Shown here in pieces: positions 1 through 64,000 of a stretch of DNA of 64,000 nt. Every line of letters begins with the position of its first letter. The stretch's first letter is position 1. A model generated the notes under the pieces. The model searched no databases, had not been told where the DNA came from, and saw only the letters and a program-made list of their open reading frames with translations. The position numbers and the translations under genes are program-made. Origin of the DNA: Escherichia phage alia. The stretch lies in the sequence record NC_052655.1; one strand, given 5' to 3'.

Positions 1-49
1 TTGTATATAGTGACAATATAATCTCAATAAAACATATATGAGGCAAGAA

Positions 50-451
50 ATGAAAAAATTATTGATCGCTGGTTTAATCTCTTTTGGCATGGTTGGAACA
101 TCTAGCGCGGCGATATCCTCCACAGTAGCAGAATTAAGCGCCGTTGATGCAATGGAAAACGTCATGCTTATTAATAATGCGATCCCCGATGAAATCATGG
201 AGGATTCACACATGATCGCTTATGGTGCTGTTACACAACTAACGGCAAAAATAGATAAATCTATTGCTAATGGCTTAAATGAAGATGTACCATGTGAAAT
301 TATTACCAGTGTGCTAACGACTCAAAATTTTACGCCGTGGTTAAAAAGTATTCAAAAGGTACACAGCACCGCCGCAGATCGTAGCAATGAAAAACTGGTG
401 TCAGCACTTGCAACGTATACCCTAGCAAAATGCACCGAAATAAAAGATTGA
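50..451 (+). CDS. hypothetical secreted/periplasmic protein (N-terminal signal peptide)
   Basis: ORF track 38..451; start moved to ATG 50 (GAGG about 8 nt upstream). N-terminus MKKLLIAGLISFGMVGTSSAA has the charge/hydrophobic/AxA pattern of a Sec signal peptide. Confidence 0.5.
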   Translation: MKKLLIAGLISFGMVGTSSAAISSTVAELSAVDAMENVMLINNAIPDEIMEDSHMIAYGAVTQLTAKIDKSIANGLNEDVPCEIITSVLTTQNFTPWLKSIQKVHSTAADRSNEKLVSALATYTLAKCTEIKD

Positions 452-476
452 CAACATAGAAAGCACGTTATAAGAT
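448..476 (+). promoter_or_regulatory. sigma70-like promoter (TTGACA, 17 nt spacer, TAAGAT)
   Basis: TTGACA at 448-453, 17-nt spacer, TAAGAT at 471-476, followed by AAGGAG RBS and ATG 499. Confidence 0.5.
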
Positions 477-498
477 ACACACAACAAAGGAGAACTAC

Positions 499-801
499 AT
501 GAACGGCATAGCTAAAACGTTTTTTCTTTTTTCTGGTGTAAATAATCCATCAATAAAAGTCGATAGTGTAAAAGAAAACAATACTATCACCGCTAAATTG
601 TTTCAAGATGAAACAAATAACGTGCTAATCATTAATCTTAAAGAAATAACGAAAGGTTATTATACTATTGCTTACCATGCGATCTATCATGCGGGTACTA
701 GTGAGGAAGTGCAAACAAGCAACAACGAAAGCGCGGCGCTACCTGGTGATCTGGTGCTGGGTGTTATCAGTTTAATTGTCAATGATTTTTTTAAGGAGTA
801 A
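499..801 (+). CDS. hypothetical protein (100 aa)
   Basis: ORF track; AAGGAG RBS 7 nt upstream of ATG. Confidence 0.55.
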   Translation: MNGIAKTFFLFSGVNNPSIKVDSVKENNTITAKLFQDETNNVLIINLKEITKGYYTIAYHAIYHAGTSEEVQTSNNESAALPGDLVLGVISLIVNDFFKE

Positions 802-805
802 AACC

Positions 806-901
806 ATGCCCTATTTACATTTATTTTTCGGGATCTTATTGTCAGGATCTTTTTTCTTCTGTATACTTGTTTCTATTGTAAACCACGTTTTAAGACATTA
901 A
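806..901 (+). CDS. small hydrophobic peptide (31 aa), candidate membrane peptide
   Basis: Not in ORF track (too short). AAGGAG 7 nt upstream of ATG 806; translation MPYLHLFFGILLSGSFFFCILVSIVNHVLRH is a single predicted TM helix. Confidence 0.3.
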   Translation: MPYLHLFFGILLSGSFFFCILVSIVNHVLRH

Positions 902-910
902 GGAAACAGC

Positions 911-1030
911 ATGAAAATTATTCCCGTACAATATAGCGTAATAAATCCAGCATACGAGGAAGGAAGGAAAACAAGCATGGCTTTATGTTGTATTGCTACT
1001 ATAGCCATGTTGTTATGCATTGTGTTTTAA
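911..1030 (+). CDS. small hydrophobic peptide (39 aa)
   Basis: Not in ORF track. AAGGAAACAGC precedes ATG 911; translation MKIIPVQYSVINPAYEEGRKTSMALCCIATIAMLLCIVF has a hydrophobic C-terminus. Confidence 0.3.
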   Translation: MKIIPVQYSVINPAYEEGRKTSMALCCIATIAMLLCIVF

Positions 1031-1059
1031 TAGGTTTTATAGTTGTACGCTTTAAAGGC

Positions 1060-1088
1060 TTGACAATTTTTTGTTATGCTTTAAACTA
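1060..1088 (+). promoter_or_regulatory. sigma70-like promoter candidate
   Basis: TTGACA at 1060-1065; weak -10 (AAACTA/TATATC) 17-18 nt downstream. Confidence 0.35.
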
Positions 1089-1130
1089 TATCTTGAAAAC
1101 GGCAAAGGCCGCAAACAAAAGGGTAAAATT

Positions 1131-1454
1131 ATGAAATCTGTGATCGGTGTTTATTTGGATAACTCTGATTTTTTCTATCATCGTGCTCGTTTCCTTGATG
1201 CGATTGAAATGATAGAATCAGGCTTTAAAGAGTATCGCCTTGCACATGATGACCTGGAAGCATTACAGGGCAATAGTGTTTTTACATTGCAAGCTAAAGC
1301 ACTATGCAAAAGCCGGATCGACATTGCGAGCAAAAAGATAGAACGCGGCATGTCCTGGTTACGCACCGCAGAAATCAACATGGGGCAATGGTACGGCGAA
1401 AACTTAGAAAATAAACATGCTTTTGTCAATGTAGAAAATATTGAAGATTATTGA
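1131..1454 (+). CDS. hypothetical protein (107 aa)
   Basis: ORF track 1071..1454; start moved to ATG 1131 because the track start lies inside the promoter. Confidence 0.5.
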   Translation: MKSVIGVYLDNSDFFYHRARFLDAIEMIESGFKEYRLAHDDLEALQGNSVFTLQAKALCKSRIDIASKKIERGMSWLRTAEINMGQWYGENLENKHAFVNVENIEDY

Positions 1455-1516
1455 TTGACAGCACACCTGATAAGGAGTATATTGTATCTCATAGAGCGGG
1501 GAAATGGTTTCCCCGC
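1455..1516 (+). promoter_or_regulatory. promoter plus 5' stem-loop cassette
   Basis: TTGACA 1455-1460, 17-nt spacer, TATATT 1478-1483, then GC-rich hairpin GCGGGG-AAATGGTTT-CCCCGC (1497-1516) with no U-tract, then RBS and ATG 1537. Confidence 0.55.
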
Positions 1517-1536
1517 CTTAACAGAAGAGATAAGAT

Positions 1537-1821
1537 ATGAAGATCACAAAAGCACTTTCCAACTATGCAGCACGTCGCGGATTATGCTTATCCGTTGAAA
1601 ACTTAGGGAAAGAAGATTTTTTGTGCTTTTGGGAGCTTGAGAATGATAATGAGTGGATCTTCTCTTATTCTATCTGCGAAGATCAAAACGGTTGTTTATT
1701 AACCTGGCGCGGTAATATCTATCTACCGGAAGAAATCAAAGAAGAATTGCCAGGCACGATCATGACTGAGAAACAGCTTAAGGAAGTGATTAATTTTGTA
1801 GGGCAAAACATTAAAAAATAA
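1537..1821 (+). CDS. hypothetical protein (94 aa)
   Basis: ORF track; preceded by promoter/stem-loop cassette and purine-rich RBS. Confidence 0.55.
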   Translation: MKITKALSNYAARRGLCLSVENLGKEDFLCFWELENDNEWIFSYSICEDQNGCLLTWRGNIYLPEEIKEELPGTIMTEKQLKEVINFVGQNIKK

Positions 1822-1822
1822 T

Positions 1823-1882
1823 TTGACACTAGGCAAACAACGTAGTAAAGTTTATCACATAGGGCGGGAAATGGTTTCCCGC
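1823..1882 (+). promoter_or_regulatory. promoter plus 5' stem-loop cassette
   Basis: TTGACA 1823-1828, 17-nt spacer, TAAAGT; hairpin GCGGG-AAATGGTTT-CCCGC at 1864-1882, near-identical to the hairpins at 1497 and 3509. Confidence 0.55.
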
Positions 1883-1905
1883 TCACAACAGAAGAGAAAC
1901 ACATC

Positions 1906-2076
1906 ATGATCCCGACTATGTTTTACGTATCGCGCAAAGGTCACAATATTTTTTGGTCTGAAGATTTAAATGAAGCCATGACGTTTGCCCGTGATCGTGT
2001 TGCTATCGGTGGCGTTAACATTACCGTAACCGATGAAAACGGCATTGAATACTATAACGGCGACGATGAAGAGTAA
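1906..2076 (+). CDS. hypothetical protein (56 aa)
   Basis: Not in ORF track (<60 aa). ATG 1906 follows cassette and AGAAGAG RBS; translation MIPTMFYVSRKGHNIFWSEDLNEAMTFARDRVAIGGVNITVTDENGIEYYNGDDEE. Confidence 0.45.
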   Translation: MIPTMFYVSRKGHNIFWSEDLNEAMTFARDRVAIGGVNITVTDENGIEYYNGDDEE

Positions 2077-2084
2077 TTAATAAG

Positions 2085-2105
2085 GCGGGGGAGTATTCCC
2101 CGCCG
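2085..2105 (+). promoter_or_regulatory. intergenic GC-rich stem-loop without promoter (RNA processing/stability element or weak terminator)
   Basis: GGCGGGG-GAGTATT-CCCCGCC hairpin between stop 2076 and ATG 2124; no TTGACA upstream and no U-run downstream. Confidence 0.4.
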
Positions 2106-2123
2106 TCAATAAAGAGGTAAATC

Positions 2124-2393
2124 ATGAAAATATCTTTGGACGTTGCAATCAAGGCCATCGAATCCGGTTACACCCTGGTAAAAGATGATAAGGCTAAAAC
2201 CGTGCACCACGTTAACAAGGAAACAGGCGAAAGCATGATCACATATAAAGCCGCCTACTTTCTCCAATCAGTAGCAGATCCGCGCGTACAACGCCAGGTT
2301 ACAGCGGCTATTGCTAAAAAATTATGTGCTTTACAGGGCACAAGTTTTAACGAGATCGCCCCGTGTTTTGACTGGTCGAGCTTGAAAAAATAG
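2124..2393 (+). CDS. hypothetical protein (89 aa)
   Basis: ORF track; AAGAGG RBS upstream. Confidence 0.55.
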   Translation: MKISLDVAIKAIESGYTLVKDDKAKTVHHVNKETGESMITYKAAYFLQSVADPRVQRQVTAAIAKKLCALQGTSFNEIAPCFDWSSLKK

Positions 2394-2394
2394 T

Positions 2395-2452
2395 TTGACA
2401 ACAATTATAAATCGGGTAGAATGTATTTCGTAGGGCGGCAATAGTGCCGCTC
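2395..2452 (+). promoter_or_regulatory. promoter plus 5' stem-loop cassette
   Basis: TTGACA 2395-2400, TAGAAT -10 near 2417-2422, hairpin GGGCGGCA-ATAG-TGCCGCTC at 2433-2452. Confidence 0.5.
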
Positions 2453-2473
2453 ACAACTAAAAGAGAAATCAGC

Positions 2474-2668
2474 ATGGCGCTTAAAAAACTAACAAGCAAT
2501 ACTCGTTGGGATGAAATCGACGGAGAAGTTTACATTTTCGCCCGTAAACCAGGTGATCAAAAATGGTCAAAGGCTTTTACTTGCCACCCTGCAACAATAG
2601 ATCTAATAAAAAGTAAAGGTTTACGTGAAGCAGTAGCGAGAAGTTTACTGATCCCTTATAAAAAATAG
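2474..2668 (+). CDS. hypothetical protein (64 aa)
   Basis: ORF track 2444..2668 starts at GTG inside the hairpin; ATG 2474 (AAAGAG RBS upstream) chosen instead. Confidence 0.5.
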   Translation: MALKKLTSNTRWDEIDGEVYIFARKPGDQKWSKAFTCHPATIDLIKSKGLREAVARSLLIPYKK

Positions 2669-2669
2669 T

Positions 2670-2731
2670 TTGACAATATGCTGTTATCTGGTAAAGTGTA
2701 CGACATAGGGCGGGGCAATAAGGCAACGCCC
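2670..2731 (+). promoter_or_regulatory. promoter plus 5' stem-loop cassette
   Basis: TTGACA 2670-2675, -10 TAAAGT, imperfect hairpin GGGCGGGGCAATAAGGCAACGCCC at 2708-2731. Confidence 0.5.
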
Positions 2732-2749
2732 ATTAATGAGGGTAGAATC

Positions 2750-2854
2750 ATGTTAGAGAAAATTTTCACGGTTGTAATAGTGGGCCTGGCGTTATCGGTT
2801 GGATTGGTTGCAACTATGGCTAACATGATCCTATCTTCCCACGGTATTGGATAA
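2750..2854 (+). CDS. small membrane peptide (34 aa)
   Basis: Not in ORF track. GAGGGTAGAATC precedes ATG 2750; translation MLEKIFTVVIVGLALSVGLVATMANMILSSHGIG is one hydrophobic helix. Confidence 0.35.
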   Translation: MLEKIFTVVIVGLALSVGLVATMANMILSSHGIG

Positions 2855-2864
2855 GGTGAATCAA

Positions 2865-3080
2865 ATGATCACGAATAAGACAGGTAAAACAGAATTTTTA
2901 CGCGGCTTGCAAATAGGTAAACCTGAGATCTGGCATTGCACTAAATCCGCGCATAATGAAATGAAAGATTTTACCGCTACTTTACAACGTGTTAAAATAT
3001 CTATCACACAGAAAAAAGCCTTGTTAGTAGTAGAAAACGAGATCCCGCAAACCATTATTATTGTCGAGCGTACAGCATGA
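2865..3080 (+). CDS. hypothetical protein (71 aa)
   Basis: ORF track 2847..3080; start moved to ATG 2865 (AAGGTG 6 nt upstream) to avoid overlap with the small upstream ORF. Confidence 0.45.
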   Translation: MITNKTGKTEFLRGLQIGKPEIWHCTKSAHNEMKDFTATLQRVKISITQKKALLVVENEIPQTIIIVERTA

Positions 3081-3463
3081 AAACTGAAATCATTAACGAA
3101 ATGATCAACGGCTATAAAGAAGCCTTTATTTTTGCCGAACCAGCGACGGATCACAATGGGGAATATATTGAGAATCTAGACGATTATGATTTTTCTCCTA
3201 GCGCCCTGAAACGTATTACCAGCGATGTGACCGCCTTTTGTAGTGCCAATGTTGCCGCTATCTCTGAGGCAATGAGCGACGGCGCAACAGCAAACCAGAT
3301 CGGGAATGACTTACATTTCACCCGTAACGGTCACGGCGTAGGCTTTTGGGATCGCCCTGAAATATACACTACTAACACCGCCAACCGCCTAACAAATGCA
3401 GCTAAATTAATGCCATCGGTGCATGCTTACATTGGTGAAGATAATTTGATTTATATTGAATAA
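3077..3463 (+). CDS. hypothetical protein (128 aa)
   Basis: ORF track; start overlaps upstream stop (ATGA coupling). Confidence 0.55.
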   Translation: MKTEIINEMINGYKEAFIFAEPATDHNGEYIENLDDYDFSPSALKRITSDVTAFCSANVAAISEAMSDGATANQIGNDLHFTRNGHGVGFWDRPEIYTTNTANRLTNAAKLMPSVHAYIGEDNLIYIE

Positions 3464-3469
3464 AAAGTA

Positions 3470-3529
3470 TTGACACCGATCCCCAATATGGTATTATTTA
3501 CCACGTAGGCGGGAAATGGTTTCCCGCCA
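3470..3529 (+). promoter_or_regulatory. promoter plus 5' stem-loop cassette
   Basis: TTGACA 3470-3475, 17-nt spacer, ATTATT/TATTAT -10, hairpin GGCGGG-AAATGGTTT-CCCGCC at 3509-3529. Confidence 0.55.
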
Positions 3530-3551
3530 GGTAATCAAAAAGGTAAATACT

Positions 3552-3941
3552 ATGCGCAACCTGGTTTCTGTTTCTAACGTTGAAAAATTCCAATCTTTAC
3601 AGGGTATCGTTAACAACGTAGCGCCTTTTTTAGTAAACGGCTTGATTGCAAAGATGAAAAATAAACATCATGCGGCATGGTCTGCTTATTGCTTTGATAA
3701 TGATGAAAAAGCGGCTGAAATGATGTTAGATATGCTGTTAGATAGTGTAGAAACATCTTTACCGGAAAACATCGCAGAAGAGATCACCTATCGTTATAAT
3801 ATGGCGATCACTTACCAGGAGGTTGCGCAATTCAACATGATGGATGATGACGAACAACAGGATCAAGAAATGTTTTGGGAGTATGCAGATCGTCAATCGG
3901 CTTTTGATGAAAAGTTAGCGATGTATTATAACGAATATTAA
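3552..3941 (+). CDS. hypothetical protein (129 aa)
   Basis: ORF track 3516..3941 begins inside the hairpin; ATG 3552 with AAAAAGG RBS chosen. Confidence 0.55.
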   Translation: MRNLVSVSNVEKFQSLQGIVNNVAPFLVNGLIAKMKNKHHAAWSAYCFDNDEKAAEMMLDMLLDSVETSLPENIAEEITYRYNMAITYQEVAQFNMMDDDEQQDQEMFWEYADRQSAFDEKLAMYYNEY

Positions 3942-3955
3942 TACACGGTAAAAGA

Positions 3956-3982
3956 AAGGGGCGCACTAAGCGCCCTTTTTTG
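3956..3982 (+). terminator. rho-independent terminator
   Basis: GGGGCGC-ACTAA-GCGCCCC hairpin followed by TTTTTT. Confidence 0.6.
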
Positions 3983-4326
3983 TATTCTTTTTTCACGATG
4001 GAAACAACACGTAAAGAATAGGCGTAAAGGTGGCGTAAAACAGTCTAAAACCGATTATAACCGCTTAAACAAGGTAACAATGACTAATCACCTTGCCAGG
4101 ATGAAAAAGCTGTTAGAAAGCTGTTTAGAGCGTTTAAAGCACATAGGAAATAACTTGCTTTTTATCTTGCCTTTTATCCTGCTTTTGATTATTATTATGG
4201 AACGGGCGGCACCTGGGGACAGGGGAAGATAATCACCGGAAGATCTTATCATATATTGATAGCTTCCCCCTATCAAACAACAAAACATTAAAGAGATAAA
4301 CTATCAAATCTTTACAATCCTACCTA

Positions 4327-4361
4327 TTGACCGATAAATCACAACAGTTTAATATTGTTTT
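4327..4361 (+). promoter_or_regulatory. sigma70-like promoter (TTGACC, 17 nt spacer, TAATAT)
   Basis: TTGACC at 4327-4332, 17-nt spacer, TAATAT; about 40 nt upstream of ATG 4404. Confidence 0.45.
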
Positions 4362-4403
4362 TAGAGGTTAGAATATTCCCCAAACGAAAACAGGAAAAAG
4401 AAA

Positions 4404-4640
4404 ATGAAAGAAGTCATGATCCTCAAAAAATCACCTATTTTACGTGGCGGTTTTATCGCTTACTCTGATGATCTGTTAATTGCAACAGTTGCAAAAATAC
4501 TAAAATCAGAAGAGGATAGTAAAAACGGCGTTTATCGTATCTGTTTCACCCGTGGAAAATTACAAGGCAAGATCGCCTATGCCTTTGATTTACAAGATGT
4601 AAATGATAAAATCTGCGCTGTTATTGATTATGCAAAATAA
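4404..4640 (+). CDS. hypothetical protein (78 aa)
   Basis: ORF track; purine-rich leader (ACAGGAAAAAGAAA). Confidence 0.5.
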   Translation: MKEVMILKKSPILRGGFIAYSDDLLIATVAKILKSEEDSKNGVYRICFTRGKLQGKIAYAFDLQDVNDKICAVIDYAK

Positions 4641-4652
4641 TTAACTTTCTTA

Positions 4653-4681
4653 TTGACACCGGATCACGCTTACATTATTAT
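4653..4681 (+). promoter_or_regulatory. sigma70-like promoter (TTGACA, 17 nt spacer, TATTAT)
   Basis: TTGACA 4653-4658, 17-nt spacer, TATTAT 4676-4681. Confidence 0.5.
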
Positions 4682-4727
4682 TTATCACGTAGGGCAAATC
4701 ATTTTAAACGGTAAACGAGGAAACACC

Positions 4728-5111
4728 ATGAGCAATATCATCAACCTGGCGGCTACTGTAAACGGTAAAGATTTTAACGGCGCTGTAGATCGTGATCCTA
4801 TGTGGTGCTTATCAGTGTTTAAAGGCGATCTGGTTGAAGTTAGAACAACCGAAGGGTATAGCGATGATTATAAATGCGAGATCCATTTACATAACTGGTA
4901 CACGGGTAAAACTTATGCGCTGAATCATGCGTTTATCGGGAAAATTGAATATCGCGAGATGATCGACGAAGAAACGGGGCAAGATTTTAGCGAGCATGTT
5001 TATATTCGTTCAGAAACATTAGCCGAACGTTTGATCGAGAAAATGAAAGCAAAAAATAAAATTAATTTATCTCATTGGATTGATATAACAAACGATCCGG
5101 CTTATCAGTAA
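4728..5111 (+). CDS. hypothetical protein (127 aa)
   Basis: ORF track 4653..5111 begins inside the promoter; ATG 4728 with GAGGAAACACC RBS chosen. Confidence 0.55.
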   Translation: MSNIINLAATVNGKDFNGAVDRDPMWCLSVFKGDLVEVRTTEGYSDDYKCEIHLHNWYTGKTYALNHAFIGKIEYREMIDEETGQDFSEHVYIRSETLAERLIEKMKAKNKINLSHWIDITNDPAYQ

Positions 5112-5127
5112 ATAACATTTCATACAA

Positions 5128-5153
5128 GGGCGCTTATTGCGCCCTTTCTTTTT
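5128..5153 (+). terminator. rho-independent terminator
   Basis: GGGCGC-TTATT-GCGCCC hairpin followed by TTTCTTTTT. Confidence 0.6.
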
Positions 5154-5357
5154 ACCTAAATAAAGATGATAGCTTTTACCTATCAAAAACGTTCACCGAA
5201 AAAAGTGAATAGATCGCGGTATCGAGCTAATCAAGGAGCAGATGAACAACCATACCATGAAGATCATAAGGCGCTTACAGCGTGTTTTAGACCGCTTATT
5301 TTTAATTTCTTCATGTAACTATCTGGCAAAAACAGCCTTTTTCTTGTCTTTCCTCTT

Positions 5358-6488
5358 AAATGATAATCATTCTTATTTATAGCTGATTATTTATGCAATA
5401 AACTGCATAATGCAATAATGATAATCATTCTTAACTTAAGACCATCTAACTTATAAAATAATAAGTTATCTAACTAAATTAAAGCTAATTATCTTACTTT
5501 TATTTATAACATACTGTTACTATCTTATTGATAACCTTATATTAAACAACAATAATCAATGTAAATCATTACTAAGCTAACTATAATCTATCTAACCCTT
5601 AAAACTACAATTATAATCTATCAAATTGTTGCACAAAGTAACTATTAAATTGTTAGTAACATTGCTAAATAATTAATATCCTATCTATTTATGATCTAAT
5701 CTTTACCTCCCTATCTATTACCTAAATAACCATTTCATGTGGTAATCATTTCATACAATAACTATAACAAGAAATATAATTCGCAAGCGTATCATTAGCA
5801 GCCTATGCCGGACACATAGGCGGCTAATAATAACGCAACTACACACCCCACATAATAACCATCACCGATAGTTATTATTTGTGCTTATGTAGCTTGCAAC
5901 AATTGCAAGCGCAACAATATACATGGTATATTGTATCCCTTACATTGTTGCGGTGCGTTATTATTAGCTAATGTTTAGAACATTGGCTATAATATAAGCT
6001 AAGTAATAAGCTAGTCAATAATAAACATAATGAATAATGACATTAATGATCATAATGCGCCACCCTCCAGGGGGCGCTATGTGAACACAAAGAAATCATT
6101 CTTGTCAAGAAAAATATCACCCTATTGCGCAAAATTATTTATATCTGAATAGATGATTTTTCATACTATTGCCCCCTATAACATACCTCATTTGTTGAGC
6201 CTACTTTCTTAAAAGCGCAATAAAGTAGAATTATCTTGATTTTTAGTCGGTTTTATAGTACAGAAAGTATGCAAATGATAATCATTATCAGCTATCCTCC
6301 AGGGTGGCACTATTTCACGCCAGATCATTTCATTTGGCAAGGTGTATATAGATGTTTAGAAATGCCAAGCCATTGATTTACTTAGAATTTATCTGTTTTG
6401 TTGTGAGTAGTACCTTTCTTGCTTAGAAAATAATCAAAAGTCTTATAAGTCATTGAATGATAATGCAAATGATAATTATTCTCATTGA
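5358..6488. repeat. AT-rich non-coding region with iteron-like repeats (core AATGATAATCATT) and repeated CCTCCAGGG(G/T)G(C/G)CAC motif
   Basis: Copies of (A)AATGATAATCATT(C/A)T near 5358, 5415, 6269 and 6455 (degenerate copy near 5741); CCTCCAGGGGGCGCTAT at 6064 and CCTCCAGGGTGGCACTAT at 6297. No credible ORF. Confidence 0.55.
5803..5965. repeat. palindrome-rich segment (hairpin GCCTATG...CATAGGC; inverted TAATAATAACGCAAC / GCGTTATTATTAGC)
   Basis: Read directly from sequence: 7-bp inverted repeat at 5803-5826 and longer inverted repeat arms flanking 5830-5960 with the central TTGCAACAATTGCAA palindrome. Confidence 0.45.
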
Positions 6489-6604
6489 TATTTGAGGGGG
6501 ACGGTCGGCAGAAATCGGGGGGCGCTGAAAATCGCGTTAAGCACCTCTCGCAAGCGAGCAGTATTTTGCGGCAAGTTATTGATATTATTGACTTTACGCT
6601 TATG

Positions 6605-6711
6605 AAAAGGGGTGTGTCGAAATAAATCGGGTATACCGGAAAATTTTTTGTGGCATAGATATTTATTTGTCTATATTATGTACAAAGGGGTGTGTTAAAA
6701 ATAATAGGTAT
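6605..6711. repeat. direct repeat AAAGGGGTGTGT-(N)-AAATAA-(N)-GGTAT, two copies
   Basis: AAAAGGGGTGTGTCGAAATAAATCGGGTAT (6605-6634) and CAAAGGGGTGTGTTAAAAATAATAGGTAT (6683-6711). Confidence 0.5.
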
Positions 6712-6779
6712 ATATAGAATAATTGATAGGGAAATCCTATACTAAATCCTTCATTAATGATGTTCCTATGTTGCTGTTC

Positions 6780-6808
6780 TTGTAACAGATGAAAAGACGC
6801 TGTATGAT
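6780..6808 (+). promoter_or_regulatory. candidate promoter for the downstream plus-strand gene array
   Basis: TTGTAA 6780-6785, 17-nt spacer, TATGAT 6803-6808; lies upstream of the first gene of the array (ATG 6932). Confidence 0.35.
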
Positions 6809-6931
6809 GTGTAGCATGAGACGTAAATTTATAAGATGCAAATAATGCTTGCATTGAATAGAAATGTCTGTACACTGTGTTCCATAAGATATGCAATATC
6901 GCGCATAACAAACTACTAATGAGAGGTGTAA

Positions 6932-7249
6932 ATGAGAACCTTAGCTTTGTATATTGATCCTCACTCCATTCGAGAAATGCGAGATGTACAACAGGATTAT
7001 GAATTCTACCCAGAAATTTGTGAACGCTATGAAACTATTCTTAGTTCTGTAGAAGATCCAGATACTAGTGAAACAGGTGCTTCCCACTTACTGTGGATGT
7101 TGAATGAAATTCAGGATGGGTGTAATGATATGTCTGAAACCAAACGCCATCGTTGGCTAGGCTATATTCAGGGTGTTATGGTTATGAAAAACCTTATTAC
7201 AGTGAACGATGAACGTAACGCTACACGCCCCGTCTTTAATGGAGCATAA
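6932..7249 (+). CDS. hypothetical protein (105 aa)
   Basis: ORF track; GAGAGG RBS; first gene of a co-directional packed array. Confidence 0.55.
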   Translation: MRTLALYIDPHSIREMRDVQQDYEFYPEICERYETILSSVEDPDTSETGASHLLWMLNEIQDGCNDMSETKRHRWLGYIQGVMVMKNLITVNDERNATRPVFNGA

Positions 7250-7250
7250 C

Positions 7251-7466
7251 ATGAAAAGCATTCAGGTGTGTATTGAAAATAATTGTGGTTATCTGGGATT
7301 GACACACGTTGCTTTCCCTCTTATGTTAAATGCCGATATCGCTTACAGCGGAGTTGCTTATGTGTCATTCAAGACAATGAGCCAAGTACCTGGCTGGAAG
7401 TGGGAAGTAGTTGATGTTGTTGAAGGAGAAGACTATGTTTTCCTTCCACACGAATATACTGTTTAA
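7251..7466 (+). CDS. hypothetical protein (71 aa)
   Basis: ORF track 7209..7466; start moved to ATG 7251 immediately after the upstream stop (GGAG upstream). Confidence 0.5.
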   Translation: MKSIQVCIENNCGYLGLTHVAFPLMLNADIAYSGVAYVSFKTMSQVPGWKWEVVDVVEGEDYVFLPHEYTV

Positions 7467-7481
7467 AGAGAGGAAAAGCAG

Positions 7482-7664
7482 ATGGATAAACAAACTACTG
7501 TGTACTTAGTAACAAAGAATACCCTAGACTGGAACCAATGCAGCACTGTCCCTTACAAGATCTGTGCAACATTAGAACTAGCACAACGCGCAGAAGCAGA
7601 AGTGGATGCCATGCAAATGCAACACAGCTATGGTGAGATCATTCCTCTTACTCTTGAACAATAA
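7482..7664 (+). CDS. hypothetical protein (60 aa)
   Basis: ORF track; GAGAGGAAAAG leader. Confidence 0.45.
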   Translation: MDKQTTVYLVTKNTLDWNQCSTVPYKICATLELAQRAEAEVDAMQMQHSYGEIIPLTLEQ

Positions 7665-7675
7665 GGATTTGTGTA

Positions 7676-8128
7676 ATGTTTGAAATTGGTAAAGTGTATC
7701 GTTTTAAGAACCCATCTTATATCCGTAAGTTTGCTAACATGTCTGAGTGCAATAGCAGGATTGCTTCTTTTTTAGGTGATTCCTATTTTCGTGTATTAGA
7801 TGTGGATGATTGGTATGGTGTCACTGCTTTGCAATCCTTAGCAGGAGAACAAGAAATTATCGCTCAAAATGAAGGAGACTTTCTTCAGTGTTACACGTTG
7901 CTTGCAAAAAGTGAGTTTGAGTATTTTGTAGAAGTCTTAGAGGAAGCACCAAAAAGTAAACACGAAGAGAAATACCTGCTTGTAGTGGATGGAGTTCCGA
8001 TCATGGAAACCATCTCCCGTGAGGAAGTTGAAAAAGAGGCGAAACGTTACAAGCTGGATCGTACACAGAGTGTAGTTGAAATCTATTCTCTTATTGGTGT
8101 TGCAGATATTAGTGTGAACATCGTATAA
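7676..8128 (+). CDS. hypothetical protein (150 aa)
   Basis: ORF track; AAGGA leader; packed array. Confidence 0.55.
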   Translation: MFEIGKVYRFKNPSYIRKFANMSECNSRIASFLGDSYFRVLDVDDWYGVTALQSLAGEQEIIAQNEGDFLQCYTLLAKSEFEYFVEVLEEAPKSKHEEKYLLVVDGVPIMETISREEVEKEAKRYKLDRTQSVVEIYSLIGVADISVNIV

Positions 8129-8131
8129 TAT

Positions 8132-8344
8132 ATGTGTAATGACAGATACATTCTTCGTGTATCTGATAAGTCTCCTATGTTTGACTGGCGGGGCTGGTGG
8201 CTACTAGCTCCGATGCAAGGTCTGACAGACGTGGAAAAGGAGGCTTATGTGTATACAAAAGAAGAGATAGAAGATAGTCTTTATTTGACAGATAACATTA
8301 AGAATGGTATCTTTGAGTGTAAATTGAAAGGAGAGGAAGAATGA
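8132..8344 (+). CDS. hypothetical protein (70 aa)
   Basis: ORF track; abuts neighbours. Confidence 0.45.
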   Translation: MCNDRYILRVSDKSPMFDWRGWWLLAPMQGLTDVEKEAYVYTKEEIEDSLYLTDNIKNGIFECKLKGEEE

Positions 8345-8640
8345 CTGTTACAGAAAAACTGCGTTGTATTGCAAAGCAAAGTGGAGAAGGCTTATGGTTT
8401 CCTATTGATGAAGTTATTCAGGACTGTTATGATCAGGCTAAGACTGGCAAATATTCCAAAGCATTTAAACCATCTGTTTTCGGTTTGGATGACTATCCGA
8501 CAAATGAACAAGCAAAGAAACGCCAAGTTGATTTGATTGATCTTGCTATGGAAGCACTACGAGAGCGTGGACTTAGTAAGGTGTATGCTTTAAACACCAA
8601 AGAGGGTTTTGTAGATTCAGTGATCGTAGACTGGTATTAA
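8341..8640 (+). CDS. hypothetical protein (99 aa)
   Basis: ORF track; ATGA overlap with upstream stop; GGAGAGGAAG upstream. Confidence 0.55.
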   Translation: MTVTEKLRCIAKQSGEGLWFPIDEVIQDCYDQAKTGKYSKAFKPSVFGLDDYPTNEQAKKRQVDLIDLAMEALRERGLSKVYALNTKEGFVDSVIVDWY

Positions 8641-8649
8641 GGAGAAGTC

Positions 8650-9018
8650 ATGCAAGAAAATAATAAAGTGTGTAACATGAAAAGCAGCCCCTATTTGCTA
8701 CAATTTTATGAGTGGTGGTTAGAACAAGAAGATACAAACTTTAGCAAAAAGCATTATGGTCTTTGCACGTGTCTTGTAGACTTCTTATACAATATTGCTT
8801 GGATAAAAGATGTTGAGAGTGTATCAAAGCTCCAATCCTCTGTACGAGAGGAAATGAAGGAACAATTTAAGAAAGCGGGTTTGAACCATTTACATCCGTT
8901 TAATACGGATTTCTCGCACTACTTTACGGAAACAGAGCTAGGCATTGCACACCTTAATAAAGAACGTGTACAATGGGTGATTGATCGTATTCGTGATATG
9001 GAGGAATACAATGGTTAA
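8650..9018 (+). CDS. hypothetical protein, paralogue family A (122 aa)
   Basis: ORF track; shares LLQFYxxxL...LHPFN...HLNxxRxxWVxxRI pattern with the 9928..10512 product. Confidence 0.55.
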   Translation: MQENNKVCNMKSSPYLLQFYEWWLEQEDTNFSKKHYGLCTCLVDFLYNIAWIKDVESVSKLQSSVREEMKEQFKKAGLNHLHPFNTDFSHYFTETELGIAHLNKERVQWVIDRIRDMEEYNG

Positions 9019-9220
9019 GTTTAAAACTTTCTGTGCAATCACTGTTTGTCTTATTCTTGCATACGTGTTATTCTCTGGTATCGTTCGTTTAGGTGAGTAT
9101 ATGGCAAGAGAAGCTCGTGAAAGTGCAGCTAAAAAAGAACAGTGTATTGTGTTCAAGCATCAAAGAGATGCTGAAAAATTTCTTGAACAGGATTGTGGGC
9201 GCTATGTGAATTATAATTAG
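9011..9220 (+). CDS. hypothetical membrane-anchored protein, paralogue family B (69 aa)
   Basis: ORF track 8981..9220; start moved to ATG 9011 (GGAGG upstream). N-terminal TM helix plus C-terminal C-I-V-F-K-H...AE-F-L...C motif shared with 13379..13603. Confidence 0.5.
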   Translation: MVKFKTFCAITVCLILAYVLFSGIVRLGEYMAREARESAAKKEQCIVFKHQRDAEKFLEQDCGRYVNYN

Positions 9221-9229
9221 GAGGGAGAT

Positions 9230-9478
9230 ATGTTAGATATTTTTACCTTTGATCGTGTTGGTACACCGATTACCGAAGAAGAACGTACCAAAATTGAACA
9301 AGAATTGGATGCTTTACGTGCGTCTCTTACAGACACAGCCTCACTACAACGTGAAGCTGCACATCTCACAGAGATCACTGGTATTCAGTGGAGCACGGAG
9401 TGGGTTGTAATTACAATTGAAGCGGATATTTGGGGACATGAAGAGACGCTACGTACCGGAGTAGTAACGATTTGGTGA
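9230..9478 (+). CDS. hypothetical protein (82 aa)
   Basis: ORF track; GGAGGGAG RBS. Confidence 0.55.
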   Translation: MLDIFTFDRVGTPITEEERTKIEQELDALRASLTDTASLQREAAHLTEITGIQWSTEWVVITIEADIWGHEETLRTGVVTIW

Positions 9479-9524
9479 TAGATGTTATTCTTTTGTGTTT
9501 CTTGATATATAAATAGGAGGACTT

Positions 9525-9749
9525 ATGGTAAAACGTTTGGAATGGGATGCGTGTACTGCTCACGCTTGTCACTGCGATATTGTTGAAGATCCTAATGGAG
9601 AGATGGTGTATTATGAGGATTACGAAGCATTGCACAATGCTGTGATTGCTTTACTGGATGACATTAGCTCACGCTATCCAGGACAACAGTTTACGTGTCC
9701 ACATATCCAACTATTAGCCAAACTTACGGAGTATCCAAGTGTTCCATAA
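9525..9749 (+). CDS. hypothetical protein, paralogue family C (74 aa)
   Basis: ORF track; AGGAGG RBS; shares CDIVxDPxG...YV...DY motif with 14264..14527. Confidence 0.55.
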   Translation: MVKRLEWDACTAHACHCDIVEDPNGEMVYYEDYEALHNAVIALLDDISSRYPGQQFTCPHIQLLAKLTEYPSVP

Positions 9750-9750
9750 T

Positions 9751-9918
9751 ATGGGTGTCCCTGAACAACTGCTCTTTATTGTAGGATTAGTAGGCTTATT
9801 GGCGGCTGGCGCTAAAGCCGCTTCTCACACGCATCACATAATGTTAAGATTTCTATTCCTGCTCCCTTCTATCCTCGTACTACTAGTCATACTGATCGAT
9901 AACATTTTTCACAATTAA
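9751..9918 (+). CDS. small hydrophobic protein (55 aa), candidate membrane protein
   Basis: Not in ORF track. ATG 9751 directly after upstream stop; translation contains LLFIVGLVGLLAAGA and LFLLPSILVLLVILI hydrophobic stretches; no clear SD. Confidence 0.3.
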   Translation: MGVPEQLLFIVGLVGLLAAGAKAASHTHHIMLRFLFLLPSILVLLVILIDNIFHN

Positions 9919-9927
9919 GGAGAGGCT

Positions 9928-10512
9928 ATGAGTAAAATTATACCAAGCAGTTATGAATTATTGCAGTTTTATGTATATTACTTAGACTGGGTTAATAGAT
10001 CGAATGTTAAAGACAATGCGATGTTTAGTAAAAACATCTGTTTAACAGAAAGTATCTTCCGTTATTGGCACACAGGCAGAAAGTGTACACACAGTGAAGC
10101 TATGCGTATTGTAGGTGAATACCTGGAGCAATTGCAAAAAGCAGAACTTCCTGTCCTTCACCCATTCAATGAATCTAAAGAAGAATTAGAACAAGAGTGT
10201 AGAGAAGGTAAGTGCCATTTGAATGAAAAACGTATCGAATGGGTGAGGCAACGTTTAGCCGATGCAGGAAAGACTCCTAGTGACTCTGACTATACGTGGT
10301 ATGATGTAGAGGGTTTAGTTCAAGGTTTTGAGGCTTGTGCTATAGATAATACAAACTTTGCCAAAGTTTTATGCGAGGCGTATGACCTGGCAGATAAAAT
10401 CCGAAATCACGGATGGAAACAAGAGCATAAAGAATCATATGAACGCCTTGACAAGATTTTCAAACAGATCTATTCTAACCACAAGAAGATGTTCCAAATG
10501 GAGGATGTGTAA
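9928..10512 (+). CDS. hypothetical protein, paralogue family A (194 aa)
   Basis: ORF track; AAGGAGAGG RBS; paralogue of 8650..9018. Confidence 0.6.
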   Translation: MSKIIPSSYELLQFYVYYLDWVNRSNVKDNAMFSKNICLTESIFRYWHTGRKCTHSEAMRIVGEYLEQLQKAELPVLHPFNESKEELEQECREGKCHLNEKRIEWVRQRLADAGKTPSDSDYTWYDVEGLVQGFEACAIDNTNFAKVLCEAYDLADKIRNHGWKQEHKESYERLDKIFKQIYSNHKKMFQMEDV

Positions 10513-10578
10513 TGAAAGAGATTATGTTTGAAGGGCATCGCATTGAATTGCTAAAACACGTTAAATAAGGAGAGTAAT

Positions 10579-10983
10579 ATGTGGTCTGTTAAAATCAAAT
10601 ATAATGCGCAGTATTATGGTGGAAAGCCTTACGAAGTTGTTATTTGTGACTGTATCTCTAAAGAAGTTGCACAGCTTTGTGGTGCTGGTGTTAGTGAAGC
10701 TATGAACAAAATGCATAACTCGACTGTGCGTTACCTGGATCAAGATATTCCAGAAGATGTAAATGACTATGCTTACGAAGTTATTTACAGTGAAGGTAAG
10801 AAGCTCTCTATTGAAGATGCACTTAAAGCACTACCTGTTATGTGCAGCCCAACACCAGAAGCAGTTAAAGAGATTTTACCAGAATCCAACCCCGATGAAT
10901 ATGCTTCTATGGTTGCTTCAGATATGTGGAATCTCTGTCGAGAAACTATGATTAAAAATCTTGTGGAAATGGCGCATGAGTAA
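10579..10983 (+). CDS. hypothetical protein (134 aa)
   Basis: ORF track; AAGGAGAG RBS. Confidence 0.55.
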   Translation: MWSVKIKYNAQYYGGKPYEVVICDCISKEVAQLCGAGVSEAMNKMHNSTVRYLDQDIPEDVNDYAYEVIYSEGKKLSIEDALKALPVMCSPTPEAVKEILPESNPDEYASMVASDMWNLCRETMIKNLVEMAHE

Positions 10984-11194
10984 AACACACTTTATACATC
11001 CGTTTGATCCAAAGAACAAGGCGGTTATACACCGCCGTTGGACTGAAACGCGCATTACAAAATGTCCTGTGCCAGCAGCACAGGAATATAACAAAACATA
11101 TAAAGCAGAATTTGTGGAGTACACCTTTGTAAATAACAAAGGGAAGGAGGTTTATGTTCCAGAATACTGCCTTTGGATAAAATGGGAGGAATAA
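10976..11194 (+). CDS. hypothetical protein (72 aa)
   Basis: ORF track 10961..11194; start moved to ATG 10976 overlapping the upstream stop. Confidence 0.45.
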   Translation: MSKTHFIHPFDPKNKAVIHRRWTETRITKCPVPAAQEYNKTYKAEFVEYTFVNNKGKEVYVPEYCLWIKWEE

Positions 11195-11361
11195 TGCAAA
11201 CATTTTTTATCGACAAGTTCAATAAAAGTATGAACACGTGGATGGCAACATTCACTATGCAATTTGCGTCATTTAAAGAAGCTCAAGAATGGTGCGATCA
11301 ACACAAGGATTTTGATTTTTACTATCAAGTTAATGCAAACCTTTCTCCAGAGGAGAAATAA
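11194..11361 (+). CDS. hypothetical protein (55 aa)
   Basis: ORF track 11173..11361; start moved to ATG 11194 (GGGAGG 4-5 nt upstream). Confidence 0.45.
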   Translation: MQTFFIDKFNKSMNTWMATFTMQFASFKEAQEWCDQHKDFDFYYQVNANLSPEEK

Positions 11362-11362
11362 T

Positions 11363-11707
11363 ATGTTAGCTGATATTGAAATCCTTATGTACCGACAAGG
11401 TATGATCAAAATGTGGCTAGATTCTTTTAGCAACATATACTGCACAGTACGATCAGCAGACGAGCGTAAAACGCTTATTTTATCTGCTATTGTTGATAAA
11501 CAACGTTTCTTCAAAGAAATTTTGCAAACAGGCTTCTCCGATGCAGGAGTAGAGATTGCAACGCTTAGTCTTGGAGTGCTGTCTTACTTGGAATCCGTTG
11601 TTTTATATGTCTTCTCTTTAGAAGAACACTTGCAATTTGAAGCATTAAAACTTATCTTAGATGCTGCAATTGACATAGAACAAAATCGAATTGATTCTTT
11701 TGAATAA
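11363..11707 (+). CDS. hypothetical protein (114 aa)
   Basis: ORF track 11264..11707; start moved to ATG 11363 (AGAGGAGAAATAAT upstream), giving a non-overlapping chain. Confidence 0.5.
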   Translation: MLADIEILMYRQGMIKMWLDSFSNIYCTVRSADERKTLILSAIVDKQRFFKEILQTGFSDAGVEIATLSLGVLSYLESVVLYVFSLEEHLQFEALKLILDAAIDIEQNRIDSFE

Positions 11708-11723
11708 AAATAAGGAGGAAACT

Positions 11724-12182
11724 ATGCAAGAGGTTAAACATTATCCACATGGTCGTAGTTTTGTAGCTGTATGGCATGTTCCTGCTCGTAATGAACTATT
11801 TTGTGCATCTTTTCATTACAAAGATGGACAATATTTCACCTATGACGAAACGATGGATGATTTTATCCCAGAGTGCGATCATGGGTATACACCAATGTTC
11901 TTTAAACGTATGAAAGCTCGTTTCTTCGTTACAGATGTTGATGGTGAACCTACTTGGCACATCGAAGAAGATTGGCAAGATTCTGTGGATATTAAAGAAG
12001 CCCCAGAATGGGCTACATTACTGGTACACGTCAAAACCCCTACTCTTGACGTTATGGCGTGGGTTAATCATGATGATACCCATTACCAATACATAAATGG
12101 TAGCACAGAGATTTCTGGTGAGATTATTGGTCGTTGGAAGCCTACGAATCAGGTTGCTATTGTCGGGTATAAGACAGTATAA
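11724..12182 (+). CDS. hypothetical protein (152 aa)
   Basis: ORF track 11691..12182; start moved to ATG 11724 (AAGGAGGAAACT upstream). Confidence 0.55.
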   Translation: MQEVKHYPHGRSFVAVWHVPARNELFCASFHYKDGQYFTYDETMDDFIPECDHGYTPMFFKRMKARFFVTDVDGEPTWHIEEDWQDSVDIKEAPEWATLLVHVKTPTLDVMAWVNHDDTHYQYINGSTEISGEIIGRWKPTNQVAIVGYKTV

Positions 12183-12183
12183 T

Positions 12184-12378
12184 ATGAAAAATAATGTAGA
12201 TTGGGATGATTTATCCGATTTTGAAAAATGGTTCTTAGGTAGTGGTTGTTATGCAGACGGGGATCTCGAAAGAGATCCTTCTGGAAACTACACTATGCCA
12301 TTAACCCAAGGTTTTTATGAGTGCTGGTGCGCAGCACAAAACAACGTACTGAATAAGGAGACAACACAATGCAATTAA
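12184..12378 (+). CDS. hypothetical protein (64 aa)
   Basis: ORF track 12097..12378; start moved to ATG 12184 after the upstream stop; SD weak. Confidence 0.4.
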   Translation: MKNNVDWDDLSDFEKWFLGSGCYADGDLERDPSGNYTMPLTQGFYECWCAAQNNVLNKETTQCN

Positions 12379-12608
12379 ACATCGGACAACCAATTTTTGA
12401 TGCAGATACTGGTCAATATGCAGTGATTGTTGCTCGTATGAGCGGTGATGACCTTATTGTTTCAGAACTACTCGGATCAGATCCGCAACTGCGCGTAGTA
12501 TGTGACCTATATCTTCGAGACGAAAGTGATCGCATTGCACTGAAAGAAGATGGTATGCTCTACTACACCTGGACTAGAGATCCTGGAGTAACGGAGGTAG
12601 AGGTATAA
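12369..12608 (+). CDS. hypothetical protein (79 aa)
   Basis: ORF track; AAGGAGACAAC upstream. Confidence 0.5.
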   Translation: MQLNIGQPIFDADTGQYAVIVARMSGDDLIVSELLGSDPQLRVVCDLYLRDESDRIALKEDGMLYYTWTRDPGVTEVEV

Positions 12609-12907
12609 TGGTAAGGAATAGGGGTTTACATAAAAGAAGACACCTTACTTACTGGCATCGTAAAGTACATGAACCTGTATCAAAGAAAGAATGGCAATAT
12701 CTGCCTTATGGGAAGGAGCGAAGAAAGTATTTGTTAGCTCATTTAAGGGTACATGGTTCTCTTCCTGTTAACAGTAAGTGGCAATTGCAAACAGCTTATG
12801 ACGAAGATATGAAATATCTGTTAAAGAGAGGCATTATTTGCCTTGTTAAGATCGGACGATGGAAATCTCGTCAATCTTATATCGTACTTAAACAGGAGAA
12901 ACGATGA
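12608..12907 (+). CDS. hypothetical basic protein (99 aa)
   Basis: ORF track; GGAGGTAGAGG upstream; K/R-rich. Confidence 0.5.
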   Translation: MVRNRGLHKRRHLTYWHRKVHEPVSKKEWQYLPYGKERRKYLLAHLRVHGSLPVNSKWQLQTAYDEDMKYLLKRGIICLVKIGRWKSRQSYIVLKQEKR

Positions 12908-13155
12908 ATATCAAAGATGTTGTAGCATACGTAGAAGATGAAGTTAAAAACCATACAAGTTTACTGAAAGTAATGGTTGTGGTTAAAGATGGTATTGGAC
13001 AAGTAAACGTACAACATGTCTTATCTGACACTGTATATAATGTGTTTGAATGTAAAGAAACACCTCATGGAGTACGTGTGGTTTATATTGATAACAATTT
13101 CAAAGAATGTGTGAGACATACCTTAGAAAATGAACTAAGGATCACAATCTTATGA
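12904..13155 (+). CDS. hypothetical protein (83 aa)
   Basis: ORF track; ATGA overlap; CAGGAG upstream. Confidence 0.5.
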   Translation: MNIKDVVAYVEDEVKNHTSLLKVMVVVKDGIGQVNVQHVLSDTVYNVFECKETPHGVRVVYIDNNFKECVRHTLENELRITIL

Positions 13156-13325
13156 GTTATTATGTTGTACCTTATGCCAATAAGTGGAGAGTAAGAGAAA
13201 CTTGTTTTCTATTCTCCTGGTGGGCTACGTTCGGAGATGGTTGTGGAAATGATACAGGGAAGCCTGTAGAGTACGACACAAAAGAAGAATGTGAACAGTG
13301 GATAAAATTAACACAAAGATGTTGA
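13152..13325 (+). CDS. hypothetical Cys-containing small protein (57 aa)
   Basis: Not in ORF track. ATGA-coupled to upstream stop; translation MSYYVVPYANKWRVRETCFLFSWWATFGDGCGNDTGKPVEYDTKEECEQWIKLTQRC. Confidence 0.35.
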   Translation: MSYYVVPYANKWRVRETCFLFSWWATFGDGCGNDTGKPVEYDTKEECEQWIKLTQRC

Positions 13326-13378
13326 CACGATCTTAACTTCTTGTTAGTATCAATGTGTACTAACGATAAGGAGGGTTT

Positions 13379-13603
13379 ATGAAGTCTGTAAACAAGTTGC
13401 AACAATTTTTGTTATCAACAGCAATCTTTTTGCTTTTGTTAATTGGTATTCTGTATGGTGCATCTAATTTGTACAATCTACATAATGATGTAGAACAGAA
13501 CAAAGAGAAGTGCATCATTCTAAAACACAATAAACAAGCAGAAGATTTCTTAAAGAATAAGTGTTACAACTACATTGATTATGAGGAGACAAACAATGAT
13601 TAA
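13379..13603 (+). CDS. hypothetical membrane-anchored protein, paralogue family B (74 aa)
   Basis: ORF track; AAGGAGGG RBS; TM helix plus C-I-I-L-K-H...AE-F-L...C motif as in 9011..9220. Confidence 0.55.
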   Translation: MKSVNKLQQFLLSTAIFLLLLIGILYGASNLYNLHNDVEQNKEKCIILKHNKQAEDFLKNKCYNYIDYEETNND

Positions 13604-13838
13604 AGAATTAGGTATGCGAGTATACAGTGAGTGGACTCCAAGCAATGGCCCAGGAGTTGTTGCAGCTAAATGTATCAATGGTCGTATTGAGTACCTGGAA
13701 GGGTATGAAGATAATGAAGAGTTAGTAGATTATGCTAAATCTTTTATTGAAGATGATACAGACTTTATTGTATTATATGATACAGGAGAGTTAGAGTATG
13801 GATATGATGGAGATGGGGATATCTTTGAACTTCAATAA
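13596..13838 (+). CDS. hypothetical protein (80 aa)
   Basis: ORF track 13575..13838; start moved to ATG 13596 (GAGGAG upstream). Confidence 0.5.
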   Translation: MIKELGMRVYSEWTPSNGPGVVAAKCINGRIEYLEGYEDNEELVDYAKSFIEDDTDFIVLYDTGELEYGYDGDGDIFELQ

Positions 13839-14045
13839 GAGTAGTAAGTAAGGTATAAAGAGTATATAGTTAGTTATAGAGTTAGTAACATTACATATAC
13901 TCTTTCCATGTATAACATGGAATATTCTCTACCTCGCTATCGCTCGGTATATAAGATTAGGGTAGCATGTTTTTTACGAAAAGTAAAACTGTTTATACCG
14001 ATTGATAGCAGGTTTTTAATAGATTTTATCTATGAGGAGTAGAAA

Positions 14046-14264
14046 GTGTACAAATTATATAAAGCAAAAGATAAGTTTACGGGTAATACATCTGGTTTCT
14101 ATGTAACACCACGTGGTGTTGCTGTGTTTGATTGGATCTCTGGTACGCCAGATCGTGAAATGATCTCTCTTGTAAAACTGTCAGAACAAGATTATACTTA
14201 CGGTGACATTACAACGTTCTATTCTCGTGCAGAAAATCCAAAACTAATTGCGGAGTGGGAATAA
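14046..14264 (+). CDS. hypothetical protein (72 aa), GTG start
   Basis: ORF track; GAGGAG 7 nt upstream of GTG 14046; follows a 200-nt AT-rich spacer. Confidence 0.45.
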   Translation: MYKLYKAKDKFTGNTSGFYVTPRGVAVFDWISGTPDREMISLVKLSEQDYTYGDITTFYSRAENPKLIAEWE

Positions 14265-14527
14265 TGGTTACACGATATGGCTTAGAGGTGTACAGTCAAG
14301 GTGCTGCTGGTCAATGTGATATTGTACCAGATCCAGAAGGAGATTATGTTCTCCTTGCCGATTACAATAAGCTAGAAGAAAGACTTCTGGCTGTGTATGC
14401 TAAAGAGAACAAAACAATCTGTCCTTATTGCAGTGGCATGGGTTGGGTGGTTGCAGATGTTGGACAAATGTACGAATGTGTACCTTGTAAAACCACAGGC
14501 TTTATTGAAAAGGATACTAACAAATGA
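14264..14527 (+). CDS. hypothetical protein, paralogue family C (87 aa)
   Basis: ORF track 14255..14527 (GTG); ATG 14264 chosen. C-terminal CxxC...CxxC cysteine pairs; shares CDIVPDPEGDYV motif with 9525..9749. Confidence 0.5.
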   Translation: MVTRYGLEVYSQGAAGQCDIVPDPEGDYVLLADYNKLEERLLAVYAKENKTICPYCSGMGWVVADVGQMYECVPCKTTGFIEKDTNK

Positions 14528-14772
14528 CTGTAGCAGATAGAATGAGAGAACTAGCAGAAAACGCAGAACTTAACAAAGCAAAGGATAGTCTACAAAATAT
14601 CTACTCGTATATTGAGAGAGCAGCTAAAGATGGAGACAGAGAAGTTGCTATATACACGCTTTATCCAACTTTTGTAAAAGTTAACTTGGATGCTGAAGGT
14701 TTTTCAACTTTTATTGATACAGAAACATCTCATTACGACGAAAACTTTACTCGAATAGTTATTCGATGGTAA
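14524..14772 (+). CDS. hypothetical protein (82 aa)
   Basis: ORF track; ATGA overlap. Confidence 0.5.
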   Translation: MTVADRMRELAENAELNKAKDSLQNIYSYIERAAKDGDREVAIYTLYPTFVKVNLDAEGFSTFIDTETSHYDENFTRIVIRW

Positions 14773-14877
14773 ATTTCTGACATTTATGCGCCCTGGCTAC
14801 CTGGGCGTAATAAATTCAGCTTATATTTGATCCGCGCCTTCGGCGCTTAGGCAAAGCCACGCCACACAGGAGGGTTT

Positions 14878-15288
14878 ATGTTCAAATGGTTAAAAGGGTT
14901 TCTAACATCTTTGGCAGAACCTAAGCAAGATGTTATTAAAAGCTCTATCACAGGGAAACCGCTTGTTATAGTTACAGGCGGCTTTGGTCATGGGTTTTCT
15001 CTTAAACAAACAGATATAGGCTTACAGGGGTGTCTGATTAGTTTTAGAATCACTCAATTAGGAGATAATAGACAAACAATCTTAGATCTTTTCAATGGGG
15101 AGTTTGATGATTATTTATCTAAGAGTGATAAAGAACGTCTGATCGAGCATATAAAACACCGCTATGAGCGTGGTGGTTACTATTTAGAGACAAAACGTAA
15201 TTCACAAGGTGATCTTGACATAGTTAGCATAGCGTGGGATAATGAATTTAAAACTAAACTTGGTAAACTTCTGGAGGAGTTATGGTAA
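14878..15288 (+). CDS. hypothetical protein (136 aa)
   Basis: ORF track; AGGAGGG RBS; follows GC-rich hairpins at 14790-14850. Confidence 0.55.
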   Translation: MFKWLKGFLTSLAEPKQDVIKSSITGKPLVIVTGGFGHGFSLKQTDIGLQGCLISFRITQLGDNRQTILDLFNGEFDDYLSKSDKERLIEHIKHRYERGGYYLETKRNSQGDLDIVSIAWDNEFKTKLGKLLEELW

Positions 15289-15464
15289 ATATTAAAACAG
15301 GTGATATTGTACGTCTTGCCAGCGAAGAAATGTTAATGACTGTAATGGTATCTACTTACGATACTTGCGAAGTGGTGTGGTTTGATGTTAATGAGCAACT
15401 ACAGAAAGCTACATTTGATAAACGTATGCTTCGTAAAGTTGAAGAAGTGAAGGAGGAAGAATAA
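15282..15464 (+). CDS. hypothetical protein (60 aa)
   Basis: ORF track; GGAGGAG upstream. Confidence 0.45.
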   Translation: MVNIKTGDIVRLASEEMLMTVMVSTYDTCEVVWFDVNEQLQKATFDKRMLRKVEEVKEEE

Positions 15465-15465
15465 T

Positions 15466-15678
15466 ATGGGAATGTTGCTTCGTGTTTTTGTGTTTCTTAT
15501 GTTCTGGATTATCGTTGGTAACGGTATTGTATTTTTGATTTTTCCTGAAGTGATGACAGGTAATGAAAATAAGGCAGTGCCTTACATTATGCTTATCGGT
15601 TACGGTATTGGTACACTTGGACTACTGTTTGCTGATTGGTTAATCAATACTTTGTTCTCTAAGTACAGGAACAACTAA
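15466..15678 (+). CDS. hypothetical membrane protein (70 aa, two predicted TM helices)
   Basis: ORF track; translation has two hydrophobic stretches (VFVFLMFWIIVGNGIVFLIF and YIMLIGYGIGTLGLLFADWLI). Confidence 0.5.
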   Translation: MGMLLRVFVFLMFWIIVGNGIVFLIFPEVMTGNENKAVPYIMLIGYGIGTLGLLFADWLINTLFSKYRNN

Positions 15679-15679
15679 T

Positions 15680-15952
15680 ATGTCGGAAAACTTACCTAAT
15701 GTTTTCTTTTGTTTTGTAGATTGTGTTACACAAGAAATTATAGTTGACGAAGAAGGTATGTTTACTTATTTTGCATCTGAAGAAGAGGCAAAACTATCAG
15801 CTATGAAATGTATAAGCCAAATGTCAGTATCTGCTGTCAACAGGTTCGGTATTGCCCAGGTGTATAAAACAGTAACAGAGTTTACACCAGATCGAAAACT
15901 AACTTTTCTTAACGTTCACTTTGTTTGTAAGTTTAGTGAACTACGACATTAA
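15680..15952 (+). CDS. hypothetical protein (90 aa)
   Basis: ORF track. Confidence 0.5.
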   Translation: MSENLPNVFFCFVDCVTQEIIVDEEGMFTYFASEEEAKLSAMKCISQMSVSAVNRFGIAQVYKTVTEFTPDRKLTFLNVHFVCKFSELRH

Positions 15953-15966
15953 AAGCAGGAGTAAAA

Positions 15967-16566
15967 ATGAAAGAATATTGGAGTGGTGAGAAGGGCTTGC
16001 TAAAGCCAGGGATGCTTTTGCGAGTAAAGAACATGTTGATCACACAAGATTACATAATGCCTAATCCTGGAGCATTAGTAGAATTCCTTACTGCGCGAGA
16101 TCAACCTGGGGTTGGTGAAATGTGGATTGTAACGTGGATATCTCTCGATAGTAAATTGCGCGTTGCTCCTATTGACCCAAAACACTTGGAATCTCCTTAC
16201 GCCAGCATTGATTCTCGGATCATAGATTTGGCTAGAGTTTATAAGGCTAGGACTGGTGTAGAATTAGATGTAGAAATTTTAAATCAATGTATTGACTTCT
16301 TACCTGAAAAAGTGCATAATGCACAACAAGAAGATAGCAGTTTAGAAGTTATTCTTCTGAATGATGGGATGTTCTCTGGTTTGGCATCTGTAGATTTTCC
16401 AATAACATTAAGATTGTTACCTGGAGAATACGTACTAGATGAAGATACTATTGCTATATCCTCTAAAATTTTAGAACTCATTCCAGGTGCAAGGTGTGTT
16501 GGTGATACATCTTCCTTGCTGTTTACTCTGAATGAAGAAGCCGTTATAGTTAAAAAGGAGAAGTAA
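15967..16566 (+). CDS. hypothetical protein (199 aa)
   Basis: ORF track; AGCAGGAG RBS. Confidence 0.6.
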   Translation: MKEYWSGEKGLLKPGMLLRVKNMLITQDYIMPNPGALVEFLTARDQPGVGEMWIVTWISLDSKLRVAPIDPKHLESPYASIDSRIIDLARVYKARTGVELDVEILNQCIDFLPEKVHNAQQEDSSLEVILLNDGMFSGLASVDFPITLRLLPGEYVLDEDTIAISSKILELIPGARCVGDTSSLLFTLNEEAVIVKKEK

Positions 16567-16671
16567 ATGATGACGTTTATTGTTGGTGTTGTTGTTGGTT
16601 ATTTTGGTCACAAGTATCAGGATGTTATCATCGCTAAAGTTGACGAAGTAATCGAAAAATTTAAACACTAA
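16567..16671 (+). CDS. small membrane peptide (34 aa)
   Basis: Not in ORF track. ATG directly after upstream stop with AAGGAGAAG upstream; translation MMTFIVGVVVGYFGHKYQDVIIAKVDEVIEKFKH. Confidence 0.35.
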   Translation: MMTFIVGVVVGYFGHKYQDVIIAKVDEVIEKFKH

Positions 16672-16722
16672 TTTTCTAAAAGGCTGTACTATTGTGCAGC
16701 CTATCTTTCAAAGGAGAGTAAA

Positions 16723-16896
16723 ATGTTCAAAGATACCAATTATAAATGTGTACATTGTGGTAAATCTTTTGGTGATCACCAAGCTAAGACGTTCAATTGT
16801 CCACGAAAAGGGCGAGGTAGCTTTAAAGGTTTTAATCCATCCCACGTTTATTCTCCCAACTACGAGAAACCAGAAGAAGAAAAATTTGTAATCTGA
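16723..16896 (+). CDS. small Cys-pair protein (57 aa), possible zinc-ribbon
   Basis: AAGGAGAG 6 nt upstream of ATG 16723; translation MFKDTNYKCVHCGKSFGDHQAKTFNCPRKG... has CxxC plus a third Cys. Preferred over the overlapping track ORF 16694..16891 (different frame, no RBS). Confidence 0.45.
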   Translation: MFKDTNYKCVHCGKSFGDHQAKTFNCPRKGRGSFKGFNPSHVYSPNYEKPEEEKFVI

Positions 16897-16905
16897 GGAG
16901 GCAAT

Positions 16906-17193
16906 ATGGAACTAGTACAAGAAGTTTATGAAAAACTAAAAGAAGAGAATCTTGATTGGCCTGAACATGCTCTTATTGTCGTCAAAGATACTAATGGTGA
17001 AATAAAATTCTCAAGTGTAAGTGAAGACGATGTTGTTTTAAGTCCTACAGGATATTATATGAGAGGTGTTACGTGTCTATTCAACACCAAAGTGTATCCT
17101 GAAGTTAAACTTAGTTACGGTGAACCTGATCATCCAGAAATCGTTACACGTAATGAATATGAAAATTATTATTTTGCTCGTGAAAGCAAATAA
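16906..17193 (+). CDS. hypothetical protein (95 aa)
   Basis: ORF track; GAGGAGG RBS. Confidence 0.55.
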   Translation: MELVQEVYEKLKEENLDWPEHALIVVKDTNGEIKFSSVSEDDVVLSPTGYYMRGVTCLFNTKVYPEVKLSYGEPDHPEIVTRNEYENYYFARESK

Positions 17194-17201
17194 GGAAAAC
17201 T

Positions 17202-17525
17202 ATGCAAAAAATAAACACTGGTTCTCGTCCTAAACAGAAGCAAACAAAAGCAAGGGTATCTTATGTTGATAACTCTTGTTATAATTTTAAAAATGTTAAA
17301 GAAGTCATCATTGACGAAAAAGAAGGTTTGATTCACATTTCATCTGAACGTTTGAAAGGTAGTGTTACTCTTCGTGAGAATGTATCTATACCTATGAAAG
17401 TTGTGGTTACACTCTGTGTTGATAAGCCAGATGTTGTTAACTATTATGTGTTCCGTGATAGTTGTATTTCATCACATAATAAGATTTTTAAATCTTCGCA
17501 CGTTAAAACAAAACACATTGTATAA
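17202..17525 (+). CDS. hypothetical protein (107 aa)
   Basis: ORF track; AAGGAAAACT upstream; followed by terminator. Confidence 0.55.
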   Translation: MQKINTGSRPKQKQTKARVSYVDNSCYNFKNVKEVIIDEKEGLIHISSERLKGSVTLRENVSIPMKVVVTLCVDKPDVVNYYVFRDSCISSHNKIFKSSHVKTKHIV

Positions 17526-17531
17526 CACATA

Positions 17532-17553
17532 AACCCGCTTCGGCGGGTTTTCT
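17532..17553 (+). terminator. rho-independent terminator
   Basis: AACCCGC-TTCG-GCGGGTT hairpin followed by TTCTTG. Confidence 0.5.
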
Positions 17554-17610
17554 TGTATGTATGCTCTTTATCTGTTATAAACACTTTTAGCATAAACAAT
17601 AGGAGGTATT

Positions 17611-17832
17611 ATGTCTGTAGTTGTAGAAGGTAGTATTGGTTTCTTAGTAGATAATCCTCACCCTTTCGTGGTTAAGGTTCATATTCAAGAAAAGGTAAGC
17701 AACAATACGTGGCTGTGCTTGTTAGATAGTAAGATACACTCTTATACAGAGGTTTATCTTCACACTTGGCAAATTGGTACAATAACAGCAGAGGATGAAT
17801 TGATAATTGAACTATATGAACGAGATCTATAG
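17611..17832 (+). CDS. hypothetical protein (73 aa)
   Basis: ORF track; AGGAGG RBS. Confidence 0.5.
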   Translation: MSVVVEGSIGFLVDNPHPFVVKVHIQEKVSNNTWLCLLDSKIHSYTEVYLHTWQIGTITAEDELIIELYERDL

Positions 17833-17910
17833 ATGACTTTACTAGAGAGTATTGTAGTGTTAATCATCTTTATCATTATTGTCATAGGATATTTTACAGA
17901 AGACTAAAAT

Positions 17911-17946
17911 AAAGCCCCTAGAAGCGATTCTAGGGGCTTTTGTTTG
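17911..17946. terminator. bidirectional rho-independent terminator at the plus/minus strand switch
   Basis: GCCCCTAG-AAGCGATT-CTAGGGGC hairpin flanked by an A-run upstream and a T-run downstream; sits between convergent gene ends 17832(+) and 18008(-). Confidence 0.6.
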
Positions 17947-18007
17947 CATTAGGTAGGGAAACGTATTACTAGAATAAAAAGTGCGTTAGAATGCGTTACA
18001 GGAGGTT

Positions 18008-18265
18008 TTAAGAATGCATAAAATCTTCTTCAGGGCAGGTTGAGAGATAAGAGATGCACGTTGGGACAACAACAACATTATCTTTAAGGTTTTCAACCAA
18101 GCCTTTTGTAATCCCAGCCACTGCCCCGTTAATATCTGCTTGACGGATACCAAAGCCTTGTTGTGCGGATAGATAACAAAATCCCTCACCTTTCTGTTGA
18201 TTGTTATTGAAGTAATAAACGTAGTGCATCATAAAATGGTCTTTAACGATTTGCTCTGTGGTCAT
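18008..18265 (-). CDS. hypothetical protein (85 aa)
   Basis: ORF track; minus-strand AGGAG RBS upstream of ATG; last gene of the minus-strand block. Confidence 0.5.
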   Translation of the reverse strand: MTTEQIVKDHFMMHYVYYFNNNQQKGEGFCYLSAQQGFGIRQADINGAVAGITKGLVENLKDNVVVVPTCISYLSTCPEEDFMHS

Positions 18266-18282
18266 AATATTCTCCTATAAGA

Positions 18283-18300
18283 AAAGGGGCTTTCGCCCCC
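18283..18300 (-). terminator. rho-independent terminator (GGGGCTTTCGCCCC family)
   Basis: Minus-strand RNA would form GGGGGCGAAAGCCCC followed by UUUU; downstream of the Sir2-like gene. The same core recurs at 29567 and 42655. Confidence 0.5.
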
Positions 18301-18309
18301 TTGGTTAAG

Positions 18310-19122
18310 TTATTTAGTCAAATGATCTTCTATCATTTTTATGAAAGCAGGATTGCTAAAAGCATCTGCGGCTTTTTCTCGATAAACAAAGACTCCTCTA
18401 TCTTCGTAAAGAAGAGTTTCTTCGTAATTAATTCCTGGGTTAACAACAATCATTTTTGTACCCATATTAAGTGCAGGGAATAATTCCCAATTAAAATTAA
18501 TAACTTGGTTTGAACATCCTACTACAACAACCAAATCTTGCATGGTCAAAGTATCAAACAAGTGAGCCATATCTGCATACAAAGGTGCAGCCTCACCAAA
18601 AAATACAACATTAGGCTTCACCCAGTTATAATCATCTATGTTTATATTGTTGTAACCGATATCTACCAGTGTCTTGTAATCTCCAGGATGCATACGATAA
18701 ACTACTTCAGGAAGATATCCGTGCACGTGAATAACAGAATTTCTGTCTACACCTGCTCGCTCTAGTAGATCATCAACGTTTGTTGTCAAGTTTACTATTT
18801 GGTTAGGATATTCCTTAAACCACTTTGCTATTTGAATATGTGCAGCATTAGGTTGTACATCTTTAAGCTCAACACGTCTTTTGTTATAAAATTCGTGTGT
18901 TTTGGCATACAAATCCATACCGTTTTCGTCTACACCACCAACCACTGGAAGATCTGGAGATGTTCTCACACGATAACCTGCTTGGAAAGCTCCAATATCG
19001 CAGATCTCTTCTAAATCATATTCTTCCCATAAAGCACGACCACTATCTGTGTCTGTTCGGAATGTTCGAATCCCACTGTCTGCACTTAAACCTGCGCCAC
19101 TGACAAAAATTACTCTTCGCAT
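18310..19122 (-). CDS. Sir2-family NAD-dependent deacylase/ADP-ribosyltransferase-like protein
   Basis: N-terminus VIFVSGAGLSADSGIRTFR matches the Sir2 Rossmann signature GAGIS-x3-GIP-x-FR; 270 aa. Confidence 0.7.
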   Translation of the reverse strand: MRRVIFVSGAGLSADSGIRTFRTDTDSGRALWEEYDLEEICDIGAFQAGYRVRTSPDLPVVGGVDENGMDLYAKTHEFYNKRRVELKDVQPNAAHIQIAKWFKEYPNQIVNLTTNVDDLLERAGVDRNSVIHVHGYLPEVVYRMHPGDYKTLVDIGYNNINIDDYNWVKPNVVFFGEAAPLYADMAHLFDTLTMQDLVVVVGCSNQVINFNWELFPALNMGTKMIVVNPGINYEETLLYEDRGVFVYREKAADAFSNPAFIKMIEDHLTK

Positions 19123-19664
19123 TCAATATCCTCTTCGTAATCATCATACCAAGAAGATGCGTCGTAACGCTCTTCCTCTTCGAAATCCCAATTAATTTCT
19201 ACTCCAAAATCTAAAAACAATTTAACAATGTTTTCTGTAGAGTAGTATTTATCATAAGCATTAGCTAGTTCCCAATACTTATCACTCAATTTTTTATAAT
19301 TAGGATCATTGTAATCATGAGCTACTTTATCACCATAATCATACATCTCTTCTTCAGCTTTAAGCATAGCTTCTGGTGTAAGAAGATTAGGGAACGGACG
19401 ATTTCTTTCTTTTAACTTAGAAGCAATCCAGTTTGCAACATTCGCCACTTCACCATCTCGATTATCACCTAAACAACTTGCATAATCTCCATCTTCGTAA
19501 GTGCCTAAATCCCCACTGACTTCATGTACAATAGATGAATACGATCCACACGTTTCACAATCTGAAAAAGTGTCTACTGTTGTAATATCAATAGATAAAA
19601 CTGGTAAAGCCATAGCTTCTTTCACACAAGCCTCCTCATATAATAACATATCATCAAAACCCAT
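19110..19664 (-). CDS. hypothetical acidic protein (184 aa)
   Basis: ORF track 19110..19679 (TTG start); ATG 19664 with GGAGGA RBS chosen. Very acidic, Tyr/Asp/Glu-rich. Confidence 0.5.
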   Translation of the reverse strand: MGFDDMLLYEEACVKEAMALPVLSIDITTVDTFSDCETCGSYSSIVHEVSGDLGTYEDGDYASCLGDNRDGEVANVANWIASKLKERNRPFPNLLTPEAMLKAEEEMYDYGDKVAHDYNDPNYKKLSDKYWELANAYDKYYSTENIVKLFLDFGVEINWDFEEEERYDASSWYDDYEEDIECEE

Positions 19665-19682
19665 ATATCCTCCAGACAAATA

Positions 19683-19702
19683 AAGCCCCTGGTTGGGGCT
19701 TT
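19683..19702 (-). terminator. rho-independent terminator candidate
   Basis: AAGCCCC-TGGTT-GGGGCTT hairpin; minus-strand transcript has a U-rich tail; the RBS of the next gene follows. Confidence 0.4.
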
Positions 19703-19718
19703 GGTTAAGTTTTATGGA

Positions 19719-20330
19719 TTATACCAGACTTTTAAGGTACTTGTCAAGGGCTTCTTGATCACCTTGACAAACATAGCAACGGAAGTCTTGAGCAGAAGGT
19801 TCTTTATCCTCTTCCCAATCCCAATAGACAGTACCTTTATAGCGTGAGCCTGGGAACTCGAAGTATGCTACATGGGTAATATGGTGTGGGCCACCCCAAA
19901 ACTCTGTAAAAGTAAATTGAGGATACGCTGCTTTAACTGTATTTTCAAACCAAGTTTTACGATCTAATGCTTCGTTTATAAAATAAGCATGGCGTTCCAT
20001 TTCATCCCAATCTTTCCAAACGCATTTTTCATCCAGAGAAAAAACAAAATTCTCACTGTTAAAATCGTCTGTATCTGATTCCAAAATATCATAATCATGT
20101 GCGCTAGGTATCCACCATCCAGCTTCTAATAGGGCTTTCGCAGGTACAAAACCTTTTTCAGCGTATTGATCAAATTCTTTTACTCTACGTACAGTGCAGT
20201 ATTCATCTTCACCACCAATATCCAGTATACAAGCGCCTTTGCGTCTTGCTGCAAGACCATGTGTATCAAAAACTACAACACTACCTTCACCATCTTCACG
20301 ATCTACTTGATATGCAACTTTTTGAGTCAT
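19719..20330 (-). CDS. hypothetical protein (203 aa)
   Basis: ORF track. Confidence 0.55.
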   Translation of the reverse strand: MTQKVAYQVDREDGEGSVVVFDTHGLAARRKGACILDIGGEDEYCTVRRVKEFDQYAEKGFVPAKALLEAGWWIPSAHDYDILESDTDDFNSENFVFSLDEKCVWKDWDEMERHAYFINEALDRKTWFENTVKAAYPQFTFTEFWGGPHHITHVAYFEFPGSRYKGTVYWDWEEDKEPSAQDFRCYVCQGDQEALDKYLKSLV

Positions 20331-20453
20331 ATTACCCCCAATGTATATGGGAAATTAACCAAAAGATAAATTCCCAAAAACACCAACCAAGAAAAGTTAA
20401 TGGAATTATAAAAGCTATCAGAGCAGTCTTCCAGCCTTTCCACAATGTTTCCA

Positions 20454-21443
20454 TCATTCCTCCATACACTTAAGAATATGTGCAATGACAGGTATAGTCC
20501 AACCATTACCTAACATCTTATATGCTTGTGTGTTACTACTCACTTTAAAGTAATCATCAGGAACACCTTGCAAGCGGCAACACTCTTTAACCGTTAACTT
20601 TCTATAATGTACACCTTCACTCAATTTTTCAAAGGCATCCAGATATCTTCCAGGTGGAATGTAAGCTAATAGTACGTCTTTCGGCACAGTCGTGAGGCAA
20701 CGAGTTTTTTCACTGTCCTGAACTTCCAAGCAATGTACCAAACGATCAGTTTTAGATGTACTACGTTTGCCATTTTCATTAATTCTACGCCCATATATTG
20801 CTGCTGGATAAAAAACCAGTTGTCTGCGACTCTTTTCAAAATATTGTTCTATATTACCACCTTTGGCATAATTTGCATCTATGCAATAAGCCTTATCCCT
20901 GTCTACAATACTATCATCTTCAATGATATCTTGCAACACTTCATTGGTAATATCCCAAGGTTTTATTTCCCAATTGCACCAGTATAAACGTTGTCTATTC
21001 TGTGCAGTGAAATCTGCGGAGTTAATGAATACGGGATCAACACCTAAGTAACTTGTGATCACGTTTTCCCACTCCACCTTCATCTTAACGTTTTCAAGCA
21101 TGAACTTAACATTAGGGTTAAACTTTTTAATATGTTCAAGAATTTCAACATATTCAAAGAACAGTTTAGATCGCGGATCTTGAAAGTTCAAACCCTTACC
21201 AGAAGAAGAGAAGCCTTGGCACGGGCTACCACCTAACAAAAGATCAATTTCTCCCCACGGGATATCCCATTCTCTCCATTTTGTAACATCACCTAATTGA
21301 ATAATATCTGGAAAATTGGCTTGGCTTTCAGCTATGGCAAATTTATCCAATTCTGAGGCATAATACTTATCTACTTCAATACCTGCACTTTTTAGTGCAA
21401 GCATTCCTCCTGACATACCATCAAAAAGACTTAAAACTTTCAT
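20454..21443 (-). CDS. DNA cytosine-5 methyltransferase
   Basis: Motif I LSLFDGMSGG (FxGxG), motif IV GGSPCQGFSSSG (PCQ), motif VI ENV, motif VIII QNRQRLYW and motif X GNGWTIPV seen in order in the translation. Confidence 0.85.
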   Translation of the reverse strand: MKVLSLFDGMSGGMLALKSAGIEVDKYYASELDKFAIAESQANFPDIIQLGDVTKWREWDIPWGEIDLLLGGSPCQGFSSSGKGLNFQDPRSKLFFEYVEILEHIKKFNPNVKFMLENVKMKVEWENVITSYLGVDPVFINSADFTAQNRQRLYWCNWEIKPWDITNEVLQDIIEDDSIVDRDKAYCIDANYAKGGNIEQYFEKSRRQLVFYPAAIYGRRINENGKRSTSKTDRLVHCLEVQDSEKTRCLTTVPKDVLLAYIPPGRYLDAFEKLSEGVHYRKLTVKECCRLQGVPDDYFKVSSNTQAYKMLGNGWTIPVIAHILKCMEE

Positions 21444-21856
21444 TATTGCTTCTTCTCCTTAACACTAGCTGGTAATTCTGCCTTAAGGCAGAAGTTTAAA
21501 CGGTAAGCCTCATTTTCATTTAAAAGTACAGATTCACACGACAACCAGAACAAGAGATCCTCAATACTAGGACTGTGAAGCCAACAGTGCAGAAGAGAAT
21601 GTTGTTCTATATCAATGTAATTTAGCAACAAGCCTTGTAAGGCGTAACTAGTTCCTGTCGTTTTTGCTTTTTCAAGGATGATATTGTGTTTACTAACAAC
21701 CTTCTTTCTAAGACCAAACCATTTACTAACAACAACAGTTTCTTCTTGTAGTTGTTTTCTTATTTTCTCACATTCTTTAACTACAATCTGCATCTTATCC
21801 ACTGCTGATTGAAGTTGTTCTTTTGTTGGGTTTACAAAATAGTCACTATAATACAT
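21443..21856 (-). CDS. hypothetical protein (137 aa)
   Basis: ORF track; ATGA-type overlap with the MTase gene. Confidence 0.5.
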   Translation of the reverse strand: MYYSDYFVNPTKEQLQSAVDKMQIVVKECEKIRKQLQEETVVVSKWFGLRKKVVSKHNIILEKAKTTGTSYALQGLLLNYIDIEQHSLLHCWLHSPSIEDLLFWLSCESVLLNENEAYRLNFCLKAELPASVKEKKQ

Positions 21857-21879
21857 GCTAATCTCCTCTTCTGTTTTTG

Positions 21880-21935
21880 TGTAGTTTATTCGAAAAGACT
21901 GGTGTTGTCAACAAAAAACCCGCCGAAGCGGGTTT
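21880..21935 (-). promoter_or_regulatory. intrablock terminator hairpin followed by candidate minus-strand promoter
   Basis: Minus-strand AACCCGC-TTCG-GCGGGTT plus U-run (plus 21911-21935), then minus-strand TTGACA, 17-nt spacer, TAAACT within plus 21880-21910. Confidence 0.4.
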
Positions 21936-21938
21936 ATA

Positions 21939-22196
21939 TTATTCTACAGGAATTTCTTCACCAAGAGAAACTTCCAAACGGAATGCTTTACTTTCAATAC
22001 ATTCACTACCTTTTAAGAAATCGAATTGCACTATAGACTGACTTAATAGAATAGATAGAATCACATCGCAATCTTCACTAGGAGCCAGATGTTTGTATTC
22101 TTCCTTCAAGGTAACATCATAAAAACATAAATCCCCTACTCCTAGTTCATCCCATCCTTCCCACGCATCTACAAAGTTAAACTCTAAACCTTTCAT
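21939..22196 (-). CDS. hypothetical protein (85 aa)
   Basis: ORF track. Confidence 0.5.
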   Translation of the reverse strand: MKGLEFNFVDAWEGWDELGVGDLCFYDVTLKEEYKHLAPSEDCDVILSILLSQSIVQFDFLKGSECIESKAFRLEVSLGEEIPVE

Positions 22197-22717
22197 ACAA
22201 CCTCCTCGTAATTGTTATTGTGTTTTACTGTCTCAACATACAATAAAGATTCCATCTGTAAGACATTACCAGAAATAATAAACCCATAAGCCATTTCAGA
22301 TGTGTCTATATCATACGCCCCGTCTTCCGGTTTGGCAAAGTGTAAAACTATTTCATCTGGGTTTTCTTCATCCCATATTTTAGAAATTTTCCGAACCAGA
22401 ATATTAGCTAAAATAGTTGACATTCGGGATAAAGCTGTATCCTCGTATCTTTTAAAACCTAACCAATAGAGATTAAGAATTTCTACTTCTTCTTGTGTTA
22501 AGTTTTTGTCTAAAGTAATCAGATCTGTAGGATACATCGTTTTTGTTGAATCTACTATTACAAAACCTGGAGTGTTATGAAAAACAATCTTAACTTTATC
22601 ACGTATGAAGTTTAAACCTTGTGCCTCAACTATGTATTGTATTGTAGGTACAATATCGTTTGTTACATCAATAAAGCTATCTTTAATGACGCTTATATTA
22701 TTTCTGGACAAGACCAT
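22193..22717 (-). CDS. hypothetical protein (174 aa)
   Basis: ORF track. Confidence 0.55.
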   Translation of the reverse strand: MVLSRNNISVIKDSFIDVTNDIVPTIQYIVEAQGLNFIRDKVKIVFHNTPGFVIVDSTKTMYPTDLITLDKNLTQEEVEILNLYWLGFKRYEDTALSRMSTILANILVRKISKIWDEENPDEIVLHFAKPEDGAYDIDTSEMAYGFIISGNVLQMESLLYVETVKHNNNYEEVV

Positions 22718-23276
22718 TCTCCTCTAAAATAGGTTTAATAAATTCGAAGATTTGTTTTTTACTTTTACCTCGAATATTAAAACAAGGAACATTAAACTTT
22801 TTAGCCAACATCCAAGCTGTTCTTGTACCACCTAAAGGATCTCCATTTTTATCTGTATTTGCACAAGCTAAAAGAAAACAAGATGGTTTTGGATTCTCAA
22901 GATCTCTGCCAAGAACTTGGTGGATATTCCTTTGATGTAATTTTTTAGCACCTTGGGATAATCTGTCCCAAGCTGGATGCAATTCTTTTGCATATTGCAA
23001 AGTTAGAGCATAGTTCACACTGTCTGGTCTGTCAAGAACAATAACCTCTCCCTCTATCTCATTACCTTTAAACGAAGGCCAAGGAATGTATATTTCTTTC
23101 TTTGTATTGTTTCCACTATCATATACCCCGCATTCAAATGCGGAATCTGCACCTTCTGCTTTACCAGATCGCAAAATGAACCATGTAGATAACCATTTTG
23201 CAACAGCTACCATAGTGTCCCATTCTTCGTCTGTAATATCTCTGCTACCAACACCTGTGTAGAATAAATCGCTCAT
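22698..23276 (-). CDS. SLOG/DprA-like Rossmann-fold protein
   Basis: ORF track 22698..23393; start moved to the internal ATG (MSDLFYTGVGSRD...). GxGSR...SGxAxGADxA pattern resembles the DprA/Smf/LOG (SLOG) nucleotide-binding fold. Confidence 0.45.
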   Translation of the reverse strand: MSDLFYTGVGSRDITDEEWDTMVAVAKWLSTWFILRSGKAEGADSAFECGVYDSGNNTKKEIYIPWPSFKGNEIEGEVIVLDRPDSVNYALTLQYAKELHPAWDRLSQGAKKLHQRNIHQVLGRDLENPKPSCFLLACANTDKNGDPLGGTRTAWMLAKKFNVPCFNIRGKSKKQIFEFIKPILEENGLVQK

Positions 23277-23286
23277 GGTTTTCTCC

Positions 23287-23607
23287 TTAACAAGTAATAT
23301 TAGGAATAATACTGGGAGTAACAATTGGAGTAATAGGGTACGTAAACCAAGGGCTTCCAATTTCCCAAGGACTATAAGGTGTACGAGGATCAAATGGAGG
23401 CGTTACTTGAGGCTTTTTCCAAATCTCCGCTAGTTGTTTCTTCCATTTATCCCTTGCTGTATCGTTATCTTCATCCAACTGTTCGTCATTATCTTTTATT
23501 TCTGATTTTGGAAATAAAAGCTCTTTGACTAACTCAACGTCTTCCGTTTCAATAGTAGTTTCTTTCGTAATATTCCCTACCGTCTCTTTAATTGTGACTT
23601 TATACAT
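23287..23607 (-). CDS. hypothetical protein (106 aa)
   Basis: ORF track. Confidence 0.45.
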   Translation of the reverse strand: MYKVTIKETVGNITKETTIETEDVELVKELLFPKSEIKDNDEQLDEDNDTARDKWKKQLAEIWKKPQVTPPFDPRTPYSPWEIGSPWFTYPITPIVTPSIIPNITC

Positions 23608-24353
23608 TAGTCCTCCTCTAAAGTAGAATAAAATTGTAACGTATTTGAATCATCAAAATATGCAAAGGTTAAATTACCATTGAAGCAAGATCCTGTATCC
23701 ATATATACCCTATTACTGCTAATTACAGGTTTAGGAACATAAGAATGCCCGTGAAATACATAATCTACTCCTGAAACTCTAGGAAGAAGAATCCCTTCAA
23801 GGGCGCAATCTATCATATCACGATCCCACATTAAAGATTCTGTGAATCGAGATACTTGTTCTTTATTCATATTCGAACAAAATGGCAAAACTTCCGTCAC
23901 TGGTAGATGTTCCAAAACTGAAGGATATCCTCCGTGAATAAAGCCTAGTTTCATATTACGATAATTGACAACAAGTACAACAGGTAAGTCTTCTAGCATC
24001 AAAGCAAGAGCAGTTGCACCTTCTTCTCCACACTCGTTTAGAACTGTATGGCCTCCGTTCTGAAACCAACATTCGTAATATCGCCTATCACCTTCTAGCA
24101 ACCCTTTAATCATCATATCTTCGTGATTTCCACGAATAGCATAGCGATTTAGCTTTCTGGTGAATTCAACGGTACAACGAAAATTCTGCTTGCCGCGATC
24201 TGTAAGATCTCCTAAAGATACAACAACATCTTGATCTCGAATACCTAAAGTATTAACACCTTTCTGGTATAAATCAAAGCAACCATGTAAATCACCAATA
24301 ATAAACAGGTCTTGATCATCTTTTACACTAATTTCTTGATATACTAGCATCAA
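23607..24353 (-). CDS. Ser/Thr protein phosphatase (calcineurin-like metallophosphatase, PPP family)
   Basis: GDLHG, GDLTDRG and GNHE metal-binding motifs in canonical order and spacing. Confidence 0.8.
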   Translation of the reverse strand: MMLVYQEISVKDDQDLFIIGDLHGCFDLYQKGVNTLGIRDQDVVVSLGDLTDRGKQNFRCTVEFTRKLNRYAIRGNHEDMMIKGLLEGDRRYYECWFQNGGHTVLNECGEEGATALALMLEDLPVVLVVNYRNMKLGFIHGGYPSVLEHLPVTEVLPFCSNMNKEQVSRFTESLMWDRDMIDCALEGILLPRVSGVDYVFHGHSYVPKPVISSNRVYMDTGSCFNGNLTFAYFDDSNTLQFYSTLEED

Positions 24354-24676
24354 CTCTCCTCAAAATCCATAAGTATAAAGATATTAACTTTACCTTCTAT
24401 ATTATGTTCTACAACAAGATCTGCAAATTCTTTGTAGGCTTTTTCTTCTATTTGTTCAATGTGAGACGCTACATCTTTGTATATAGCGTCACCATCTACT
24501 TTAACAAGGAGGAATAGAGATCTTACCTCAATCTCTTTATTTTTGCGGGGTAGAAAATCGACGGCTTCTTGTATACGCCAGCCGAGATACCCTGGAGTCC
24601 TTTGAATATCCTCCAAATGACTTTCTAAGATTTCCCTTCCTTTGTCTATTAAAGCCTGTTCTGTCGTTATTTTCAT
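24350..24676 (-). CDS. hypothetical protein (108 aa)
   Basis: ORF track; ATGA overlap. Confidence 0.5.
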   Translation of the reverse strand: MKITTEQALIDKGREILESHLEDIQRTPGYLGWRIQEAVDFLPRKNKEIEVRSLFLLVKVDGDAIYKDVASHIEQIEEKAYKEFADLVVEHNIEGKVNIFILMDFEES

Positions 24677-24686
24677 CCCCTTCTCC

Positions 24687-25259
24687 TTAATGTGTTAATG
24701 AAACTGCGTAACTAAACACAGGTTCAGATATTACATCGGCTACAGTAATAAAAACGTCCTCATCTTGCGTTGTTTCTACACGACATACAGTTACACCATT
24801 TACTACAAATTCAACGCAATGTGGAATATCTTCACAAACGAATGTAGTGTAAGTAACACCCAAAGCATCATACAAAGATTTAACAGTATTTGCAAGTGCC
24901 GCAGTTTCTTCTTTTTCTGAGACAATGAATGCTGTAACAACAAGATTGTTTGCATAGTTTAGACTGTCCTCTATAGCCAATGATTTACAAGGTAGTAATG
25001 CAAAATATTTACCTGGTTTAATCAGACCTGCTTCCCATTGATTCAAAATTGCCTGGGATGGTTTAGTAATATAAAACAGATTTTCACTTGGGTTATCAAT
25101 ATTACTTCTGGCGATACAACGTGAAGGATTATTAATATCAAACACATGATCAAAATCTACACAAACTGGTAAACTGAAAGGTGTAAATTTTTTACCTAAT
25201 AATCCTACTGCTGACAATATGTTTGCTGTGCTTATCTTCCCGTTAAAAGCTAAACGCAT
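24687..25259 (-). CDS. hypothetical protein (190 aa)
   Basis: ORF track. Confidence 0.55.
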   Translation of the reverse strand: MRLAFNGKISTANILSAVGLLGKKFTPFSLPVCVDFDHVFDINNPSRCIARSNIDNPSENLFYITKPSQAILNQWEAGLIKPGKYFALLPCKSLAIEDSLNYANNLVVTAFIVSEKEETAALANTVKSLYDALGVTYTTFVCEDIPHCVEFVVNGVTVCRVETTQDEDVFITVADVISEPVFSYAVSLTH

Positions 25260-25270
25260 ATTTAACTCCT

Positions 25271-25474
25271 TTAACTAGCAACCGTAACTTCCGAACTTTC
25301 TTCTTTCGTACTGTCTACGATATGCCTGGTGGCAATATACGAGACTTGCCAGTTACCATCTGGTGTAGTCTCAATAAGTACCCTATCTACTTCGAGAAAA
25401 TGCAAAAATTCAACCATCGCTCGCTTCGATAGGAATTGTTTTTTAACAGTCTCCTCAAAAGATTGAACTGCCAT
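25271..25474 (-). CDS. hypothetical protein (67 aa)
   Basis: ORF track. Confidence 0.45.
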   Translation of the reverse strand: MAVQSFEETVKKQFLSKRAMVEFLHFLEVDRVLIETTPDGNWQVSYIATRHIVDSTKEESSEVTVAS

Positions 25475-25483
25475 GTTTCCTCC

Positions 25484-26146
25484 TTATTTAATATTCAATT
25501 TTGCACAAAGACGTTGTACCGCTTTGGCATCGAACAAACTCCCACGAATAGTTCTCTTTCCTGATTCATTCAGATGCTTTGCAATCGTCATATATGGCGT
25601 TTTACAAGCTCTGTATGCAACTAAAGAATCTTTTAAAGAAAGTGCAAACTCTTTTGAGCGTTTTGCTTCTTCCGTTTTCGTATAATCTGTTCTTTTGTAT
25701 TTAGGGTTTGCTGCACCAAGAAGCGTTCCCTTCGCTTTTGCTACCTTAAGGCTCTTCTTAACACGATCAGATATTGCACGAGCCTCTTCTTCTGCCAGAA
25801 CTGCTAAAATATTTATTATCATATTTTCAGCGGAGGGCATAGTGGCTATCCGTACATTAATCATCTCTAACAAGGTTGCAACAGAAGCTGTGTTACGTCC
25901 AAGACGGTCAACCTTAGCAACAACAAGTGTAGCACCTGTTTCTTTGCAAAGATTAACAGCTTTTACAAGCTCTCTACGTTGCTTCCAATCGCCTTTACCA
26001 GAATAAAACTCTGCAAAGCTACCTACAATAGTATAATTTTCTTGTGAATCCAGGAAGCGTTGGATATCTGCTTCCTGTGATTCTATACCATACTGGTTGC
26101 CTTGTTGTTTCTTCTTAGAAAGTCGATGATACAGTACAAACTTCAT
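25484..26146 (-). CDS. serine recombinase (resolvase/invertase family) with C-terminal HTH
   Basis: ORF track 25484..26200; start moved to ATG 26146 (AGGAGG upstream). Catalytic YHRLSKKKQ (Y-x-R-x-S) and ATLVVAKVDRLGRN motifs. Confidence 0.7.
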   Translation of the reverse strand: MKFVLYHRLSKKKQQGNQYGIESQEADIQRFLDSQENYTIVGSFAEFYSGKGDWKQRRELVKAVNLCKETGATLVVAKVDRLGRNTASVATLLEMINVRIATMPSAENMIINILAVLAEEEARAISDRVKKSLKVAKAKGTLLGAANPKYKRTDYTKTEEAKRSKEFALSLKDSLVAYRACKTPYMTIAKHLNESGKRTIRGSLFDAKAVQRLCAKLNIK

Positions 26147-26203
26147 AATACCCTCCTGTTCTGTTGCAGGAAGTATGCACGACCTTAACGCTAAAGTCAA
26201 CAG

Positions 26204-26407
26204 TTAAGTAGTGGTAATATCATCTTCTTGAATATCAGGGTCAACTTCTGCAAAGATAGCCTCTACAGGAATTTCTTCACCTGCTATTCTAGAAAGAAGC
26301 ACTGAACCAATAGCTTTTGCGTGTTCTTCGGATTCCGCATAAACATTAGTTCCTGTGTCTTTTTTCTTAGTTTCGTTAAAATATACCAGATAGTAATTGT
26401 ATGCCAT
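26204..26407 (-). CDS. hypothetical protein (67 aa)
   Basis: ORF track. Confidence 0.45.
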   Translation of the reverse strand: MAYNYYLVYFNETKKKDTGTNVYAESEEHAKAIGSVLLSRIAGEEIPVEAIFAEVDPDIQEDDITTT

Positions 26408-26658
26408 TATTCATCCCAATCGTTGTTGCGAGCACTTTCAAGAACCTTGACAACTTCTGCGTACTCTACAGCTAAACCAGCACACACTTCAGCTTGTTTT
26501 GCAATTGCTTGCTTAAAGAACATAGCGATTGCAACACTCTGTGTTGTGTGAATGTTATCTGCTTTAGTTGATACATGAAGATCAAAATCTTCTTCATCAA
26601 AGGTGAGTTCCATAGTAACAATAAATTTCTCGGTCATAAAAATGCTCCTCTTAAACAA
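26407..26658 (-). CDS. hypothetical protein (83 aa)
   Basis: ORF track. Confidence 0.45.
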   Translation of the reverse strand: MFKRSIFMTEKFIVTMELTFDEEDFDLHVSTKADNIHTTQSVAIAMFFKQAIAKQAEVCAGLAVEYAEVVKVLESARNNDWDE

Positions 26659-27160
26659 AATAGAAAGGTTGAGTTAAACCCAGCCTGTTTTTTGGGTCGT
26701 AGACGTACCAAGCATATGCTGTCTTATCAGTACCACCTGCAACAAAAGATGGTCGTTCAGAAAGAACAATCAAATTTGTTGGTGGGTTCTGTTTATGGAA
26801 TTCCCTTCGTTTAATAGACTCTAGGAATCCAAGACGCAACAAGTATATGCAAACGTCTGCTTCTTTTAAGCTCTTTTGCAAGAACTCAAGTGCAAGTCTG
26901 AATGGTGGATTTGTGATTATAATATCCGGCTTAGTATGCCATTCGTGGTTAAAATAATCCTTCCCCTCTTCTAACTCACAATATTCTGATCCTTCTGGAA
27001 AATGTTGATAAATTGCAGCAGCAGCGCCTTTACACGGTTCTGCAAAAATAAAACCTTCTTCTTTAAGGTTATTAAAATCTATTACACTAAATAATGCATT
27101 TATACATTTTTGTGGAGTAGGATAGTAATCAGTTGGTGGACGATCATACTTATTTGCCAC
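26651..27160 (-). CDS. DNA N6-adenine (or N4-cytosine) methyltransferase, small
   Basis: DYYPTP near N-terminus and TNPPF (D/NPPY/F catalytic motif IV) in a 169-aa protein. Confidence 0.65.
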   Translation of the reverse strand: MANKYDRPPTDYYPTPQKCINALFSVIDFNNLKEEGFIFAEPCKGAAAAIYQHFPEGSEYCELEEGKDYFNHEWHTKPDIIITNPPFRLALEFLQKSLKEADVCIYLLRLGFLESIKRREFHKQNPPTNLIVLSERPSFVAGGTDKTAYAWYVYDPKNRLGLTQPFYFV

Positions 27161-27578
27161 TACTTAAAATCTCCTCTTTTGTGATTTCAGGGTTTTCTTC
27201 AAAAACCATAATATCTCTTAAGAATGTTAATTCTTCCATAGATACTGGTATTGTATCTTCTTCTGTTTTTCGTTTACATAAGTCGTCAAGAAAGTTTTTA
27301 ACGCTTTCTGACACATCGTAAAATTTCAACAGTTGATAATCACAGGAGGAGATCCTATCTAGTTCTAACATTCTTTCTAAGATATTTTCTGTGTTGCCGT
27401 ACAACACACGAACTTCTCCGAAAGGGTTGACTAAATATTGTGAAGTTCTGAACCATCCCTTTTTAGATACAGTGTAACGCTGTTCTGCTAAACTTTCAAT
27501 AAAATTTTTAGCCCTTTTACAGTTTTGTTCTAAAGAGTAGTAGGCTTTTTCTACAAAGATTACAGGTACTGGTAACAT
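27150..27578 (-). CDS. hypothetical protein (142 aa)
   Basis: ORF track. Confidence 0.5.
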   Translation of the reverse strand: MLPVPVIFVEKAYYSLEQNCKRAKNFIESLAEQRYTVSKKGWFRTSQYLVNPFGEVRVLYGNTENILERMLELDRISSCDYQLLKFYDVSESVKNFLDDLCKRKTEEDTIPVSMEELTFLRDIMVFEENPEITKEEILSSGK

Positions 27579-27617
27579 ATCTCCTCCTAATAACCCCGTG
27601 AGGGGGTTTATGTTAGA

Positions 27618-28271
27618 TTAATTATCAGAGGATACTTTATCAAGTTTTTCAGAGACTGTCAATACTTTTTCTTGTGATTCTTTCATTTCTGCTAAAATAC
27701 TTTCAGCTTCATCACTATCAGGATCACCAGTCAACAGCATACTAATTAGTTGCTCCTTGCTGAAGTTCAGAATATCTTCCGCTGTTAGCTCCAGTTGTTC
27801 TTCGATCTCTTCGACAAAAGTTTCACCGCCTGAAAAAGCATCTCGTAGTTTTGCAACTTCCATCGCTTCTTCTGGGGTTGCCCCAGCGTCTAAAGCTGCT
27901 AAAGCAAAATCTGCCCCACTACCAACAGCATAGTAATCTTCAGTTAAAGGATATGCTCGCGTTGGATTATTACCCTCGTGCATATAAATTTTACCGTCTG
28001 GGTGAACAACCAATGCCACAAACTCTTCATCTTCTTTATCAGGATCTGACTGGATCACCAAACCTGGGATTGTCTCTTGTGCTGCCTGGCACTGTAAGTT
28101 TTGTTCGAACCAAGAAAAGAAAGTCAGGATAGAAGACAGACGTCCTGCACCACCAACAAGGTAATCCCCAATTTTACGCACTTTCTTGAAATTTAAAGTG
28201 TCTACTCGATTACCTACTGTTACTTTACCATCAGATAGAATTTTGTTATGTGTTGCAATAATTGTTGTCAT
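27618..28271 (-). CDS. HslV-like N-terminal-threonine peptidase with acidic C-terminal extension
   Basis: Begins MTTIIA (Thr2 as candidate nucleophile, as in HslV MTTIVSV); KKVRKIG and AVGSGADFALAA align by eye with HslV KKVRRL and AIGSGGPYAQAA; acidic tail of about 50 aa. Confidence 0.6.
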   Translation of the reverse strand: MTTIIATHNKILSDGKVTVGNRVDTLNFKKVRKIGDYLVGGAGRLSSILTFFSWFEQNLQCQAAQETIPGLVIQSDPDKEDEEFVALVVHPDGKIYMHEGNNPTRAYPLTEDYYAVGSGADFALAALDAGATPEEAMEVAKLRDAFSGGETFVEEIEEQLELTAEDILNFSKEQLISMLLTGDPDSDEAESILAEMKESQEKVLTVSEKLDKVSSDN

Positions 28272-28762
28272 TGTACTTCCTCCTGTAGTGTTTTAAGGAC
28301 TGCTTTACCACCGCTTACATACTTACGTAGGTAATCAATAGCTCTTAGTGTTTCTTTATCCACAAGAATCTTATTAGTTCTTGTCAATGGGTGATTCAGT
28401 AAGTCACTGCAATTTCTTACTAACATAGATTTCTTGTGAAAGATACTGCTAAGAAAAAGAAGTTTAGAATCTTCTTCATCAATCAGGAGTAGTTCTGAAT
28501 TAGACCCAGCTACATTTATTATACACTCAAACAAGCCTTCTTGACTATCAGATAATTCCTGGTAATATTTAGTTAGCCAATCCTCTCCTTTTAACCAACT
28601 AAAAAACATCTGAACTTTTTGCAAAGTTGTCATGTTCTCTAAACGAAGAGATATTTCTTTTTCAATCTTGTCAATATAAATCTGTCTAAACTCATTCGGC
28701 TTAACTAAGCCAGCTTGATAGCATTCATCAATACCATTGCGATCAATCTCAATTAGCGTCAT
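28268..28762 (-). CDS. hypothetical protein (164 aa)
   Basis: ORF track; ATGA overlap. Confidence 0.5.
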   Translation of the reverse strand: MTLIEIDRNGIDECYQAGLVKPNEFRQIYIDKIEKEISLRLENMTTLQKVQMFFSWLKGEDWLTKYYQELSDSQEGLFECIINVAGSNSELLLIDEEDSKLLFLSSIFHKKSMLVRNCSDLLNHPLTRTNKILVDKETLRAIDYLRKYVSGGKAVLKTLQEEVQ

Positions 28763-28798
28763 TTAACCTCCATAACAGGCATCCTTGCCTTGTAATTA

Positions 28799-29551
28799 TT
28801 AATATACTTCCGTGATGAACTGAGACAAACGGGAACGTTGGTTATCAGCAGTTGTCATTTCAACATAACCAATAAAATCTACAATAGCTTCCCTTTCTCC
28901 TTCTTCGTTAATAGGAACAACACGATCTAACAAATCACCTAACCCGTTAGCTCTTCGTTTAATTGCATATGTTTGATTAACATCACCCATAATGACAATA
29001 CGTGTATTAAGACCTGCTCGCTCAAGGAGAAGTTTTACTGTGTTTGGTGACATAAGTTGAACTTCATCAATAAGAATAATGCTGTTATCCCACGTAGCAC
29101 CTAGTGCATAGTTCGGAATATTAAGTTCAATTTTTCCACTTGCAATATCGTTTTCCAATTTATTTGCAGTCATAAACTGTTGGAAAATTCTTTTAGTTGA
29201 CTCGTAGTGTGCTGCTAGTTTATCAGTCTTATCTCCAGATAAGAAACCGATTTGGTCATCACCTACTTCTGTCGGGTTTTTAAGGAAAATCAACTTTCTG
29301 AAGTCACCAGCTTTAAGCATTTGCAATGCTTTCCATAGTGCTGTTGTCGTTTTTCCTGTTCCTGCTGGGGCATTAACAATGGTTAAATCATTCCAAACCA
29401 TGCTTCTTACAATAGCTTCTTGATTCCCAACAGGGGTAAATTCATCAAGACGGTAATCATCATTTCCTACTGCTTTAGCCGCATAACGACTGGCACGTTT
29501 GTCATCATTGGCTGCTGATTGACGACGAGCCTTTGCGGTTTTATTTCCCAT
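28799..29551 (-). CDS. phoH: PhoH-like ATPase
   Basis: Walker A NAPAGTGKTT, Walker B IILIDEVQ, and MGDVNQT motif typical of the PhoH family. Confidence 0.85.
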   Translation of the reverse strand: MGNKTAKARRQSAANDDKRASRYAAKAVGNDDYRLDEFTPVGNQEAIVRSMVWNDLTIVNAPAGTGKTTTALWKALQMLKAGDFRKLIFLKNPTEVGDDQIGFLSGDKTDKLAAHYESTKRIFQQFMTANKLENDIASGKIELNIPNYALGATWDNSIILIDEVQLMSPNTVKLLLERAGLNTRIVIMGDVNQTYAIKRRANGLGDLLDRVVPINEEGEREAIVDFIGYVEMTTADNQRSRLSQFITEVY

Positions 29552-29566
29552 GTTTGCACTCCTTAT

Positions 29567-29588
29567 AAAAGGGGCTTTCGCCCCTTTG
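29567..29588 (-). terminator. terminator hairpin (GGGGCTTTCGCCCC family) directly followed by RBS
   Basis: AAAGGGGC-TTTC-GCCCCTTT between lysozyme stop and phoH start; minus-strand U-run then AAGGAG RBS. Confidence 0.45.
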
Positions 29589-29589
29589 T

Positions 29590-30090
29590 TTAGTTATAAG
29601 CGTCTAATGTTCCAGTTTTAAGCACCTGAATTACACGCTCTGCGCGATTAGGCGTTTGGCGATACCATTTACTTTTACGTAAATTTATAGAGGCTTGAGT
29701 ATAATATGAATTACTCACTAAAGTCAAGCTATTTTTGAAAGATTCTGCACCTTTCAATCCCATTTGAAATACCATATTAATAATAGCCATTTTACGATTA
29801 GGACTTACTTTATCGTAAATAGGAGATAGTATGGTACTTGAATGGATTTGTTGTATCGCTTTCTTTACGTCACCCTCAAAGATTTTTCTAGCTTCCGCTT
29901 CAGTAATAACCCCATTAGTTTTTCTACCTACTAAGTTATCAAGAATGCGTATAGCTTCTGATTTATCTTTAAGTTTTGTCAGAAGGTGTCCAATACCAAC
30001 CGTCCAATACCCTTCGGTATCAGTATATACAGTTAGCTTTAGTCCTTCATCAAAACGTAACATATCAAACACATCAACTACTTTAGCCAT
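29590..30090 (-). CDS. T4-type lysozyme (GH24 endolysin)
   Basis: MLRFDEGLKLTVYTDTEGYWTVGIGHLLT and C-terminal KSKWYRQTPNRAERVI are near-identical in pattern to phage T4 lysozyme (catalytic Glu/Asp/Thr triad positions conserved). Confidence 0.9.
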   Translation of the reverse strand: MAKVVDVFDMLRFDEGLKLTVYTDTEGYWTVGIGHLLTKLKDKSEAIRILDNLVGRKTNGVITEAEARKIFEGDVKKAIQQIHSSTILSPIYDKVSPNRKMAIINMVFQMGLKGAESFKNSLTLVSNSYYTQASINLRKSKWYRQTPNRAERVIQVLKTGTLDAYN

Positions 30091-30102
30091 GTTTTCCTTA
30101 TA

Positions 30103-30246
30103 TTAGTCGCCCTCCCCATGATCTAGCTCTTGAAACAGTAGGTGTTCAGGAGACATTTCACGTTTAGGCTTCGTCTTTTTAGTTTGGGACTTAAGCTCTG
30201 TTGCCAAAGCACGAGAAAAGATCTTACGTTTCTGTTTACCTTTCAT
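30103..30246 (-). CDS. small basic protein (47 aa)
   Basis: Not in ORF track. Minus-strand GGAG RBS then ATG; translation MKGKQKRKIFSRALATELKSQTKKTKPKREMSPEHLLFQELDHGEGD. Confidence 0.35.
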   Translation of the reverse strand: MKGKQKRKIFSRALATELKSQTKKTKPKREMSPEHLLFQELDHGEGD

Positions 30247-30250
30247 ATTG

Positions 30251-30517
30251 TTACTCCGCAATCTGAGCCATGAATTCACGTAGTTCAGAAAAACCTCCTA
30301 CGTGGGTTAGCTGTTCACCATCTTCCACAAAAATCTGAGGGAATGTGCGTGGTAGAACACCTGTTTTCTCTAAAACCAGATTCTGAAGCTGATCTAAAGA
30401 ATAGTCTTCATCTAAGGTAAGATATTTAAAATCCTGTTCACGCTGTTCCAGTAGAATCTTAGCGTTAGTGCAGAAAGGACAATTTGGTTTACCGTAGATA
30501 ATAAAATTCATTTTCAC
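30251..30517 (-). CDS. glutaredoxin/NrdH-like redoxin
   Basis: Active-site CPFC at residues 13-16 in an 88-aa thioredoxin-fold-sized protein; located beside the nucleotide-metabolism genes. Confidence 0.8.
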   Translation of the reverse strand: MKMNFIIYGKPNCPFCTNAKILLEQREQDFKYLTLDEDYSLDQLQNLVLEKTGVLPRTFPQIFVEDGEQLTHVGGFSELREFMAQIAE

Positions 30518-31344
30518 TCCTTGTTTAAAAGTATAGTTAAAGTTCTTACAATACCGCTATCAACACTTCGCGGATTTAAAGTAGGATCTGTTTTTAAATA
30601 AGATGTTGCTGGTCTGACTGCTTTAGAATTATAGGTTGAAGCAGATACAGGATTAACTGTAACAGATAAATCTATAACAAGAAATATCTTACGTGCAAAA
30701 TCATACCAAGAAATATAATCTGCACCTGCATAGTGTACAATTTTACTATTTACACCATCTTTTACAAGTTTAAAAATTGTTTCTGCCAGATCAGGTGCAT
30801 AAGTAGGACATGATAAATGATCACATACTACATTAAATTCTTTTTGACCACCGTTGTAGCGTTCCAACATAGTTTTCAAAAAGTTATGTCCAAATTCACT
30901 ATAAACAGAAGCTGTTCTGATAATAAGTGCTGTAGGACAAACTGTTTGTACTAAAGTTTCACCTAATTGTTTACTGTAACCGTAGGTGTTCAAGGGGTTT
31001 GTTTCACTATCTTCTGTGCCAGCAACATGCCCATCAAAAACATAGTCTGTTGAAATATGTACAAACTGTATCAGTAAATCATTACATGCTTTGGCAATGT
31101 TTGTTGCACCGTATGCATTAACATTTATACAGGTGTTAACATCTTCTTCAGCTTTATCTACTGCTGTGTAAGCCGCACAATTCACAACAACATCAGGCAC
31201 ATGCTGTACAAGACTATTCATAACATCTTTAAAGTTGGTAATGTCTACATCACTTGCTTCAATCAAAATAACATCTTCGGGCGCAACTTTTGCCAAAGAC
31301 TGTCCTAATTGACCTTTTGAACCAAAGATTAAAAATTTTGTCAA
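30514..31344 (-). CDS. rmlD: dTDP-4-dehydrorhamnose reductase
   Basis: N-terminal FLIFGSKGQLGQ Rossmann motif, length 276 aa, last gene of the rmlB-A-C-D order. Confidence 0.8.
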   Translation of the reverse strand: MTKFLIFGSKGQLGQSLAKVAPEDVILIEASDVDITNFKDVMNSLVQHVPDVVVNCAAYTAVDKAEEDVNTCINVNAYGATNIAKACNDLLIQFVHISTDYVFDGHVAGTEDSETNPLNTYGYSKQLGETLVQTVCPTALIIRTASVYSEFGHNFLKTMLERYNGGQKEFNVVCDHLSCPTYAPDLAETIFKLVKDGVNSKIVHYAGADYISWYDFARKIFLVIDLSVTVNPVSASTYNSKAVRPATSYLKTDPTLNPRSVDSGIVRTLTILLNKE

Positions 31345-31895
31345 AATATGATCTCCTTTAGTGTTTTGGCTTGCTGATCTTTTTGTGACAAGATAGGTTT
31401 AAAATTAATATCATTAAAGATTAAATCAAAACCCCAATCTATATTGATATCTGGATCATTCCACGCAAGACTACACTCTGAAGTCGGATCGTAATATTCT
31501 GTACATTTATATTCAAAATCAGCAATGTCGCTAATCACAACAAAGCCATGAGCGAAACCAGGAGGAATCCAAAATTGTGTTTTATTCTTTTCAGATAAGA
31601 GAACACCTACCCATTCTCCAAATGTTGGACTACCAACCCTAATATCTACAGCAACATCATAAACTTCACCACGAACACAACGTACTAACTTCCCTTGTGG
31701 GTTTTTCTTTTGAAAATGAAGCCCACGTAGAACTCCTCGAATAGAACGTGAATGGTTATCTTGGACAAAGTTTTGTTTACCTATGTATTGATCATATAAA
31801 GCCTGATTAAAACTTTCTAAGAAAAAACCACGTTCATCTCCGTAAACGTCAGGTTGAATGATCAACAAATCTTCGATTTTTGTTGCTTGAATCAT
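31341..31895 (-). CDS. rmlC: dTDP-4-dehydrorhamnose 3,5-epimerase
   Basis: 184-aa cupin; ERGFFLESF and LRGLHFQ motifs characteristic of RmlC. Confidence 0.85.
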   Translation of the reverse strand: MIQATKIEDLLIIQPDVYGDERGFFLESFNQALYDQYIGKQNFVQDNHSRSIRGVLRGLHFQKKNPQGKLVRCVRGEVYDVAVDIRVGSPTFGEWVGVLLSEKNKTQFWIPPGFAHGFVVISDIADFEYKCTEYYDPTSECSLAWNDPDINIDWGFDLIFNDINFKPILSQKDQQAKTLKEIIF

Positions 31896-31906
31896 TTAAT
31901 TCCCCC

Positions 31907-32776
31907 TTATTTTAATTTAAGTAAATACTTACCGTAGTCTGTTTTACTTAAAACCTCTCCAGAACTTTTTACAGAGTCTAAAGTAATCCATTCATTTTTA
32001 AAAGCAATCTCTTCTAGGCATGCAACCTTCATACCTTGTTGCTTTTCTATTGCATGAACAAATTGAGATGCTTCCATAAGACTTTCATGTGTTCCTGTAT
32101 CCAGCCAAGTGAAACCTCTTCCTAGTTTACAGACACGTAAAGCCTTTTCTTTCCAGTACATCTCATTTATATCTGTAATCTCTAACTCCCCTCTAGCAGA
32201 AGGTTTAACGCTCTTAGCTTTCTGTATAACAGAATTATCGTAAAAGTACAAGCCTGTAATTGCATAGTTGCTTTTTGGTGCTTTTGGTTTTTCCTCAATA
32301 CTCACCACTGTACCTTCAGAATCAAACTCAACAACACCAAATCTTTCAGGATCATTTACGTGATACCCAAAAATATTAGCTCCACCATTCTTTTCAATAT
32401 GTTCTTTAGCAGAATCTAAAATGCTACCAAAACTCTGACCAAAGAATAAATTATCACCTAGCACAAGTGCTACAGAATCTTCACCAATAAAGTTCTCACC
32501 AATAATAAAGGCTTCTGCTAAACCTTTTGGACTGTTCTGTACTGCATACTGTAGGGAAACACCAAAAGAAGAACCATCACCTAAAAGATTTACAAAATTA
32601 ATTTGATCTTCTGGTGTTGTAATTATTAGTATTTCCCTAATTCCAGAAAGCATTAGGACAGAGAGTGGATAATAAATCATAGGCTTATCGTAAATTGGTA
32701 ATAGTTGTTTACTAACCCCTTTAGTAACTGGGTAAAGTCTTGTTCCGCTACCACCTGCTAAGATAATACCTTTCAT
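31907..32776 (-). CDS. rmlA: glucose-1-phosphate thymidylyltransferase
   Basis: N-terminal [18 protein letters not shown] (G-x-G-T-R-L nucleotidyltransferase signature), 289 aa. Confidence 0.9.
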
Positions 32777-32784
32777 ACTCCTCC

Positions 32785-33774
32785 TTAAACTTTATTTTCC
32801 CACCACTCTTTGTTATCTACATACCAATCAATGGTTGAATAAAGTTTTTCTTCAAATGTGCCTTTAGCTTTCCACCCTAATTCCTTTTCGATCTTATAAG
32901 GATTCACTTCATATCTCAGATCATGCCCAGGTCTATCTGTAACCATCTCAATTAGGCTACAAGCATCTGTTTCAGATGGATACACCGCATCCATATAATC
33001 ACAAATCATATAGATTACATCAATATTAGTTCTAGGGTTTCTGCTCCCAATATTATATGTTTCTCCAGATTTGCCTTTAGTTACTACTAGGTGTAATGCT
33101 TCTGCGTGATCGTCAACGTATAACCAGTCTCTTACTTGAAGACCATTGCCATAAACAGGGATTGGTTTATTCATCAAGATATTTGTTATCGTTTTAGGTA
33201 TTAGTTTTTCTGGATGATGATATGCTCCAAAATTATTTGAACAATTTGTTAGAACTGTCGGAATACCATAAGTACGATGCCACGCTCTTACCAAATGATC
33301 GCTTGCTGCCTTAGATGCAGCATATGGACTACTTGGCTTATAAGGATTCTGTTCTGTAAACGGATAATCCCCCTCTTCCATATCACCATATACTTCATCT
33401 GTTGAAATATGATGGAACATTTTAAGATTTGATTTATCTCCCATTAAACGAACAGCTTCTAGGAGATTAAATGTCCCAACAATATTTGAATTTATAAAAA
33501 CACTCGGTGATGCTATTGAATTATCTACGTGACTTTCTGCTGCAAGATGCATTATATAATCTGGATTAACATCTGCCACAATCTTAGCAGTTAACTGCGC
33601 ATTTGTCAAGTCAACACGACAAAACTTTACATTGGGTGTTTCTGATAAATTTCTAGGGTCTGAAGCGTAACCCCATTTATCTATAACGTAAATATCATTT
33701 TTAGTATTTTTAGCCAGGAAACGAACTACCGCACTTCCAATAAAGCCTAAACCACCTGTTACTAAGTATTTCAT
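32785..33774 (-). CDS. rmlB: dTDP-glucose 4,6-dehydratase
   Basis: N-terminal [12 protein letters not shown] Rossmann motif; SDR Tyr/Lys catalytic pair (YAASKAA); 329 aa. Confidence 0.85.
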
Positions 33775-33968
33775 TTAGTCTCCTTCCAATTATTCCCTTC
33801 AGTAAAAATAATACCTTCATAAAACAACCATCTGGAACCTTTTTCAACAGGAACAGGAATCTCTTCTTCAGTAAAGTTATAAACCTCTCTAGCATCTTCT
33901 AAAAGTGATGCAAATGTTTTTGGACTTACTGTTACGCGAGGAGCATTGATCAGTTGATCTAGCATCAT
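33771..33968 (-). CDS. hypothetical protein (65 aa)
   Basis: ORF track 33771..34061; start moved to the internal ATG-ATG preceded by minus-strand AAGGAGG. Confidence 0.4.
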   Translation of the reverse strand: MMLDQLINAPRVTVSPKTFASLLEDAREVYNFTEEEIPVPVEKGSRWLFYEGIIFTEGNNWKETK

Positions 33969-33981
33969 TCTACTATCCTCC

Positions 33982-34308
33982 TTACCAAACGTGTTGAGAA
34001 ATAATAGTTTCCGTTTCAATGTTATATTTTTCAAGAAGTTGTGCGTAGGCTTCTTTTGCATTCTTATTTAGTTGCTCAAGATCTACAGCTATACTTCCTT
34101 CGCCACCTTCTAAATAAATGCCATATATGCAATAAGATTCATCAGCATCATAGAAAGGAGAGATACGGCTTAAATCAAGACCTTCTTGTAAGAACCAATT
34201 AAGATCTCCATCAAATTCTTCTTCAATTCTAGGATCTTCTCCTACAGCCTCTTCCCATTTATTAAAAGGTGCACCCTGTAACATACGCCATGCAATATCA
34301 ACCCCCAC
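33982..34308 (-). CDS. hypothetical acidic protein (about 100-108 aa)
   Basis: ORF track (GTG start at 34308); the alternative in-frame ATG at 34284 would remove the overlap with the small upstream ORF. Confidence 0.45.
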   Translation of the reverse strand: MGVDIAWRMLQGAPFNKWEEAVGEDPRIEEEFDGDLNWFLQEGLDLSRISPFYDADESYCIYGIYLEGGEGSIAVDLEQLNKNAKEAYAQLLEKYNIETETIISQHVW

Positions 34309-34443
34309 TATCTTCCTCCTCTTCTTTTTCTTCTATATGAACGAAACCTAAACCGTTACAATTCCAACAAGGAATAAATTGTTCCATACTAACAATAAAA
34401 TTCCCAGTGCCGCCGCAGATAGGACAAATACTTACATCGTCCA
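34297..34443 (-). CDS. small zinc-ribbon protein (48 aa)
   Basis: Not in ORF track. Minus-strand GAGGAG RBS then ATG; translation MDDVSICPICGGTGNFIVSMEQFIPCWNCNGLGFVHIEEKEEEEDSGG has CxxC...CxxC. Confidence 0.4.
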
Positions 34444-34446
34444 TTA

Positions 34447-34629
34447 TTAAAGCTCCTCAATCTTTTCTAACATCTGTTTTAACTCATTCTCTGTTAACAG
34501 AATTTCTGTGATACCATCATAAGTTTCTACCATCAGAGTAAAACATTTCTCTCCATCTGAACACACAAAAGCACCACCTTCATCTTCTGTTAAGTCAGAA
34601 TTAATATCTACATCAACAAAATCAATCAT
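34447..34629 (-). CDS. hypothetical protein (60 aa)
   Basis: ORF track 34447..34653; start moved to the internal ATG preceded by AAGGAG. Confidence 0.45.
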   Translation of the reverse strand: MIDFVDVDINSDLTEDEGGAFVCSDGEKCFTLMVETYDGITEILLTENELKQMLEKIEEL

Positions 34630-34840
34630 CTTTTTCTCCTTTGATAATTTCAAACTTGGCTACACCATTAACTATAATATGACCGCAAGACATAACTCCT
34701 AGCCAATGATCACCATTCTTTTTTAAACGTTTGCCGTAAACATCACAGAAACCATTCTGTAATTCGGAAGCCTCATAAGAGGCTCCCTTTTCGAAAACGT
34801 CTTTGAAGTCAGAAATTAATCCAACACAAAGTAGTTTCAT
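34622..34840 (-). CDS. hypothetical protein (72 aa)
   Basis: ORF track; start abuts the nrdB stop. Confidence 0.45.
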   Translation of the reverse strand: MKLLCVGLISDFKDVFEKGASYEASELQNGFCDVYGKRLKKNGDHWLGVMSCGHIIVNGVAKFEIIKGEKDD

Positions 34841-35925
34841 TAGAAGTCTAACTCCTCGTCATCACTTACATCTTTATTTGCTGAATTCAGTTTGTAAGCT
34901 GTAATTTGGATCTCTTGTGCTGCTGCTTGAATTTGGTCTGGATTTAACCAAACATCCATCCAAGGCAGTGGACTTTTCTTCGGTGCACGGAATTTGTGTT
35001 TCATTTTCAGTCTGCGATAGATAGGCGCAGCATTGAAGTAAACCCAAAGTTTGAACAACTCTGCGTTACCACCAACGATAATCCTTCCTTCACTAAACAG
35101 ATAGTCACACCAATCTTCCTCTTGTCCAACTACCGTGTCAAGAATTTCTGTCAGAACGTCGATATTATCTTCGTATACTTTTCTCCAGACAGGATCTTTC
35201 AGCAGTGCATCAATAATAGCATAATCCATTTTAACGTGCAATAGTTCATCCAACATAATTTTTTGAATGAGTTTAGCTGCACCTACAAACAGTTGCTGCT
35301 CTGCTAAGGCAAATGTTGCAGCAAAAGATGATATGAATTGAATGCCTTCCAGACCGATAAGTGCAATCATTCCTTTCAGAATCAGTAGACGAAGGTTATC
35401 ATCCTTCTCAATCAGACCTAGAGCATATTTATGTCCTGCCTCTGCCAGATCACTCATTATCTCTTCAACTATACCCATCCTCTGGAAGATTCTTTCGTTC
35501 TCCATAATCTGATCGATAACTTCATTTGGATTAGGGATACACTGACGAATAATTTCAGAATATGTCAAAGCGTGTAAAACTTCCATTTCTGATTGCTTCA
35601 TCATCATTGCACATGCTTCGTTGTTGCTTAAAAATGGTGCAAACAAAGTGATGATTGATTTAGCAAGTGAATCATTTTCCCATTGGAAGGATAGGTTTTT
35701 GATCATAACATCATAGTTGCTTTTAGAACAAGCTACGAAATCTTTTCGTGTCTGATCTAAGTTTACTTCGTTTTCATCCCAATCTTGCTGTTTTTGTAGT
35801 TTGTACAGACGATGCATTTCTGGGTATGTTACATTAATAGAATCAAAAATACCTAACTGTTCTCCCAAAAATACAGGATAGAAACCTTCTTTGTAAGTGT
35901 CGTTGTATAAATTAATCGCTGCCAT
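34840..35925 (-). CDS. nrdB: ribonucleotide reductase class Ia small (beta) subunit
   Basis: 361 aa; di-iron ligand pattern (EVLHALTYSE...; ExxH motifs) and acidic C-terminal tail (DDEELDF) typical of NrdB; directly downstream of nrdA. Confidence 0.85.
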   Translation of the reverse strand: MAAINLYNDTYKEGFYPVFLGEQLGIFDSINVTYPEMHRLYKLQKQQDWDENEVNLDQTRKDFVACSKSNYDVMIKNLSFQWENDSLAKSIITLFAPFLSNNEACAMMMKQSEMEVLHALTYSEIIRQCIPNPNEVIDQIMENERIFQRMGIVEEIMSDLAEAGHKYALGLIEKDDNLRLLILKGMIALIGLEGIQFISSFAATFALAEQQLFVGAAKLIQKIMLDELLHVKMDYAIIDALLKDPVWRKVYEDNIDVLTEILDTVVGQEEDWCDYLFSEGRIIVGGNAELFKLWVYFNAAPIYRRLKMKHKFRAPKKSPLPWMDVWLNPDQIQAAAQEIQITAYKLNSANKDVSDDEELDF

Positions 35926-36247
35926 TTAAATCCTCCACAATATCACACATTGCTTTTATTGTATCAATGTGTTTTCTCTCCATACCATTCTCTATGTAAG
36001 CCTTCTCTAATGCGTTCCATACACTCTTTGTGAGTAGTACAGTAACCTCTCCATCATATCTTGCCCTGGTTAAAGCATACCAGGTAGCTTCTGGATCATT
36101 GGAAGCCCATATTTCAACACTGGAAAATTGAAAACCTGCAATATGATGACAACACCAATCGAATGTAAAATCTTTACTATCTACCAGTGTATAATTGCCC
36201 CAACGCCTTTGTGGTGTTGCCCCAGGTAATACAACTAATGTAGGCAT
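35912..36247 (-). CDS. hypothetical protein (111 aa)
   Basis: ORF track 35912..36289; start moved to the internal ATG preceded by AAGGAGG and located after the terminator-like hairpin GGGGGCTTTGTCCCCC. Confidence 0.5.
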   Translation of the reverse strand: MPTLVVLPGATPQRRWGNYTLVDSKDFTFDWCCHHIAGFQFSSVEIWASNDPEATWYALTRARYDGEVTVLLTKSVWNALEKAYIENGMERKHIDTIKAMCDIVEDLNGSD

Positions 36248-36288
36248 ATTCCTCCTTAAGAAATGGGGGACAAAGCCCCCTAGCTTCA

Positions 36289-38550
36289 TTACATCTTACA
36301 AGCCTCACAACCGGATTCTTCATCCTCTTGAGCGAGTGAGGTTGCTGATTTTGTTCGACTATTTAGATAGTACAAAGATTTACCACCAAGTTTTGCAAAC
36401 TGAAGGATATATTGCATTTCTGATTTAATGGATAAACGACCACCTTCCATCTTAGAATAGTCAATCCACTTGTCACATGATGCACCTTGATCTAAGAATT
36501 TAGTCAACAGTCCATATGCTTCAGCCATATCTTTATCTGGCGTATCCCAAGCCGATTGGTAAATATCTTTTAGTTTATCGTAATCTGGCACAATAAACAA
36601 GACATTACCTTTTTGGCTTTGTTTATAAACTATAGTATCACGTACAGGATACACAGAGTTAGTCGTATTACTTACAAGACTACTGGACTCATTCGGAGCA
36701 ATAGCTGCTAATACACTATTTCGGATACCACCTTGTGCAATTATATCTTGTCGTAAACCTTCCCAATCCATTTTAAGTTTAAAATTGCCAATATCGTCTA
36801 CAGCTTTAGCGTAGGTATCAATAGGCAACCATCCTTCAGGCCATTTGGTTTTATGCATCCATTCTGCATTACCTTTCTCTTTTGCCAAACGAAGAGAAGC
36901 TCTTGCTAACCAGTAATAATGTCTTTCTGCTAATTCGTGAATTAGTTTTTTGCCGTAAGGATCTGAATAAGTAACAAAATTACTTGCCAGATAATGTGCC
37001 AGGTTTGTAATACCTACACCGATAGACCTACGTGCTTTAGCAGTGATTTCGTTATGTTTGAACGGATACTGCATTGTTTCAATAACATTATCAATAGTTA
37101 GAACGGTATAATATGCAACATCTTCATATTCTTCTGGTGTAACACGACCAGCTACAATAGAAGACAGGAAGCATAATGCCAATTCTTGATCTTCTGTATT
37201 CTCACCTGTGAAAAGATCAGTCATACTGTGAAATGCTTTCGTAGGTAAGAAAATTTCTTGGCACAAGTTTGACTGATAAATAACATCCTTAAACGGAGTA
37301 TGCTTATTAGCATTATCCGCAAAGAACATATAAATACGTCCTGTCTCTGCTCTTTGTGTAATAATTTCTGCCAGAAGATCTCGTGCTTTTACAAACTTCT
37401 TCTTAATTCGTTTGCGACTAACTTTTTCATATACTTCTTCAAACTCTTCCTCGCTTTTATAAAGCGCCTCATAGAGTTCTGGTGCTTCGTCATAACTGAC
37501 TAGCATCCAATCTTTGCCTTTTGCTGCACGGCGCAGGAAAGCATTGTTTACTACAATAGAGTAATCAAGTTTATCTACTCGTTTTTCACTAACAGTAGTT
37601 GGGTTTTTCAAACGTACCAGATCTTCAAAATCAGGTTCTAATATTGTAAACGTTACTGTTGCACTTCCACCACGACTTGCTTGTTTTGATGCTCCAACAC
37701 TTGTTTCCATCCATTTCAGATATGGTAAAAGACCACCGTGAACGATACGGTTGTTCTTAACACCTTGTCCTGTAGCACGGGTTTGTAGGTTAACACCAAT
37801 ACCTGCATTATTCAAGGTATATTCATGAGCAAGATAGTTAGCAATTGCTAAAGATTCTGCTGTATCATCTGCTCTAAACAGACAACAAGAAGCACTACCT
37901 TTAATCTTAGTACGCAAAGTTGTTAAATAAGGTGATGGTAAATTAATCTTAAGATCACTTACGTAGGTATATAGACGTTTAATGTCTTCTACTCTGCGAT
38001 CTTTTGGTTGGATTTCCATTACCTTCATTGCTACACCAATGAATAAAAACTGTGGTGATTCAAAAACCACATCATTGATCGCATCTTTCACAAGATACTT
38101 ATCAACCATCTGACGCAGTACGGAATAACCATAAGTTAGGTTTTTATCATGATTGATAATTTTACCAATCTCAATAATTTCTTCTTCTGTATAATCCATT
38201 TTCCCCCAATAGCCTTTACTTACAGACATATTGTAGAAATCCAGGAGGGAGGGGATATTGTGATATCCCCCATGAGCCTGTTTATAGATCATACCAAGAA
38301 GTAACCGACCTGCCATATCACTATATGCCTGATCTTTCTTATCAATACATGCTGCTATCATAGCTTTATGTAAATCACGAGTAGGCACACCGTCGTAACA
38401 ACGTTTAACAGCTTCGAGTTCTATTTCAGACCAATTTAATTTACCAGCAGCAAACTCTGACCATTTACGAAGTTTTTCTGGATTAAATTCTTCTTTCTTG
38501 CCGTTTGTTTTTGTTACATAACGGATAGATTTGCTTAGATACTGAGTCAC
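36289..38550 (-). CDS. nrdA: ribonucleotide reductase class Ia large (alpha) subunit
   Basis: 753 aa; N-terminal ATP-cone-like region (VTKTNGKKEEFNPEKL), active-site Cys/Asn/Glu context (NLCQEIFLP) and C-terminal redox cysteine pair (SGCEACKM). Confidence 0.9.
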   Translation of the reverse strand: MTQYLSKSIRYVTKTNGKKEEFNPEKLRKWSEFAAGKLNWSEIELEAVKRCYDGVPTRDLHKAMIAACIDKKDQAYSDMAGRLLLGMIYKQAHGGYHNIPSLLDFYNMSVSKGYWGKMDYTEEEIIEIGKIINHDKNLTYGYSVLRQMVDKYLVKDAINDVVFESPQFLFIGVAMKVMEIQPKDRRVEDIKRLYTYVSDLKINLPSPYLTTLRTKIKGSASCCLFRADDTAESLAIANYLAHEYTLNNAGIGVNLQTRATGQGVKNNRIVHGGLLPYLKWMETSVGASKQASRGGSATVTFTILEPDFEDLVRLKNPTTVSEKRVDKLDYSIVVNNAFLRRAAKGKDWMLVSYDEAPELYEALYKSEEEFEEVYEKVSRKRIKKKFVKARDLLAEIITQRAETGRIYMFFADNANKHTPFKDVIYQSNLCQEIFLPTKAFHSMTDLFTGENTEDQELALCFLSSIVAGRVTPEEYEDVAYYTVLTIDNVIETMQYPFKHNEITAKARRSIGVGITNLAHYLASNFVTYSDPYGKKLIHELAERHYYWLARASLRLAKEKGNAEWMHKTKWPEGWLPIDTYAKAVDDIGNFKLKMDWEGLRQDIIAQGGIRNSVLAAIAPNESSSLVSNTTNSVYPVRDTIVYKQSQKGNVLFIVPDYDKLKDIYQSAWDTPDKDMAEAYGLLTKFLDQGASCDKWIDYSKMEGGRLSIKSEMQYILQFAKLGGKSLYYLNSRTKSATSLAQEDEESGCEACKM

Positions 38551-38561
38551 TTCCTCTCCTA

Positions 38562-38822
38562 TTAATTGTGCATGTTTAGAACATCTACATCATAACCGCC
38601 ACGCATCTCATTATATAAGCCATTTGCGTATAGAAAACCTTCAAAATGATCTATACCTTCAAAACCTTTTGCCTTTGCTTTGCGGTCTGCTTCTTGTCTT
38701 TTTGGGGATAATCTTTTAGATGTATCAAGGATAACTGTTACATTGCAACCTAATGTTTCATCAAAATAGACTTCAATTTCACAGCCTTCATATTTATTAC
38801 TTTCTGTCATTTGGCCTCTCAA
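38562..38822 (-). CDS. hypothetical protein (86 aa)
   Basis: ORF track. Confidence 0.5.
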   Translation of the reverse strand: MRGQMTESNKYEGCEIEVYFDETLGCNVTVILDTSKRLSPKRQEADRKAKAKGFEGIDHFEGFLYANGLYNEMRGGYDVDVLNMHN

Positions 38823-39233
38823 TTAGAATTCAGAATCATCATCTCGTGATGGATCATGTTCATTTCCGAAGTCTTCCATTTTGATATGAGAGCTACCCCA
38901 ACCTGTAAAATCTTCTTCTCCAAAGTGCAAAATATCTACACCTTGATAGATTCGCTTATATTTATAGTCTTGTCGAACTGGGAAAGTATACAATGTAGTA
39001 TTTGCAAACACCACACGTCGATTATTGTTACTACGAATATTAACACCACGTTCTACTGTATAATGTCCATCGGTAGACATACCAAGCATTACTAATGCTG
39101 CTCGCAATGTAGTGTTATGATACTCGTGAGGAATTTTTCCTCCGTGCTTTTTAGCCATTTCTTTCCAGATCGGTGTAGCCTTAATGGTAGACATACTTAC
39201 GGTCGCCCAAATGGTTGTATTAATTAGTGACAT
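38823..39233 (-). CDS. hypothetical protein (136 aa)
   Basis: ORF track. Confidence 0.5.
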   Translation of the reverse strand: MSLINTTIWATVSMSTIKATPIWKEMAKKHGGKIPHEYHNTTLRAALVMLGMSTDGHYTVERGVNIRSNNNRRVVFANTTLYTFPVRQDYKYKRIYQGVDILHFGEEDFTGWGSSHIKMEDFGNEHDPSRDDDSEF

Positions 39234-39330
39234 AAATTCTCCTTCTCTCTTTTAAGGAGAGCATAGCTCTCCTAACGTTAGCCTATACTACACGAATCTC
39301 AATTAAAAGTCAACTATAATTTTAAGTTGA

Positions 39331-40302
39331 TTACCATTTTGTATGGTTAGTCAAAAGTTGACGATGTTGAATCCAACCACAGAAGTTTCCACTCCACAAA
39401 CGATGTTTACGATCCATATGTGTAATACCTTCTTCCCAAGAAGTAGGGAACGGAGGAATATTAATACCACCTTTCTGTTGTTTTAATCCTGACAAATCCA
39501 TTTCTTTCATTGGCGTTGCCTGGTGTTCAAACGGAGATGCATGTACCTTTTGTCCAGACAGCAAACGAGAATAGATATCCAATGCTTTATCTTTAGTATC
39601 ATTCAATTTACGATAACTTACCTGAGCGCAACAAGAAGCTGAAATAGCTTTTGCTTCCTCTTCTGTCAACATTTTCTCGTTGGAGAAGGTTTCACCTAAG
39701 AAATAACGGATCATACCAGTTTCTGGATCTCGATCACGATTAACGTAAGGTGTATGCCATTCCCCTGGGAAAAGAAGATATGGTTCAGAAGATTCATACA
39801 GTTTTTTAATTTCTTTAGCAAGAGCCTCAATAGTAGGATCTGCATCAGCATCTACGCGCAACCACAAGAAGTTTTCTAGCTCTGTAGCGGTGACTACAGT
39901 CTTCATACGCTGGAATGGTTCTAGTAGGCGGTTTGCAACCTGTTTATGATAACCAGCAAGGGCAAACTCTTCTGCAAAACGTGCAGCACTTAGTGCAGCC
40001 AAGTCCCACCATTCTTTTGCAGTGTAACCTGCATCAATCAGGGCATCGTGATCTGTGCCTTTATCTTGCATACCTGGTTGGTTAGCACCAAAACGATAAG
40101 GACGTGCTGGAGATTGCCGTACCATTTCAATTAGAGTTTTAACAGGGATAGCTCGACTTGATGCAGCATTACGAGAAAACAAACGATGCGTCATCAATTC
40201 AGAGTGAATGATTCGGGGATATTCAAGTTCAAAGGTAACAATATCCTTACCTTCAGATGTTTGAGAGTGTGCAATAATTTTTGCTGAAATAGAGTTTGTC
40301 AT
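39331..40302 (-). CDS. ThyX-like flavin-dependent thymidylate synthase family protein
   Basis: THRLFSRNAASSR segment fits the ThyX signature (R/T)HR-x7-S-x-R; 323 aa, longer than typical ThyX; lies next to tdk and nrdAB. Confidence 0.6.
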   Translation of the reverse strand: MTNSISAKIIAHSQTSEGKDIVTFELEYPRIIHSELMTHRLFSRNAASSRAIPVKTLIEMVRQSPARPYRFGANQPGMQDKGTDHDALIDAGYTAKEWWDLAALSAARFAEEFALAGYHKQVANRLLEPFQRMKTVVTATELENFLWLRVDADADPTIEALAKEIKKLYESSEPYLLFPGEWHTPYVNRDRDPETGMIRYFLGETFSNEKMLTEEEAKAISASCCAQVSYRKLNDTKDKALDIYSRLLSGQKVHASPFEHQATPMKEMDLSGLKQQKGGINIPPFPTSWEEGITHMDRKHRLWSGNFCGWIQHRQLLTNHTKW

Positions 40303-40311
40303 TATTTCTCC

Positions 40312-40902
40312 TTAAGGTAGTAAAATACTTTCAATTTCTTCCCACTGATTATCTAAACCAGTGATAATTACATTAGGAAGTTTCTTTAACTCTTCCAAGT
40401 ATGGATCTTCGTAAATAGTGTTGAAATATATTTTCAACGTTTCATCTGGAAATAGGACAAGATTTTCAGCCCTATCGTCAATAGTTACGTCGCAAGGTAA
40501 TAAGTATTTTTCTTTTGTTGCGAAAAAGCCATTACCAGATGTTCTACTAAAGTCCACTTTATCTAAAGATCGTGTTACGTGTCTATATTTAGAACTAAGG
40601 TGTCCACCCTTAGTGTGGCTTGCTATAGATATATTAGCTCCATTTGCAATTATACGATGAACAACATCTGTACTATTAGGTACTACTCCCATAGTATCAT
40701 ATAGATGTTGGTTATCCCAAAAAGAGTAAGGATCTACACCAAATTGCTTTTTAAAATCAGGAAAATATTTCGTAATATCATAATGCACAGTCTTTTGTGC
40801 CTTATCAAACTTGATATTAGATCTACTTACCGCATTTAACCAACTCAACCATTCTATATCGGCAGGAGCTATTACTAAATCCCAATCACATACTAGACGC
40901 AT
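40312..40902 (-). CDS. putative 5'(3')-deoxyribonucleotidase-like HAD-family protein
   Basis: ORF track 40312..41016; start moved to ATG 40902 to limit overlap with tdk. N-terminal LVCDWDLVIAPAD resembles the DxD nucleophile motif of HAD-type deoxynucleotidases. Weak call. Confidence 0.4.
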   Translation of the reverse strand: MRLVCDWDLVIAPADIEWLSWLNAVSRSNIKFDKAQKTVHYDITKYFPDFKKQFGVDPYSFWDNQHLYDTMGVVPNSTDVVHRIIANGANISIASHTKGGHLSSKYRHVTRSLDKVDFSRTSGNGFFATKEKYLLPCDVTIDDRAENLVLFPDETLKIYFNTIYEDPYLEELKKLPNVIITGLDNQWEEIESILLP

Positions 40903-41449
40903 TATTTCTCCTGTTATAACATTTTCTACACATTGTTTCGTAAATGTCTTCTCCTCCAATAACAATCTGTTCTTTAGAGTCGATAAGTCTAGCATTGAAA
41001 ATAGCTTTTCTTCCACATTTACAAATGCTTTTCAATTCTGTAATTGAATCTGCTATGGCTAATAACCGTTCAGAACCTTCAAACAATTCTGTAGCAAAAT
41101 CTGTTTTAAGCCCATAACAGAATACAGGAATATCGTAATTATCTACCACATCTCCAAGAATGTCAACCATATCTTTAGTTAGGAATTGTGATTCGTCCAC
41201 AAATACTGCATCTACTGGATTTTCTTTAAGCTGTGTATAAATTTCCAGCATATCTTCTTTTGTTTTAACTGGTTTTGCTTCCTCTTTAATACCTATCCTA
41301 GAAGCAATAGCACAACCAGATCTGGTATCTAAAGCTGAAGTTAAAAGAAGAACTTTCATATTTCTTTCTTTATAGTTCCAAGCTGTTTGTAGCAGATGTG
41401 TGCTTTTACCACTGTTCATCGGACTATATCGGAAATAAAGTTTAGCCAT
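40886..41449 (-). CDS. tdk: thymidine kinase
   Basis: MAKLYFRYSPMNSGKSTHLLQ (P-loop), VFVDESQFL, and C-terminal zinc-ribbon cysteines (CxCG...C..C) align position by position with bacterial/T4 Tdk. Confidence 0.9.
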   Translation of the reverse strand: MAKLYFRYSPMNSGKSTHLLQTAWNYKERNMKVLLLTSALDTRSGCAIASRIGIKEEAKPVKTKEDMLEIYTQLKENPVDAVFVDESQFLTKDMVDILGDVVDNYDIPVFCYGLKTDFATELFEGSERLLAIADSITELKSICKCGRKAIFNARLIDSKEQIVIGGEDIYETMCRKCYNRRNNASSM

Positions 41450-41494
41450 ATTTTCTCCTCTAACGCTCCCATTTGTGGGAGCGATAATACTTTA

Positions 41495-42070
41495 TTATTT
41501 CTCTTCGTCAAGAAGAATTTTTACTATTTGTTTTCTTCGCTTACTTACTGTACTTTCTGGTGAAATTCCGCGCTTCGTTAGCCAATTTTTATCCTTTTTA
41601 GACTGGCATAAAGCTATCGCTTCCTTCTCCGCTTTTGCTTCCCTGAATGTCATATCGTGCTTGTCAGCATAAGCCAGGATAGCGTTACACTGCTTACAAA
41701 CTACACGCAGGTCGTCTTCTGTTACATACAATAGGCGTAAAACAAAACTTGGGATATCTTCATAACAGGTTAATGTACCTGCTGCATTGATATGGTCTAC
41801 TTGAAAGTCTTTCATACCTCCTGTGTGTCCACACAATTCACACTTACAATTCCAAACCTGTTTCGGTTTGCCTGTTTTCTTATCTAAAACTACATTGCCA
41901 TCTTTGTCCAACCTATCGGCTTTAAATCGTACAGATTGGATCTTTTTTATCTTATTCGGGTGTCTCACCCATGCTTTCCTTAAGCAACCCCTTAAATATG
42001 TATAAAAGGCTGCTTGAGTTTTCCAAGGTGTTCCATCTCCCCAAATAACTTTAGGTTCTTTATTTTCCAA
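41495..42070 (-). CDS. HNH endonuclease family protein
   Basis: CKCELCGHTG...QVDHINAAG...CKQCN: the Cys pairs and His-Asn-His spacing of an HNH nuclease. Confidence 0.65.
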   Translation of the reverse strand: MENKEPKVIWGDGTPWKTQAAFYTYLRGCLRKAWVRHPNKIKKIQSVRFKADRLDKDGNVVLDKKTGKPKQVWNCKCELCGHTGGMKDFQVDHINAAGTLTCYEDIPSFVLRLLYVTEDDLRVVCKQCNAILAYADKHDMTFREAKAEKEAIALCQSKKDKNWLTKRGISPESTVSKRRKQIVKILLDEEK

Positions 42071-42254
42071 TAGTGCTCACCTTTTTAGCTACATAATCTC
42101 CAGGTGGGATGTTATATTTAAAGAAAAGCATACGGTCTAAACCAGCCTTACACATGTTTTCTGGGATTGTGATTGTATATAGGAGTTTATCTCCACGTTT
42201 ATTGTATATTTTATATACTTCACCCTCTCCGTATTGTTTACCGTGAGAAGCCAT
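42060..42254 (-). CDS. hypothetical protein (64 aa)
   Basis: ORF track. Confidence 0.4.
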   Translation of the reverse strand: MASHGKQYGEGEVYKIYNKRGDKLLYTITIPENMCKAGLDRMLFFKYNIPPGDYVAKKVSTIGK

Positions 42255-42639
42255 CTACACTCTCCTTCAATTGTTCAATAGCATCTGCTGCTTCAATGTA
42301 CTTACCTTTATACATTGCTTTTAAAGCCTTACGAACAAGATCATCGTCTGTGTATAAATCAATTAGCTGATTAGCTAACTCAATTTTTACAGGGTTTTTT
42401 AGATTAGGGTAGGCTTCATACAACATATTGTAATACTTATCACTTAATTCTTTTTCAATATGAATAACGTGAATCGCTTTGTTTAGGTTGATCACACGAT
42501 CACCTTTGTTTCGACAAGCATACTTAGCTAACTTAGTGAAACAAGGAGTTGCACCAATTAGATATGCAAGTTCCAGAGGTTGCATACGCATACGTTTGTA
42601 GTGATCACCATCAATTTGAATATCCAGTGCTGTAGTCAT
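42238..42639 (-). CDS. hypothetical protein (133 aa)
   Basis: ORF track. Confidence 0.5.
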   Translation of the reverse strand: MTTALDIQIDGDHYKRMRMQPLELAYLIGATPCFTKLAKYACRNKGDRVINLNKAIHVIHIEKELSDKYYNMLYEAYPNLKNPVKIELANQLIDLYTDDDLVRKALKAMYKGKYIEAADAIEQLKESVDGFSR

Positions 42640-42654
42640 AAATCCTCCAAAAAT

Positions 42655-42675
42655 AAAGGGGCTTTCGCCCCTTTT
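42655..42675 (-). terminator. terminator hairpin (GGGGCTTTCGCCCC family)
   Basis: AAAGGGGC-TTTC-GCCCCTTTT; on the minus strand it follows the stop of the exonuclease gene and precedes the RBS of the next gene. Confidence 0.45.
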
Positions 42676-42677
42676 TA

Positions 42678-43640
42678 TTAAATTCCAATAACAGTATTTA
42701 CACGCTTCTCTTTGCTACGCAAATTAACACGTCCACGAGACAGGCTATTACATGATGTGCATCTTAGCACTTGGAATGTACTAACCGCTGTTGTGTAAAC
42801 CTTACCAGGAACAACTTCAAGGTGCTCTTTACCGCAACGAGGACAACGAAGTTTTTCATCGTCATAGAATGCAGATACGTTAGGATGTTGTGGAATCCAT
42901 GCACGAAGTTTGATGTAAAGATCTCTAAGAGAAACAACATCACCATCATTGTATGTTTGCATACGGAAGAAGGCATGTCTATCTCCTTCACAACATGCTT
43001 TCCACAAAGGAAAACCTTCATTATCAAGTTTAAAGTTTTCTGTATCAAAATACAAACACATTTCTTTAAGCGCATTAGAAGGTAGTGCAAACTGCTTCTT
43101 AGCTGCCTTGAGTGTATCAATTACAACATAATGTGATGGTGGCTCCATACCGTGAAAAGCAAAACGTTGGTTAATATAAGCCTTATCAAACTTAATACCG
43201 TTGTGCGCGATCACAATATCTGCATCGTCAAGCAAGTGCCAGAGATCTTGACATAATTCCCAATCATCTGTATGATCTATGTCAAACAAAGGGTAATTAC
43301 TAAGGTTCTTACCTTCTACTTCCCCTGTTTCTAAATCAGCAGATGAATAGGAAAGCAAGTAACCTCGACGAATAACTTGTTCAGGCGCAATAAAGGCTTT
43401 GAAACGTGAGAAGCTATACACAATCTCCGGTGCTGTCTCTACGTCAATAATTTTAATTACTGGCCCACCTTTATCTTGCGGAGCACCTCGATGTGGTGAA
43501 TTTACACGAGCTAAGTAATCATTTACTGTGCTCTTCTTAGTAGAACTTCCCAACACCTCTTGTGCAATCTTACGCGAAGAATAACCTTGTGCTTTCATAG
43601 ATACAATCAAGGCTTTCTGTTCGTCTGTTAATTTACTCAA
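42678..43640 (-). CDS. DnaQ-like (DEDD) 3'-5' exonuclease with N-terminal HTH
   Basis: N-terminal HTH-like segment (GYSSRKIAQEV); Exo I IIDVETAP (DxE), Exo II IVIAHNGIKFD; C-terminal Cys cluster (CPRCG...CTSC). Confidence 0.6.
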   Translation of the reverse strand: MSKLTDEQKALIVSMKAQGYSSRKIAQEVLGSSTKKSTVNDYLARVNSPHRGAPQDKGGPVIKIIDVETAPEIVYSFSRFKAFIAPEQVIRRGYLLSYSSADLETGEVEGKNLSNYPLFDIDHTDDWELCQDLWHLLDDADIVIAHNGIKFDKAYINQRFAFHGMEPPSHYVVIDTLKAAKKQFALPSNALKEMCLYFDTENFKLDNEGFPLWKACCEGDRHAFFRMQTYNDGDVVSLRDLYIKLRAWIPQHPNVSAFYDDEKLRCPRCGKEHLEVVPGKVYTTAVSTFQVLRCTSCNSLSRGRVNLRSKEKRVNTVIGI

Positions 43641-44671
43641 TGTTCCTCCTGCTCTGAAATATATGCTTGTAGCATACTTTCAAAAGTTGTTTCATCATTC
43701 GCCCAACGTTTCATATATACCAACTGAAAAATTGTCTCTATCCATTCATCAGTTGTCATTTCTACTTCTTCACCATCCCAAGAAGTAAATTTAACGCCAT
43801 CTGGGAACCATTCATAATACTGATCTTTAACTGTCTGAAAAAGTTCAGCCTGTGTTTTACATTTGGAAATAAGATTAAAGCAAGTAATATCTCCAAACTT
43901 AACATCGAAATCTTGGTAAGGTCGAATACTATCTGTCTTATCGCCCATTAGCATTTGATAAGCTAACCAGTAACTACCCCAACCCTTAACTTCTTTTTTC
44001 TTACCTTTTTCTACGATCCAGATATCACCGATAGATTCATCAATCAGAATAACACAAGGATTTTTATAAACACCATCCTCTTTATAAAAGTTAAAGAGTA
44101 AACTTGGTGTGTGTAAGCTATCTTTGTCGATAGATGCTACAATATGAGAAAACTTACCAGTTTCCTTGTAGGCTTTATACCCTGCATATCCATAGATTTC
44201 TAAAGCATCATCTGCCTCAATACCAGTAACAACGTCACCGTTATGTTTTTCAACTAGATAATCTTTAGTATCTGATAATTGGATTGGTCTTAAATCTGAT
44301 CGTTCTGATTTATATTCTTTTGGCATTTTGAAAGAATGCCGGAAGGTTTTTCCTACCCCGATGACACCGCAATACTTTTGAAGTTTTAGGTGATCCACCA
44401 TCTGGGTTATTTTTGTCTTTGCAGCTTGAAACGTAAAAGAAATATTCTCTGGGACTATTTGAACATCTTTTATTTCAAAATCTTCCTTGGAGAACAACTT
44501 CTTACCAGCAGCTTCGCGTTGCGCGTTAAGTGCTCCTAACCATCCCCCAATATTTTTTGAAGATTTACCCCAAAAATCTGTTCTTGTTTCAAACTCTTTT
44601 ACATTACCGGAAGCCTTGTGTACAGCGTGGATTTTTCTTTGTTCTAAAGCTGAAGATGCTTGGAACGCCAC
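43637..44671 (-). CDS. 5'-3' exonuclease / flap endonuclease (FEN/RNase H-like)
   Basis: VTGIEADDALEIYGYAG matches the G-x-EADD motif of Pol I-type 5' nucleases and phage RNase H/FEN; 344 aa. Confidence 0.65.
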   Translation of the reverse strand: MAFQASSALEQRKIHAVHKASGNVKEFETRTDFWGKSSKNIGGWLGALNAQREAAGKKLFSKEDFEIKDVQIVPENISFTFQAAKTKITQMVDHLKLQKYCGVIGVGKTFRHSFKMPKEYKSERSDLRPIQLSDTKDYLVEKHNGDVVTGIEADDALEIYGYAGYKAYKETGKFSHIVASIDKDSLHTPSLLFNFYKEDGVYKNPCVILIDESIGDIWIVEKGKKKEVKGWGSYWLAYQMLMGDKTDSIRPYQDFDVKFGDITCFNLISKCKTQAELFQTVKDQYYEWFPDGVKFTSWDGEEVEMTTDEWIETIFQLVYMKRWANDETTFESMLQAYISEQEEH

Positions 44672-44763
44672 TTGATCGTAGTCTATTGCAAGAATTGTGT
44701 TCTCGTCAACATATTTGTGCAGGTCTTCCGGTTGGATTAAAATGTAACCGCTAATATTACCTC

Positions 44764-44976
44764 CTATTCATCATCTGAACTCTCTGTTGAGAATGTTCGT
44801 GTGTAGGGACACTGACGACTTGCAGAAACCTCTATAACCTTGTCGTACATACCGTTAGAGTAAAAACAGTATTTTGTACTTCCAGAAACTTGTTCTCTAG
44901 AATTAATTAAAGTTATTTGACCAGCATAAGAATAAGAACTGATTACTAAAAGTAAACCGACAAGAAGTTTTTTCAT
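44764..44976 (-). CDS. small secreted protein (signal peptide)
   Basis: MKKLLVGLLLVISSYSYAGQ N-terminus; no Cys at the cleavage region, so probably not a lipoprotein. Confidence 0.5.
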   Translation of the reverse strand: MKKLLVGLLLVISSYSYAGQITLINSREQVSGSTKYCFYSNGMYDKVIEVSASRQCPYTRTFSTESSDDE

Positions 44977-45051
44977 TGGTGTGTCTCCTTAAAAGCCCAC
45001 CTAACTAAGTAGGTAGGCATATTAACACATATTAAATTAGTAAGTCAAGTA

Positions 45052-45936
45052 TTATTTTTGAATAGTTGACTTAATAAGGTCTTGCATAATACCACGGATT
45101 TCATTAAAGCACAGAAGGACAGATGCTTCAAAAGATCCTTCTTCATCGTTAAAGTATTTAGGGAATTTAATACCACTCAACTTAAATTCTTTATCAACAA
45201 TAAAGTTAACGAAACCGTCATATTCCAGGCCAATGGCAACAACGTGCTTACCATCTTCCATAAGTTCTACTGCACGAGATTCATAAAGGGATTCTTTACT
45301 CCATACAACCACACCTTCAGAATCTTCAAGTTTAATATAGTTACCAAGGGTCAGTCGTTCAGCCTCATGTTCTTCTAAGATGGTATCAAAACCTTTAATA
45401 ATGGCTTCTTCGTGTACACTAAACGGCAGGACTGGGAAAGTACCCAACACCTCACGAAGAAACACAGCAATATCTTCACTAATTTTCTTAGTACCATTAA
45501 GAACGTAGGTAATACTGTTTTCAGTGTCTACAACAACATAGTTATAGAAATCATCTGCCTCTGTTTCTGGGAGCAGAGAAAACACGATATCAGCCTCAAT
45601 TGCTTTTTTACTTTCTTTGTCCAAGAAGAACTCTTTAGTAGGATTTGCAGCAATAAACTCTTGTTCCATCTCTTGGAGTTTTTCATTAAGAATGCGTTTA
45701 ACTTTTTTCTTGTTAACTTTCTTAACAGATTGCCCTACTTTAATAACCTCTAAACCAGAGAACACTTTTACATAGGAACCATCATCTTCAAAACGAACAA
45801 GACCAATGGTATGTGCTTGTTGACCCTGTGCCACAACAAAATCCAGCGGTTTGTCTGTTACTGTGTTCAGTGCGGAAATAGACAGACCATCACCAGAAAT
45901 CAGGGTTACGCAAGATTTGAAATTTTTAGCAAACAT
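45052..45936 (-). CDS. rdgC: RdgC-like recombination-associated protein
   Basis: 294 aa; MFAKNF N-terminus and central LPETEADDFY...VVDTENS...GTFPVLPFSVHEE region parallel E. coli RdgC (MLWFKNL...IDTVNG...GSLPVVPLSMENP). Confidence 0.65.
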   Translation of the reverse strand: MFAKNFKSCVTLISGDGLSISALNTVTDKPLDFVVAQGQQAHTIGLVRFEDDGSYVKVFSGLEVIKVGQSVKKVNKKKVKRILNEKLQEMEQEFIAANPTKEFFLDKESKKAIEADIVFSLLPETEADDFYNYVVVDTENSITYVLNGTKKISEDIAVFLREVLGTFPVLPFSVHEEAIIKGFDTILEEHEAERLTLGNYIKLEDSEGVVVWSKESLYESRAVELMEDGKHVVAIGLEYDGFVNFIVDKEFKLSGIKFPKYFNDEEGSFEASVLLCFNEIRGIMQDLIKSTIQK

Positions 45937-45946
45937 AGTTTTCTCC

Positions 45947-46225
45947 TCAAATAATAACTACAAAATATTTTACACCATCATATTCGACAATATGATCAGG
46001 ATATTTAAATCCTTTATAAGATTTACCAAACAGACTAACAGCCTCATTAGCTTTGTTTTGCGGATTACTCAGCCACTGTTCTTCTGTGTAAAACTTAAAC
46101 TCTGTTCTCTTACCTTCTTTTTCTAAACCAACAATTTCCTGTGTGATATCTTCAATACCTGCATTCTTCAAGGATTTGATTACCTGACGCAAACCGTGTT
46201 TAAAGATATCTTCTGCTGTTAACAT
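45947..46225 (-). CDS. hypothetical protein (92 aa)
   Basis: ORF track; preceded on the minus strand by hairpin and GGAGG RBS. Confidence 0.5.
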   Translation of the reverse strand: MLTAEDIFKHGLRQVIKSLKNAGIEDITQEIVGLEKEGKRTEFKFYTEEQWLSNPQNKANEAVSLFGKSYKGFKYPDHIVEYDGVKYFVVII

Positions 46226-46261
46226 AATACCTCCAATAAGCCCCCGAAGGGGCTTTATTTC

Positions 46262-46984
46262 TTAAGCAATGATTGCTGCGATATTAGGTTTAACAAAGGT
46301 AGATGGTTTCATAATTTTACCTTTGTCATCAAAGAATACGTACACCTTTTGAACTTCGTTATATACAGCATGTACCCCAGTATAAGAACCTTCTGCACGA
46401 TCTTTGCTTCGCATCTCGATAGCATCGCACTCTTTTTCAAGAGCTTCAATAATATCCTTAGTTTCCCAAATAGCCAGGAGTTGCTTCTTGGTAGGATACT
46501 TGGACTCATTGCTATTCAACACTTCACGCATAACCTTCTTCTCGTTATAAACAGAACGCACCAAAGTATCTCGTGCCATACGGGTAAGTGTAAGAGACAT
46601 TAAGGCAAATTGCAAGTCATTTTCTACCATTTTATCAAATTCAATGATAACATCGTAAATGTTCTCTGCCAGAACATCTCCTGTCGGCATTTCCAGAGCT
46701 TTATCAACACCTTCTTTACCAAAGAACATAAACGCCAGGTAGGATGCTACCACAAAAATATCTGCTGCTGCATCAAGTAATTCAACGTGATCATTTTCCT
46801 GTGCTGCTGCTTGAAACTCTTTAAGTTCTTCTCGTACAAAAGAAAGTTGAGCTTCAAACATCTCTTGAGTAAATTCTGGAGTTACTCCACCACGCGCCTT
46901 AGCATTCCAAGCAACAATTTGATCGGCAGCTTTGATAAAGAAGCTATTGTCCACTTTTACTTGTTTGAAAAAATTCTCGATCAT
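46262..46984 (-). CDS. MazG-like nucleoside triphosphate pyrophosphohydrolase
   Basis: REELKEF...ELLDAAADIFVVA fits the EExxE-x(n)-ExxD metal-binding pattern of all-alpha MazG/dUTPase-like NTP pyrophosphatases. Confidence 0.5.
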   Translation of the reverse strand: MIENFFKQVKVDNSFFIKAADQIVAWNAKARGGVTPEFTQEMFEAQLSFVREELKEFQAAAQENDHVELLDAAADIFVVASYLAFMFFGKEGVDKALEMPTGDVLAENIYDVIIEFDKMVENDLQFALMSLTLTRMARDTLVRSVYNEKKVMREVLNSNESKYPTKKQLLAIWETKDIIEALEKECDAIEMRSKDRAEGSYTGVHAVYNEVQKVYVFFDDKGKIMKPSTFVKPNIAAIIA

Positions 46985-46993
46985 TGTTTCTCC

Positions 46994-47200
46994 TTATTTA
47001 AAATATTGTTCTAACAAAACACTAATGCGAACTACCGATTCGCCCATATACGCCCCAGCACAAAGGAAAACAACAAATCTACAAAAATTGCAGTACCATT
47101 TGTCCACTGGAAACGAGGCTAACATTATAATTGCAATAGCAATTAACATCATAAGAACTGTTACTAATACCATATTACCTCTTACTCTGCTGGTTCCCAA
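46994..47200 (-). CDS. hypothetical membrane protein (68 aa)
   Basis: ORF track; hydrophobic stretch VLVTVLMMLIAIAIIMLASF. Confidence 0.4.
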   Translation of the reverse strand: MGTSRVRGNMVLVTVLMMLIAIAIIMLASFPVDKWYCNFCRFVVFLCAGAYMGESVVRISVLLEQYFK

Positions 47201-48297
47201 GTACCTGGAATCATCTTACGTACACGTACCCCAACAGGTTTGGTAGGAATACCTTCGTCTGAAAATTCTTCGTACTCAATTTCAACAAATTGACCAATAA
47301 GTGTCAAAGCATTTTCTTCTTTACGATAGTTAATGGTTTCATCTGAATCCTTACGCATCAGGAATTCGACTACTTTACCATTTTCCATCTCTCCTGTCAA
47401 TACCCCGTCACCATTTTTATCACGCTTTGCACTTACCACTTTAACTTCAAGCGTCTGACGTGGTTTACGTTTAATAACATCATAAGAACGTTTATCGAAT
47501 TCGTAAACACCTTTTGCGTTACGATACACCACACCTTCCGCTTTCTCATGTAGGGCTTTTGCATAGAAAGCATCAAACTGTTCTTGGTTTTCAATGTACT
47601 CTGTATGTACTACACAAATAAGTTCATCTAAACCTTTATCTTCAACAACTTCTTTTAGAGCAGCCAAAACTTGAACCCTCTTCTCAAATGGTACAGATGC
47701 CACAGGAACATCATATACATAGTATTTAAGAAGCGGTGTGTTAGCATTATGCTTTTTCCACGCACTATTAATTTGTTGAAGGCTAAGGACACCCAAGCCA
47801 GCAAAAACTTCACCGTCAAGAGGATGACCAACTACTTCTTTAATGAAGGTTGGAATTTCTTCCCAGTGAGGTGGAAGTTTATATACCTCCCCAGCTTTAG
47901 ATAAACATTCACCTTGCATGTTAATCATTGAACGTAGACCATTCAATTTATATTGTGCATAACCTGGGAACAAAACACGATCAGCATAATCTTTATAATC
48001 CTGACATTTCATGGGTGTGGAAGGAACATGGTTTTCAGCTTCCTCTTTTGTTTTATAATACCCATTCTTAAGTTGCTTTGTCCATTTGGCAAGAGCTTCT
48101 ATTTCAGCTTGTTCTTCTGCTGTTGTTTCATTTGAGCGACCAATATTTTTAGGTTCTGCTGTATAAGATTTGCTAGTAATTTTTCCACCTAATTGACCAT
48201 GAGCAACAGTTACAACACTACCTTCGGTATAGACTGACCACTGTTTAATTTTACCTGTAGAAGTTTTACCATATAATGTAGGATTAGTTTGTTTCAT
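47182..48297 (-). CDS. ATP-dependent nucleic acid ligase (likely DNA ligase)
   Basis: ORF track 47182..48345; start moved to ATG 48297 (GGAGG upstream). Nucleotidyltransferase motif I KLNGLR (KxNGxR), motif IV EGVVYRN, motif V-like VIKRK. Confidence 0.6.
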   Translation of the reverse strand: MKQTNPTLYGKTSTGKIKQWSVYTEGSVVTVAHGQLGGKITSKSYTAEPKNIGRSNETTAEEQAEIEALAKWTKQLKNGYYKTKEEAENHVPSTPMKCQDYKDYADRVLFPGYAQYKLNGLRSMINMQGECLSKAGEVYKLPPHWEEIPTFIKEVVGHPLDGEVFAGLGVLSLQQINSAWKKHNANTPLLKYYVYDVPVASVPFEKRVQVLAALKEVVEDKGLDELICVVHTEYIENQEQFDAFYAKALHEKAEGVVYRNAKGVYEFDKRSYDVIKRKPRQTLEVKVVSAKRDKNGDGVLTGEMENGKVVEFLMRKDSDETINYRKEENALTLIGQFVEIEYEEFSDEGIPTKPVGVRVRKMIPGTWEPAE

Positions 48298-48487
48298 CTT
48301 TAACCTCCAGTTGCGAAAGAACCCATTTAGCCATTTCAATTTCACCGTGCAGTCTGCCTAGTTCATAGGCATCATCAATATTACCACCAGTGTAATCATC
48401 CACCATAAAGTAAGGATCTTCGCTACTGTTAGGTGCGTTTGCAATTCTCGTTAGTTCTTCAATAAATGTCATAGTTACCCTTACCAA
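48284..48487 (-). CDS. hypothetical protein (67 aa)
   Basis: ORF track. Confidence 0.4.
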   Translation of the reverse strand: MVRVTMTFIEELTRIANAPNSSEDPYFMVDDYTGGNIDDAYELGRLHGEIEMAKWVLSQLEVKDETN

Positions 48488-48705
48488 TTATACACAAGAG
48501 TTTGAATCTCTTCCATCAAGTCTTCAAGATCTGTATCAACGTATTCAGAAGATGTTGCCATAAAGTATGTAATCATTGTGAACCCTTCCGAAGAAAGGGC
48601 ATCAAGGATATCATTAAACATATCTTCCATTTCAGTATTCTCACCAAATGAGAATAACATTTGTTGATCTTCGCTTACACCTTTAACATAGATAGCTGTA
48701 CTCAT
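48481..48705 (-). CDS. hypothetical acidic protein (74 aa)
   Basis: ORF track. Confidence 0.45.
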   Translation of the reverse strand: MSTAIYVKGVSEDQQMLFSFGENTEMEDMFNDILDALSSEGFTMITYFMATSSEYVDTDLEDLMEEIQTLVYNW

Positions 48706-48708
48706 ATA

Positions 48709-49029
48709 TTAATCCTTAAGACGTTCATTTAAATCTGCAATAACATCACCTAAATCTTCACATTCCAGTGTTAACTCTGAAACTTGTTCATTCAAACAAG
48801 AAACTTCTTCGTTTAGATCTGAAATAATATTTTCTAATGAATCTACTTGGTCATCATATGCACGTTTTGTTTCTTCAAGTTCTTCCGTAAGATCATTAAT
48901 CAAACGGAGCAAAGATAAGATATAGCCGTCTCCTGTCTCGTTCCTCCACTCACTTCCGTAGCGATAAATAATAATTTCACCATCATCGACTACTGTAAAA
49001 TACTTACCTTCACCAGAATAAATTTCCAT
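48709..49029 (-). CDS. hypothetical coiled-coil protein (106 aa)
   Basis: ORF track; C-terminal heptad-like acidic repeats (LEETKRAYDDQVDSLENIISDLNEEVSCLNEQVSELTLE). Confidence 0.5.
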   Translation of the reverse strand: MEIYSGEGKYFTVVDDGEIIIYRYGSEWRNETGDGYILSLLRLINDLTEELEETKRAYDDQVDSLENIISDLNEEVSCLNEQVSELTLECEDLGDVIADLNERLKD

Positions 49030-49038
49030 ACACTCTCC

Positions 49039-49443
49039 TTATTGTAGCTTAAGTGAACTGCGAAGACGTTTCTCTTGCTGATCACGAATATGTTGTGGAA
49101 CATCATGAATTGAGTCGTTACCGTGCCTATTTTCAACAACTAAAGAGATAACTTGATAACCAAACTCTTCAGCAAGAGTTAAATAAGGTTTAAGTTCTTT
49201 CTCTGTGGTTGAAGTGTTAGAGACAATAATCTTTTCAACACCATACTGCATATATTTTTGTACTTTGACACGACACCATTGGTGTGCTTTATGGATATTC
49301 TCTTCCTTCCACTCATACACACCATCTTCAGTGTAGTGGTATTGATCTGCCTCACAAATAGGCCAATGATTTTCAGAAATAATTTCTGCTACTGTAGATT
49401 TACCTGCACCTGAAACACCACGTAAAATGATAAGTTGTTTCAT
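49039..49443 (-). CDS. P-loop kinase, polynucleotide 5'-kinase-like
   Basis: ILRGVSGAGKSTVAE Walker A and IIVSNTSTT parallel the T4 Pnk kinase domain (ILTIGCPGSGKSTWA...VIISDTNL); 134 aa, kinase only. Confidence 0.65.
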   Translation of the reverse strand: MKQLIILRGVSGAGKSTVAEIISENHWPICEADQYHYTEDGVYEWKEENIHKAHQWCRVKVQKYMQYGVEKIIVSNTSTTEKELKPYLTLAEEFGYQVISLVVENRHGNDSIHDVPQHIRDQQEKRLRSSLKLQ

Positions 49444-50376
49444 TTAGCCTCCAAAGAAGTTTTCTATTTCTTTACGTCGCTCTTGTGGATCTAGAGCAGC
49501 CCATTGAACCTTCGTAAAGTTATTTCGAAGCCATTCTAGCAAAGTATAATATTCTTCGTCAACAATTTGTTTAGCATTGTTTGGGTTGTCCCAAATCATA
49601 TCCCACTTCTTATTGCCACCACGCATAAGGAATTTCTTAGCAAGATAGTATGGTGACTTAATCTTTAAGAGTAAGTTAAACGGATAGTTTGTTTCACGAA
49701 CAACAAAGCCTTCGTGTCTACAATGTTTAGACATTTCAACAACATCTGAAAATTTAATCATCGGATAAACTTCAGGACGTTTAAACTTTGTAACAGATGC
49801 AATCCCATCAAGAACACCTTCAGGTAACATGAAACTTGTCCCATCAAGATTTTGAATTCTTGCTCCAATTAAGTATGCGCCTGGTTCTTCTTCGACAATA
49901 TGTGGATCAGAAGGATCACAGATTTCAAAAAGGAAAGTTGCTTTTGCACTTTCTGTCCACTTAATGAAATACTCTATGTCGTCACACTCGGAAACAATAC
50001 GGTTCTTTGCCATAATTGCAAAATCTGATTCTAGGCTCCCTGTTGTTGATACAACAAGTTTCCCTTTGTACACACCTACAGATGCCATAAAACCGTTTAC
50101 TTTACGGACAGCATCTACAAGTTCATCTGCTGGAAGATCTGTACCATTCTCAAAACGATTAAAGATTTTAGTAAAAGGCCAAACAACAACATTGTCTTCT
50201 GAGTCAACAACCAACCCACGACAATCTAGAAGTCGTTTGTCAACGTTCCACAAATTATCCCAGAATACATTGTTTTTGTATTTAAGTACAGCAAGACCAG
50301 CATACTCTCCAGATTTAACTTCTTTTTTATGCACTAAACCTTTTGCAATCAGGTCATCACAATTGAACTTAGCCAC
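49444..50376 (-). CDS. RNA ligase (Rnl-type nucleotidyltransferase)
   Basis: Motif I RKVNGF (KxNG), motif IV EGFVVRE, motif V LLLKIK; 310 aa; immediately between the kinase and phosphoesterase genes. Confidence 0.65.
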   Translation of the reverse strand: MAKFNCDDLIAKGLVHKKEVKSGEYAGLAVLKYKNNVFWDNLWNVDKRLLDCRGLVVDSEDNVVVWPFTKIFNRFENGTDLPADELVDAVRKVNGFMASVGVYKGKLVVSTTGSLESDFAIMAKNRIVSECDDIEYFIKWTESAKATFLFEICDPSDPHIVEEEPGAYLIGARIQNLDGTSFMLPEGVLDGIASVTKFKRPEVYPMIKFSDVVEMSKHCRHEGFVVRETNYPFNLLLKIKSPYYLAKKFLMRGGNKKWDMIWDNPNNAKQIVDEEYYTLLEWLRNNFTKVQWAALDPQERRKEIENFFGG

Positions 50377-50377
50377 C

Positions 50378-50929
50378 TTAATCTCCTTTGATTATCTTAT
50401 GATGGTCTACAACAACAATATCACGTTTATCCATAATAGAGATGATTTCGTCAAAATGCAAGATTTTTCCGTGTGCATCCCAACCAACATCCAACATTTT
50501 CCCATACAAATGATCAGGGAATGATCCGTGAGAGTGTCCGTGTAGCATGATTGATCCATGCCCTTGTTTATTCCAGGCAGCCATAGGGTAATGGCTTAAG
50601 ACGAAAAACAGCTTCTGATATTTCACTTCGTCATAATAAATCACTTCTCCATACTCTGCAAGCACTTTTCTGTGTTTACTGTAATCATGATTCCCAACAC
50701 AGTAAGTAATATCCCCTTGGAGACGGGAAGCAATCTTACGGGTATCTTCTTCAGTCCCGAAACAGAAGTCCCCAAGATGGTACATCTTTACTCCTGGTGT
50801 TGTGGCACATTTATTCCATGCTTCGATCAGTGCTTCTGTCATATGTTCCATATCTTCCCACGGGCGATATTCAGGAGCAAACTCTCGAATACGTTTGTGC
50901 ATAAAATGCAAATCACTTGTAATAAACAT
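50378..50929 (-). CDS. calcineurin-like metallophosphoesterase
   Basis: DLHFMH...GDFCFG...GNHD...GHSH metal-ligand motifs; 183 aa. Confidence 0.75.
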   Translation of the reverse strand: MFITSDLHFMHKRIREFAPEYRPWEDMEHMTEALIEAWNKCATTPGVKMYHLGDFCFGTEEDTRKIASRLQGDITYCVGNHDYSKHRKVLAEYGEVIYYDEVKYQKLFFVLSHYPMAAWNKQGHGSIMLHGHSHGSFPDHLYGKMLDVGWDAHGKILHFDEIISIMDKRDIVVVDHHKIIKGD

Positions 50930-51288
50930 TAGTATAATCCCTCGCTGAATAGTTCACTGTCGTGACCATTTCTTTCATAGTTAATTTGTTTGGCGTTATC
51001 TGCAATGATATAAGCATCTTTGCGACTCCACCAATTATAATACTGATCAATAAACCCTTGATTATCAGGTAAGCAAAACAGTTTATCGATCAATCCTGCA
51101 TCTTTTAAAACATTAAGTTGTGCAGATAGTACAGGATTTGCATGCCTAACACAAGGAATAATTAACTCTTCGCCATTGTTGAGAATATACTTATTCGCAG
51201 CGCAGACTATAACACGTTGAGCATAGTGATCCTCACCAATCCAAGTAAGAGGTTGGTAACAAATATCATGTTGATTAGTAGCGCACAT
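50929..51288 (-). CDS. hypothetical protein (119 aa)
   Basis: ORF track 50929..51291 (alternative start); ATG 51288 chosen. Confidence 0.5.
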   Translation of the reverse strand: MCATNQHDICYQPLTWIGEDHYAQRVIVCAANKYILNNGEELIIPCVRHANPVLSAQLNVLKDAGLIDKLFCLPDNQGFIDQYYNWWSRKDAYIIADNAKQINYERNGHDSELFSEGLY

Positions 51289-51446
51289 CAATTTTCTCCA
51301 TACTCTTTTAATTTATCAGCGAAAAAACTGTAATCAGGAAGTAAAAGATCATTACTCGTATCGCTCCAGTTTTCTTCCTCTCTATAGATAAAATGCCCTT
51401 CATCCTCTTCTTGCTCTGACCAAACTGAGTAATGCATAACACCTAC

Positions 51447-51821
51447 TTAGTAGTTAACACGTTTAATTTCAACACCATAGGATGAAATAAAATTTTCCTT
51501 GGCTAACATATATTTACCAGCAGCAGAAGGATTTGATGTATGAACATAGATAGTTTTAAGAGCATCCCATTCACCCGCGTACAACATACATTCTACGTCT
51601 AAGAACGCATGATATCCTTCTTGATCTTCTCCAAGATCATTATCGAAGTGTATCTCTGAGATATTATTGAAATTATCTTCATCTGAAACAAAAGATGACC
51701 AATCCCCAAAAGATTTTAACCAAATGGCATCCTCATAACCATAATCTTTAGGATCTCTTAAATCGTCTAACCAAAGAATTTTAGCCACTATCAACCCCCT
51801 TCCTGTTTCTCTTCTTTCCAA
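51447..51821 (-). CDS. hypothetical protein (124 aa)
   Basis: ORF track. Confidence 0.5.
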   Translation of the reverse strand: MERRETGRGLIVAKILWLDDLRDPKDYGYEDAIWLKSFGDWSSFVSDEDNFNNISEIHFDNDLGEDQEGYHAFLDVECMLYAGEWDALKTIYVHTSNPSAAGKYMLAKENFISSYGVEIKRVNY

Positions 51822-51982
51822 GTTTTACCTTTATCTACCAATTGCTTAGAAACAGCAAATCTTTCTCCATTGACATAAAACAGATAAAGAATAAAGGATT
51901 TTCCTATAGTTACAGTATCTACTACTTCTACACGCTTTACACCTTGCATGTATTTGGCTTTACCTGAATAAATAAGGAACAT
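51791..51982 (-). CDS. hypothetical protein (63 aa)
   Basis: ORF track; overlaps downstream start by 31 nt. Confidence 0.4.
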   Translation of the reverse strand: MFLIYSGKAKYMQGVKRVEVVDTVTIGKSFILYLFYVNGERFAVSKQLVDKGKTWKEEKQEGG

Positions 51983-52260
51983 TATTTATTCCTTTTGTTG
52001 TTGATTACATCTAAAGCTGTGTAAGGTTTGTTTGTACCGCTGTATTCAAGAATAATTGGTGCATGTTCATAGACAAACTCAAAAGTACCATACACAGAAT
52101 CTGCAACTGAAATAAGCATTTCAGTGTCTTCATCGTTCTTAATTAATGAAAACCTTGCCCCTGGTTTATTGAGCACTTCATATTTCTTACCTGCTGTCAG
52201 CAAACCTGAATACCATTCATTTTGCACAACAGACAAACACTTCAGATAGGTTTTTCTCAT
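51982..52260 (-). CDS. hypothetical protein (92 aa)
   Basis: ORF track. Confidence 0.5.
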   Translation of the reverse strand: MRKTYLKCLSVVQNEWYSGLLTAGKKYEVLNKPGARFSLIKNDEDTEMLISVADSVYGTFEFVYEHAPIILEYSGTNKPYTALDVINNKRNK

Positions 52261-52598
52261 TTCTTTTTGCTCCTTCTTTTAGGCTTCTCGTATAAACCTA
52301 ACACAGCAGACTCTTTTGCACAGATAGGAACTGACTTCATTCCTCGTTTTTTGGCTTCTGGTAGATTCAAAACCCACCAGCCAAACCAATACAATTCATC
52401 TTCTGTGAAAGGATCTGCCATAGGATCTGCATCACGTTCTTCAAATTTAGCAAGAGCTTCTTCTATCTTTTCTATTGGAGTGTCAAAGACAAAAGCCTCT
52501 GTGTCAAATTTTTGTTTCTTAGGAGCGGCCTTTGCCGCCCCATCTTTAGATGCGTGCTTTGTTACGGATCGCTTCTTCGGTGTTTTCGCCATCAACAA
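52257..52598 (-). CDS. hypothetical basic protein (113 aa)
   Basis: ORF track; Lys-rich N- and C-termini. Confidence 0.45.
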   Translation of the reverse strand: MLMAKTPKKRSVTKHASKDGAAKAAPKKQKFDTEAFVFDTPIEKIEEALAKFEERDADPMADPFTEDELYWFGWWVLNLPEAKKRGMKSVPICAKESAVLGLYEKPKRRSKKK

Positions 52599-52785
52599 CC
52601 TCCATACGGTGTAAGAAATCTTGCTGGAATCGCCAATACTGTTGACCAGTCCTTACATCTTCGTAGATCACAACAGGATCAAACACTTTAGATACACCCG
52701 CTGGTTTAGGAAAACCAACTACACGATATAAACCACCTTTACTAATACAAGAATATGTTACATCAGTTAAAATTTCTTTTTTCAT
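52546..52785 (-). CDS. hypothetical protein (79 aa)
   Basis: ORF track. Confidence 0.45.
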   Translation of the reverse strand: MKKEILTDVTYSCISKGGLYRVVGFPKPAGVSKVFDPVVIYEDVRTGQQYWRFQQDFLHRMEVVDGENTEEAIRNKARI

Positions 52786-52979
52786 TTTTTAATAAACTCC
52801 AAAACAGGTACGTGATCAGCAGTCAAAGTTACACAATTGTAACTTACCTTTTCAACTTCAGAGAATGCTTCAACCCAAAGCAAGAAATTCTCTTTAGCTT
52901 CTTCATAATTCAATGTTGACTTAACAACATGGAACTCACCAAGAATTACTCTATAGATTGTTTGCATAGTTTGATTCAT
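52782..52979 (-). CDS. hypothetical protein (65 aa)
   Basis: ORF track. Confidence 0.45.
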   Translation of the reverse strand: MNQTMQTIYRVILGEFHVVKSTLNYEEAKENFLLWVEAFSEVEKVSYNCVTLTADHVPVLEFIKK

Positions 52980-53045
52980 TTATTTTTCCTTTGTTTAAAA
53001 TGTGTTAAACAATCGCAAATGCTTGTGACGCACTTTGTGATCCCA

Positions 53046-53414
53046 CTAATTAACGTCAGCACTATGATTGTTGAGAGTATAGGATACTCCATCGCCCAAG
53101 TCAACATGAATCTCAACTCCTAACTGTCTGTCTAATGGTAAACGTTTTGAGAATTGATAATTACAAAGTTTGCAATCTAAGTCAAGCAACTCATGTTTGC
53201 TTAGGCCTGGAATGATAACTTTGCTTCCCACTGTCCACTCAATACCTTCAAAGTTATCTCTTCTTTTCAAAATGTCAAGTAAGAAGATGATTTGTTGCCA
53301 TTCCGTAGACAAGTCTTCTTCATAGAATGCTGAACAAAAAGTTTTATCATCGTAGAAAGCATACATTATGCCTCCATCTATTGTTTCACTTCTAACGTAA
53401 CGTGTGACCCTCAT
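53046..53414 (-). CDS. hypothetical protein (122 aa)
   Basis: ORF track; first gene of the minus-strand block. Confidence 0.5.
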   Translation of the reverse strand: MRVTRYVRSETIDGGIMYAFYDDKTFCSAFYEEDLSTEWQQIIFLLDILKRRDNFEGIEWTVGSKVIIPGLSKHELLDLDCKLCNYQFSKRLPLDRQLGVEIHVDLGDGVSYTLNNHSADVN

Positions 53415-53545
53415 TATTCCCTCCTGTATGGCTCTGTAACGAGCTAATAGCCTCTAAGATATGCAATCACCTTACCTCACAGTAAAACTCGTTACAATCG
53501 TTTTTAGGAGGTTTAGGTTGTACTTAAAAATAATCCAAAAAGGTG

Positions 53546-53606
53546 TTGACAAACGCAAAAAAGTATGCTACCCTAACCCCCGAAAAACGCCGAGCGCAGC
53601 GAGGGG
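53546..53606 (+). promoter_or_regulatory. promoter plus 5' stem-loop with no downstream ORF
   Basis: TTGACA 53546-53551, 17-nt spacer, TACCCT; hairpin CCCCC-GAAAAACGCCGAGCGCAGCGA-GGGGG at 53576-53606; the next 150 nt are AT-rich with no ORF before the promoter at 53756. Confidence 0.35.
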
Positions 53607-53755
53607 GTGTTATCTAATCTTGTGATACATGATCTAACAGACAACTGAGTAGTCTACATATAGCACTATGTTATGTCTATAATACTAACATACGTACTCT
53701 ATACTAACAATAGATTCTTTATTAATTTTATTATTAATTAAATAATAAATATCTA

Positions 53756-53784
53756 TTGACTTTAGATCTATCTGTATGTAGAGT
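53756..53784 (+). promoter_or_regulatory. sigma70-like promoter (TTGACT, 17 nt spacer, TAGAGT)
   Basis: TTGACT 53756-53761, 17-nt spacer, TAGAGT; AAGGAG RBS then ATG 53824. Confidence 0.5.
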
Positions 53785-53823
53785 AGAGAACATAAAGTCC
53801 TAACTCAACTAAGGAGATAAACA

Positions 53824-54717
53824 ATGAAAGTTAGTATTCTACATGGTGTTGACTGTTATGTTACTGATGTAGACGTTAAAGTCTTTACATTCTCTGGTGG
53901 AGAACAACATGTTCAACTAGACACGAATCTATCAGGTTTCAATCATGCTACAGACAGAATCTTACTCTCTTTAGAAGTAAGATCTGCTAAAGACTTGATG
54001 ACTTTGGTTATGACTAAGAATGCATTGGACAATATGCTATATCATAAACCATATTGTGTTGATTTGCTCATGTTGTATGTGCCATATGCACGACAAGACA
54101 GAGTGTGTGAACCTGGGGAAGCATTCGGAGTTAAAGCATTTGCTTCTATAATTAATTCATTAAATTTCTCACGTGTTATCGTTGCTGATCCACATAGTGA
54201 TGTTACTCCAGCGGTGTTTGACAGACTCTGTGTAATACCTCAAGAAGAGATTGCTTACGAAACTTTAAAGTGGAAGTTACGTATGGAGAATTTTGCTCTT
54301 GTTAGTCCTGATGGTGGTGCTCTTAAGAAAATATTTAAATTATCTAAGAAAATGTCTTTAGATGTGTTCTGTGCAGAGAAGGTTAGAGATACTGCAACAG
54401 GTGCTATTGTTCGTACAGACATTTCTGTACAGGATTTCAATAAGCGTAACCTGATGATCGTAGATGATATCTGTGACGGCGGTAGAACTTTTATTGAATT
54501 GGCTAAAGTGCTACGTGCTCGTAACGCAGGTAAGATTGAGTTATATGTTACACACGGTATCTTTTCTAAAGGTCTTAAAGAGTTAAGTGAGCACTTTGAC
54601 TGCATTCATTCTCTTAATGTGTGGGAAGATAACATCCAAGAAGATTCCGGTGTTCTTGTTAAGAATCAGTCAGATTTGCAACAACAAATTGTATCTCCAT
54701 ACGTGTGGAATTTTTAA
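53824..54717 (+). CDS. ribose-phosphate pyrophosphokinase (PRPP synthetase)-like protein
   Basis: 297 aa; phosphoribosyl-binding loop MIVDDICDGGRT (compare Prs VDD-x-x-DTGGT); N-terminal half parallels Prs. Confidence 0.7.
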   Translation: MKVSILHGVDCYVTDVDVKVFTFSGGEQHVQLDTNLSGFNHATDRILLSLEVRSAKDLMTLVMTKNALDNMLYHKPYCVDLLMLYVPYARQDRVCEPGEAFGVKAFASIINSLNFSRVIVADPHSDVTPAVFDRLCVIPQEEIAYETLKWKLRMENFALVSPDGGALKKIFKLSKKMSLDVFCAEKVRDTATGAIVRTDISVQDFNKRNLMIVDDICDGGRTFIELAKVLRARNAGKIELYVTHGIFSKGLKELSEHFDCIHSLNVWEDNIQEDSGVLVKNQSDLQQQIVSPYVWNF

Positions 54718-54727
54718 ATAATAAGTG

Positions 54728-54762
54728 TTGACAATAGGGAGTATGCTTAGTAAGATACTCCC
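54728..54762 (+). promoter_or_regulatory. promoter overlapping a stem-loop
   Basis: TTGACA 54728-54733, 17-nt spacer, TAAGAT 54751-54756; inverted repeat GGGAGTAT...ATACTCCC (54737-54762) encloses the -10. Confidence 0.45.
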
Positions 54763-54788
54763 ACACTAACAAACAAGGAGACATAACT

Positions 54789-56522
54789 ATGAATATTTTT
54801 GCACCTTTTGCTACTGATTGGTATAAACCTGGTCACAAGCAGATGTACAACCAAAATACAAAACTTATTTTCTCTAATTTAACTCCTCGTAATGATAAAA
54901 ACTTTGCACACTATGCAGATCGTGAAGCACGTGGTGTAATTGTTTTAGGTATTCGTCGAGCAGTTACTGATGCTCTTGTAACTATGTGGGATAGCTTCTT
55001 TAAAATGTCTCGTAGTGCAGCAGTAAATAAGTTTTATCGTATGTCTAAAAATGCATTAGGTGCTTCTGCTCCTTCTGCTGAATGTTGGGGAGAATTGCAC
55101 GATTTAGGTTATCTTCCGCTGGAAGTTCGATCTCTGCCAGAAGGTGTTTTGTGTCCTATTGGTGTTCCTGTGTTTACTGTGCATAATACTTTAGAAAAAT
55201 TCTTTTGGTTAACTAACTATGTGGAAACACTATTGTCAGATGAAACTTGGAAGACAATGACTAATGCTACAGCAGCTTTTCAGTATAAGCGTATTGCTAT
55301 GGCATATGCGATGGCAACGTGTGATAATATTGATCACGTTAACTTCCAGTGTCATGATTTTAGCCTACGTGGTTTAAGTAATATCGAAGATGGTTATAAG
55401 AGTGGTATCGCTCATTTGGCATCTTTCACAGGAACAGATAACATTCTGGCTATTGAGACTGTGCATGATTATTATGGTATTGATTATGATCAGTTTGTTG
55501 CAGGTTCTATTCCGGCAACAGAACATTCAGTAGCAACGACTAACATTGGAGCTATTGTTGAAGATCTGAAGAAACATTTCCCACATCTTAAAGATGATGT
55601 TGATGGGCTTCGTTATGTAGCAGAGAAAGAGTTTCTTCGCCGCTATATCGAAGAAATTGTTCCAGAAGGTTTTTGTTCATATGTAGCAGATTCTTATGAC
55701 TACTGGGCTGTCTTGACTCGCATTCTGGTAGAATTGAAAGAATCCATTATGTCACGAAATGGTCGTCTTGTTATTCGTCCAGATTCAGGAGATCCGGTTA
55801 AAGTTGTTGCAGGATACAATGTTGAATCTTTTGATAACTATGAAGACCTTTTAAATAATGGTATTGCTACAGCCACTGAAGTAGTTCATTTGGCTGATGT
55901 TAATAAGTATTACAATGTTCTTCAGGATTGCAGTGTTGCTGATTGTATTGATGAAACTTATGAGATTCCTTATTGTGAAGCAGTAGGTTCTATTCAAATC
56001 CTTTGGGAAGTGTTTGGTGGTACTATCAACCGAAAAGGCTACAAGGTTCTTGATCAGCACATCGGTATGATTTATGGTGATTCTATTACTGTTGAACGAG
56101 AACACGAGATCTTACGCCGACTGAAGAAGAAAGGTTTTGCAGCTTCCAATATTGTATTTGGTGTTGGTAGTTATACTTATCAGTTCAATACACGAGATAC
56201 TTTTGGTTTTGCTGTTAAAGCAACAGGTAGTATCATCGGTGAACACGAAATTTTGGTAAGTAAGGAGCCTAAAACTGATCCTGGTAAACGTTCTGCAAAA
56301 GGTTTTATTAAGGTTGTTAAGGATACAAACGGTAAACTTTCTCTCGTGGATAATCTTTCTTTTAAAGATATTCAAGATGAAGACAATGAGTTAAAAGTTA
56401 TCTTCAGGGATGGTACGGTTATTACACCACAAGTAGAAGGACGTGATGAAACATTTACGGATATCCGCAACCGTGTTGATGTAGAGGTTCTTCGTACTAT
56501 GGGAACCATCCAGGTTGACTAA
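54789..56522 (+). CDS. nicotinamide phosphoribosyltransferase (NAMPT/NadV)-like protein
   Basis: 577 aa; N-terminal FATDWYKPGHKQMY parallels the NAMPT TDSYK-x-x-H motif; size and glycine-rich central segments are consistent with the type II phosphoribosyltransferase fold. Confidence 0.7.
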   Translation: MNIFAPFATDWYKPGHKQMYNQNTKLIFSNLTPRNDKNFAHYADREARGVIVLGIRRAVTDALVTMWDSFFKMSRSAAVNKFYRMSKNALGASAPSAECWGELHDLGYLPLEVRSLPEGVLCPIGVPVFTVHNTLEKFFWLTNYVETLLSDETWKTMTNATAAFQYKRIAMAYAMATCDNIDHVNFQCHDFSLRGLSNIEDGYKSGIAHLASFTGTDNILAIETVHDYYGIDYDQFVAGSIPATEHSVATTNIGAIVEDLKKHFPHLKDDVDGLRYVAEKEFLRRYIEEIVPEGFCSYVADSYDYWAVLTRILVELKESIMSRNGRLVIRPDSGDPVKVVAGYNVESFDNYEDLLNNGIATATEVVHLADVNKYYNVLQDCSVADCIDETYEIPYCEAVGSIQILWEVFGGTINRKGYKVLDQHIGMIYGDSITVEREHEILRRLKKKGFAASNIVFGVGSYTYQFNTRDTFGFAVKATGSIIGEHEILVSKEPKTDPGKRSAKGFIKVVKDTNGKLSLVDNLSFKDIQDEDNELKVIFRDGTVITPQVEGRDETFTDIRNRVDVEVLRTMGTIQVD

Positions 56523-56593
56523 ATAAAAACTTCGTGATAAGATTAAGGTAAGGAGAGCCTGCAACTGCCCTGGATGGGCTTCACGAAGGATTT

Positions 56594-56815
56594 ATGAAAC
56601 AACATAATTTTTATTTTCGTTGCCGAGCCTGTAACAGACACTTGACTAATCATTCCCGTAGAGACAGGAATGGTAATATTCAAGAGTCGGATCTATGCTC
56701 GATTTGTACAAGTTTGGCATTCGACGACAGTCCCGAAAGGGTTTATCAACATCAAAGTGTAACTGATCTTCTTCTAAATTACACAGCACCAGAGGAGGAA
56801 TTAGATTTCACATAA
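56594..56815 (+). CDS. small zinc-finger-like protein (73 aa)
   Basis: ORF track; CRACNRH...CSICTS Cys pairs. Confidence 0.45.
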   Translation: MKQHNFYFRCRACNRHLTNHSRRDRNGNIQESDLCSICTSLAFDDSPERVYQHQSVTDLLLNYTAPEEELDFT

Positions 56816-56828
56816 TTAAGGAAACAGT

Positions 56829-56936
56829 ATGTCTACAGAAATTATTTTTGGCTTATCTGTTTTTATTGCTATTGTATCTTTTGTATGCGGTTATACACTA
56901 GGTTACAGATCAAGAAAAAATATTGTAAAAAACTAG
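56829..56936 (+). CDS. small membrane peptide (35 aa)
   Basis: Not in ORF track. AAGGAAACAGT precedes ATG; translation MSTEIIFGLSVFIAIVSFVCGYTLGYRSRKNIVKN. Confidence 0.3.
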   Translation: MSTEIIFGLSVFIAIVSFVCGYTLGYRSRKNIVKN

Positions 56937-56966
56937 TTGACAACATAGCTAGTTATTTGCTAAGAT
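56937..56966 (+). promoter_or_regulatory. sigma70-like promoter (TTGACA, 18 nt spacer, TAAGAT)
   Basis: TTGACA 56937-56942; TAAGAT -10; AAAGGAG RBS then ATG 56997. Confidence 0.45.
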
Positions 56967-56996
56967 AAGCACAAGTTAAACAAAAAGGAGAAAACT

Positions 56997-57263
56997 ATGA
57001 CAGAAAAGACTTATGGTAAAGAATTGATTGAGAAGCACGTATTGATTGATAATAAAGGTGGAGCAATCTTTATTTTTGAACCTGAATCAGTTCTTACTGA
57101 AAACGAAAATGGTAGCGTTAGCCTTAAAACAGAAAGTTTGGTAATTGACTTCCTTGCTCTTCTGGATGAAATGGGGCTTCCTCACGAAGAAGAAGCAGCT
57201 ATTGCTTTGATTGCAGTTCTTCTGGAGAAACGCGAAGCTGGTGAAATGACCCAGTATGCTTAA
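56997..57263 (+). CDS. hypothetical acidic protein (88 aa)
   Basis: ORF track; AAGGAG RBS. Confidence 0.55.
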   Translation: MTEKTYGKELIEKHVLIDNKGGAIFIFEPESVLTENENGSVSLKTESLVIDFLALLDEMGLPHEEEAAIALIAVLLEKREAGEMTQYA

Positions 57264-57271
57264 TATTCAAG

Positions 57272-57347
57272 GTTCCATAGCTCACTGACGAGAGCGCACA
57301 CCTCATAAGTGTCGAGGGCAGGGATTGTAACCCTGGGGAACCACCAT
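57272..57347 (+). tRNA. tRNA-Met/Ile2 (anticodon CAT)
   Basis: Hand-folded cloverleaf: acceptor GGTTCCA/GGGAACC (one mismatch), anticodon loop CTCATAA, 3' CCA encoded. Confidence 0.55.
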
Positions 57348-57377
57348 TTAAAAGGAGGTGCTATGCATCTCCTATAT

Positions 57378-57463
57378 GCAAGTGTGGTGGAATTGGTGAT
57401 ACACATTGTGCTTAAAACGCAACGCTTAAATGCTTGAGGGTTCGAATCCCTCCACTTGCACCA
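57378..57463 (+). tRNA. tRNA-Leu (anticodon TAA)
   Basis: Acceptor GCAAGTG/CACTTGC, anticodon stem TTGTG/CGCAA with loop CTTAAAA, long variable arm, T-loop GGTTCGAATCC, CCA encoded. Confidence 0.7.
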
Positions 57464-57478
57464 ACACCTAAAAATATC

Positions 57479-57507
57479 TTGACATTTACTTAGTTTTTTG
57501 TTATAGT
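57479..57507 (+). promoter_or_regulatory. sigma70-like promoter inside the tRNA cluster
   Basis: TTGACA 57479-57484, 17-nt spacer, TATAGT. Confidence 0.5.
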
Positions 57508-57518
57508 CGTTATGAAAA

Positions 57519-57600
57519 CGGGGTGTATCTCACCTGACTTCTAATCAGGCGTTAACCGAGTAATTGGAGTATGCAGGTTCGAATCCTGTCACCCCGGCCA
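57519..57600 (+). tRNA. atypical tRNA-like gene (possible anticodon TCT)
   Basis: Perfect acceptor CGGGGTG/CACCCCG and T-arm GCAGG-TTCGAAT-CCTGT with CCA, but only one internal hairpin (CCTGA-CTTCTAA-TCAGG) and no recognisable D-arm; isotype uncertain. Confidence 0.4.
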
Positions 57601-57618
57601 AAAAGTTTTAAAAACTAC

Positions 57619-57647
57619 TTGACAAGCAAGATAGTTTTATGTTAGAT
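57619..57647 (+). promoter_or_regulatory. sigma70-like promoter inside the tRNA cluster
   Basis: TTGACA 57619-57624, 17-nt spacer, TTAGAT. Confidence 0.45.
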
Positions 57648-57663
57648 TTAAAGTATGATAACG

Positions 57664-57753
57664 GGAAGGTAGGGCGCAGCGGTGCGCAACCAGGTTTGAA
57701 CCCTGGCCCATTGTAGCGATACGGTGATGGTTCGACTCCATTATCTTCCTCCA
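57664..57753 (+). tRNA. tRNA-Ser (anticodon TGA)
   Basis: Acceptor GGAAGGT/ATCTTCC (G-U at pair 6), anticodon stem CCAGG/CCTGG with loop TTTGAAC, long variable arm, T-loop GGTTCGACTCC, CCA encoded. Confidence 0.65.
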
Positions 57754-57798
57754 AATTCAATTAGTAACAGATTCAGGTTGTTTTGAATAATTAAAAAT

Positions 57799-57884
57799 GG
57801 TAGATTGGTGAAATGGTAGCCACAACAGTTTGCTAAACTGTCGTCGGAAACGGCGTGTAGGTTCAAGTCCTACATCTACCGCCA
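57799..57884 (+). tRNA. tRNA-Ser (anticodon GCT)
   Basis: Acceptor GGTAGAT/ATCTACC, anticodon stem ACAGT/ACTGT with loop TTGCTAA, long variable arm, T-loop GGTTCAAGTCC, CCA encoded. Confidence 0.7.
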
Positions 57885-58054
57885 AGTTATCTTTAATGTA
57901 GCTTGTTGCTCTTAGTTGCTTGGTGTAACTTTTTGGAAGAATGGCTGCAACCATCTTACTTTAATAGAGTAAACTTTCGGCAGATGGCCCCCACCATCTT
58001 ACCGATACCTCATAGTCAGTGGTGCGAACACTGGCTATTTTAAAGATAATTTAT

Positions 58055-58129
58055 ACATCGTTAGCCAAGCGGTAAGGCACTTGACTTTTAATCAAGGGAG
58101 CGAAGGTTCGAATCCTTCACGATGTACCA
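58055..58129 (+). tRNA. tRNA-Lys (anticodon TTT)
   Basis: Acceptor ACATCGT/ACGATGT, anticodon stem CTTGA/TCAAG with loop CTTTTAA, T-loop GGTTCGAATCC, CCA encoded. Confidence 0.65.
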
Positions 58130-58134
58130 AACAC

Positions 58135-58221
58135 GTAGGTATCGCATAGCGGCAATTGCTGGAGACTGTAAATCTCCTGCCCTTCGGGGCTTCGTTGGTT
58201 CGAGTCCAACTACCTGCACCA
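58135..58221 (+). tRNA. tRNA-Tyr (anticodon GTA)
   Basis: Acceptor GTAGGTA/TACCTGC (one G-U), anticodon stem GGAGA/TCTCC with loop CTGTAAA, long variable arm, T-loop GGTTCGAGTCC, CCA encoded. Confidence 0.65.
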
Positions 58222-58228
58222 AATTAAA

Positions 58229-58313
58229 GATGGATTGGCCTAGTGGTTGGGCGACGGACTGTTAATCCGTGAACGAAAGTTCTAGCAAGGTTCAAATCCT
58301 TGATCCATCGCCA
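58229..58313 (+). tRNA. tRNA-Asn (anticodon GTT) with unusually long variable region
   Basis: Acceptor GATGGAT/ATCCATC, anticodon stem ACGGA/TCCGT with loop CTGTTAA, extra hairpin GAAC-GAAA-GTTC in the variable region, T-loop GGTTCAAATCC, CCA encoded. Confidence 0.55.
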
Positions 58314-58392
58314 AATAGTGCTTGTAGAGTTAATAGAAACCTCTAGAATTTTCTAGAATTGTAGGTATCAAACCCTACCAAGCAAATATTTT

Positions 58393-58467
58393 GCTCCTAT
58401 CGTATAACGGCTATTACGGTTGCCTTGTAAGCAACTTATCAGGGTTCGAGTCCTTGTGGGAGCACCA
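58393..58467 (+). tRNA. tRNA-Thr (anticodon TGT)
   Basis: Acceptor GCTCCTA/TGGGAGC (one G-U), anticodon stem GTTGC/GCAAC with loop CTTGTAA, T-loop GGTTCGAGTCC, CCA encoded. Confidence 0.7.
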
Positions 58468-58489
58468 ATTTAACTCTAAAGGAGTGTAT

Positions 58490-58813
58490 GTGACAGAAAA
58501 AGAGTTAGAGAAATATTTTAATATCAATGTTTTCGATGGTTTTGATGCTATTGAAGATGTTGAAAGATATTATGAAGTAGAGTTAGATAAGGATAACATT
58601 GTAATTCTTTCTGCCACTTATGATTGTGCATATTATGAAGGCGAATCTCACGTTTATTTCTATGATATGAAAACATCTTTGTTTTATGAAGTACACGCAT
58701 ATCATTGTTCTTGTTATGGCTTAGAAGGTCAGTGGGAACCTGAAGAAATAGGTGATTTGAGCTTTACGGTTGCATATCTAAACAGACGTGGCGCATCTAC
58801 TATTTTAAAATAA
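58490..58813 (+). CDS. hypothetical Cys-rich protein embedded in the tRNA cluster (107 aa, GTG start)
   Basis: ORF track 58391..58813 overlaps tRNA-Thr; start moved to GTG 58490, 5 nt after AAGGAG. C-terminal YHCSCYG cysteines. Confidence 0.5.
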   Translation: MTEKELEKYFNINVFDGFDAIEDVERYYEVELDKDNIVILSATYDCAYYEGESHVYFYDMKTSLFYEVHAYHCSCYGLEGQWEPEEIGDLSFTVAYLNRRGASTILK

Positions 58814-58827
58814 ATATTAAAAGCCTC

Positions 58828-58856
58828 TTGACAAAGGGGCTAATAATATGTTAGAG
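58828..58856 (+). promoter_or_regulatory. sigma70-like promoter inside the tRNA cluster
   Basis: TTGACA 58828-58833, 17-nt spacer, TTAGAG (TAATAT alternative). Confidence 0.45.
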
Positions 58857-58868
58857 TAATATTGTTAA

Positions 58869-58943
58869 GCGGGTATAGTGTTAATGGTAGCATATGAGGT
58901 TTCCACCCTCCAGGTGCAGGTTCAAGTCCTGTTACTCGCTCCA
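58869..58943 (+). tRNA. tRNA-Gly (anticodon TCC)
   Basis: Acceptor GCGGGTA/TACTCGC (one G-U), anticodon loop TTTCCAC, T-loop GGTTCAAGTCC, CCA encoded. Confidence 0.6.
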
Positions 58944-59042
58944 AGATTATTTAAATGGAATCGCTAGAGAAAATTTCTCTTTTCGCTCATGGTTTTCTCC
59001 TTCAAACTCTAGCGGTTCTTTTTAAGTGATTTTTAGTTTTAT

Positions 59043-59117
59043 TGGAGATTAGCCTAGTGGGAAGGCAACGGCCTTTGAAGTCGTGATGACTAGGTTCGAT
59101 TCCTAGATCTCCAGCCA
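59043..59117 (+). tRNA. tRNA-Gln (anticodon TTG)
   Basis: Acceptor TGGAGAT/ATCTCCA, anticodon stem ACGGC/GTCGT with loop CTTTGAA, T-loop GGTTCGATTCC, CCA encoded. Confidence 0.65.
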
Positions 59118-59124
59118 ATATTTA

Positions 59125-59200
59125 CAGTGCGTAGCGCAGTTGGTAGCGTGGGAGCTTTGGATGCTTCGGGTCGCAGGTTCGAGTCCTGCCGCACTGACCA
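59125..59200 (+). tRNA. tRNA-Pro (anticodon TGG)
   Basis: Acceptor CAGTGCG/CGCACTG, anticodon stem GGAGC/GCTTC with loop TTTGGAT, T-loop GGTTCGAGTCC, CCA encoded. Confidence 0.7.
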
Positions 59201-59205
59201 AATTT

Positions 59206-59280
59206 GCAGAGATAGCTGAGACGGATTAGTGCTACCCTGAAAAGGTAGAAAGGATGGATCGTTACCATCTCTCTGCACCA
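59206..59280 (+). tRNA. tRNA-Phe (anticodon GAA) with non-canonical T-loop
   Basis: Acceptor GCAGAGA/TCTCTGC, anticodon stem CTACC/GGTAG with loop CTGAAAA, T-arm GATGG-ATCGTTA-CCATC (not the usual TTCGAAT), CCA encoded. Confidence 0.55.
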
Positions 59281-59357
59281 AATAACACCATCCAAGGAGT
59301 AGACTTGGTTAACTGTCAATAGCACATTGAGGCTTCTTACAGTGGTGTACTTATTAT

Positions 59358-59442
59358 GGCTAAGTGGTGGAATGGTATACACGATACGCTTAGAACGTAT
59401 TGCCCCAAGGGATTGTGAGTTCGAGTCTCACCTTAGCTACCA
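59358..59442 (+). tRNA. tRNA-Leu (anticodon TAG)
   Basis: Acceptor GGCTAAG/CTTAGCT (G1-U72), anticodon stem ATACG/CGTAT with loop CTTAGAA, long variable arm, T-loop GAGTTCGAGTCTC, CCA encoded. Confidence 0.65.
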
Positions 59443-59457
59443 AATTATTACAGGTTT

Positions 59458-59536
59458 CGCGGGATAGAGGAGTCTGGTCGTCCTCGCCAGTTTCATATGC
59501 TGGAGATCATCGGTTCGAATCCGATTTCCGCCTCCA
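59458..59536 (+). tRNA. tRNA-Met/Ile (anticodon CAT), C1/C72 mismatch
   Basis: Anticodon stem CCAGT/GCTGG with loop TTCATAT, T-arm ATCGG-TTCGAAT-CCGAT, CCA encoded; first acceptor pair is C-C, and D-loop is long. Confidence 0.5.
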
Positions 59537-59613
59537 ATAAATACCTCCATTCTGGTGTAATGATTAAATTACATTGACACTTCAAGGAACTCATAGCCGG
59601 GTAGATTTAAAAG

Positions 59614-59680
59614 AGTATGGTACTCAATATGGCTCCAAACCATAGATCAGGGGGTTCGATTCCTCACCTTGCTGCCAATT
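59614..59680 (+). tRNA. degenerate or D-arm-less tRNA-like element (possible anticodon CCA, Trp)
   Basis: Canonical T-loop GGTTCGATTCC and 3' GCCA, internal hairpin TATGG-CTCCAAA-CCATA, but acceptor pairing is imperfect and no D-arm fits; only about 64 nt before CCA. Confidence 0.3.
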
Positions 59681-59682
59681 AT

Positions 59683-59758
59683 TGTGGTATCGTACAGATG
59701 GTTAGTACACTCGACCGATAATCGAGAAACAACGGTTCGACTCCGTTTACCACGACCA
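59683..59758 (+). tRNA. tRNA-Ile (anticodon GAT)
   Basis: Acceptor TGTGGTA/TACCACG (T1-G72), anticodon stem CTCGA/TCGAG with loop CCGATAA, T-loop GGTTCGACTCC, CCA encoded. Confidence 0.6.
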
Positions 59759-59869
59759 AACTCCGTGCCAGCGGTGTCTTCGAAGAACAAGCCTAGTTCC
59801 TTCTGAGATGGAGGGGTGCGACTCCTTAACGCACAACATACTACTACTAAATACTTATCAGGAGATATC

Positions 59870-60139
59870 ATGTATACTTTAAAAGTAATTCGCAAGTTTC
59901 CTCAAGAAGAGGAAGTAAGAATTTATAACACTGTACCATTCGTAGTAAATGAAGAAGAATTCTTTTATTGCTTAGAAGATGAAGTAATTATTCAATATCA
60001 TTGGGAAGGTTACGACAGACAAGATGGTGTTGTAGCTTCTGTGCTTGCTGGTGACAGAGTGTTATTCATTCACAAAACTGAATCAGCATATTTAATGAAT
60101 GATAAAGGACAAACTGTTAAAGTAATTAACAGACCATAA
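59870..60139 (+). CDS. hypothetical protein (89 aa)
   Basis: ORF track 59816..60139; start moved to ATG 59870 (CAGGAG upstream) to clear the tRNA region. Confidence 0.5.
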   Translation: MYTLKVIRKFPQEEEVRIYNTVPFVVNEEEFFYCLEDEVIIQYHWEGYDRQDGVVASVLAGDRVLFIHKTESAYLMNDKGQTVKVINRP

Positions 60140-60149
60140 AGAATTTTAT

Positions 60150-60176
60150 AAAAGCCTCCTTTTTGGAGGTTTTTTA
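60150..60176 (+). terminator. rho-independent terminator
   Basis: AAAGCCTCC-TTTTT-GGAGGTTTTTT. Confidence 0.6.
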
Positions 60177-60245
60177 TTATCTATAAAATAAAGATCTTTA
60201 CAAAACGTATAAAATATGTTATCCTTAAGTAAGGAGGTGCATATT

Positions 60246-60536
60246 ATGCCTAAATTGAAAAGAGGTCGAGGTAGACCTACAGCCGAAATGCAACAGATTT
60301 ATGCTATGGATGCTGCACAGGCGCAAGTAAAAGAAATTTTTGCTGGTCGTTATTTAGATGCTATGCGTTACATTGCAGATCTTGTTGTAGATGAAAAGGC
60401 TTCTGCTAATATTAAGTTGACTGCTTCTAAGATCATCAAAGAACAAGTAGAAGAATGGCTGGAAGAACATTATGAATCTATGGAAGAAGAAGATATTCTT
60501 CCAGAAAATTCTCCCCCTCAAAAAATCGTTATCTAA
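60246..60536 (+). CDS. hypothetical protein with AT-hook-like basic N-terminus (96 aa)
   Basis: ORF track 60216..60536; start moved to ATG 60246 (AAGGAGG 8 nt upstream). N-terminal PKLKRGRGRPT resembles an AT-hook. Confidence 0.5.
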   Translation: MPKLKRGRGRPTAEMQQIYAMDAAQAQVKEIFAGRYLDAMRYIADLVVDEKASANIKLTASKIIKEQVEEWLEEHYESMEEEDILPENSPPQKIVI

Positions 60537-60584
60537 TTCTCCTCTCTTGGGAACTTTGTTCCCCCTCTCCTTGTTAATTAACAC

Positions 60585-60612
60585 CCCTTTCCGAAAGGTT
60601 AGGGGGTTTTTT
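60585..60612 (+). terminator. rho-independent terminator candidate
   Basis: CCTTT-CCG-AAAGG hairpin then TTAGGGGGTTTTTTATTTT. Confidence 0.45.
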
Positions 60613-60674
60613 ATTTTATACCTATTGCTTTTATATATGTTTTTATGATATGATTAATACAGGAGGACTATAAA

Positions 60675-60848
60675 ATGAGAAACTATGTAGCTAAACACGA
60701 TTTTAATAGGGCTTCTTATCACAGAGATAAGAAGAACAGTTATTCGCGTAAATGGGATCTGGAGGAAGAGTTAGATTATGATTACAGAAGAACAATGGAA
60801 GGAGATTTTGGAGAATGCACAACCGATGGTAGTGAAGAAGATAGTTAA
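60675..60848 (+). CDS. hypothetical protein (57 aa)
   Basis: Not in ORF track. AGGAGGA 8 nt upstream of ATG 60675; translation MRNYVAKHDFNRASYHRDKKNSYSRKWDLEEELDYDYRRTMEGDFGECTTDGSEEDS. Confidence 0.4.
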   Translation: MRNYVAKHDFNRASYHRDKKNSYSRKWDLEEELDYDYRRTMEGDFGECTTDGSEEDS

Positions 60849-60883
60849 TAATTCACCAAATCTGCCTAAAGTAAAATTTAAAG

Positions 60884-61315
60884 ATGATGATACTGACTAT
60901 GTTAATAAACCTACTGAAGAATAAATGGGTTAGGTATTTTGTTCTTATTATAGCACTGTTTGGTGGTTTGTATGTTGGTTTAAACAAATTACACGATGAC
61001 GTGTATGCACAAGGCTACAACGCAGGTATTGCTAAACAAGAACAAATATTACAACAAAACCAAATTAAAGCAAAACAGCAATTCGATATCTTACAAGCAA
61101 AAGCAGATTCAGAAAGATCTAAATTGAATGAAAAAATTCATTCACTAACGAAAGAAAGAAATGATCTTCTTACACAACTGGATAAGAAGAGTAATAACAT
61201 AACACAAGAGAGAATAGATTATGCGAAAACATCTTCTGGCGCTATGTCTTGTTTTAGCCCTAATGATGACGGGTTGCGCATCATCAACAACAGCTTCCCA
61301 GCCTCTACTGATTGA
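60884..61315 (+). CDS. i-spanin-like (Rz-like) inner-membrane-anchored coiled-coil protein
   Basis: N-terminal TM segment (WVRYFVLIIALFGGLYVGL), then Q/K-rich coiled-coil region; the downstream lipoprotein ORF is embedded in its 3' end in another frame. Confidence 0.55.
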   Translation: MMILTMLINLLKNKWVRYFVLIIALFGGLYVGLNKLHDDVYAQGYNAGIAKQEQILQQNQIKAKQQFDILQAKADSERSKLNEKIHSLTKERNDLLTQLDKKSNNITQERIDYAKTSSGAMSCFSPNDDGLRIINNSFPASTD

Positions 61316-61550
61316 GCAGTGTAAAGCTGTAGCAACACAACAAATAAAAGCCCCTGATTCTGTCAGTATGGAAAAACCATCTACCCCTGTTTTATATACC
61401 CCTAATCAAATAAAGAAAGGAGTTACAAGATCAGAGGTAGTTGATAATCAAACTTTAAACAACGCTTTGTGGGAAAAAGATAGGATAAAACTTATCAGTT
61501 TACAAAACTATATTAAAACATTACAAAGTGAAGGAATAATTTCTAATTAG
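61221..61550 (+). CDS. o-spanin-like (Rz1-like) outer-membrane lipoprotein
   Basis: Lipobox LALMMTGC in MRKHLLALCLVLALMMTGCASS; starts 95 nt inside the i-spanin gene in a different frame. Confidence 0.6.
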   Translation: MRKHLLALCLVLALMMTGCASSTTASQPLLIEQCKAVATQQIKAPDSVSMEKPSTPVLYTPNQIKKGVTRSEVVDNQTLNNALWEKDRIKLISLQNYIKTLQSEGIISN

Positions 61551-61558
61551 GAGGAGAT

Positions 61559-63643
61559 GTGGCAAGGAAACCTGTCAAACAATCTTTTGAAAATGTAGAT
61601 ATTGAAGTTAAAGCCCAACCTGGCAAACAAACACTAGCTATGGATCTTATGCCTGAAGTAATGATTTATGGTGGTGCGGCAGGTTGTGTTTCAGCAGAAA
61701 CAGAATACCTAACAAGAGACGGTTGGAAACAAATAAGTGAATATGATGGTGAGGATATTTATCAATACAATCCAAGAAATAAACGTCTTGAATTAGTTAC
61801 ACCATCTTTTGTAGAATACGATGCTAAAGATAATCTGTATTGTATCACAAACGGAGTAGGTGTCTTCCAAGAATTAAGTATGGAACATCGCTTTGTTTTC
61901 TACAAGAAGAAAAAATCCAAAAAACATTTTGAAATTCTTGTTGGGGATCTTATTGCACTACAGCAAGCAGGACACCCATTACGAGGATATATTGAAAATC
62001 CTTTTGGTAAACGTGTTCCGTTTAACATTCAAGGTAAACCTAACACATACCTAAAAATTCATGAGGTAATGACAAGTGATGATAAGAAATATTGCTTTGA
62101 AACTCCAAGCAGTTATGTCGTGTTTAGACGTGGCGATCACATCTTCGTTACTGGGAATAGCGGCAAAAGCCGTCTGCTACTTCTAAAGGCACTTAAATAC
62201 GCATATAAAGATCCCCTGTTTGGTGGTATTCTTTTCCGTAAAAATACAACAGCTTTGCGTAAATCTGGTGGTTTGTTTACTGAAGCTAAAAAACTTTATC
62301 TACCATTAAAGCCTCACGTAAGAGAACAAGCTATGGAGATGGAGTTCAGAGCCACAAAAGGTGGTACACTTAAATTTGACCATCTTGAAAATGATAACGT
62401 AACTGCTGAAACTAACCATCAAGGTACACAGTATTCGATGGTGGGGTTTGACGAACTTACACATTTTACACAATATGAAATGCTATATCTGTTAGGGCGT
62501 ATGCGTTCCGAATCAGAAACGTCTTTTATGCTGTGTACTTGTAACCCTGATGCGGATAGTTGGGTGTTAAAGTGGGTACTTCCTTATTTGGATGAAGCTG
62601 GTTATCCACGAGAAGATATGTGTGGCAAACAGTTATACTTCCTTATTGTGCAAGATGAACCAGTATTTGCTGAAACAGCAGAAGAGTTGAAAGAAAAGTA
62701 TCCTGAAAACTGTTTTATGCAAAACCCAAACACAGGTGAAACAGTGGTTATTGAACCACAAACATTTGTGTTCATTGGTGGTACTATCTTTGATAACCCT
62801 GAACTAATAAGACTTAACCCTAAATACTTAGCTTCTTTGAAGGCTCAAACCGCCGTTAAGAGAGCACAGCTTTTAGATGGTTGTTGGTTTGCTCGTGCAC
62901 AAGAAGAGAGTTTCTTTAATAGAGAATGGTTACACGTTATCAAGTTTAAAGATTTACCAAACAATCTTAAATATATGCGAGCGTGGGATAAAGCAGTATC
63001 TGTTCCAACAGAATCTTATCGTTATCCTGACTACACAACATCTGTTAAAATGGCTAAAGACTCTGATGGAAATTATTACATTTTTGGTGATTATGATTAT
63101 GATGCTCACGATGAAGGTAGTAAAATTTTTGGTAGATTCAGAAGACTACCAGGTGATCGAGATAATTTAATTCTAAACCAATGTAAGATTGATGGAGATG
63201 AAGTTACAGTTGTATTGCCAAAAGATCCTTCTGGTGCTGGTTTGATTGAATATACAGAATCAGCTAAAAAACTAATTGCTGAAGGGTTTGTTGTTAAACC
63301 AGATGCTATGCCTGGTAACAAGAAAAAATTACAACGCTTTATGCCATTTAGTAGTGCTTGTCAAAATGGTTTTGTTTATATTGTAGAAGAATCTTTCCCT
63401 AACAAAGAAACTCTTGATCATTTCTATAAAGAGATGGAGTCATTTAATGGAGAAAGATCTACGGCAACATTAAAAGATGATATTCCAGATGCTGCTGCAT
63501 CTTGCTTTAATACTTTGTCAAAAGAACAGATGTTTAAAGCAGTAGCAATACCTTCTGCAACAAATGCATTAACAGGGTACGGTAAGATGGGTGGAAGATC
63601 AAGAAACTCTTTATCTTCTCCATATAGTATCAGAGGAAGATAA
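61559..63643 (+). CDS. terL: terminase large subunit (ATPase + nuclease), interrupted by a putative mini-intein
   Basis: Walker A split as YGGAAG | (158-aa insert) | SGKSRLLL; Walker B MVGFDELTHF; C-terminal acidic nuclease-like motifs. GGAGGAG RBS upstream. Confidence 0.75.
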   Translation: MARKPVKQSFENVDIEVKAQPGKQTLAMDLMPEVMIYGGAAGCVSAETEYLTRDGWKQISEYDGEDIYQYNPRNKRLELVTPSFVEYDAKDNLYCITNGVGVFQELSMEHRFVFYKKKKSKKHFEILVGDLIALQQAGHPLRGYIENPFGKRVPFNIQGKPNTYLKIHEVMTSDDKKYCFETPSSYVVFRRGDHIFVTGNSGKSRLLLLKALKYAYKDPLFGGILFRKNTTALRKSGGLFTEAKKLYLPLKPHVREQAMEMEFRATKGGTLKFDHLENDNVTAETNHQGTQYSMVGFDELTHFTQYEMLYLLGRMRSESETSFMLCTCNPDADSWVLKWVLPYLDEAGYPREDMCGKQLYFLIVQDEPVFAETAEELKEKYPENCFMQNPNTGETVVIEPQTFVFIGGTIFDNPELIRLNPKYLASLKAQTAVKRAQLLDGCWFARAQEESFFNREWLHVIKFKDLPNNLKYMRAWDKAVSVPTESYRYPDYTTSVKMAKDSDGNYYIFGDYDYDAHDEGSKIFGRFRRLPGDRDNLILNQCKIDGDEVTVVLPKDPSGAGLIEYTESAKKLIAEGFVVKPDAMPGNKKKLQRFMPFSSACQNGFVYIVEESFPNKETLDHFYKEMESFNGERSTATLKDDIPDAAASCFNTLSKEQMFKAVAIPSATNALTGYGKMGGRSRNSLSSPYSIRGR
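61685..62158 (+). other. putative mini-intein within the terminase P-loop
   Basis: Insert begins with Cys (CVSAETEYLTRDG, block-A-like), contains SMEH (block-B-like T/S-x-x-H), ends ...DHIFVTGN with Ser as the +1 residue; removing it restores GGAAGSGKS. No homing-endonuclease domain (158 aa). Confidence 0.5.
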
Positions 63644-63646
63644 ATC

Positions 63647-63708
63647 TTGACAAAACTATTTAAAATATGTTAAAGTAGCATTATATGTCTACCCCTTCAA
63701 TGGGGTAG
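63647..63708 (+). promoter_or_regulatory. promoter plus 5' stem-loop cassette
   Basis: TTGACA 63647-63652, 17-nt spacer, TTAAAG/TAAAGT; hairpin TCTACCCC-TTCAA-TGGGGTAGA at 63687-63708; then GGAGG RBS. Confidence 0.5.
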
Positions 63709-63740
63709 AGTCATTTGTCCAGCATTAGCGGAGGTTCTGA

Positions 63741-64000
63741 GTGTCTACAGGTAAGCGTAAGTACACTAAAAGATCGGATTACTGGAACAAAGGCTCAACT
63801 GAAAAAGCTGCACTGTCTCCAACACAAAGTGCAACTAAAGAGAAGAACTTGGTACTTTCACCAGAAATAGGTACTATTGGTCTTAATTCGATTAAAGCCT
63901 TTACGAACTTCATGCAACCGTATGAAACTCGCTTCCCAGAAAACATCCGAACATACAAAGAAATGGGTGAAGACCCTGACGTAGCTACTGCTCTTGATGC
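63741..64000 (+). CDS. hypothetical protein, 3'-truncated by window end (position after terminase suggests portal)
   Basis: GTG 63741 seven nt after GGAGG; open to the end of the window (86 codons). Functional guess is positional only. Confidence 0.4.
   Translation, partial: MSTGKRKYTKRSDYWNKGSTEKAALSPTQSATKEKNLVLSPEIGTIGLNSIKAFTNFMQPYETRFPENIRTYKEMGEDPDVATALD

Follow-up and report, generated by a model that had tools for sequence, protein, structure and literature searches.

The question raised by this locus is whether three neighbouring thymidylate-related genes of Escherichia phage alia supply ordinary thymidine nucleotides or feed a non-canonical pyrimidine pathway. An earlier note on the same 64,000-nucleotide stretch of sequence record NC_052655.1 (referred to here as the window) had described a ThyX-like gene, a HAD-type nucleotidase-like gene and a thymidine kinase gene lying beside nrdAB and upstream of the rml operon, and had suggested that the ThyX-like enzyme might be a dUMP-modifying paralogue. 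All three open reading frames were found on the minus strand where they had been placed, followed on the same strand by nrdA, nrdB and then rmlB/A/C/D (Table 1).

Table 1. The thymidylate-related genes, parts of the ThyX-like protein and neighbouring genes; positions are those of the window.
Feature	Position	Strand	Product or extent	Basis
tdk	40886..41449	-	TK1-type thymidine kinase, 187 aa	
HAD gene	40312..40902	-	HAD phosphatase, predicted NT5C type, 196 aa; open frame extends to 41016	
ThyX-like gene	39331..40302	-	ThyX family; long, apparently rearranged, putative flavin-dependent thymidylate synthase, 323 aa	
ThyX core	39784..40245	-	residues 20-173 (= canonical 61-199)	hhalign against canonical ThyX alignment
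Relocated module (predicted)	39523..39651	-	residues 218-260 (= canonical 20-60)	hhalign against canonical ThyX alignment
nrdA	36289..38550	-	class Ia ribonucleotide reductase large subunit; ORF 753 aa	annotation of 99%-identical phages
nrdB	34840..35925	-	class Ia ribonucleotide reductase small subunit; ORF 361 aa	annotation of identical phages
rmlB-rmlA-rmlC-rmlD	30514..33774	-	dTDP-L-rhamnose pathway, dTTP consumer	PaulScherrer annotation bas60_0210-0213; ORFs

At 99% identity, the window matches phi92-like phages (Justusliebigvirus), whose records already label the three genes as a thymidine kinase, a predicted 5'(3')-deoxyribonucleotidase and a thymidylate synthase. The gene cluster is thus already annotated, and its probable role in thymidine-nucleotide supply would be an ordinary one. 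The trio is co-oriented with the class Ia ribonucleotide reductase genes, and nrdA is its same-strand downstream neighbour in the same dNTP-supply block. The G+C content of the window is about 0.37, and promoter and terminator sites predicted in the block were no more numerous than in shuffled sequence. Homologues of ThyA (sought by tblastn with E. coli ThyA), Dut and Tmk were not found within the window, and neither a second thymidylate synthase nor a dihydrofolate reductase (DHFR) is annotated in 135 kb of VEcB, a sister phage.

The identity of the thymidine kinase was unambiguous. The product of tdk matched Pfam PF00265 (TK) with an E value of 1.2e-54, passed the cut-off of the NCBIfam equivalog NF003300 (238.9 bits against 195) and also matched phrog_592, while its translation displayed the P-loop SPMNSGKST and the C-terminal zinc-binding cysteines CxC...CxxC. 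An AGGAG ribosome-binding site lies upstream of the gene.

For the HAD gene, the mechanically called open reading frame spans 40312-41016; translation is taken to start instead from the ATG at 40902. This codon follows an AGGAG ribosome-binding site, is the annotated start in both phi92 and PaulScherrer, and makes the gene overlap the tdk stop by 17 nt. Alignment of 19 homologues was used to check the catalytic aspartates, and all four HAD motifs were kept, with D6 and D8 (DWDLV), S95, K130/K132 and D142-D143 invariant. An AF2 model of the protein (pLDDT 94.6) was compared with the PDB using Foldseek, and the top 16 matches were all NT5C proteins or NT5C-based designs (TM 0.66-0.81), including 3bwv and the human and mouse mdN/cdN (human mdN/cdN TM 0.66-0.70), whereas other HAD families scored clearly lower, at 0.57 or less. 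The match to Pfam NT5C (PF06941) stood at 22.7 bits, just short of the gathering score of 24.8; a PF06941 match is, however, precomputed for 15 of 26 homologues, and the phi92 counterpart, gp079, is annotated as 'predicted 5'(3')-deoxyribonucleotidase'. The deoxyribonucleotidase-like identity proposed earlier thus held, and an NT5C-type 5'(3')-deoxyribonucleotidase is the best match for the protein as predicted from its motifs and modelled structure.

The substrates of HAD proteins are poorly predicted by fold alone, and the protein could be a phosphatase for another substrate (a rhamnose-pathway sugar phosphate, FMN or a flavin precursor, or a ribonucleotide), loosely tied to thymidylate metabolism. 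Besides the sub-threshold Pfam score, such a reading could draw on the absence of any NCBIfam or sequence-level PDB match, on the label 'unknown function' of phrog_420, to which the protein belongs by match, and on the best structural match, 3bwv, being itself merely 'deoxyribonucleotidase-like'. We nevertheless consider it unlikely, given the uniformly NT5C character of the leading structural matches, the PF06941 assignments among homologues and the position of the gene directly upstream of thymidylate synthase in three phage genera, in two of whose members, phAPEC8 (62% identity) and rV5 (33% identity, E 8e-27), the gene pair is kept even though tdk is absent from that place. The persistence of the pair across Stephanstirmvirinae and Vequintavirinae hints at functional coupling between the nucleotidase-like protein and the thymidylate synthase.

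The ThyX-like protein was recognised by Pfam PF02511 (Thy1) at 38 bits, above the gathering score of 24.8, along profile positions 59-186 of 191 only, and by the 'thymidylate synthase' family phrog_85 with an E value of 3.5e-108; its model adopted the ThyX fold with a pLDDT of 94. Its membership of the family was thus borne out. In contrast, it reached 35.3 bits against the NCBIfam thyX equivalog TIGR02170, for which the cut-off is 87.9. Two peculiarities pointed out in the earlier note were also seen. The protein is longer than canonical ThyX (323 aa, as against 209-255 aa, or 216-270 aa for PDB chains), and its translated signature, T37-H38-R39-L-F-S42-x4-S47-S-R49, has Thr in place of the first Arg of the canonical RHRxxSxxxxSxR. 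The other signature positions are kept. Among 60 family members, at least 90% have this Thr, and R39 varies in some.

Residues were mapped from the long ThyX to Thermotoga maritima numbering by hhalign. The T. maritima residues H53, S88, R90, R147 and R174 corresponded to H253, S47, R49, R124 and R148, which are invariant in the 60-member family alignment; PDB entries 4gtf, 3g4a, 3g4c, 5ios, 5iot and 4kat hold enzymes mutated at H53, S88, R90 or R174. S30 and N85, whose roles in canonical ThyX have been described (PMC11940539), are likewise conserved, as S228 and N44. Two other residues, however, are replaced family-wide. R78, which stabilises the FADH- hydroquinone in the canonical enzyme, became the nearly invariant T37, and Y91, the proposed general acid, mutation of which slows flavin oxidation 1000-fold (PMC11940539), became the invariant A50. 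Canonical R165 is also Thr in the long ThyX.

These features are shared by a large family. Members were found in 1033 phage records, most of them without rml genes, and generally go by the annotation thymidylate synthase. Both the T-for-R substitution and the extra length occur throughout, including in N4, ICP1, rV5 and Pakpunavirus-type phages; named members are N4 gp30, ICP1 ORF193 and phi92 gp078. Clustering at 50% left 4972 representatives, with full length kept, and among members of 38-70% identity 20 positions were invariant and a further 28 nearly so. The family is almost wholly phage-borne: a pattern-seeded scan, run once over 185,579 species genomes, returned only 16 loci, mostly on MAG contigs. 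In N4 a dCTP deaminase gene is found 1 kb away. No biochemically characterised member was found in the literature searched. A relationship to PolB-like UMP methylases was considered and dropped, as PolB was no closer a ThyX-fold match than four others, all equally distant, and the locus has no nucleoside-antibiotic context.

Comparison with the canonical family suggested that the parts of the long enzyme stand in a different order. Profile-profile comparison (hhalign) against the canonical ThyX alignment placed the core (P 92%, E 6.6e-7), which carries THRxxSxxxxSSR (T37, H38, R39, S42, S47, R49), R124 and N143/L147/R148, invariant columns of the 60-sequence alignment. The same method matched a second segment (P 89%, E 2.1e-6), made up of helix, helix and HASPFEH and carrying S228 (=S30), H253 (=H53) and H259 (=H59). 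In canonical ThyX the order is strand, helix-helix-HxxPFEH and then core, whereas in the long protein the module appears to follow the core. Consistent with this, a profile of the long family hit T. maritima ThyX in non-collinear pieces (hmmsearch), and when the module was placed before the core a single gap-free alignment to canonical 20-199 was obtained with a score of 94.7 (E 3e-14), compared with 52.3 for the natural order. Three independent computations thus support a rearranged order of parts in the long phage ThyX. The re-ordering test would fit a transposed segment as well as a true circular permutation; in it, the N-terminal strand and the strands preceding the module did not align to canonical residues 1-19. 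About 60 additional C-terminal residues lie beyond the module. The relocation reached significance only in the profile-profile comparison and the re-ordering test; a profile of the C-terminal module alone gave no ThyX match among PDB sequences, and the fragment gave none in Pfam.

The identities of the genes, their order, the folds of their products and the conserved catalytic residues are observations; beyond these, we consider it probable that the trio is a dTMP/dTTP supply module of a virulent, AT-rich (about 37% G+C) phi92-like myovirus. Tdk would salvage thymidine, and deoxyuridine, to dTMP and dUMP respectively, while the 323-aa protein would convert dUMP to dTMP using methylene-tetrahydrofolate and reduced flavin; all its catalytic parts are there, though reordered, with the module that bears the folate/flavin-stacking histidine positioned after the core. 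With a flavin-dependent thymidylate synthase in place, a phage dihydrofolate reductase would be unneeded, and none is annotated. The NT5C-type HAD protein probably dephosphorylates deoxynucleoside monophosphates, and it may be paired with Tdk in a substrate cycle of kinase and nucleotidase by which pyrimidine pools are trimmed or rebalanced, much as happens between cdN/mdN and TK1/TK2 in mammalian cells. High demand for dTTP could arise from the AT-rich genome and from its use by RmlA for dTDP-rhamnose. Several points count against this proposal. A nucleotidase beside a kinase looks futile unless regulated, the long ThyX has R78 and Y91 replaced and falls short of TIGR02170, the literature searched yielded no biochemically tested member of its family, and the HAD protein scores just below the Pfam NT5C threshold with no sequence-level match in the PDB.

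The earlier note raised the alternative of a dUMP-modifying paralogue. Such an enzyme could be a flavin-dependent hydroxymethylase, with a product that, perhaps after glycosylation with rml-derived rhamnose, would replace or decorate the thymine of phage DNA. The replacement of R78 and Y91 and the TIGR02170 shortfall would fit this reading. Genomic context offers some encouragement in the rml operon downstream, a MazG-like NTP pyrophosphohydrolase nearby and, at another place in the genome, four consecutive glycosyltransferase genes adjoining those for helicase and DNA polymerase, and rhamnosylated hydroxymethylated nucleotides have been suggested in print (PMC7552041). However, the unusual residues are family-wide, N4, ICP1 and rV5 included, and are not confined to rml-bearing phages, the ThyX neighbourhoods of N4 and ICP1 being devoid of rml genes. 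Moreover, a published phenotyping study (PMC8594841) called phi92-like phages 'exceptionally susceptible' to restriction-modification systems, their 'putative dTDP glycosylation machinery' notwithstanding, and this restriction sensitivity argues against hypermodified DNA. The thymidine kinase and the dTTP-using RmlA, both encoded here, indicate that ordinary dTMP and dTTP are made and used. A ThyA-type hydroxymethylase is absent from the window and none is annotated in 135 kb of VEcB, and no hydroxymethylase is known to belong to the ThyX family. No nucleoside analysis of phi92-like virion DNA was found in the literature searched. We therefore regard a dUMP-modifying role as quite improbable, and hold to the same low estimate the broader suggestion that the long ThyX makes some other C5-substituted dUMP, or uses another chemistry or reductant, and so feeds the rhamnose and glycosyltransferase genes towards DNA modification; were that true, the modification would be low-level or site-specific and unsensed by the restriction systems tried. 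Thus while the three gene identities proposed in the earlier note stood, its non-canonical pyrimidine pathway is not supported, in view of odd residues that are common to the family and relatives that are sensitive to restriction.

That the protein is a relic of thymidylate synthase, catalytically dead or turned to regulation, is scarcely credible, since the loss of R78 and Y91 and the rearrangement of parts, which might suggest decay, are set against the many invariant and nearly invariant positions kept despite such divergence, the retention of all checked dUMP-, flavin- and folate-contacting residues bar those two, and a very large family maintained at full length with a confidently modelled fold.

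Read as a supply module, the cluster would be an example of a virulent, AT-rich phage obtaining its dTTP through both de novo synthesis and salvage, with an uncertain role for the nucleotidase. The dominant ThyX of phages appears to be a rearranged enzyme with two catalytic residues replaced and a conserved C-terminal extension; neither such an enzyme nor any permuted ThyX was found described in the literature searched. The altered architecture is a modest structural curiosity.

When compared with canonical ThyX (T. maritima TM0449, PBCV-1 A674R and the M. tuberculosis enzyme; PF02511, TIGR02170), the long protein is about 100 residues longer, appears to carry the equivalent of canonical 20-60 after the core and not before it, and adds, at about residues 179-212, an insert rich in beta structure, together with a C-terminal tail conserved as WSGNFxGWIQxRQ, in which R313 is invariant. 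The HAD protein resembles mammalian cdN/mdN and bacterial 3bwv in its HAD fold, its DxDxV motif I, its motifs II-IV and its small helical cap, and its gene adjoins that of a thymidine kinase, so that a cycle like that of cdN/mdN with TK1/TK2 is possible; it differs from them in sharing only 13-17% sequence identity and in scoring below the Pfam threshold.

Comparable nucleotide-metabolism modules occur in other large virulent phages, for example T4 (td/tk/nrdAB) and vB_PcaM_CBB, whose thymidine kinase and thymidylate synthase genes are accompanied by one for a putative 5',3'-deoxyribonucleotidase (PMC5259590). Like alia, such phages combine de novo and salvage dTMP synthesis, ribonucleotide reductase and a nucleotidase within one genome. 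In contrast, they use ThyA and DHFR, whereas alia uses the long ThyX with no DHFR annotated, and the trio is here contiguous and apparently translationally coupled. The pathways to glucosylated hmC in T4 and to 5-hmdU derivatives in SPO1, ViI and M6 likewise have a C5-pyrimidine enzyme in a DNA-metabolism region, within genomes that also carry genes for nucleotide sugars and glycosyltransferases. However, phage pyrimidine hypermodification begins with ThyA-family hydroxymethylases (PMC8989533), and in those pathways the canonical nucleotide is excluded and the DNA is restriction-resistant, whereas here the enzyme is of the ThyX family, thymidine salvage is encoded and related phages are restriction-sensitive.

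The three ORFs of the trio were found on the minus strand at the coordinates claimed in the earlier note, and their identities as tdk, a gene for an NT5C-type HAD phosphatase and a ThyX-like gene were supported, with tdk passing its NCBIfam equivalog. There is a 17-nt overlap between the start of the HAD gene and the end of tdk, 9 nt separate the HAD stop from the start of the ThyX-like gene, and the same strand then carries nrdA, nrdB and, after them, rmlBACD. A 3.6-kb stretch enclosing the trio shared 99.0-99.6% identity with more than 20 phi92-like Escherichia and Salmonella phages (Justusliebigvirus, Stephanstirmvirinae), the near-identical relatives including phi92, PaulScherrer (Bas60), VEcB and UAB_1. 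Annotations in these phages read thymidylate synthase, hypothetical protein and thymidine kinase, the middle gene being a 'predicted 5'(3')-deoxyribonucleotidase' in phi92, and the gene calls were thus already in public databases.

Coordinates within the window of the trio and of other genes discussed in the text
Feature	Position	Strand	Details
tdk	40886-41449	-	Pfam TK, E 1.2e-54; NCBIfam equivalog NF003300, 238.9 bits (cut-off 195)
HAD gene	frame open from 41016; ATG at 40902	-	AGGAG ribosome-binding site; annotated start in relatives
ThyX-like gene	39331-40302	-	323 aa; Pfam Thy1 match
HNH endonuclease gene	41495-42070	-	phrog_1985, E 9.5e-66; directly upstream of tdk
125-aa ORF	35912-36289	-	phrog_17458; between nrdA and nrdB
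rml genes	30514-33774	-	
MazG/PRA-PH-type all-alpha NTP pyrophosphohydrolase gene	46262-46984	-	240 aa; Pfam PF01503, 31.1 bits vs 21.3
Cluster of 15 tRNA genes	57271-59758	+	downstream of the point, near 54 kb, where the coding strand changes

In phAPEC8 (62% identity) and rV5 (33% identity, E 8e-27), neither of which has tdk at this locus, the thymidylate synthase gene is likewise directly preceded by the HAD gene. Thus the conserved unit is HAD-ThyX-(two small genes)-nrdA-nrdB, to which the phi92-like phages have added tdk. A homologue of the HNH gene next to tdk is present in phAPEC8 in the absence of tdk. The nrdA-nrdB gap looks like a homing-endonuclease presence/absence polymorphism, as the 125-aa ORF is also present in PaulScherrer and a 657-nt HNH endonuclease gene occupies this place in phi92 and VEcB. 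Elsewhere, genes for PRPP synthetase and nicotinamide phosphoribosyltransferase are annotated immediately ahead of the tRNA cluster in the sister phage. Records named as Campylobacter phages (MG065682.1 'Campylobacter phage A112b', 134,946 bp, and related entries) showed 60-80% nucleotide identity to the trio region; their ThyX is as near as that of rV5 (about 53% amino acid identity) and their genomes are rV5-like in length, so that they may be Vequintavirus-like and not typical Campylobacter phages.

The HAD protein scored 22.7 bits with Pfam NT5C, slightly below the threshold of 24.8, and gave no NCBIfam match and no sequence-level PDB match. Loss of the catalytic aspartates, which the earlier note had named as a refutation, was not seen; in an alignment of 19 homologues (44-66% identity), D6 and D8 (DWDLV; nucleophile and acid/base), S95 (motif II), K130/K132 (motif III) and D142-D143 (motif IV) were all invariant. 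The best structural matches of an AF2 model (pLDDT 94.6) were NT5C proteins, namely the S. epidermidis deoxyribonucleotidase-like protein 3bwv (TM 0.70/0.81) and the human and mouse mitochondrial and cytosolic 5'(3')-deoxyribonucleotidases (TM about 0.67-0.70), with clearly lower scores for other HAD families.

The ThyX-like protein passed Pfam Thy1 at 38 bits, matching profile positions 59-186 alone, and fell well short of the NCBIfam thyX equivalog (35.3 bits against a cut-off of 87.9). Its long ThyX family gave more than 7500 matches in a 90%-clustered collection (4972 representatives at 50% clustering), most members being 300-345 aa with a full-length match and some double-length at about 630-650 aa. 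Members are encoded in 1033 phage records, among them those of rV5, phAPEC8, PVP-SE1 relatives, ICP1, Pakpunavirus-type Pseudomonas phages, N4, N4-like and phiCbK-like phages. One pattern-seeded scan across 185,579 species genomes yielded no more than 16 loci, most of them MAG contigs, and the family is thus essentially phage-borne. Two sub-types can be told apart after the conserved LR motif (residues 148-158 of the ThyX-like protein, from a 60-sequence family alignment, A1), one with DAQPEI, resembling canonical HAQxEI, and one with DADPTI, found in phi92-like phages, PVP-SE1 and others. Metagenomic double-length members of about 550-650 aa (P0133, P0139, P0143, P0144, P0206 and P0233), with two matched stretches each, resemble two rearranged units fused in tandem and may inform the origin of the rearrangement or the oligomeric state.

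The helix-helix-HxxPFEH segment of canonical ThyX (T. maritima residues 20-60) comes before the strand and RHR motif, whereas in the window protein the equivalent segment (AISASCCAQVSYR...HASPFEHQ) stands past the core, at residues 218-260. Three computations agree on a rearranged segment order, as judged from sequence. When PDB sequences were searched with the family profile (hmmsearch), T. maritima ThyX was split into pieces falling on profile positions 225-267, then 26-55, then 142-186. Profile-profile alignment (hhalign) to canonical ThyX recovered both the core (P 92%, E 6.6e-7) and the relocated module (P 89%, E 2.1e-6). When the module was moved computationally ahead of the core, a single gap-free alignment to canonical residues 20-199 was obtained (score 94.7, E 3e-14), compared with 52.3 for the natural order and 51.0 for a control re-ordering. 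Either a circular permutation or a segment transposition would account for this order. A literature search found no description of a ThyX rearrangement, and the rearranged order in this phage ThyX family deserves mention as a modest structural point.

The T-for-R substitution in the ThyX signature reported by the earlier note is real, the motif reading T37-H38-R39-L-F-S42. Under the rearranged mapping, the family shows no or almost no variation at the equivalents of T. maritima H53, S88, R90, R147, R174, S30, N85 and N169; T. maritima mutants at H53, S88, R90 and R174 have been crystallised, and roles of H53, S30, S88 and N85 in canonical ThyX have been described (PMC11940539). Thr replaces R78, which is directed at N1/C2=O of the reduced flavin, and Ala replaces Y91, a proposed general acid whose mutation makes flavin oxidation 1000-fold slower (PMC11940539). 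Both replacements are family-wide, and thus do not mark the phi92-like phages as special; they would mean a rebuilt active site in the long ThyX family.

These replacements could be read in favour of the earlier suggestion that the enzyme is a dUMP-modifying paralogue feeding a non-canonical pyrimidine pathway, as could the rml operon, the MazG-like pyrophosphohydrolase and, in a sister genome, four consecutive glycosyltransferase genes directly beside helicase and DNA polymerase I genes (NC_052663.1, 101234-104410, beyond the window). Rhamnosylation of hydroxymethylated nucleotides is a published speculation (PMC7552041). The target of rhamnosylation may be virion proteins, the host envelope or DNA, and its discussion in the literature is no more than speculative. 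However, the phage encodes both thymidine kinase and a dTTP-using RmlA, homologues of ThyA-type hydroxymethylase, dUTPase and dTMP kinase were not found within the window, and annotation of 135 kb of VEcB shows no second thymidylate synthase. Long ThyX is moreover common to many phages, with no rml genes in the N4 and ICP1 neighbourhoods inspected, and in N4 a dCTP deaminase lies 1 kb from it, a placement that fits dTMP synthesis. In the BASEL study (PMC8594841), Vequintavirinae and phi92-like phages are also described as 'exceptionally susceptible' to restriction-modification systems, 'despite a putative dTDP glycosylation machinery'. The suggestion was thus not supported, and we consider it very improbable. 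The MazG-type gene is annotated 'nucleotide pyrophosphohydrolase' in VEcB, and its product could be a candidate dUTPase or dCTPase-like enzyme supplying dUMP.

Instead, the trio is most likely a thymidine-nucleotide supply module. The G+C content of the phage is about 37% and that of its host about 51%. Ribonucleotide reductase would provide deoxynucleotides, the predicted ThyX would form dTMP de novo with no need for DHFR, Tdk would salvage thymidine and the predicted NT5C-type nucleotidase would trim or rebalance dNMP pools, with RmlA placing an extra demand on dTTP. The nucleotidase and Tdk may form a substrate cycle, by analogy with the mammalian cdN/mdN-TK1/TK2 substrate cycles. As a cluster, the trio is already known and ordinary, and the large phage vB_PcaM_CBB has also been described as having all three functions (PMC5259590).

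Follow-up and report, generated by a model that had tools for sequence, protein, structure and literature searches.

Gene content of the locus

The window analysed here is a stretch of 64,000 nucleotides from Escherichia phage alia (NC_052655.1), a phi92-like Justusliebigvirus that shares 97–98 % identity with over 50 phages in GenBank. It encodes a metallophosphoesterase (MPE), an RNA ligase and a small P-loop kinase in direct succession (Table 1). These genes are packed so that the stop codon of one overlaps or abuts the start codon of the next, an arrangement that would serve translational coupling: the stop codon of the Arn.3-like gene overlaps the MPE start as TAATG, the MPE/ligase junction reads TAA-G-GTG and the ligase/kinase junction TAA-ATG. 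A first-pass annotation of this DNA had described the trio and a second ligase on the minus strand, and we recovered all four ORFs at the same positions with family matches far beyond chance for each. The trio indeed occupies three separate ORFs, unlike the fused activities of T4 Pnk or bacterial Pnkp.

Table 1. Features of the cassette and its surroundings in the window.
Feature	Position	Strand	Product	Profile matches
Sir2-family protein	18310..19122	-		PF02146 1.6e-22; NCBIfam Sir2 models
MazG-like nucleotide pyrophosphohydrolase	46262..46984	-		PF01503 3e-7; phrog_671 6e-28
ATP-dependent DNA ligase	47182..48297	-		PF01068 2.3e-11; phrog_114 1e-74; NF006592 'DNA ligase' 1.3e-19
Three small ORFs between kinase and DNA ligase	48284..49029	-	106, 74 and ~62–67 aa	
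Stand-alone Pnk-type P-loop kinase (putative)	49039..49443	-	134 aa	AAA_33 4.5e-10; phrog_2071 3e-58; phrog_505 'polynucleotide kinase' 1.4e-9
Rnl1-family ATP-dependent RNA ligase (predicted)	49444..50376	-	310 aa, GTG start	PF09511 4e-14; phrog_562 4e-68
Metallophosphoesterase (MPE), aq_1665 clade	50378..50929	-	183 aa	phrog_547 1.7e-54
T4 Arn.3-like protein	50929..51288	-		PF26092 (T4_Y16D); T4 Arn.3 by hhalign 100 %, E 1.8e-39
cREC (cyclic-phosphate-processing receiver-like) protein	51447..51788	-		PF20274 3.9e-13
Phage tRNA array	57271..59758	+	~15 genes	ARAGORN; Rfam tRNA matches

Regarding the surroundings, the first-pass annotation was right about the trio and the ligase next to it, but it had overlooked the cREC gene close by and the Sir2 gene farther off. 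The second nucleotidyltransferase, which it had named a probable DNA ligase, carries the KLNGLR motif and matches the corresponding Pfam family. Its longest ORF spans 47182–48345, but the ATG at 48297, which follows GGAGG and agrees with the public annotation, is more likely the real start; it lies 742 nt downstream of the kinase stop and not 1 kb away as previously noted. The gene is found among RdgC-like and exonuclease genes and is probably a replication or repair ligase standing outside the RNA pathway.

The three small ORFs, which gave no informative family match in our searches, fill the slot that is held by Sir2 in rV5-like phages. The Sir2 protein of the window is encoded ~30 kb from the cassette and is 54 % identical (tblastn 2e-100) to the one directly following the kinase in those phages. 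The Arn.3-like protein gave a confident model (pLDDT 91), for which structure comparison returned no structural neighbour. The cREC protein shows the conserved motifs DD.R, DNDLGE, NP.A and K; proteins of this type are treated in PMC7824862 and PMC9503650, and the MazG-like protein is a listed part of the rV5-type neighbourhood (PMC9503650). Within the phi92/rV5 group, cREC, MazG-like and Sir2 proteins accompany the trio. The tRNA array includes Lys-UUU, Tyr-GUA, Asn-GUU and Thr-UGU.

Family assignment of the three proteins

The MPE reached only 21 bits against Pfam Metallophos_2, under the 27-bit cutoff. All metallophosphoesterase metal-ligand motifs are kept and invariant (D6xH8, G53D54, G79N80H81, H113, G131H132xH134), which upholds its description as a calcineurin-like phosphoesterase. 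Among PDB entries, its family profile was strong on Aquifex aeolicus aq_1665 only (1xm7, 6.4e-23), and no entry of Clostridium thermocellum Pnkp (CthPnkp) or lambda phosphatase appeared at E≤0.1. This structural-genomics metallophosphoesterase is compact (~190 aa) like the window MPE; its N-terminal 120 residues align well to the profile and its C-terminal part poorly. The comparison with bacterial Pnkp that had been drawn earlier thus stands for the calcineurin type and fails for the clade, which is that of aq_1665 rather than the lambda-phosphatase type of Pnkp. A relative 55 % identical to the window MPE (P0159) is fused to RNA_ligase (PF09414), another RNA ligase family, and two further relatives are fused to HAD_SAK_2 (PF18143), a HAD domain of RNA repair known as 'Swiss Army Knife'. 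Listeria phage A511 has its MPE gene ~1 kb from a gene annotated as RNA ligase and ~3.5 kb from an RtcB-type ('tRNA splicing ligase') gene. The binuclear metallophosphoesterases CthPnkp and lambda phosphatase are described to cleave 2',3'-cyclic phosphates (PMC2190708), and we propose that the MPE heals the RNA 3' end, acting on a 2',3'-cyclic phosphate or a 3'-phosphate. Counting against this reading, the aq_1665 family is far broader than the ligase family (1393 versus 757 phage records; 11,297 representative clusters), and some of its members may not act on RNA.

For the RNA ligase, K92xN94G95, E151, E222G223 and K238xK240 are invariant among homologues, including the previously noted KxNG and EGFVVRE motifs, present as K92-V-N-G95 and E222-G-F-V-V-R. 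An AlphaFold2 model (pLDDT 88.7) found T4 Rnl1 and the fungal Trl1 ligase domain (Trl1-LIG, TMq 0.62–0.68) as top Foldseek matches with E values of ~1e-12, whereas the sequence profile, searched against PDB sequences, had T4 Rnl1 as its best match (1e-10) and Trl1 absent from its matches. The hhalign comparison with T4 Rnl1 (97.1 % probability, E 7e-11) aligned the motif residues of the T4 enzyme, which we take to be the essential ones. Fold matches and alignment alike back the Rnl-type assignment and place the 310-aa protein in the Rnl1 clade, where we propose a sealing role for it. Its C-terminal domain of ~60 aa did not align in hhalign to that of T4 Rnl1, the tRNA-specificity domain of the T4 enzyme; this is a point against the reading favoured below, and tRNA specificity of the window ligase is therefore unproven.

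The best PDB matches of the kinase profile were T4 Pnk (9e-10), Capnocytophaga Pnkp1 and the CthPnkp kinase (5.5e-7), with mammalian PNKP also among the matches, and every one of the best relatives in the structural database is a polynucleotide 5'-kinase. The resemblance to the T4 Pnk kinase domain noticed in the first reading extends over the full length, as hhalign (98.3 % probability) placed 134/134 residues on T4 Pnk 1–151, the part preceding the phosphatase domain. The catalytic Asp is conserved, D33 being aligned with T4 Pnk Asp35, and H113-x-V-P is invariant. On the other side, the lid arginine R106 varies across the family, which also has no conserved counterpart of T4 Pnk Arg38, a point against the reading favoured below. 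On these matches, we propose the 134-aa protein to be a 5'-OH polynucleotide kinase. In one viral locus (L066), kinase and ligase are even fused into one ORF, which is followed directly by the MPE gene.

Conservation of the cassette

Linkage was surveyed in 68 diverse viral contigs picked by ligase homology (30–97 % identity), requiring all three genes inside 6 kb. The MPE, ligase (RNL) and kinase (KIN) genes were found together in 60/68 loci, co-directional in 58 of them, and arranged in two gene orders, MPE-RNL-KIN (n=30) and KIN-RNL-MPE (n=28). Across 50,697 phage genomes, the genus counts for ligase and kinase are near-identical. While calcineurin-like phosphoesterases were listed as only 'occasional' in the neighbourhood described by Iyer et al. 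in 2022 (PMC9503650), the MPE, linked to the ligase in 64/68 loci, is a near-constant core partner, and it is Sir2 and cREC that are lineage-specific: cREC adjoins the cassette only in L004–L011, L015, L017 and L046 of the survey, Sir2 in L006–L017. The phi92-like group of the window is the closest relative of the rV5-like loci L006–L010 and L015.

The cassette is real and conserved across many phages, yet it is not new. Existing GenBank records already give names to each of its genes, and the neighbourhood in rV5, which is related to it, was interpreted as RNA repair by Iyer et al. in 2022 (PMC9503650), so the novelty that had been implied for the split arrangement was overstated. Our literature search found no biochemical or genetic paper on the three proteins.

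A putative heal-and-seal RNA repair module

Linkage in 60/68 contigs, its persistence in two gene orders and the gene fusions argue for a functional RNA repair module, in line with the earlier suggestion that the three activities act together. We consider it likely that the trio forms a self-sufficient phage heal-and-seal module, probably directed at broken tRNA anticodon loops, and infer the activities, their order, the substrate and an anti-defence role as follows. A host endoribonuclease, either an anticodon nuclease or a toxin, would cut RNA to leave a 2',3'-cyclic phosphate and a 5'-OH end. The aq_1665-type binuclear MPE would leave a 3'-OH by taking off the cyclic or 3' phosphate, the Pnk-type kinase would phosphorylate the 5'-OH using ATP, and the Rnl1-type ligase would join the 3'-OH/5'-PO4 nick via lysyl-AMP at K92. 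Likely substrates would be cut anticodon loops of host tRNAs or of the phage's own 15, and the latter may possibly serve as repair substrates and/or as a parallel counter-measure against tRNA-cutting defences. In T4, rnlA and pseT are annotated for tRNA repair in prr hosts. RloC, which had been named alongside PrrC as a target, is a poor example, since the literature describes an enzyme that excises the wobble base and is 'repair-defying' (PMC7824862).

In the phi92/rV5 group, the trio is perhaps not the sole agent of all the chemistry, as the occurrence of cREC and Sir2 there suggests. Iyer et al. (2022) put forward an NAD+-linked, Trl1/Tpt1-like pathway (PMC9503650, section 3.7.3), in which cREC or the MPE would open the cyclic phosphate, yielding a 2'-phosphate/3'-OH end, kinase and ligase would join the ends with the 2'-phosphate staying at the junction, and Sir2 would transfer this phosphate to NAD+ supplied by NadV/PRPP synthetase salvage. 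Several features of the window agree with it: the cREC gene belongs to the same array as the MPE gene and precedes it by two genes, NadV and PRPP-synthetase genes lie 3–5 kb from the cassette, a Sir2 homologue is retained, rV5-like relatives keep the tight order RNL-cREC-KIN-Sir2, and in fold the ligase is as close to Trl1-LIG as to T4 Rnl1. However, the sequence profile sides with T4 Rnl1, Sir2 is remote from the cassette in this phage, and no sirtuin has been demonstrated to strip RNA 2'-phosphates, the proposal being termed a prediction by its authors. Moreover, cREC/Sir2 occur with the trio in only ~12–14 of the 68 loci, all from ~145 kb enterobacterial myoviruses, and since both are confined to one phage group, the trio core works without them. 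We therefore regard this pathway as unlikely for the window.

Mere synteny of unrelated genes is very unlikely as well. The ligase would then be a T4 gp63-like tail-fibre attachment factor, the kinase a nucleotide kinase or generic ATPase, and the MPE a protein phosphatase or second-messenger degrader in anti-signalling counter-defence, as might be read from database labels ('RNA ligase and tail fiber protein attachment catalyst', 'ATPase', 'phosphoesterase'), generic kinase Pfam matches (AAA_33, AAA_18) and the breadth of the MPE family. Passive synteny does not account for a linkage that survives between phages as remote as 30 % ligase identity, through rearranged gene order and through fusions, and the ligase retains all adenylyltransferase residues. 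Most improbable appears a DNA-end set in which kinase and MPE would clean 5'-OH/3'-phosphate DNA nicks arising in replication or recombination, as mammalian PNKP does, before either ligase seals them. T4 Pnk and mammalian PNKP do work on DNA ends, and the cassette sits within DNA-metabolism genes (DNA ligase, RdgC-like, 5'-exonuclease, DnaQ-like exonuclease), but the linked ligase falls in the RNA-specific Rnl1 clade, the MPE fusion partners are RNA ligase and RNA-repair HAD domains, and many loci keep the trio without a neighbouring DNA ligase.

Comparison with known systems

The rV5/Mydo-type neighbourhood combines a sirtuin, a T4-like tRNA ligase, cREC, a nucleotide kinase and MazG (PMC9503650). 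The window shares its ligase, kinase, cREC, MazG-like and calcineurin-like phosphoesterase families, all within 46.2–51.8 kb, and differs in that Sir2 is absent from the immediate neighbourhood and in the place of cREC, which is encoded upstream of the MPE and does not separate ligase and kinase. Fungal and plant Trl1 with Tpt1 likewise join an Rnl1-clade ligase to a kinase and an enzyme that opens the cyclic phosphate. Trl1 unites three functions in one protein, among them a 2H cyclic phosphodiesterase, and requires a 2'-phosphate; neither a 2H domain nor a Tpt1/KptA homologue was found in the window.

CthPnkp also unites a P-loop polynucleotide kinase with an ATP-dependent RNA ligase and with a binuclear metallophosphoesterase that heals 2',3'-cyclic phosphates. 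Bacterial Pnkp is one polypeptide, and profile searches found no Hen1-like methyltransferase, its partner, near the window cassette. The pathway of T4 Pnkp (pseT) and Rnl1 (rnlA/gp63) reverses PrrC damage through the same three steps as proposed here, with homologues of the window kinase, in the T4 Pnk kinase domain, and of the window ligase (310 aa versus 374 aa in T4 Rnl1), and with healing and sealing genes near each other in both phages. The T4 kinase is fused to a HAD (DxDxT) phosphatase, whereas the window kinase stops at the end of the kinase domain and has no HAD domain, and we assign 3'-end healing to the separate aq_1665-type MPE. The module would work like T4 Pnkp plus Rnl1, but with a different, separate 3'-end phosphatase.

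Organization of the cassette

Over its full length, the region between 46 and 52 kb shares 97-98% identity with more than 50 GenBank Justusliebigvirus phages (phi92, outra, Eryne, EmilieFrey and others), which are E. coli myoviruses of ~146 kb. The cassette, consisting of a metallophosphoesterase (MPE), an RNA ligase (RNL) and a kinase (KIN), is located inside a long minus-strand gene block spanning roughly 18-54 kb as judged by GC skew, which carries genes for nucleotide metabolism, replication and recombination. The first-pass annotation had placed these three genes and the neighboring DNA ligase exactly, and the ORF listing confirms that kinase, phosphoesterase and ligase are split over three separate ORFs. 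The genes are densely packed, as the stop codon of the Arn.3-like gene overlaps the MPE start (TAATG), a single G separates the MPE stop from the GTG start of the ligase and the ligase TAA directly abuts the kinase ATG, an arrangement that would suit translational coupling. The DNA ligase starts 742 nt past the kinase stop.

Features of the cassette and its surroundings in NC_052655.1
Feature	Position	Strand	Remarks
Sir2-family gene	18310-19122	-	PF02146; 54% identical to the Sir2 directly after the kinase in rV5-like phages
Second metallophosphoesterase	23607-24353	-	PF00149, 4e-14
G+C-rich hairpin	46230-46255		terminator-like on both strands
DNA ligase	ends 47182	-	probable start ATG at 48297, agreeing with the public annotation
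Three small ORFs	48284-49029	-	106 aa, 74 aa and ~62-67 aa; between kinase and DNA ligase
KIN (kinase)	49039-49443	-	134 aa ORF
RNL (RNA ligase)	49444-50376	-	310 aa ORF
MPE (phosphoesterase)	50378-50929	-	183 aa ORF
Arn.3-like gene	50929-51288	-	PF26092 (T4_Y16D)
cREC (cyclic-phosphate-processing receiver-like protein)	51447-51788	-	PF20274, 3.9e-13
tRNA array	57271-59758 (57.3-59.8 kb)	+	~15 tRNAs
tRNA call (Met)	57271-57346	+	ARAGORN alone
tRNA call	57519-57597	+	Rfam alone
tRNA call (Ser)	57664-57753	+	ARAGORN alone

Since scanning 45.8-54 kb for promoters and terminators gave counts no better than shuffled sequence (promoters 30 versus 26.7), we claim no operon boundary and only note the hairpin just downstream of the MazG-like gene, which may be the end of the cassette's transcription unit. 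The three small ORFs occupy the exact slot held by Sir2 in rV5-like relatives, and the 106-aa ORF among them has weak matches to coiled-coil-type families alone (phrog_18076). The second metallophosphoesterase is unlinked to the cassette and annotated as 'NinI-like serine-threonine phosphatase' in phage Eryne, from which we read it as a lambda-phosphatase type enzyme.

Assignment of the three enzymes

NCBIfam and PADLOC returned no informative match to any of the three proteins, and a single-sequence phmmer search of the ligase against PDB sequences gave nothing useful, so that the search had to be made with a profile or a structure. The ligase matches PF09511 (RNA_lig_T4_1) at 4e-14 and T4 Rnl1 (sequence taken from NC_000866) with 97.1% probability in hhalign. 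An alignment of 25 homologues with identities down to 49% shows nucleotidyltransferase motifs I (KxxG), III, IV (EGxxx) and V (KxK) as invariant K92-V-N-G95, F150-E151, E222-G223 and K238-I-K240, including the KxNG and EGFVVRE signatures on which the Rnl-type call had initially been made, while R53, K70 and F72 are also kept. Hhalign pairs R53/K70/F72/K92/E151/E222-G223/K238/K240 with T4 R54/K75/F77/K99/E159/E227-G228/K240/K242. The Rnl1-specific N-terminal elements are thereby represented as C-R53-G for T4 ECR54G and PFT-K70-I-F72-N for PMEK75FF77N, whose Arg54, Lys75 and Phe77 are essential residues in T4 Rnl1.

Foldseek searches with the AlphaFold2 model of the ligase (pLDDT 88.7) found T4 Rnl1 and fungal Trl1-LIG as closest structures (E 8e-13 to 5e-11, TMq 0.62-0.68), with similarity falling off progressively over Rnl3 (4e-10 to 8e-7), Rnl2 (~1e-5), Naegleria Rnl5 (~1e-4) and DNA ligases. 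The modeled fold is therefore nearer to Rnl1/Trl1 than to any of these, and T4 Rnl1 is also the sole strong match of the sequence profile in the PDB (1e-10), a search that did not find Trl1. The helical C-terminal domain (residues 242-309) comprises ~60 aa versus ~120 aa for the C-terminal domain of T4 Rnl1, which confers tRNA specificity, and is left unaligned by hhalign, whose alignment ends at T4 residue 265. We infer that the ligase would seal 3'-OH/5'-PO4 RNA in an ATP-dependent manner.

The kinase profile, built from 20 sequences and searched against the PDB, retrieved T4 Pnk (9e-10, full length), Capnocytophaga Pnkp1 (2e-8) and the CthPnkp kinase domain (5.5e-7), and further PSTK (3e-6) and mammalian PNKP (4e-5). 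An adenylate kinase 9 chain scores 2.5e-8 through 31-residue P-loop matches alone, and gluconate, shikimate and other adenylate kinases match more weakly than 1e-5 and likewise over the P-loop only; the closest relatives of the protein appear to be polynucleotide kinases rather than small-molecule kinases. In hhalign all 134 residues align with T4 Pnk residues 1-151 (98.3%), in line with the T4 Pnk-like kinase domain proposed at first sight, and as the alignment is confined to this stretch, the protein represents the kinase domain without the HAD phosphatase. A HAD (DxDxT) 3'-phosphatase domain is accordingly absent from the 134 aa, with no HAD match in Pfam. The P-loop (GxxGxGK[ST]) R8-G-x-x-G12-x-G14-K15-S-T17 and D33, which aligns with the catalytic T4 Asp35, are conserved in all 20 homologues (G12 in at least 90%), and H113-x-V115-P116 is invariant. 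Arg38 and the lid Arg126 of T4 Pnk are phosphate contacts. These arginines have no clear conservation in the kinase family: the position after D33-x-Y, in place of Arg38, is a non-conserved His36, and R106 (ENRH; compare lid Arg126) is present in the window protein and varies across the family.

The single-sequence Pfam match of MPE is weak with 21.1 bits, under the gathering score of 27 bits; PHROG 547 is matched at 2e-54. All five metallophosphoesterase motifs (DxH, GD, GNH[DE], H, GHxH) are found as D6-x-H8, G53-D54, G79-N80-H81, H113 and G131-H132-x-H134, invariant in 17 homologues, so that the calcineurin-like assignment of the first-pass annotation stands, refined by a clade that differs from the Pnkp phosphatase. 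This distinction follows from the family profile, which matches the orphan structure aq_1665 from Aquifex aeolicus (PDB 1XM7, 6e-23), while CthPnkp and lambda phosphatase chains are absent among its four PDB matches at E<=0.1.

Linkage and distribution

Scanning IMG/VR with ligase peptide patterns yielded 68 distinct loci with ligase identities of 30-97%, whose ORFs were searched by HMM for the three genes. All three lie within 6 kb in 60 of the 68 loci with a median span of 2.3 kb; of the remaining eight, several are truncated at a contig boundary. The genes are co-directional in 58 of the 60 complete loci, in the order MPE-RNL-KIN in 30 and KIN-RNL-MPE in 28. In one viral contig (L066, 5392-6846), kinase and Rnl1-type ligase form a single 484-codon ORF directly followed by MPE. 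Fusions are also seen among the 11,297 MPE relatives found in 1.84 billion representative proteins: the best hit (P0159, 55% identical) carries a fused RNA ligase from another family (PF09414), and in P0186 and P0190 the aq_1665-type phosphoesterase is fused to PF18143 (HAD_SAK_2), the 'Swiss Army Knife' RNA-repair HAD domain. Listeria phage A511 carries an annotated RNA ligase ~1 kb from its MPE and an RtcB-type ('tRNA splicing ligase') gene ~3.5 kb away. Across 50,697 phage genomes, 757 records carry the ligase, 624 the kinase and 1393 MPE, ligase and kinase having almost equal genus counts and MPE a broader distribution. Together, linkage, the two gene orders, the fusions and the genus counts argue strongly, on comparative grounds, that the three genes constitute a single functional module, predicted to act on RNA ends.

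Ligase carriers include Pseudomonas and Klebsiella phages of genera studied for therapy. Three 'Campylobacter phage' records (MG065689, MG065650, MG065654) encode ligases up to 95.8% identical to that of E. coli Justusliebigvirus, and their host labels look doubtful.

In the window, ligase, cREC, kinase, MPE and a MazG-like protein downstream of the cassette are grouped together. The cREC gene, whose product conserves receiver-like acidic residues, is located upstream of MPE, past the Arn.3-like gene and an annotated 49-codon ORF. No Sir2 gene was found near the cassette; in phi92-like phages its homologue resides ~30 kb away at the far end of the minus-strand block. The order in rV5-like relatives is MPE ... 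RNL-cREC-KIN-Sir2-DNA ligase, and Sir2 adjoins the cassette in contigs L006-L017. Within the 68 loci, cREC and Sir2 join the trio solely in this enterobacterial myovirus group and are thus add-ons to the core. In the rV5-like relative L006, a 213-aa ORF (5369-6010) without counterpart in the window is inserted between the MPE and ligase genes, and we suspect a homing endonuclease.

The 120-aa ORF upstream of MPE, at first suspected to encode either a repair enzyme absent from the set or a shortened sirtuin, proved in hhalign to be a T4 Arn.3 homologue. Its confident model had no structural neighbor in the fold search, and a literature search for PF26092 found nothing. As the gene varies in position, with replication genes around it in an Erwinia phage and the cassette next to it in contig L073, we left it outside the repair pathway.

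Proposed pathway

The trio is best read as a T4-like heal-and-seal pathway, in which MPE would turn 2',3'-cyclic or 3'-phosphate ends into 3'-OH, a conversion carried out by related binuclear enzymes (PMC2190708), the kinase would then supply the 5'-phosphate and the Rnl1-type ligase would seal the ends last. Its probable targets are tRNAs that host defense nucleases have nicked in the anticodon loop, and T4 rnlA and pseT carry an annotated role in such tRNA repair (NC_000866). These activities and substrates are predictions from homology and gene context; a literature search found no experimental work on the proteins themselves. Rfam matches across the window are tRNAs only. Within the phage tRNA array, the tRNA called as Asn spans 85 nt, an unusual length for this isotype.

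A different role for the neighbors was proposed by Iyer et al. (2022), who described this type of neighborhood in rV5 and Mydo and suggested KptA-like removal of 2'-phosphates by the sirtuin (PMC9503650). Extended to the phi92/rV5 trio, the cassette would be the core of an NAD+-linked repair system in which cREC opens 2',3'-cyclic phosphates, the phage Sir2 acts as a Tpt1/KptA-like remover of RNA 2'-phosphates and phage NAD+ salvage feeds the cofactor. Were this true, RNA 2'-phosphate removal would be an activity new to sirtuins. On a wider scale, the orphan aq_1665 family with its >11,000 sequence clusters could have a general function in RNA 3'-end healing. In the window, Sir2 lies far from the cassette and the ligase is closer in sequence to T4 Rnl1; both observations argue mildly against the sirtuin as main route, and we regard the extended scheme as improbable.

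Comparison with known systems

As a genome-scan finding, the cassette restates existing knowledge: GenBank already labels its genes 'polynucleotide kinase', 'RNA ligase' or 'RNA ligase/RNA repair' and 'phosphoesterase', and this type of neighborhood has been read as RNA repair in print (PMC9503650). Our comparison adds that the phosphoesterase is a constant rather than occasional core partner, that it can be assigned to the aq_1665 clade, that independent fusions link this clade to RNA repair and that Sir2 has moved away from the cassette in phi92-like phages. A function for the cassette, which employs an uncharacterized phosphatase family, would provide one for the aq_1665 family. Its predicted activity would also bear on which tRNA-cutting defenses carrier phages can undo, such defenses now being known as common in bacteria (PARIS, retron-Septu, Cas13, Schlafen, OLD and others; discussion in the 2026 OLD preprint).

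T4 Pnkp fuses its kinase to a C-terminal HAD 3'-phosphatase, whereas the window kinase lacks this domain, and bacterial Pnkp (CthPnkp) is a single polypeptide with a lambda-phosphatase-like MPE, whereas the window encodes three ORFs and an aq_1665-type enzyme; the predicted 3'-end phosphatase of the cassette is non-orthologous. The rV5-type neighborhood (Iyer et al. 2022) has the sirtuin coupled in place, unlike the window. The cassette seems to represent a much more widespread alternative to T4 Pnkp and Rnl1, judging from the spread of its ligase over the phage genomes searched. To our knowledge, no phage RNA repair pathway other than T4 Pnkp together with Rnl1 is understood experimentally.
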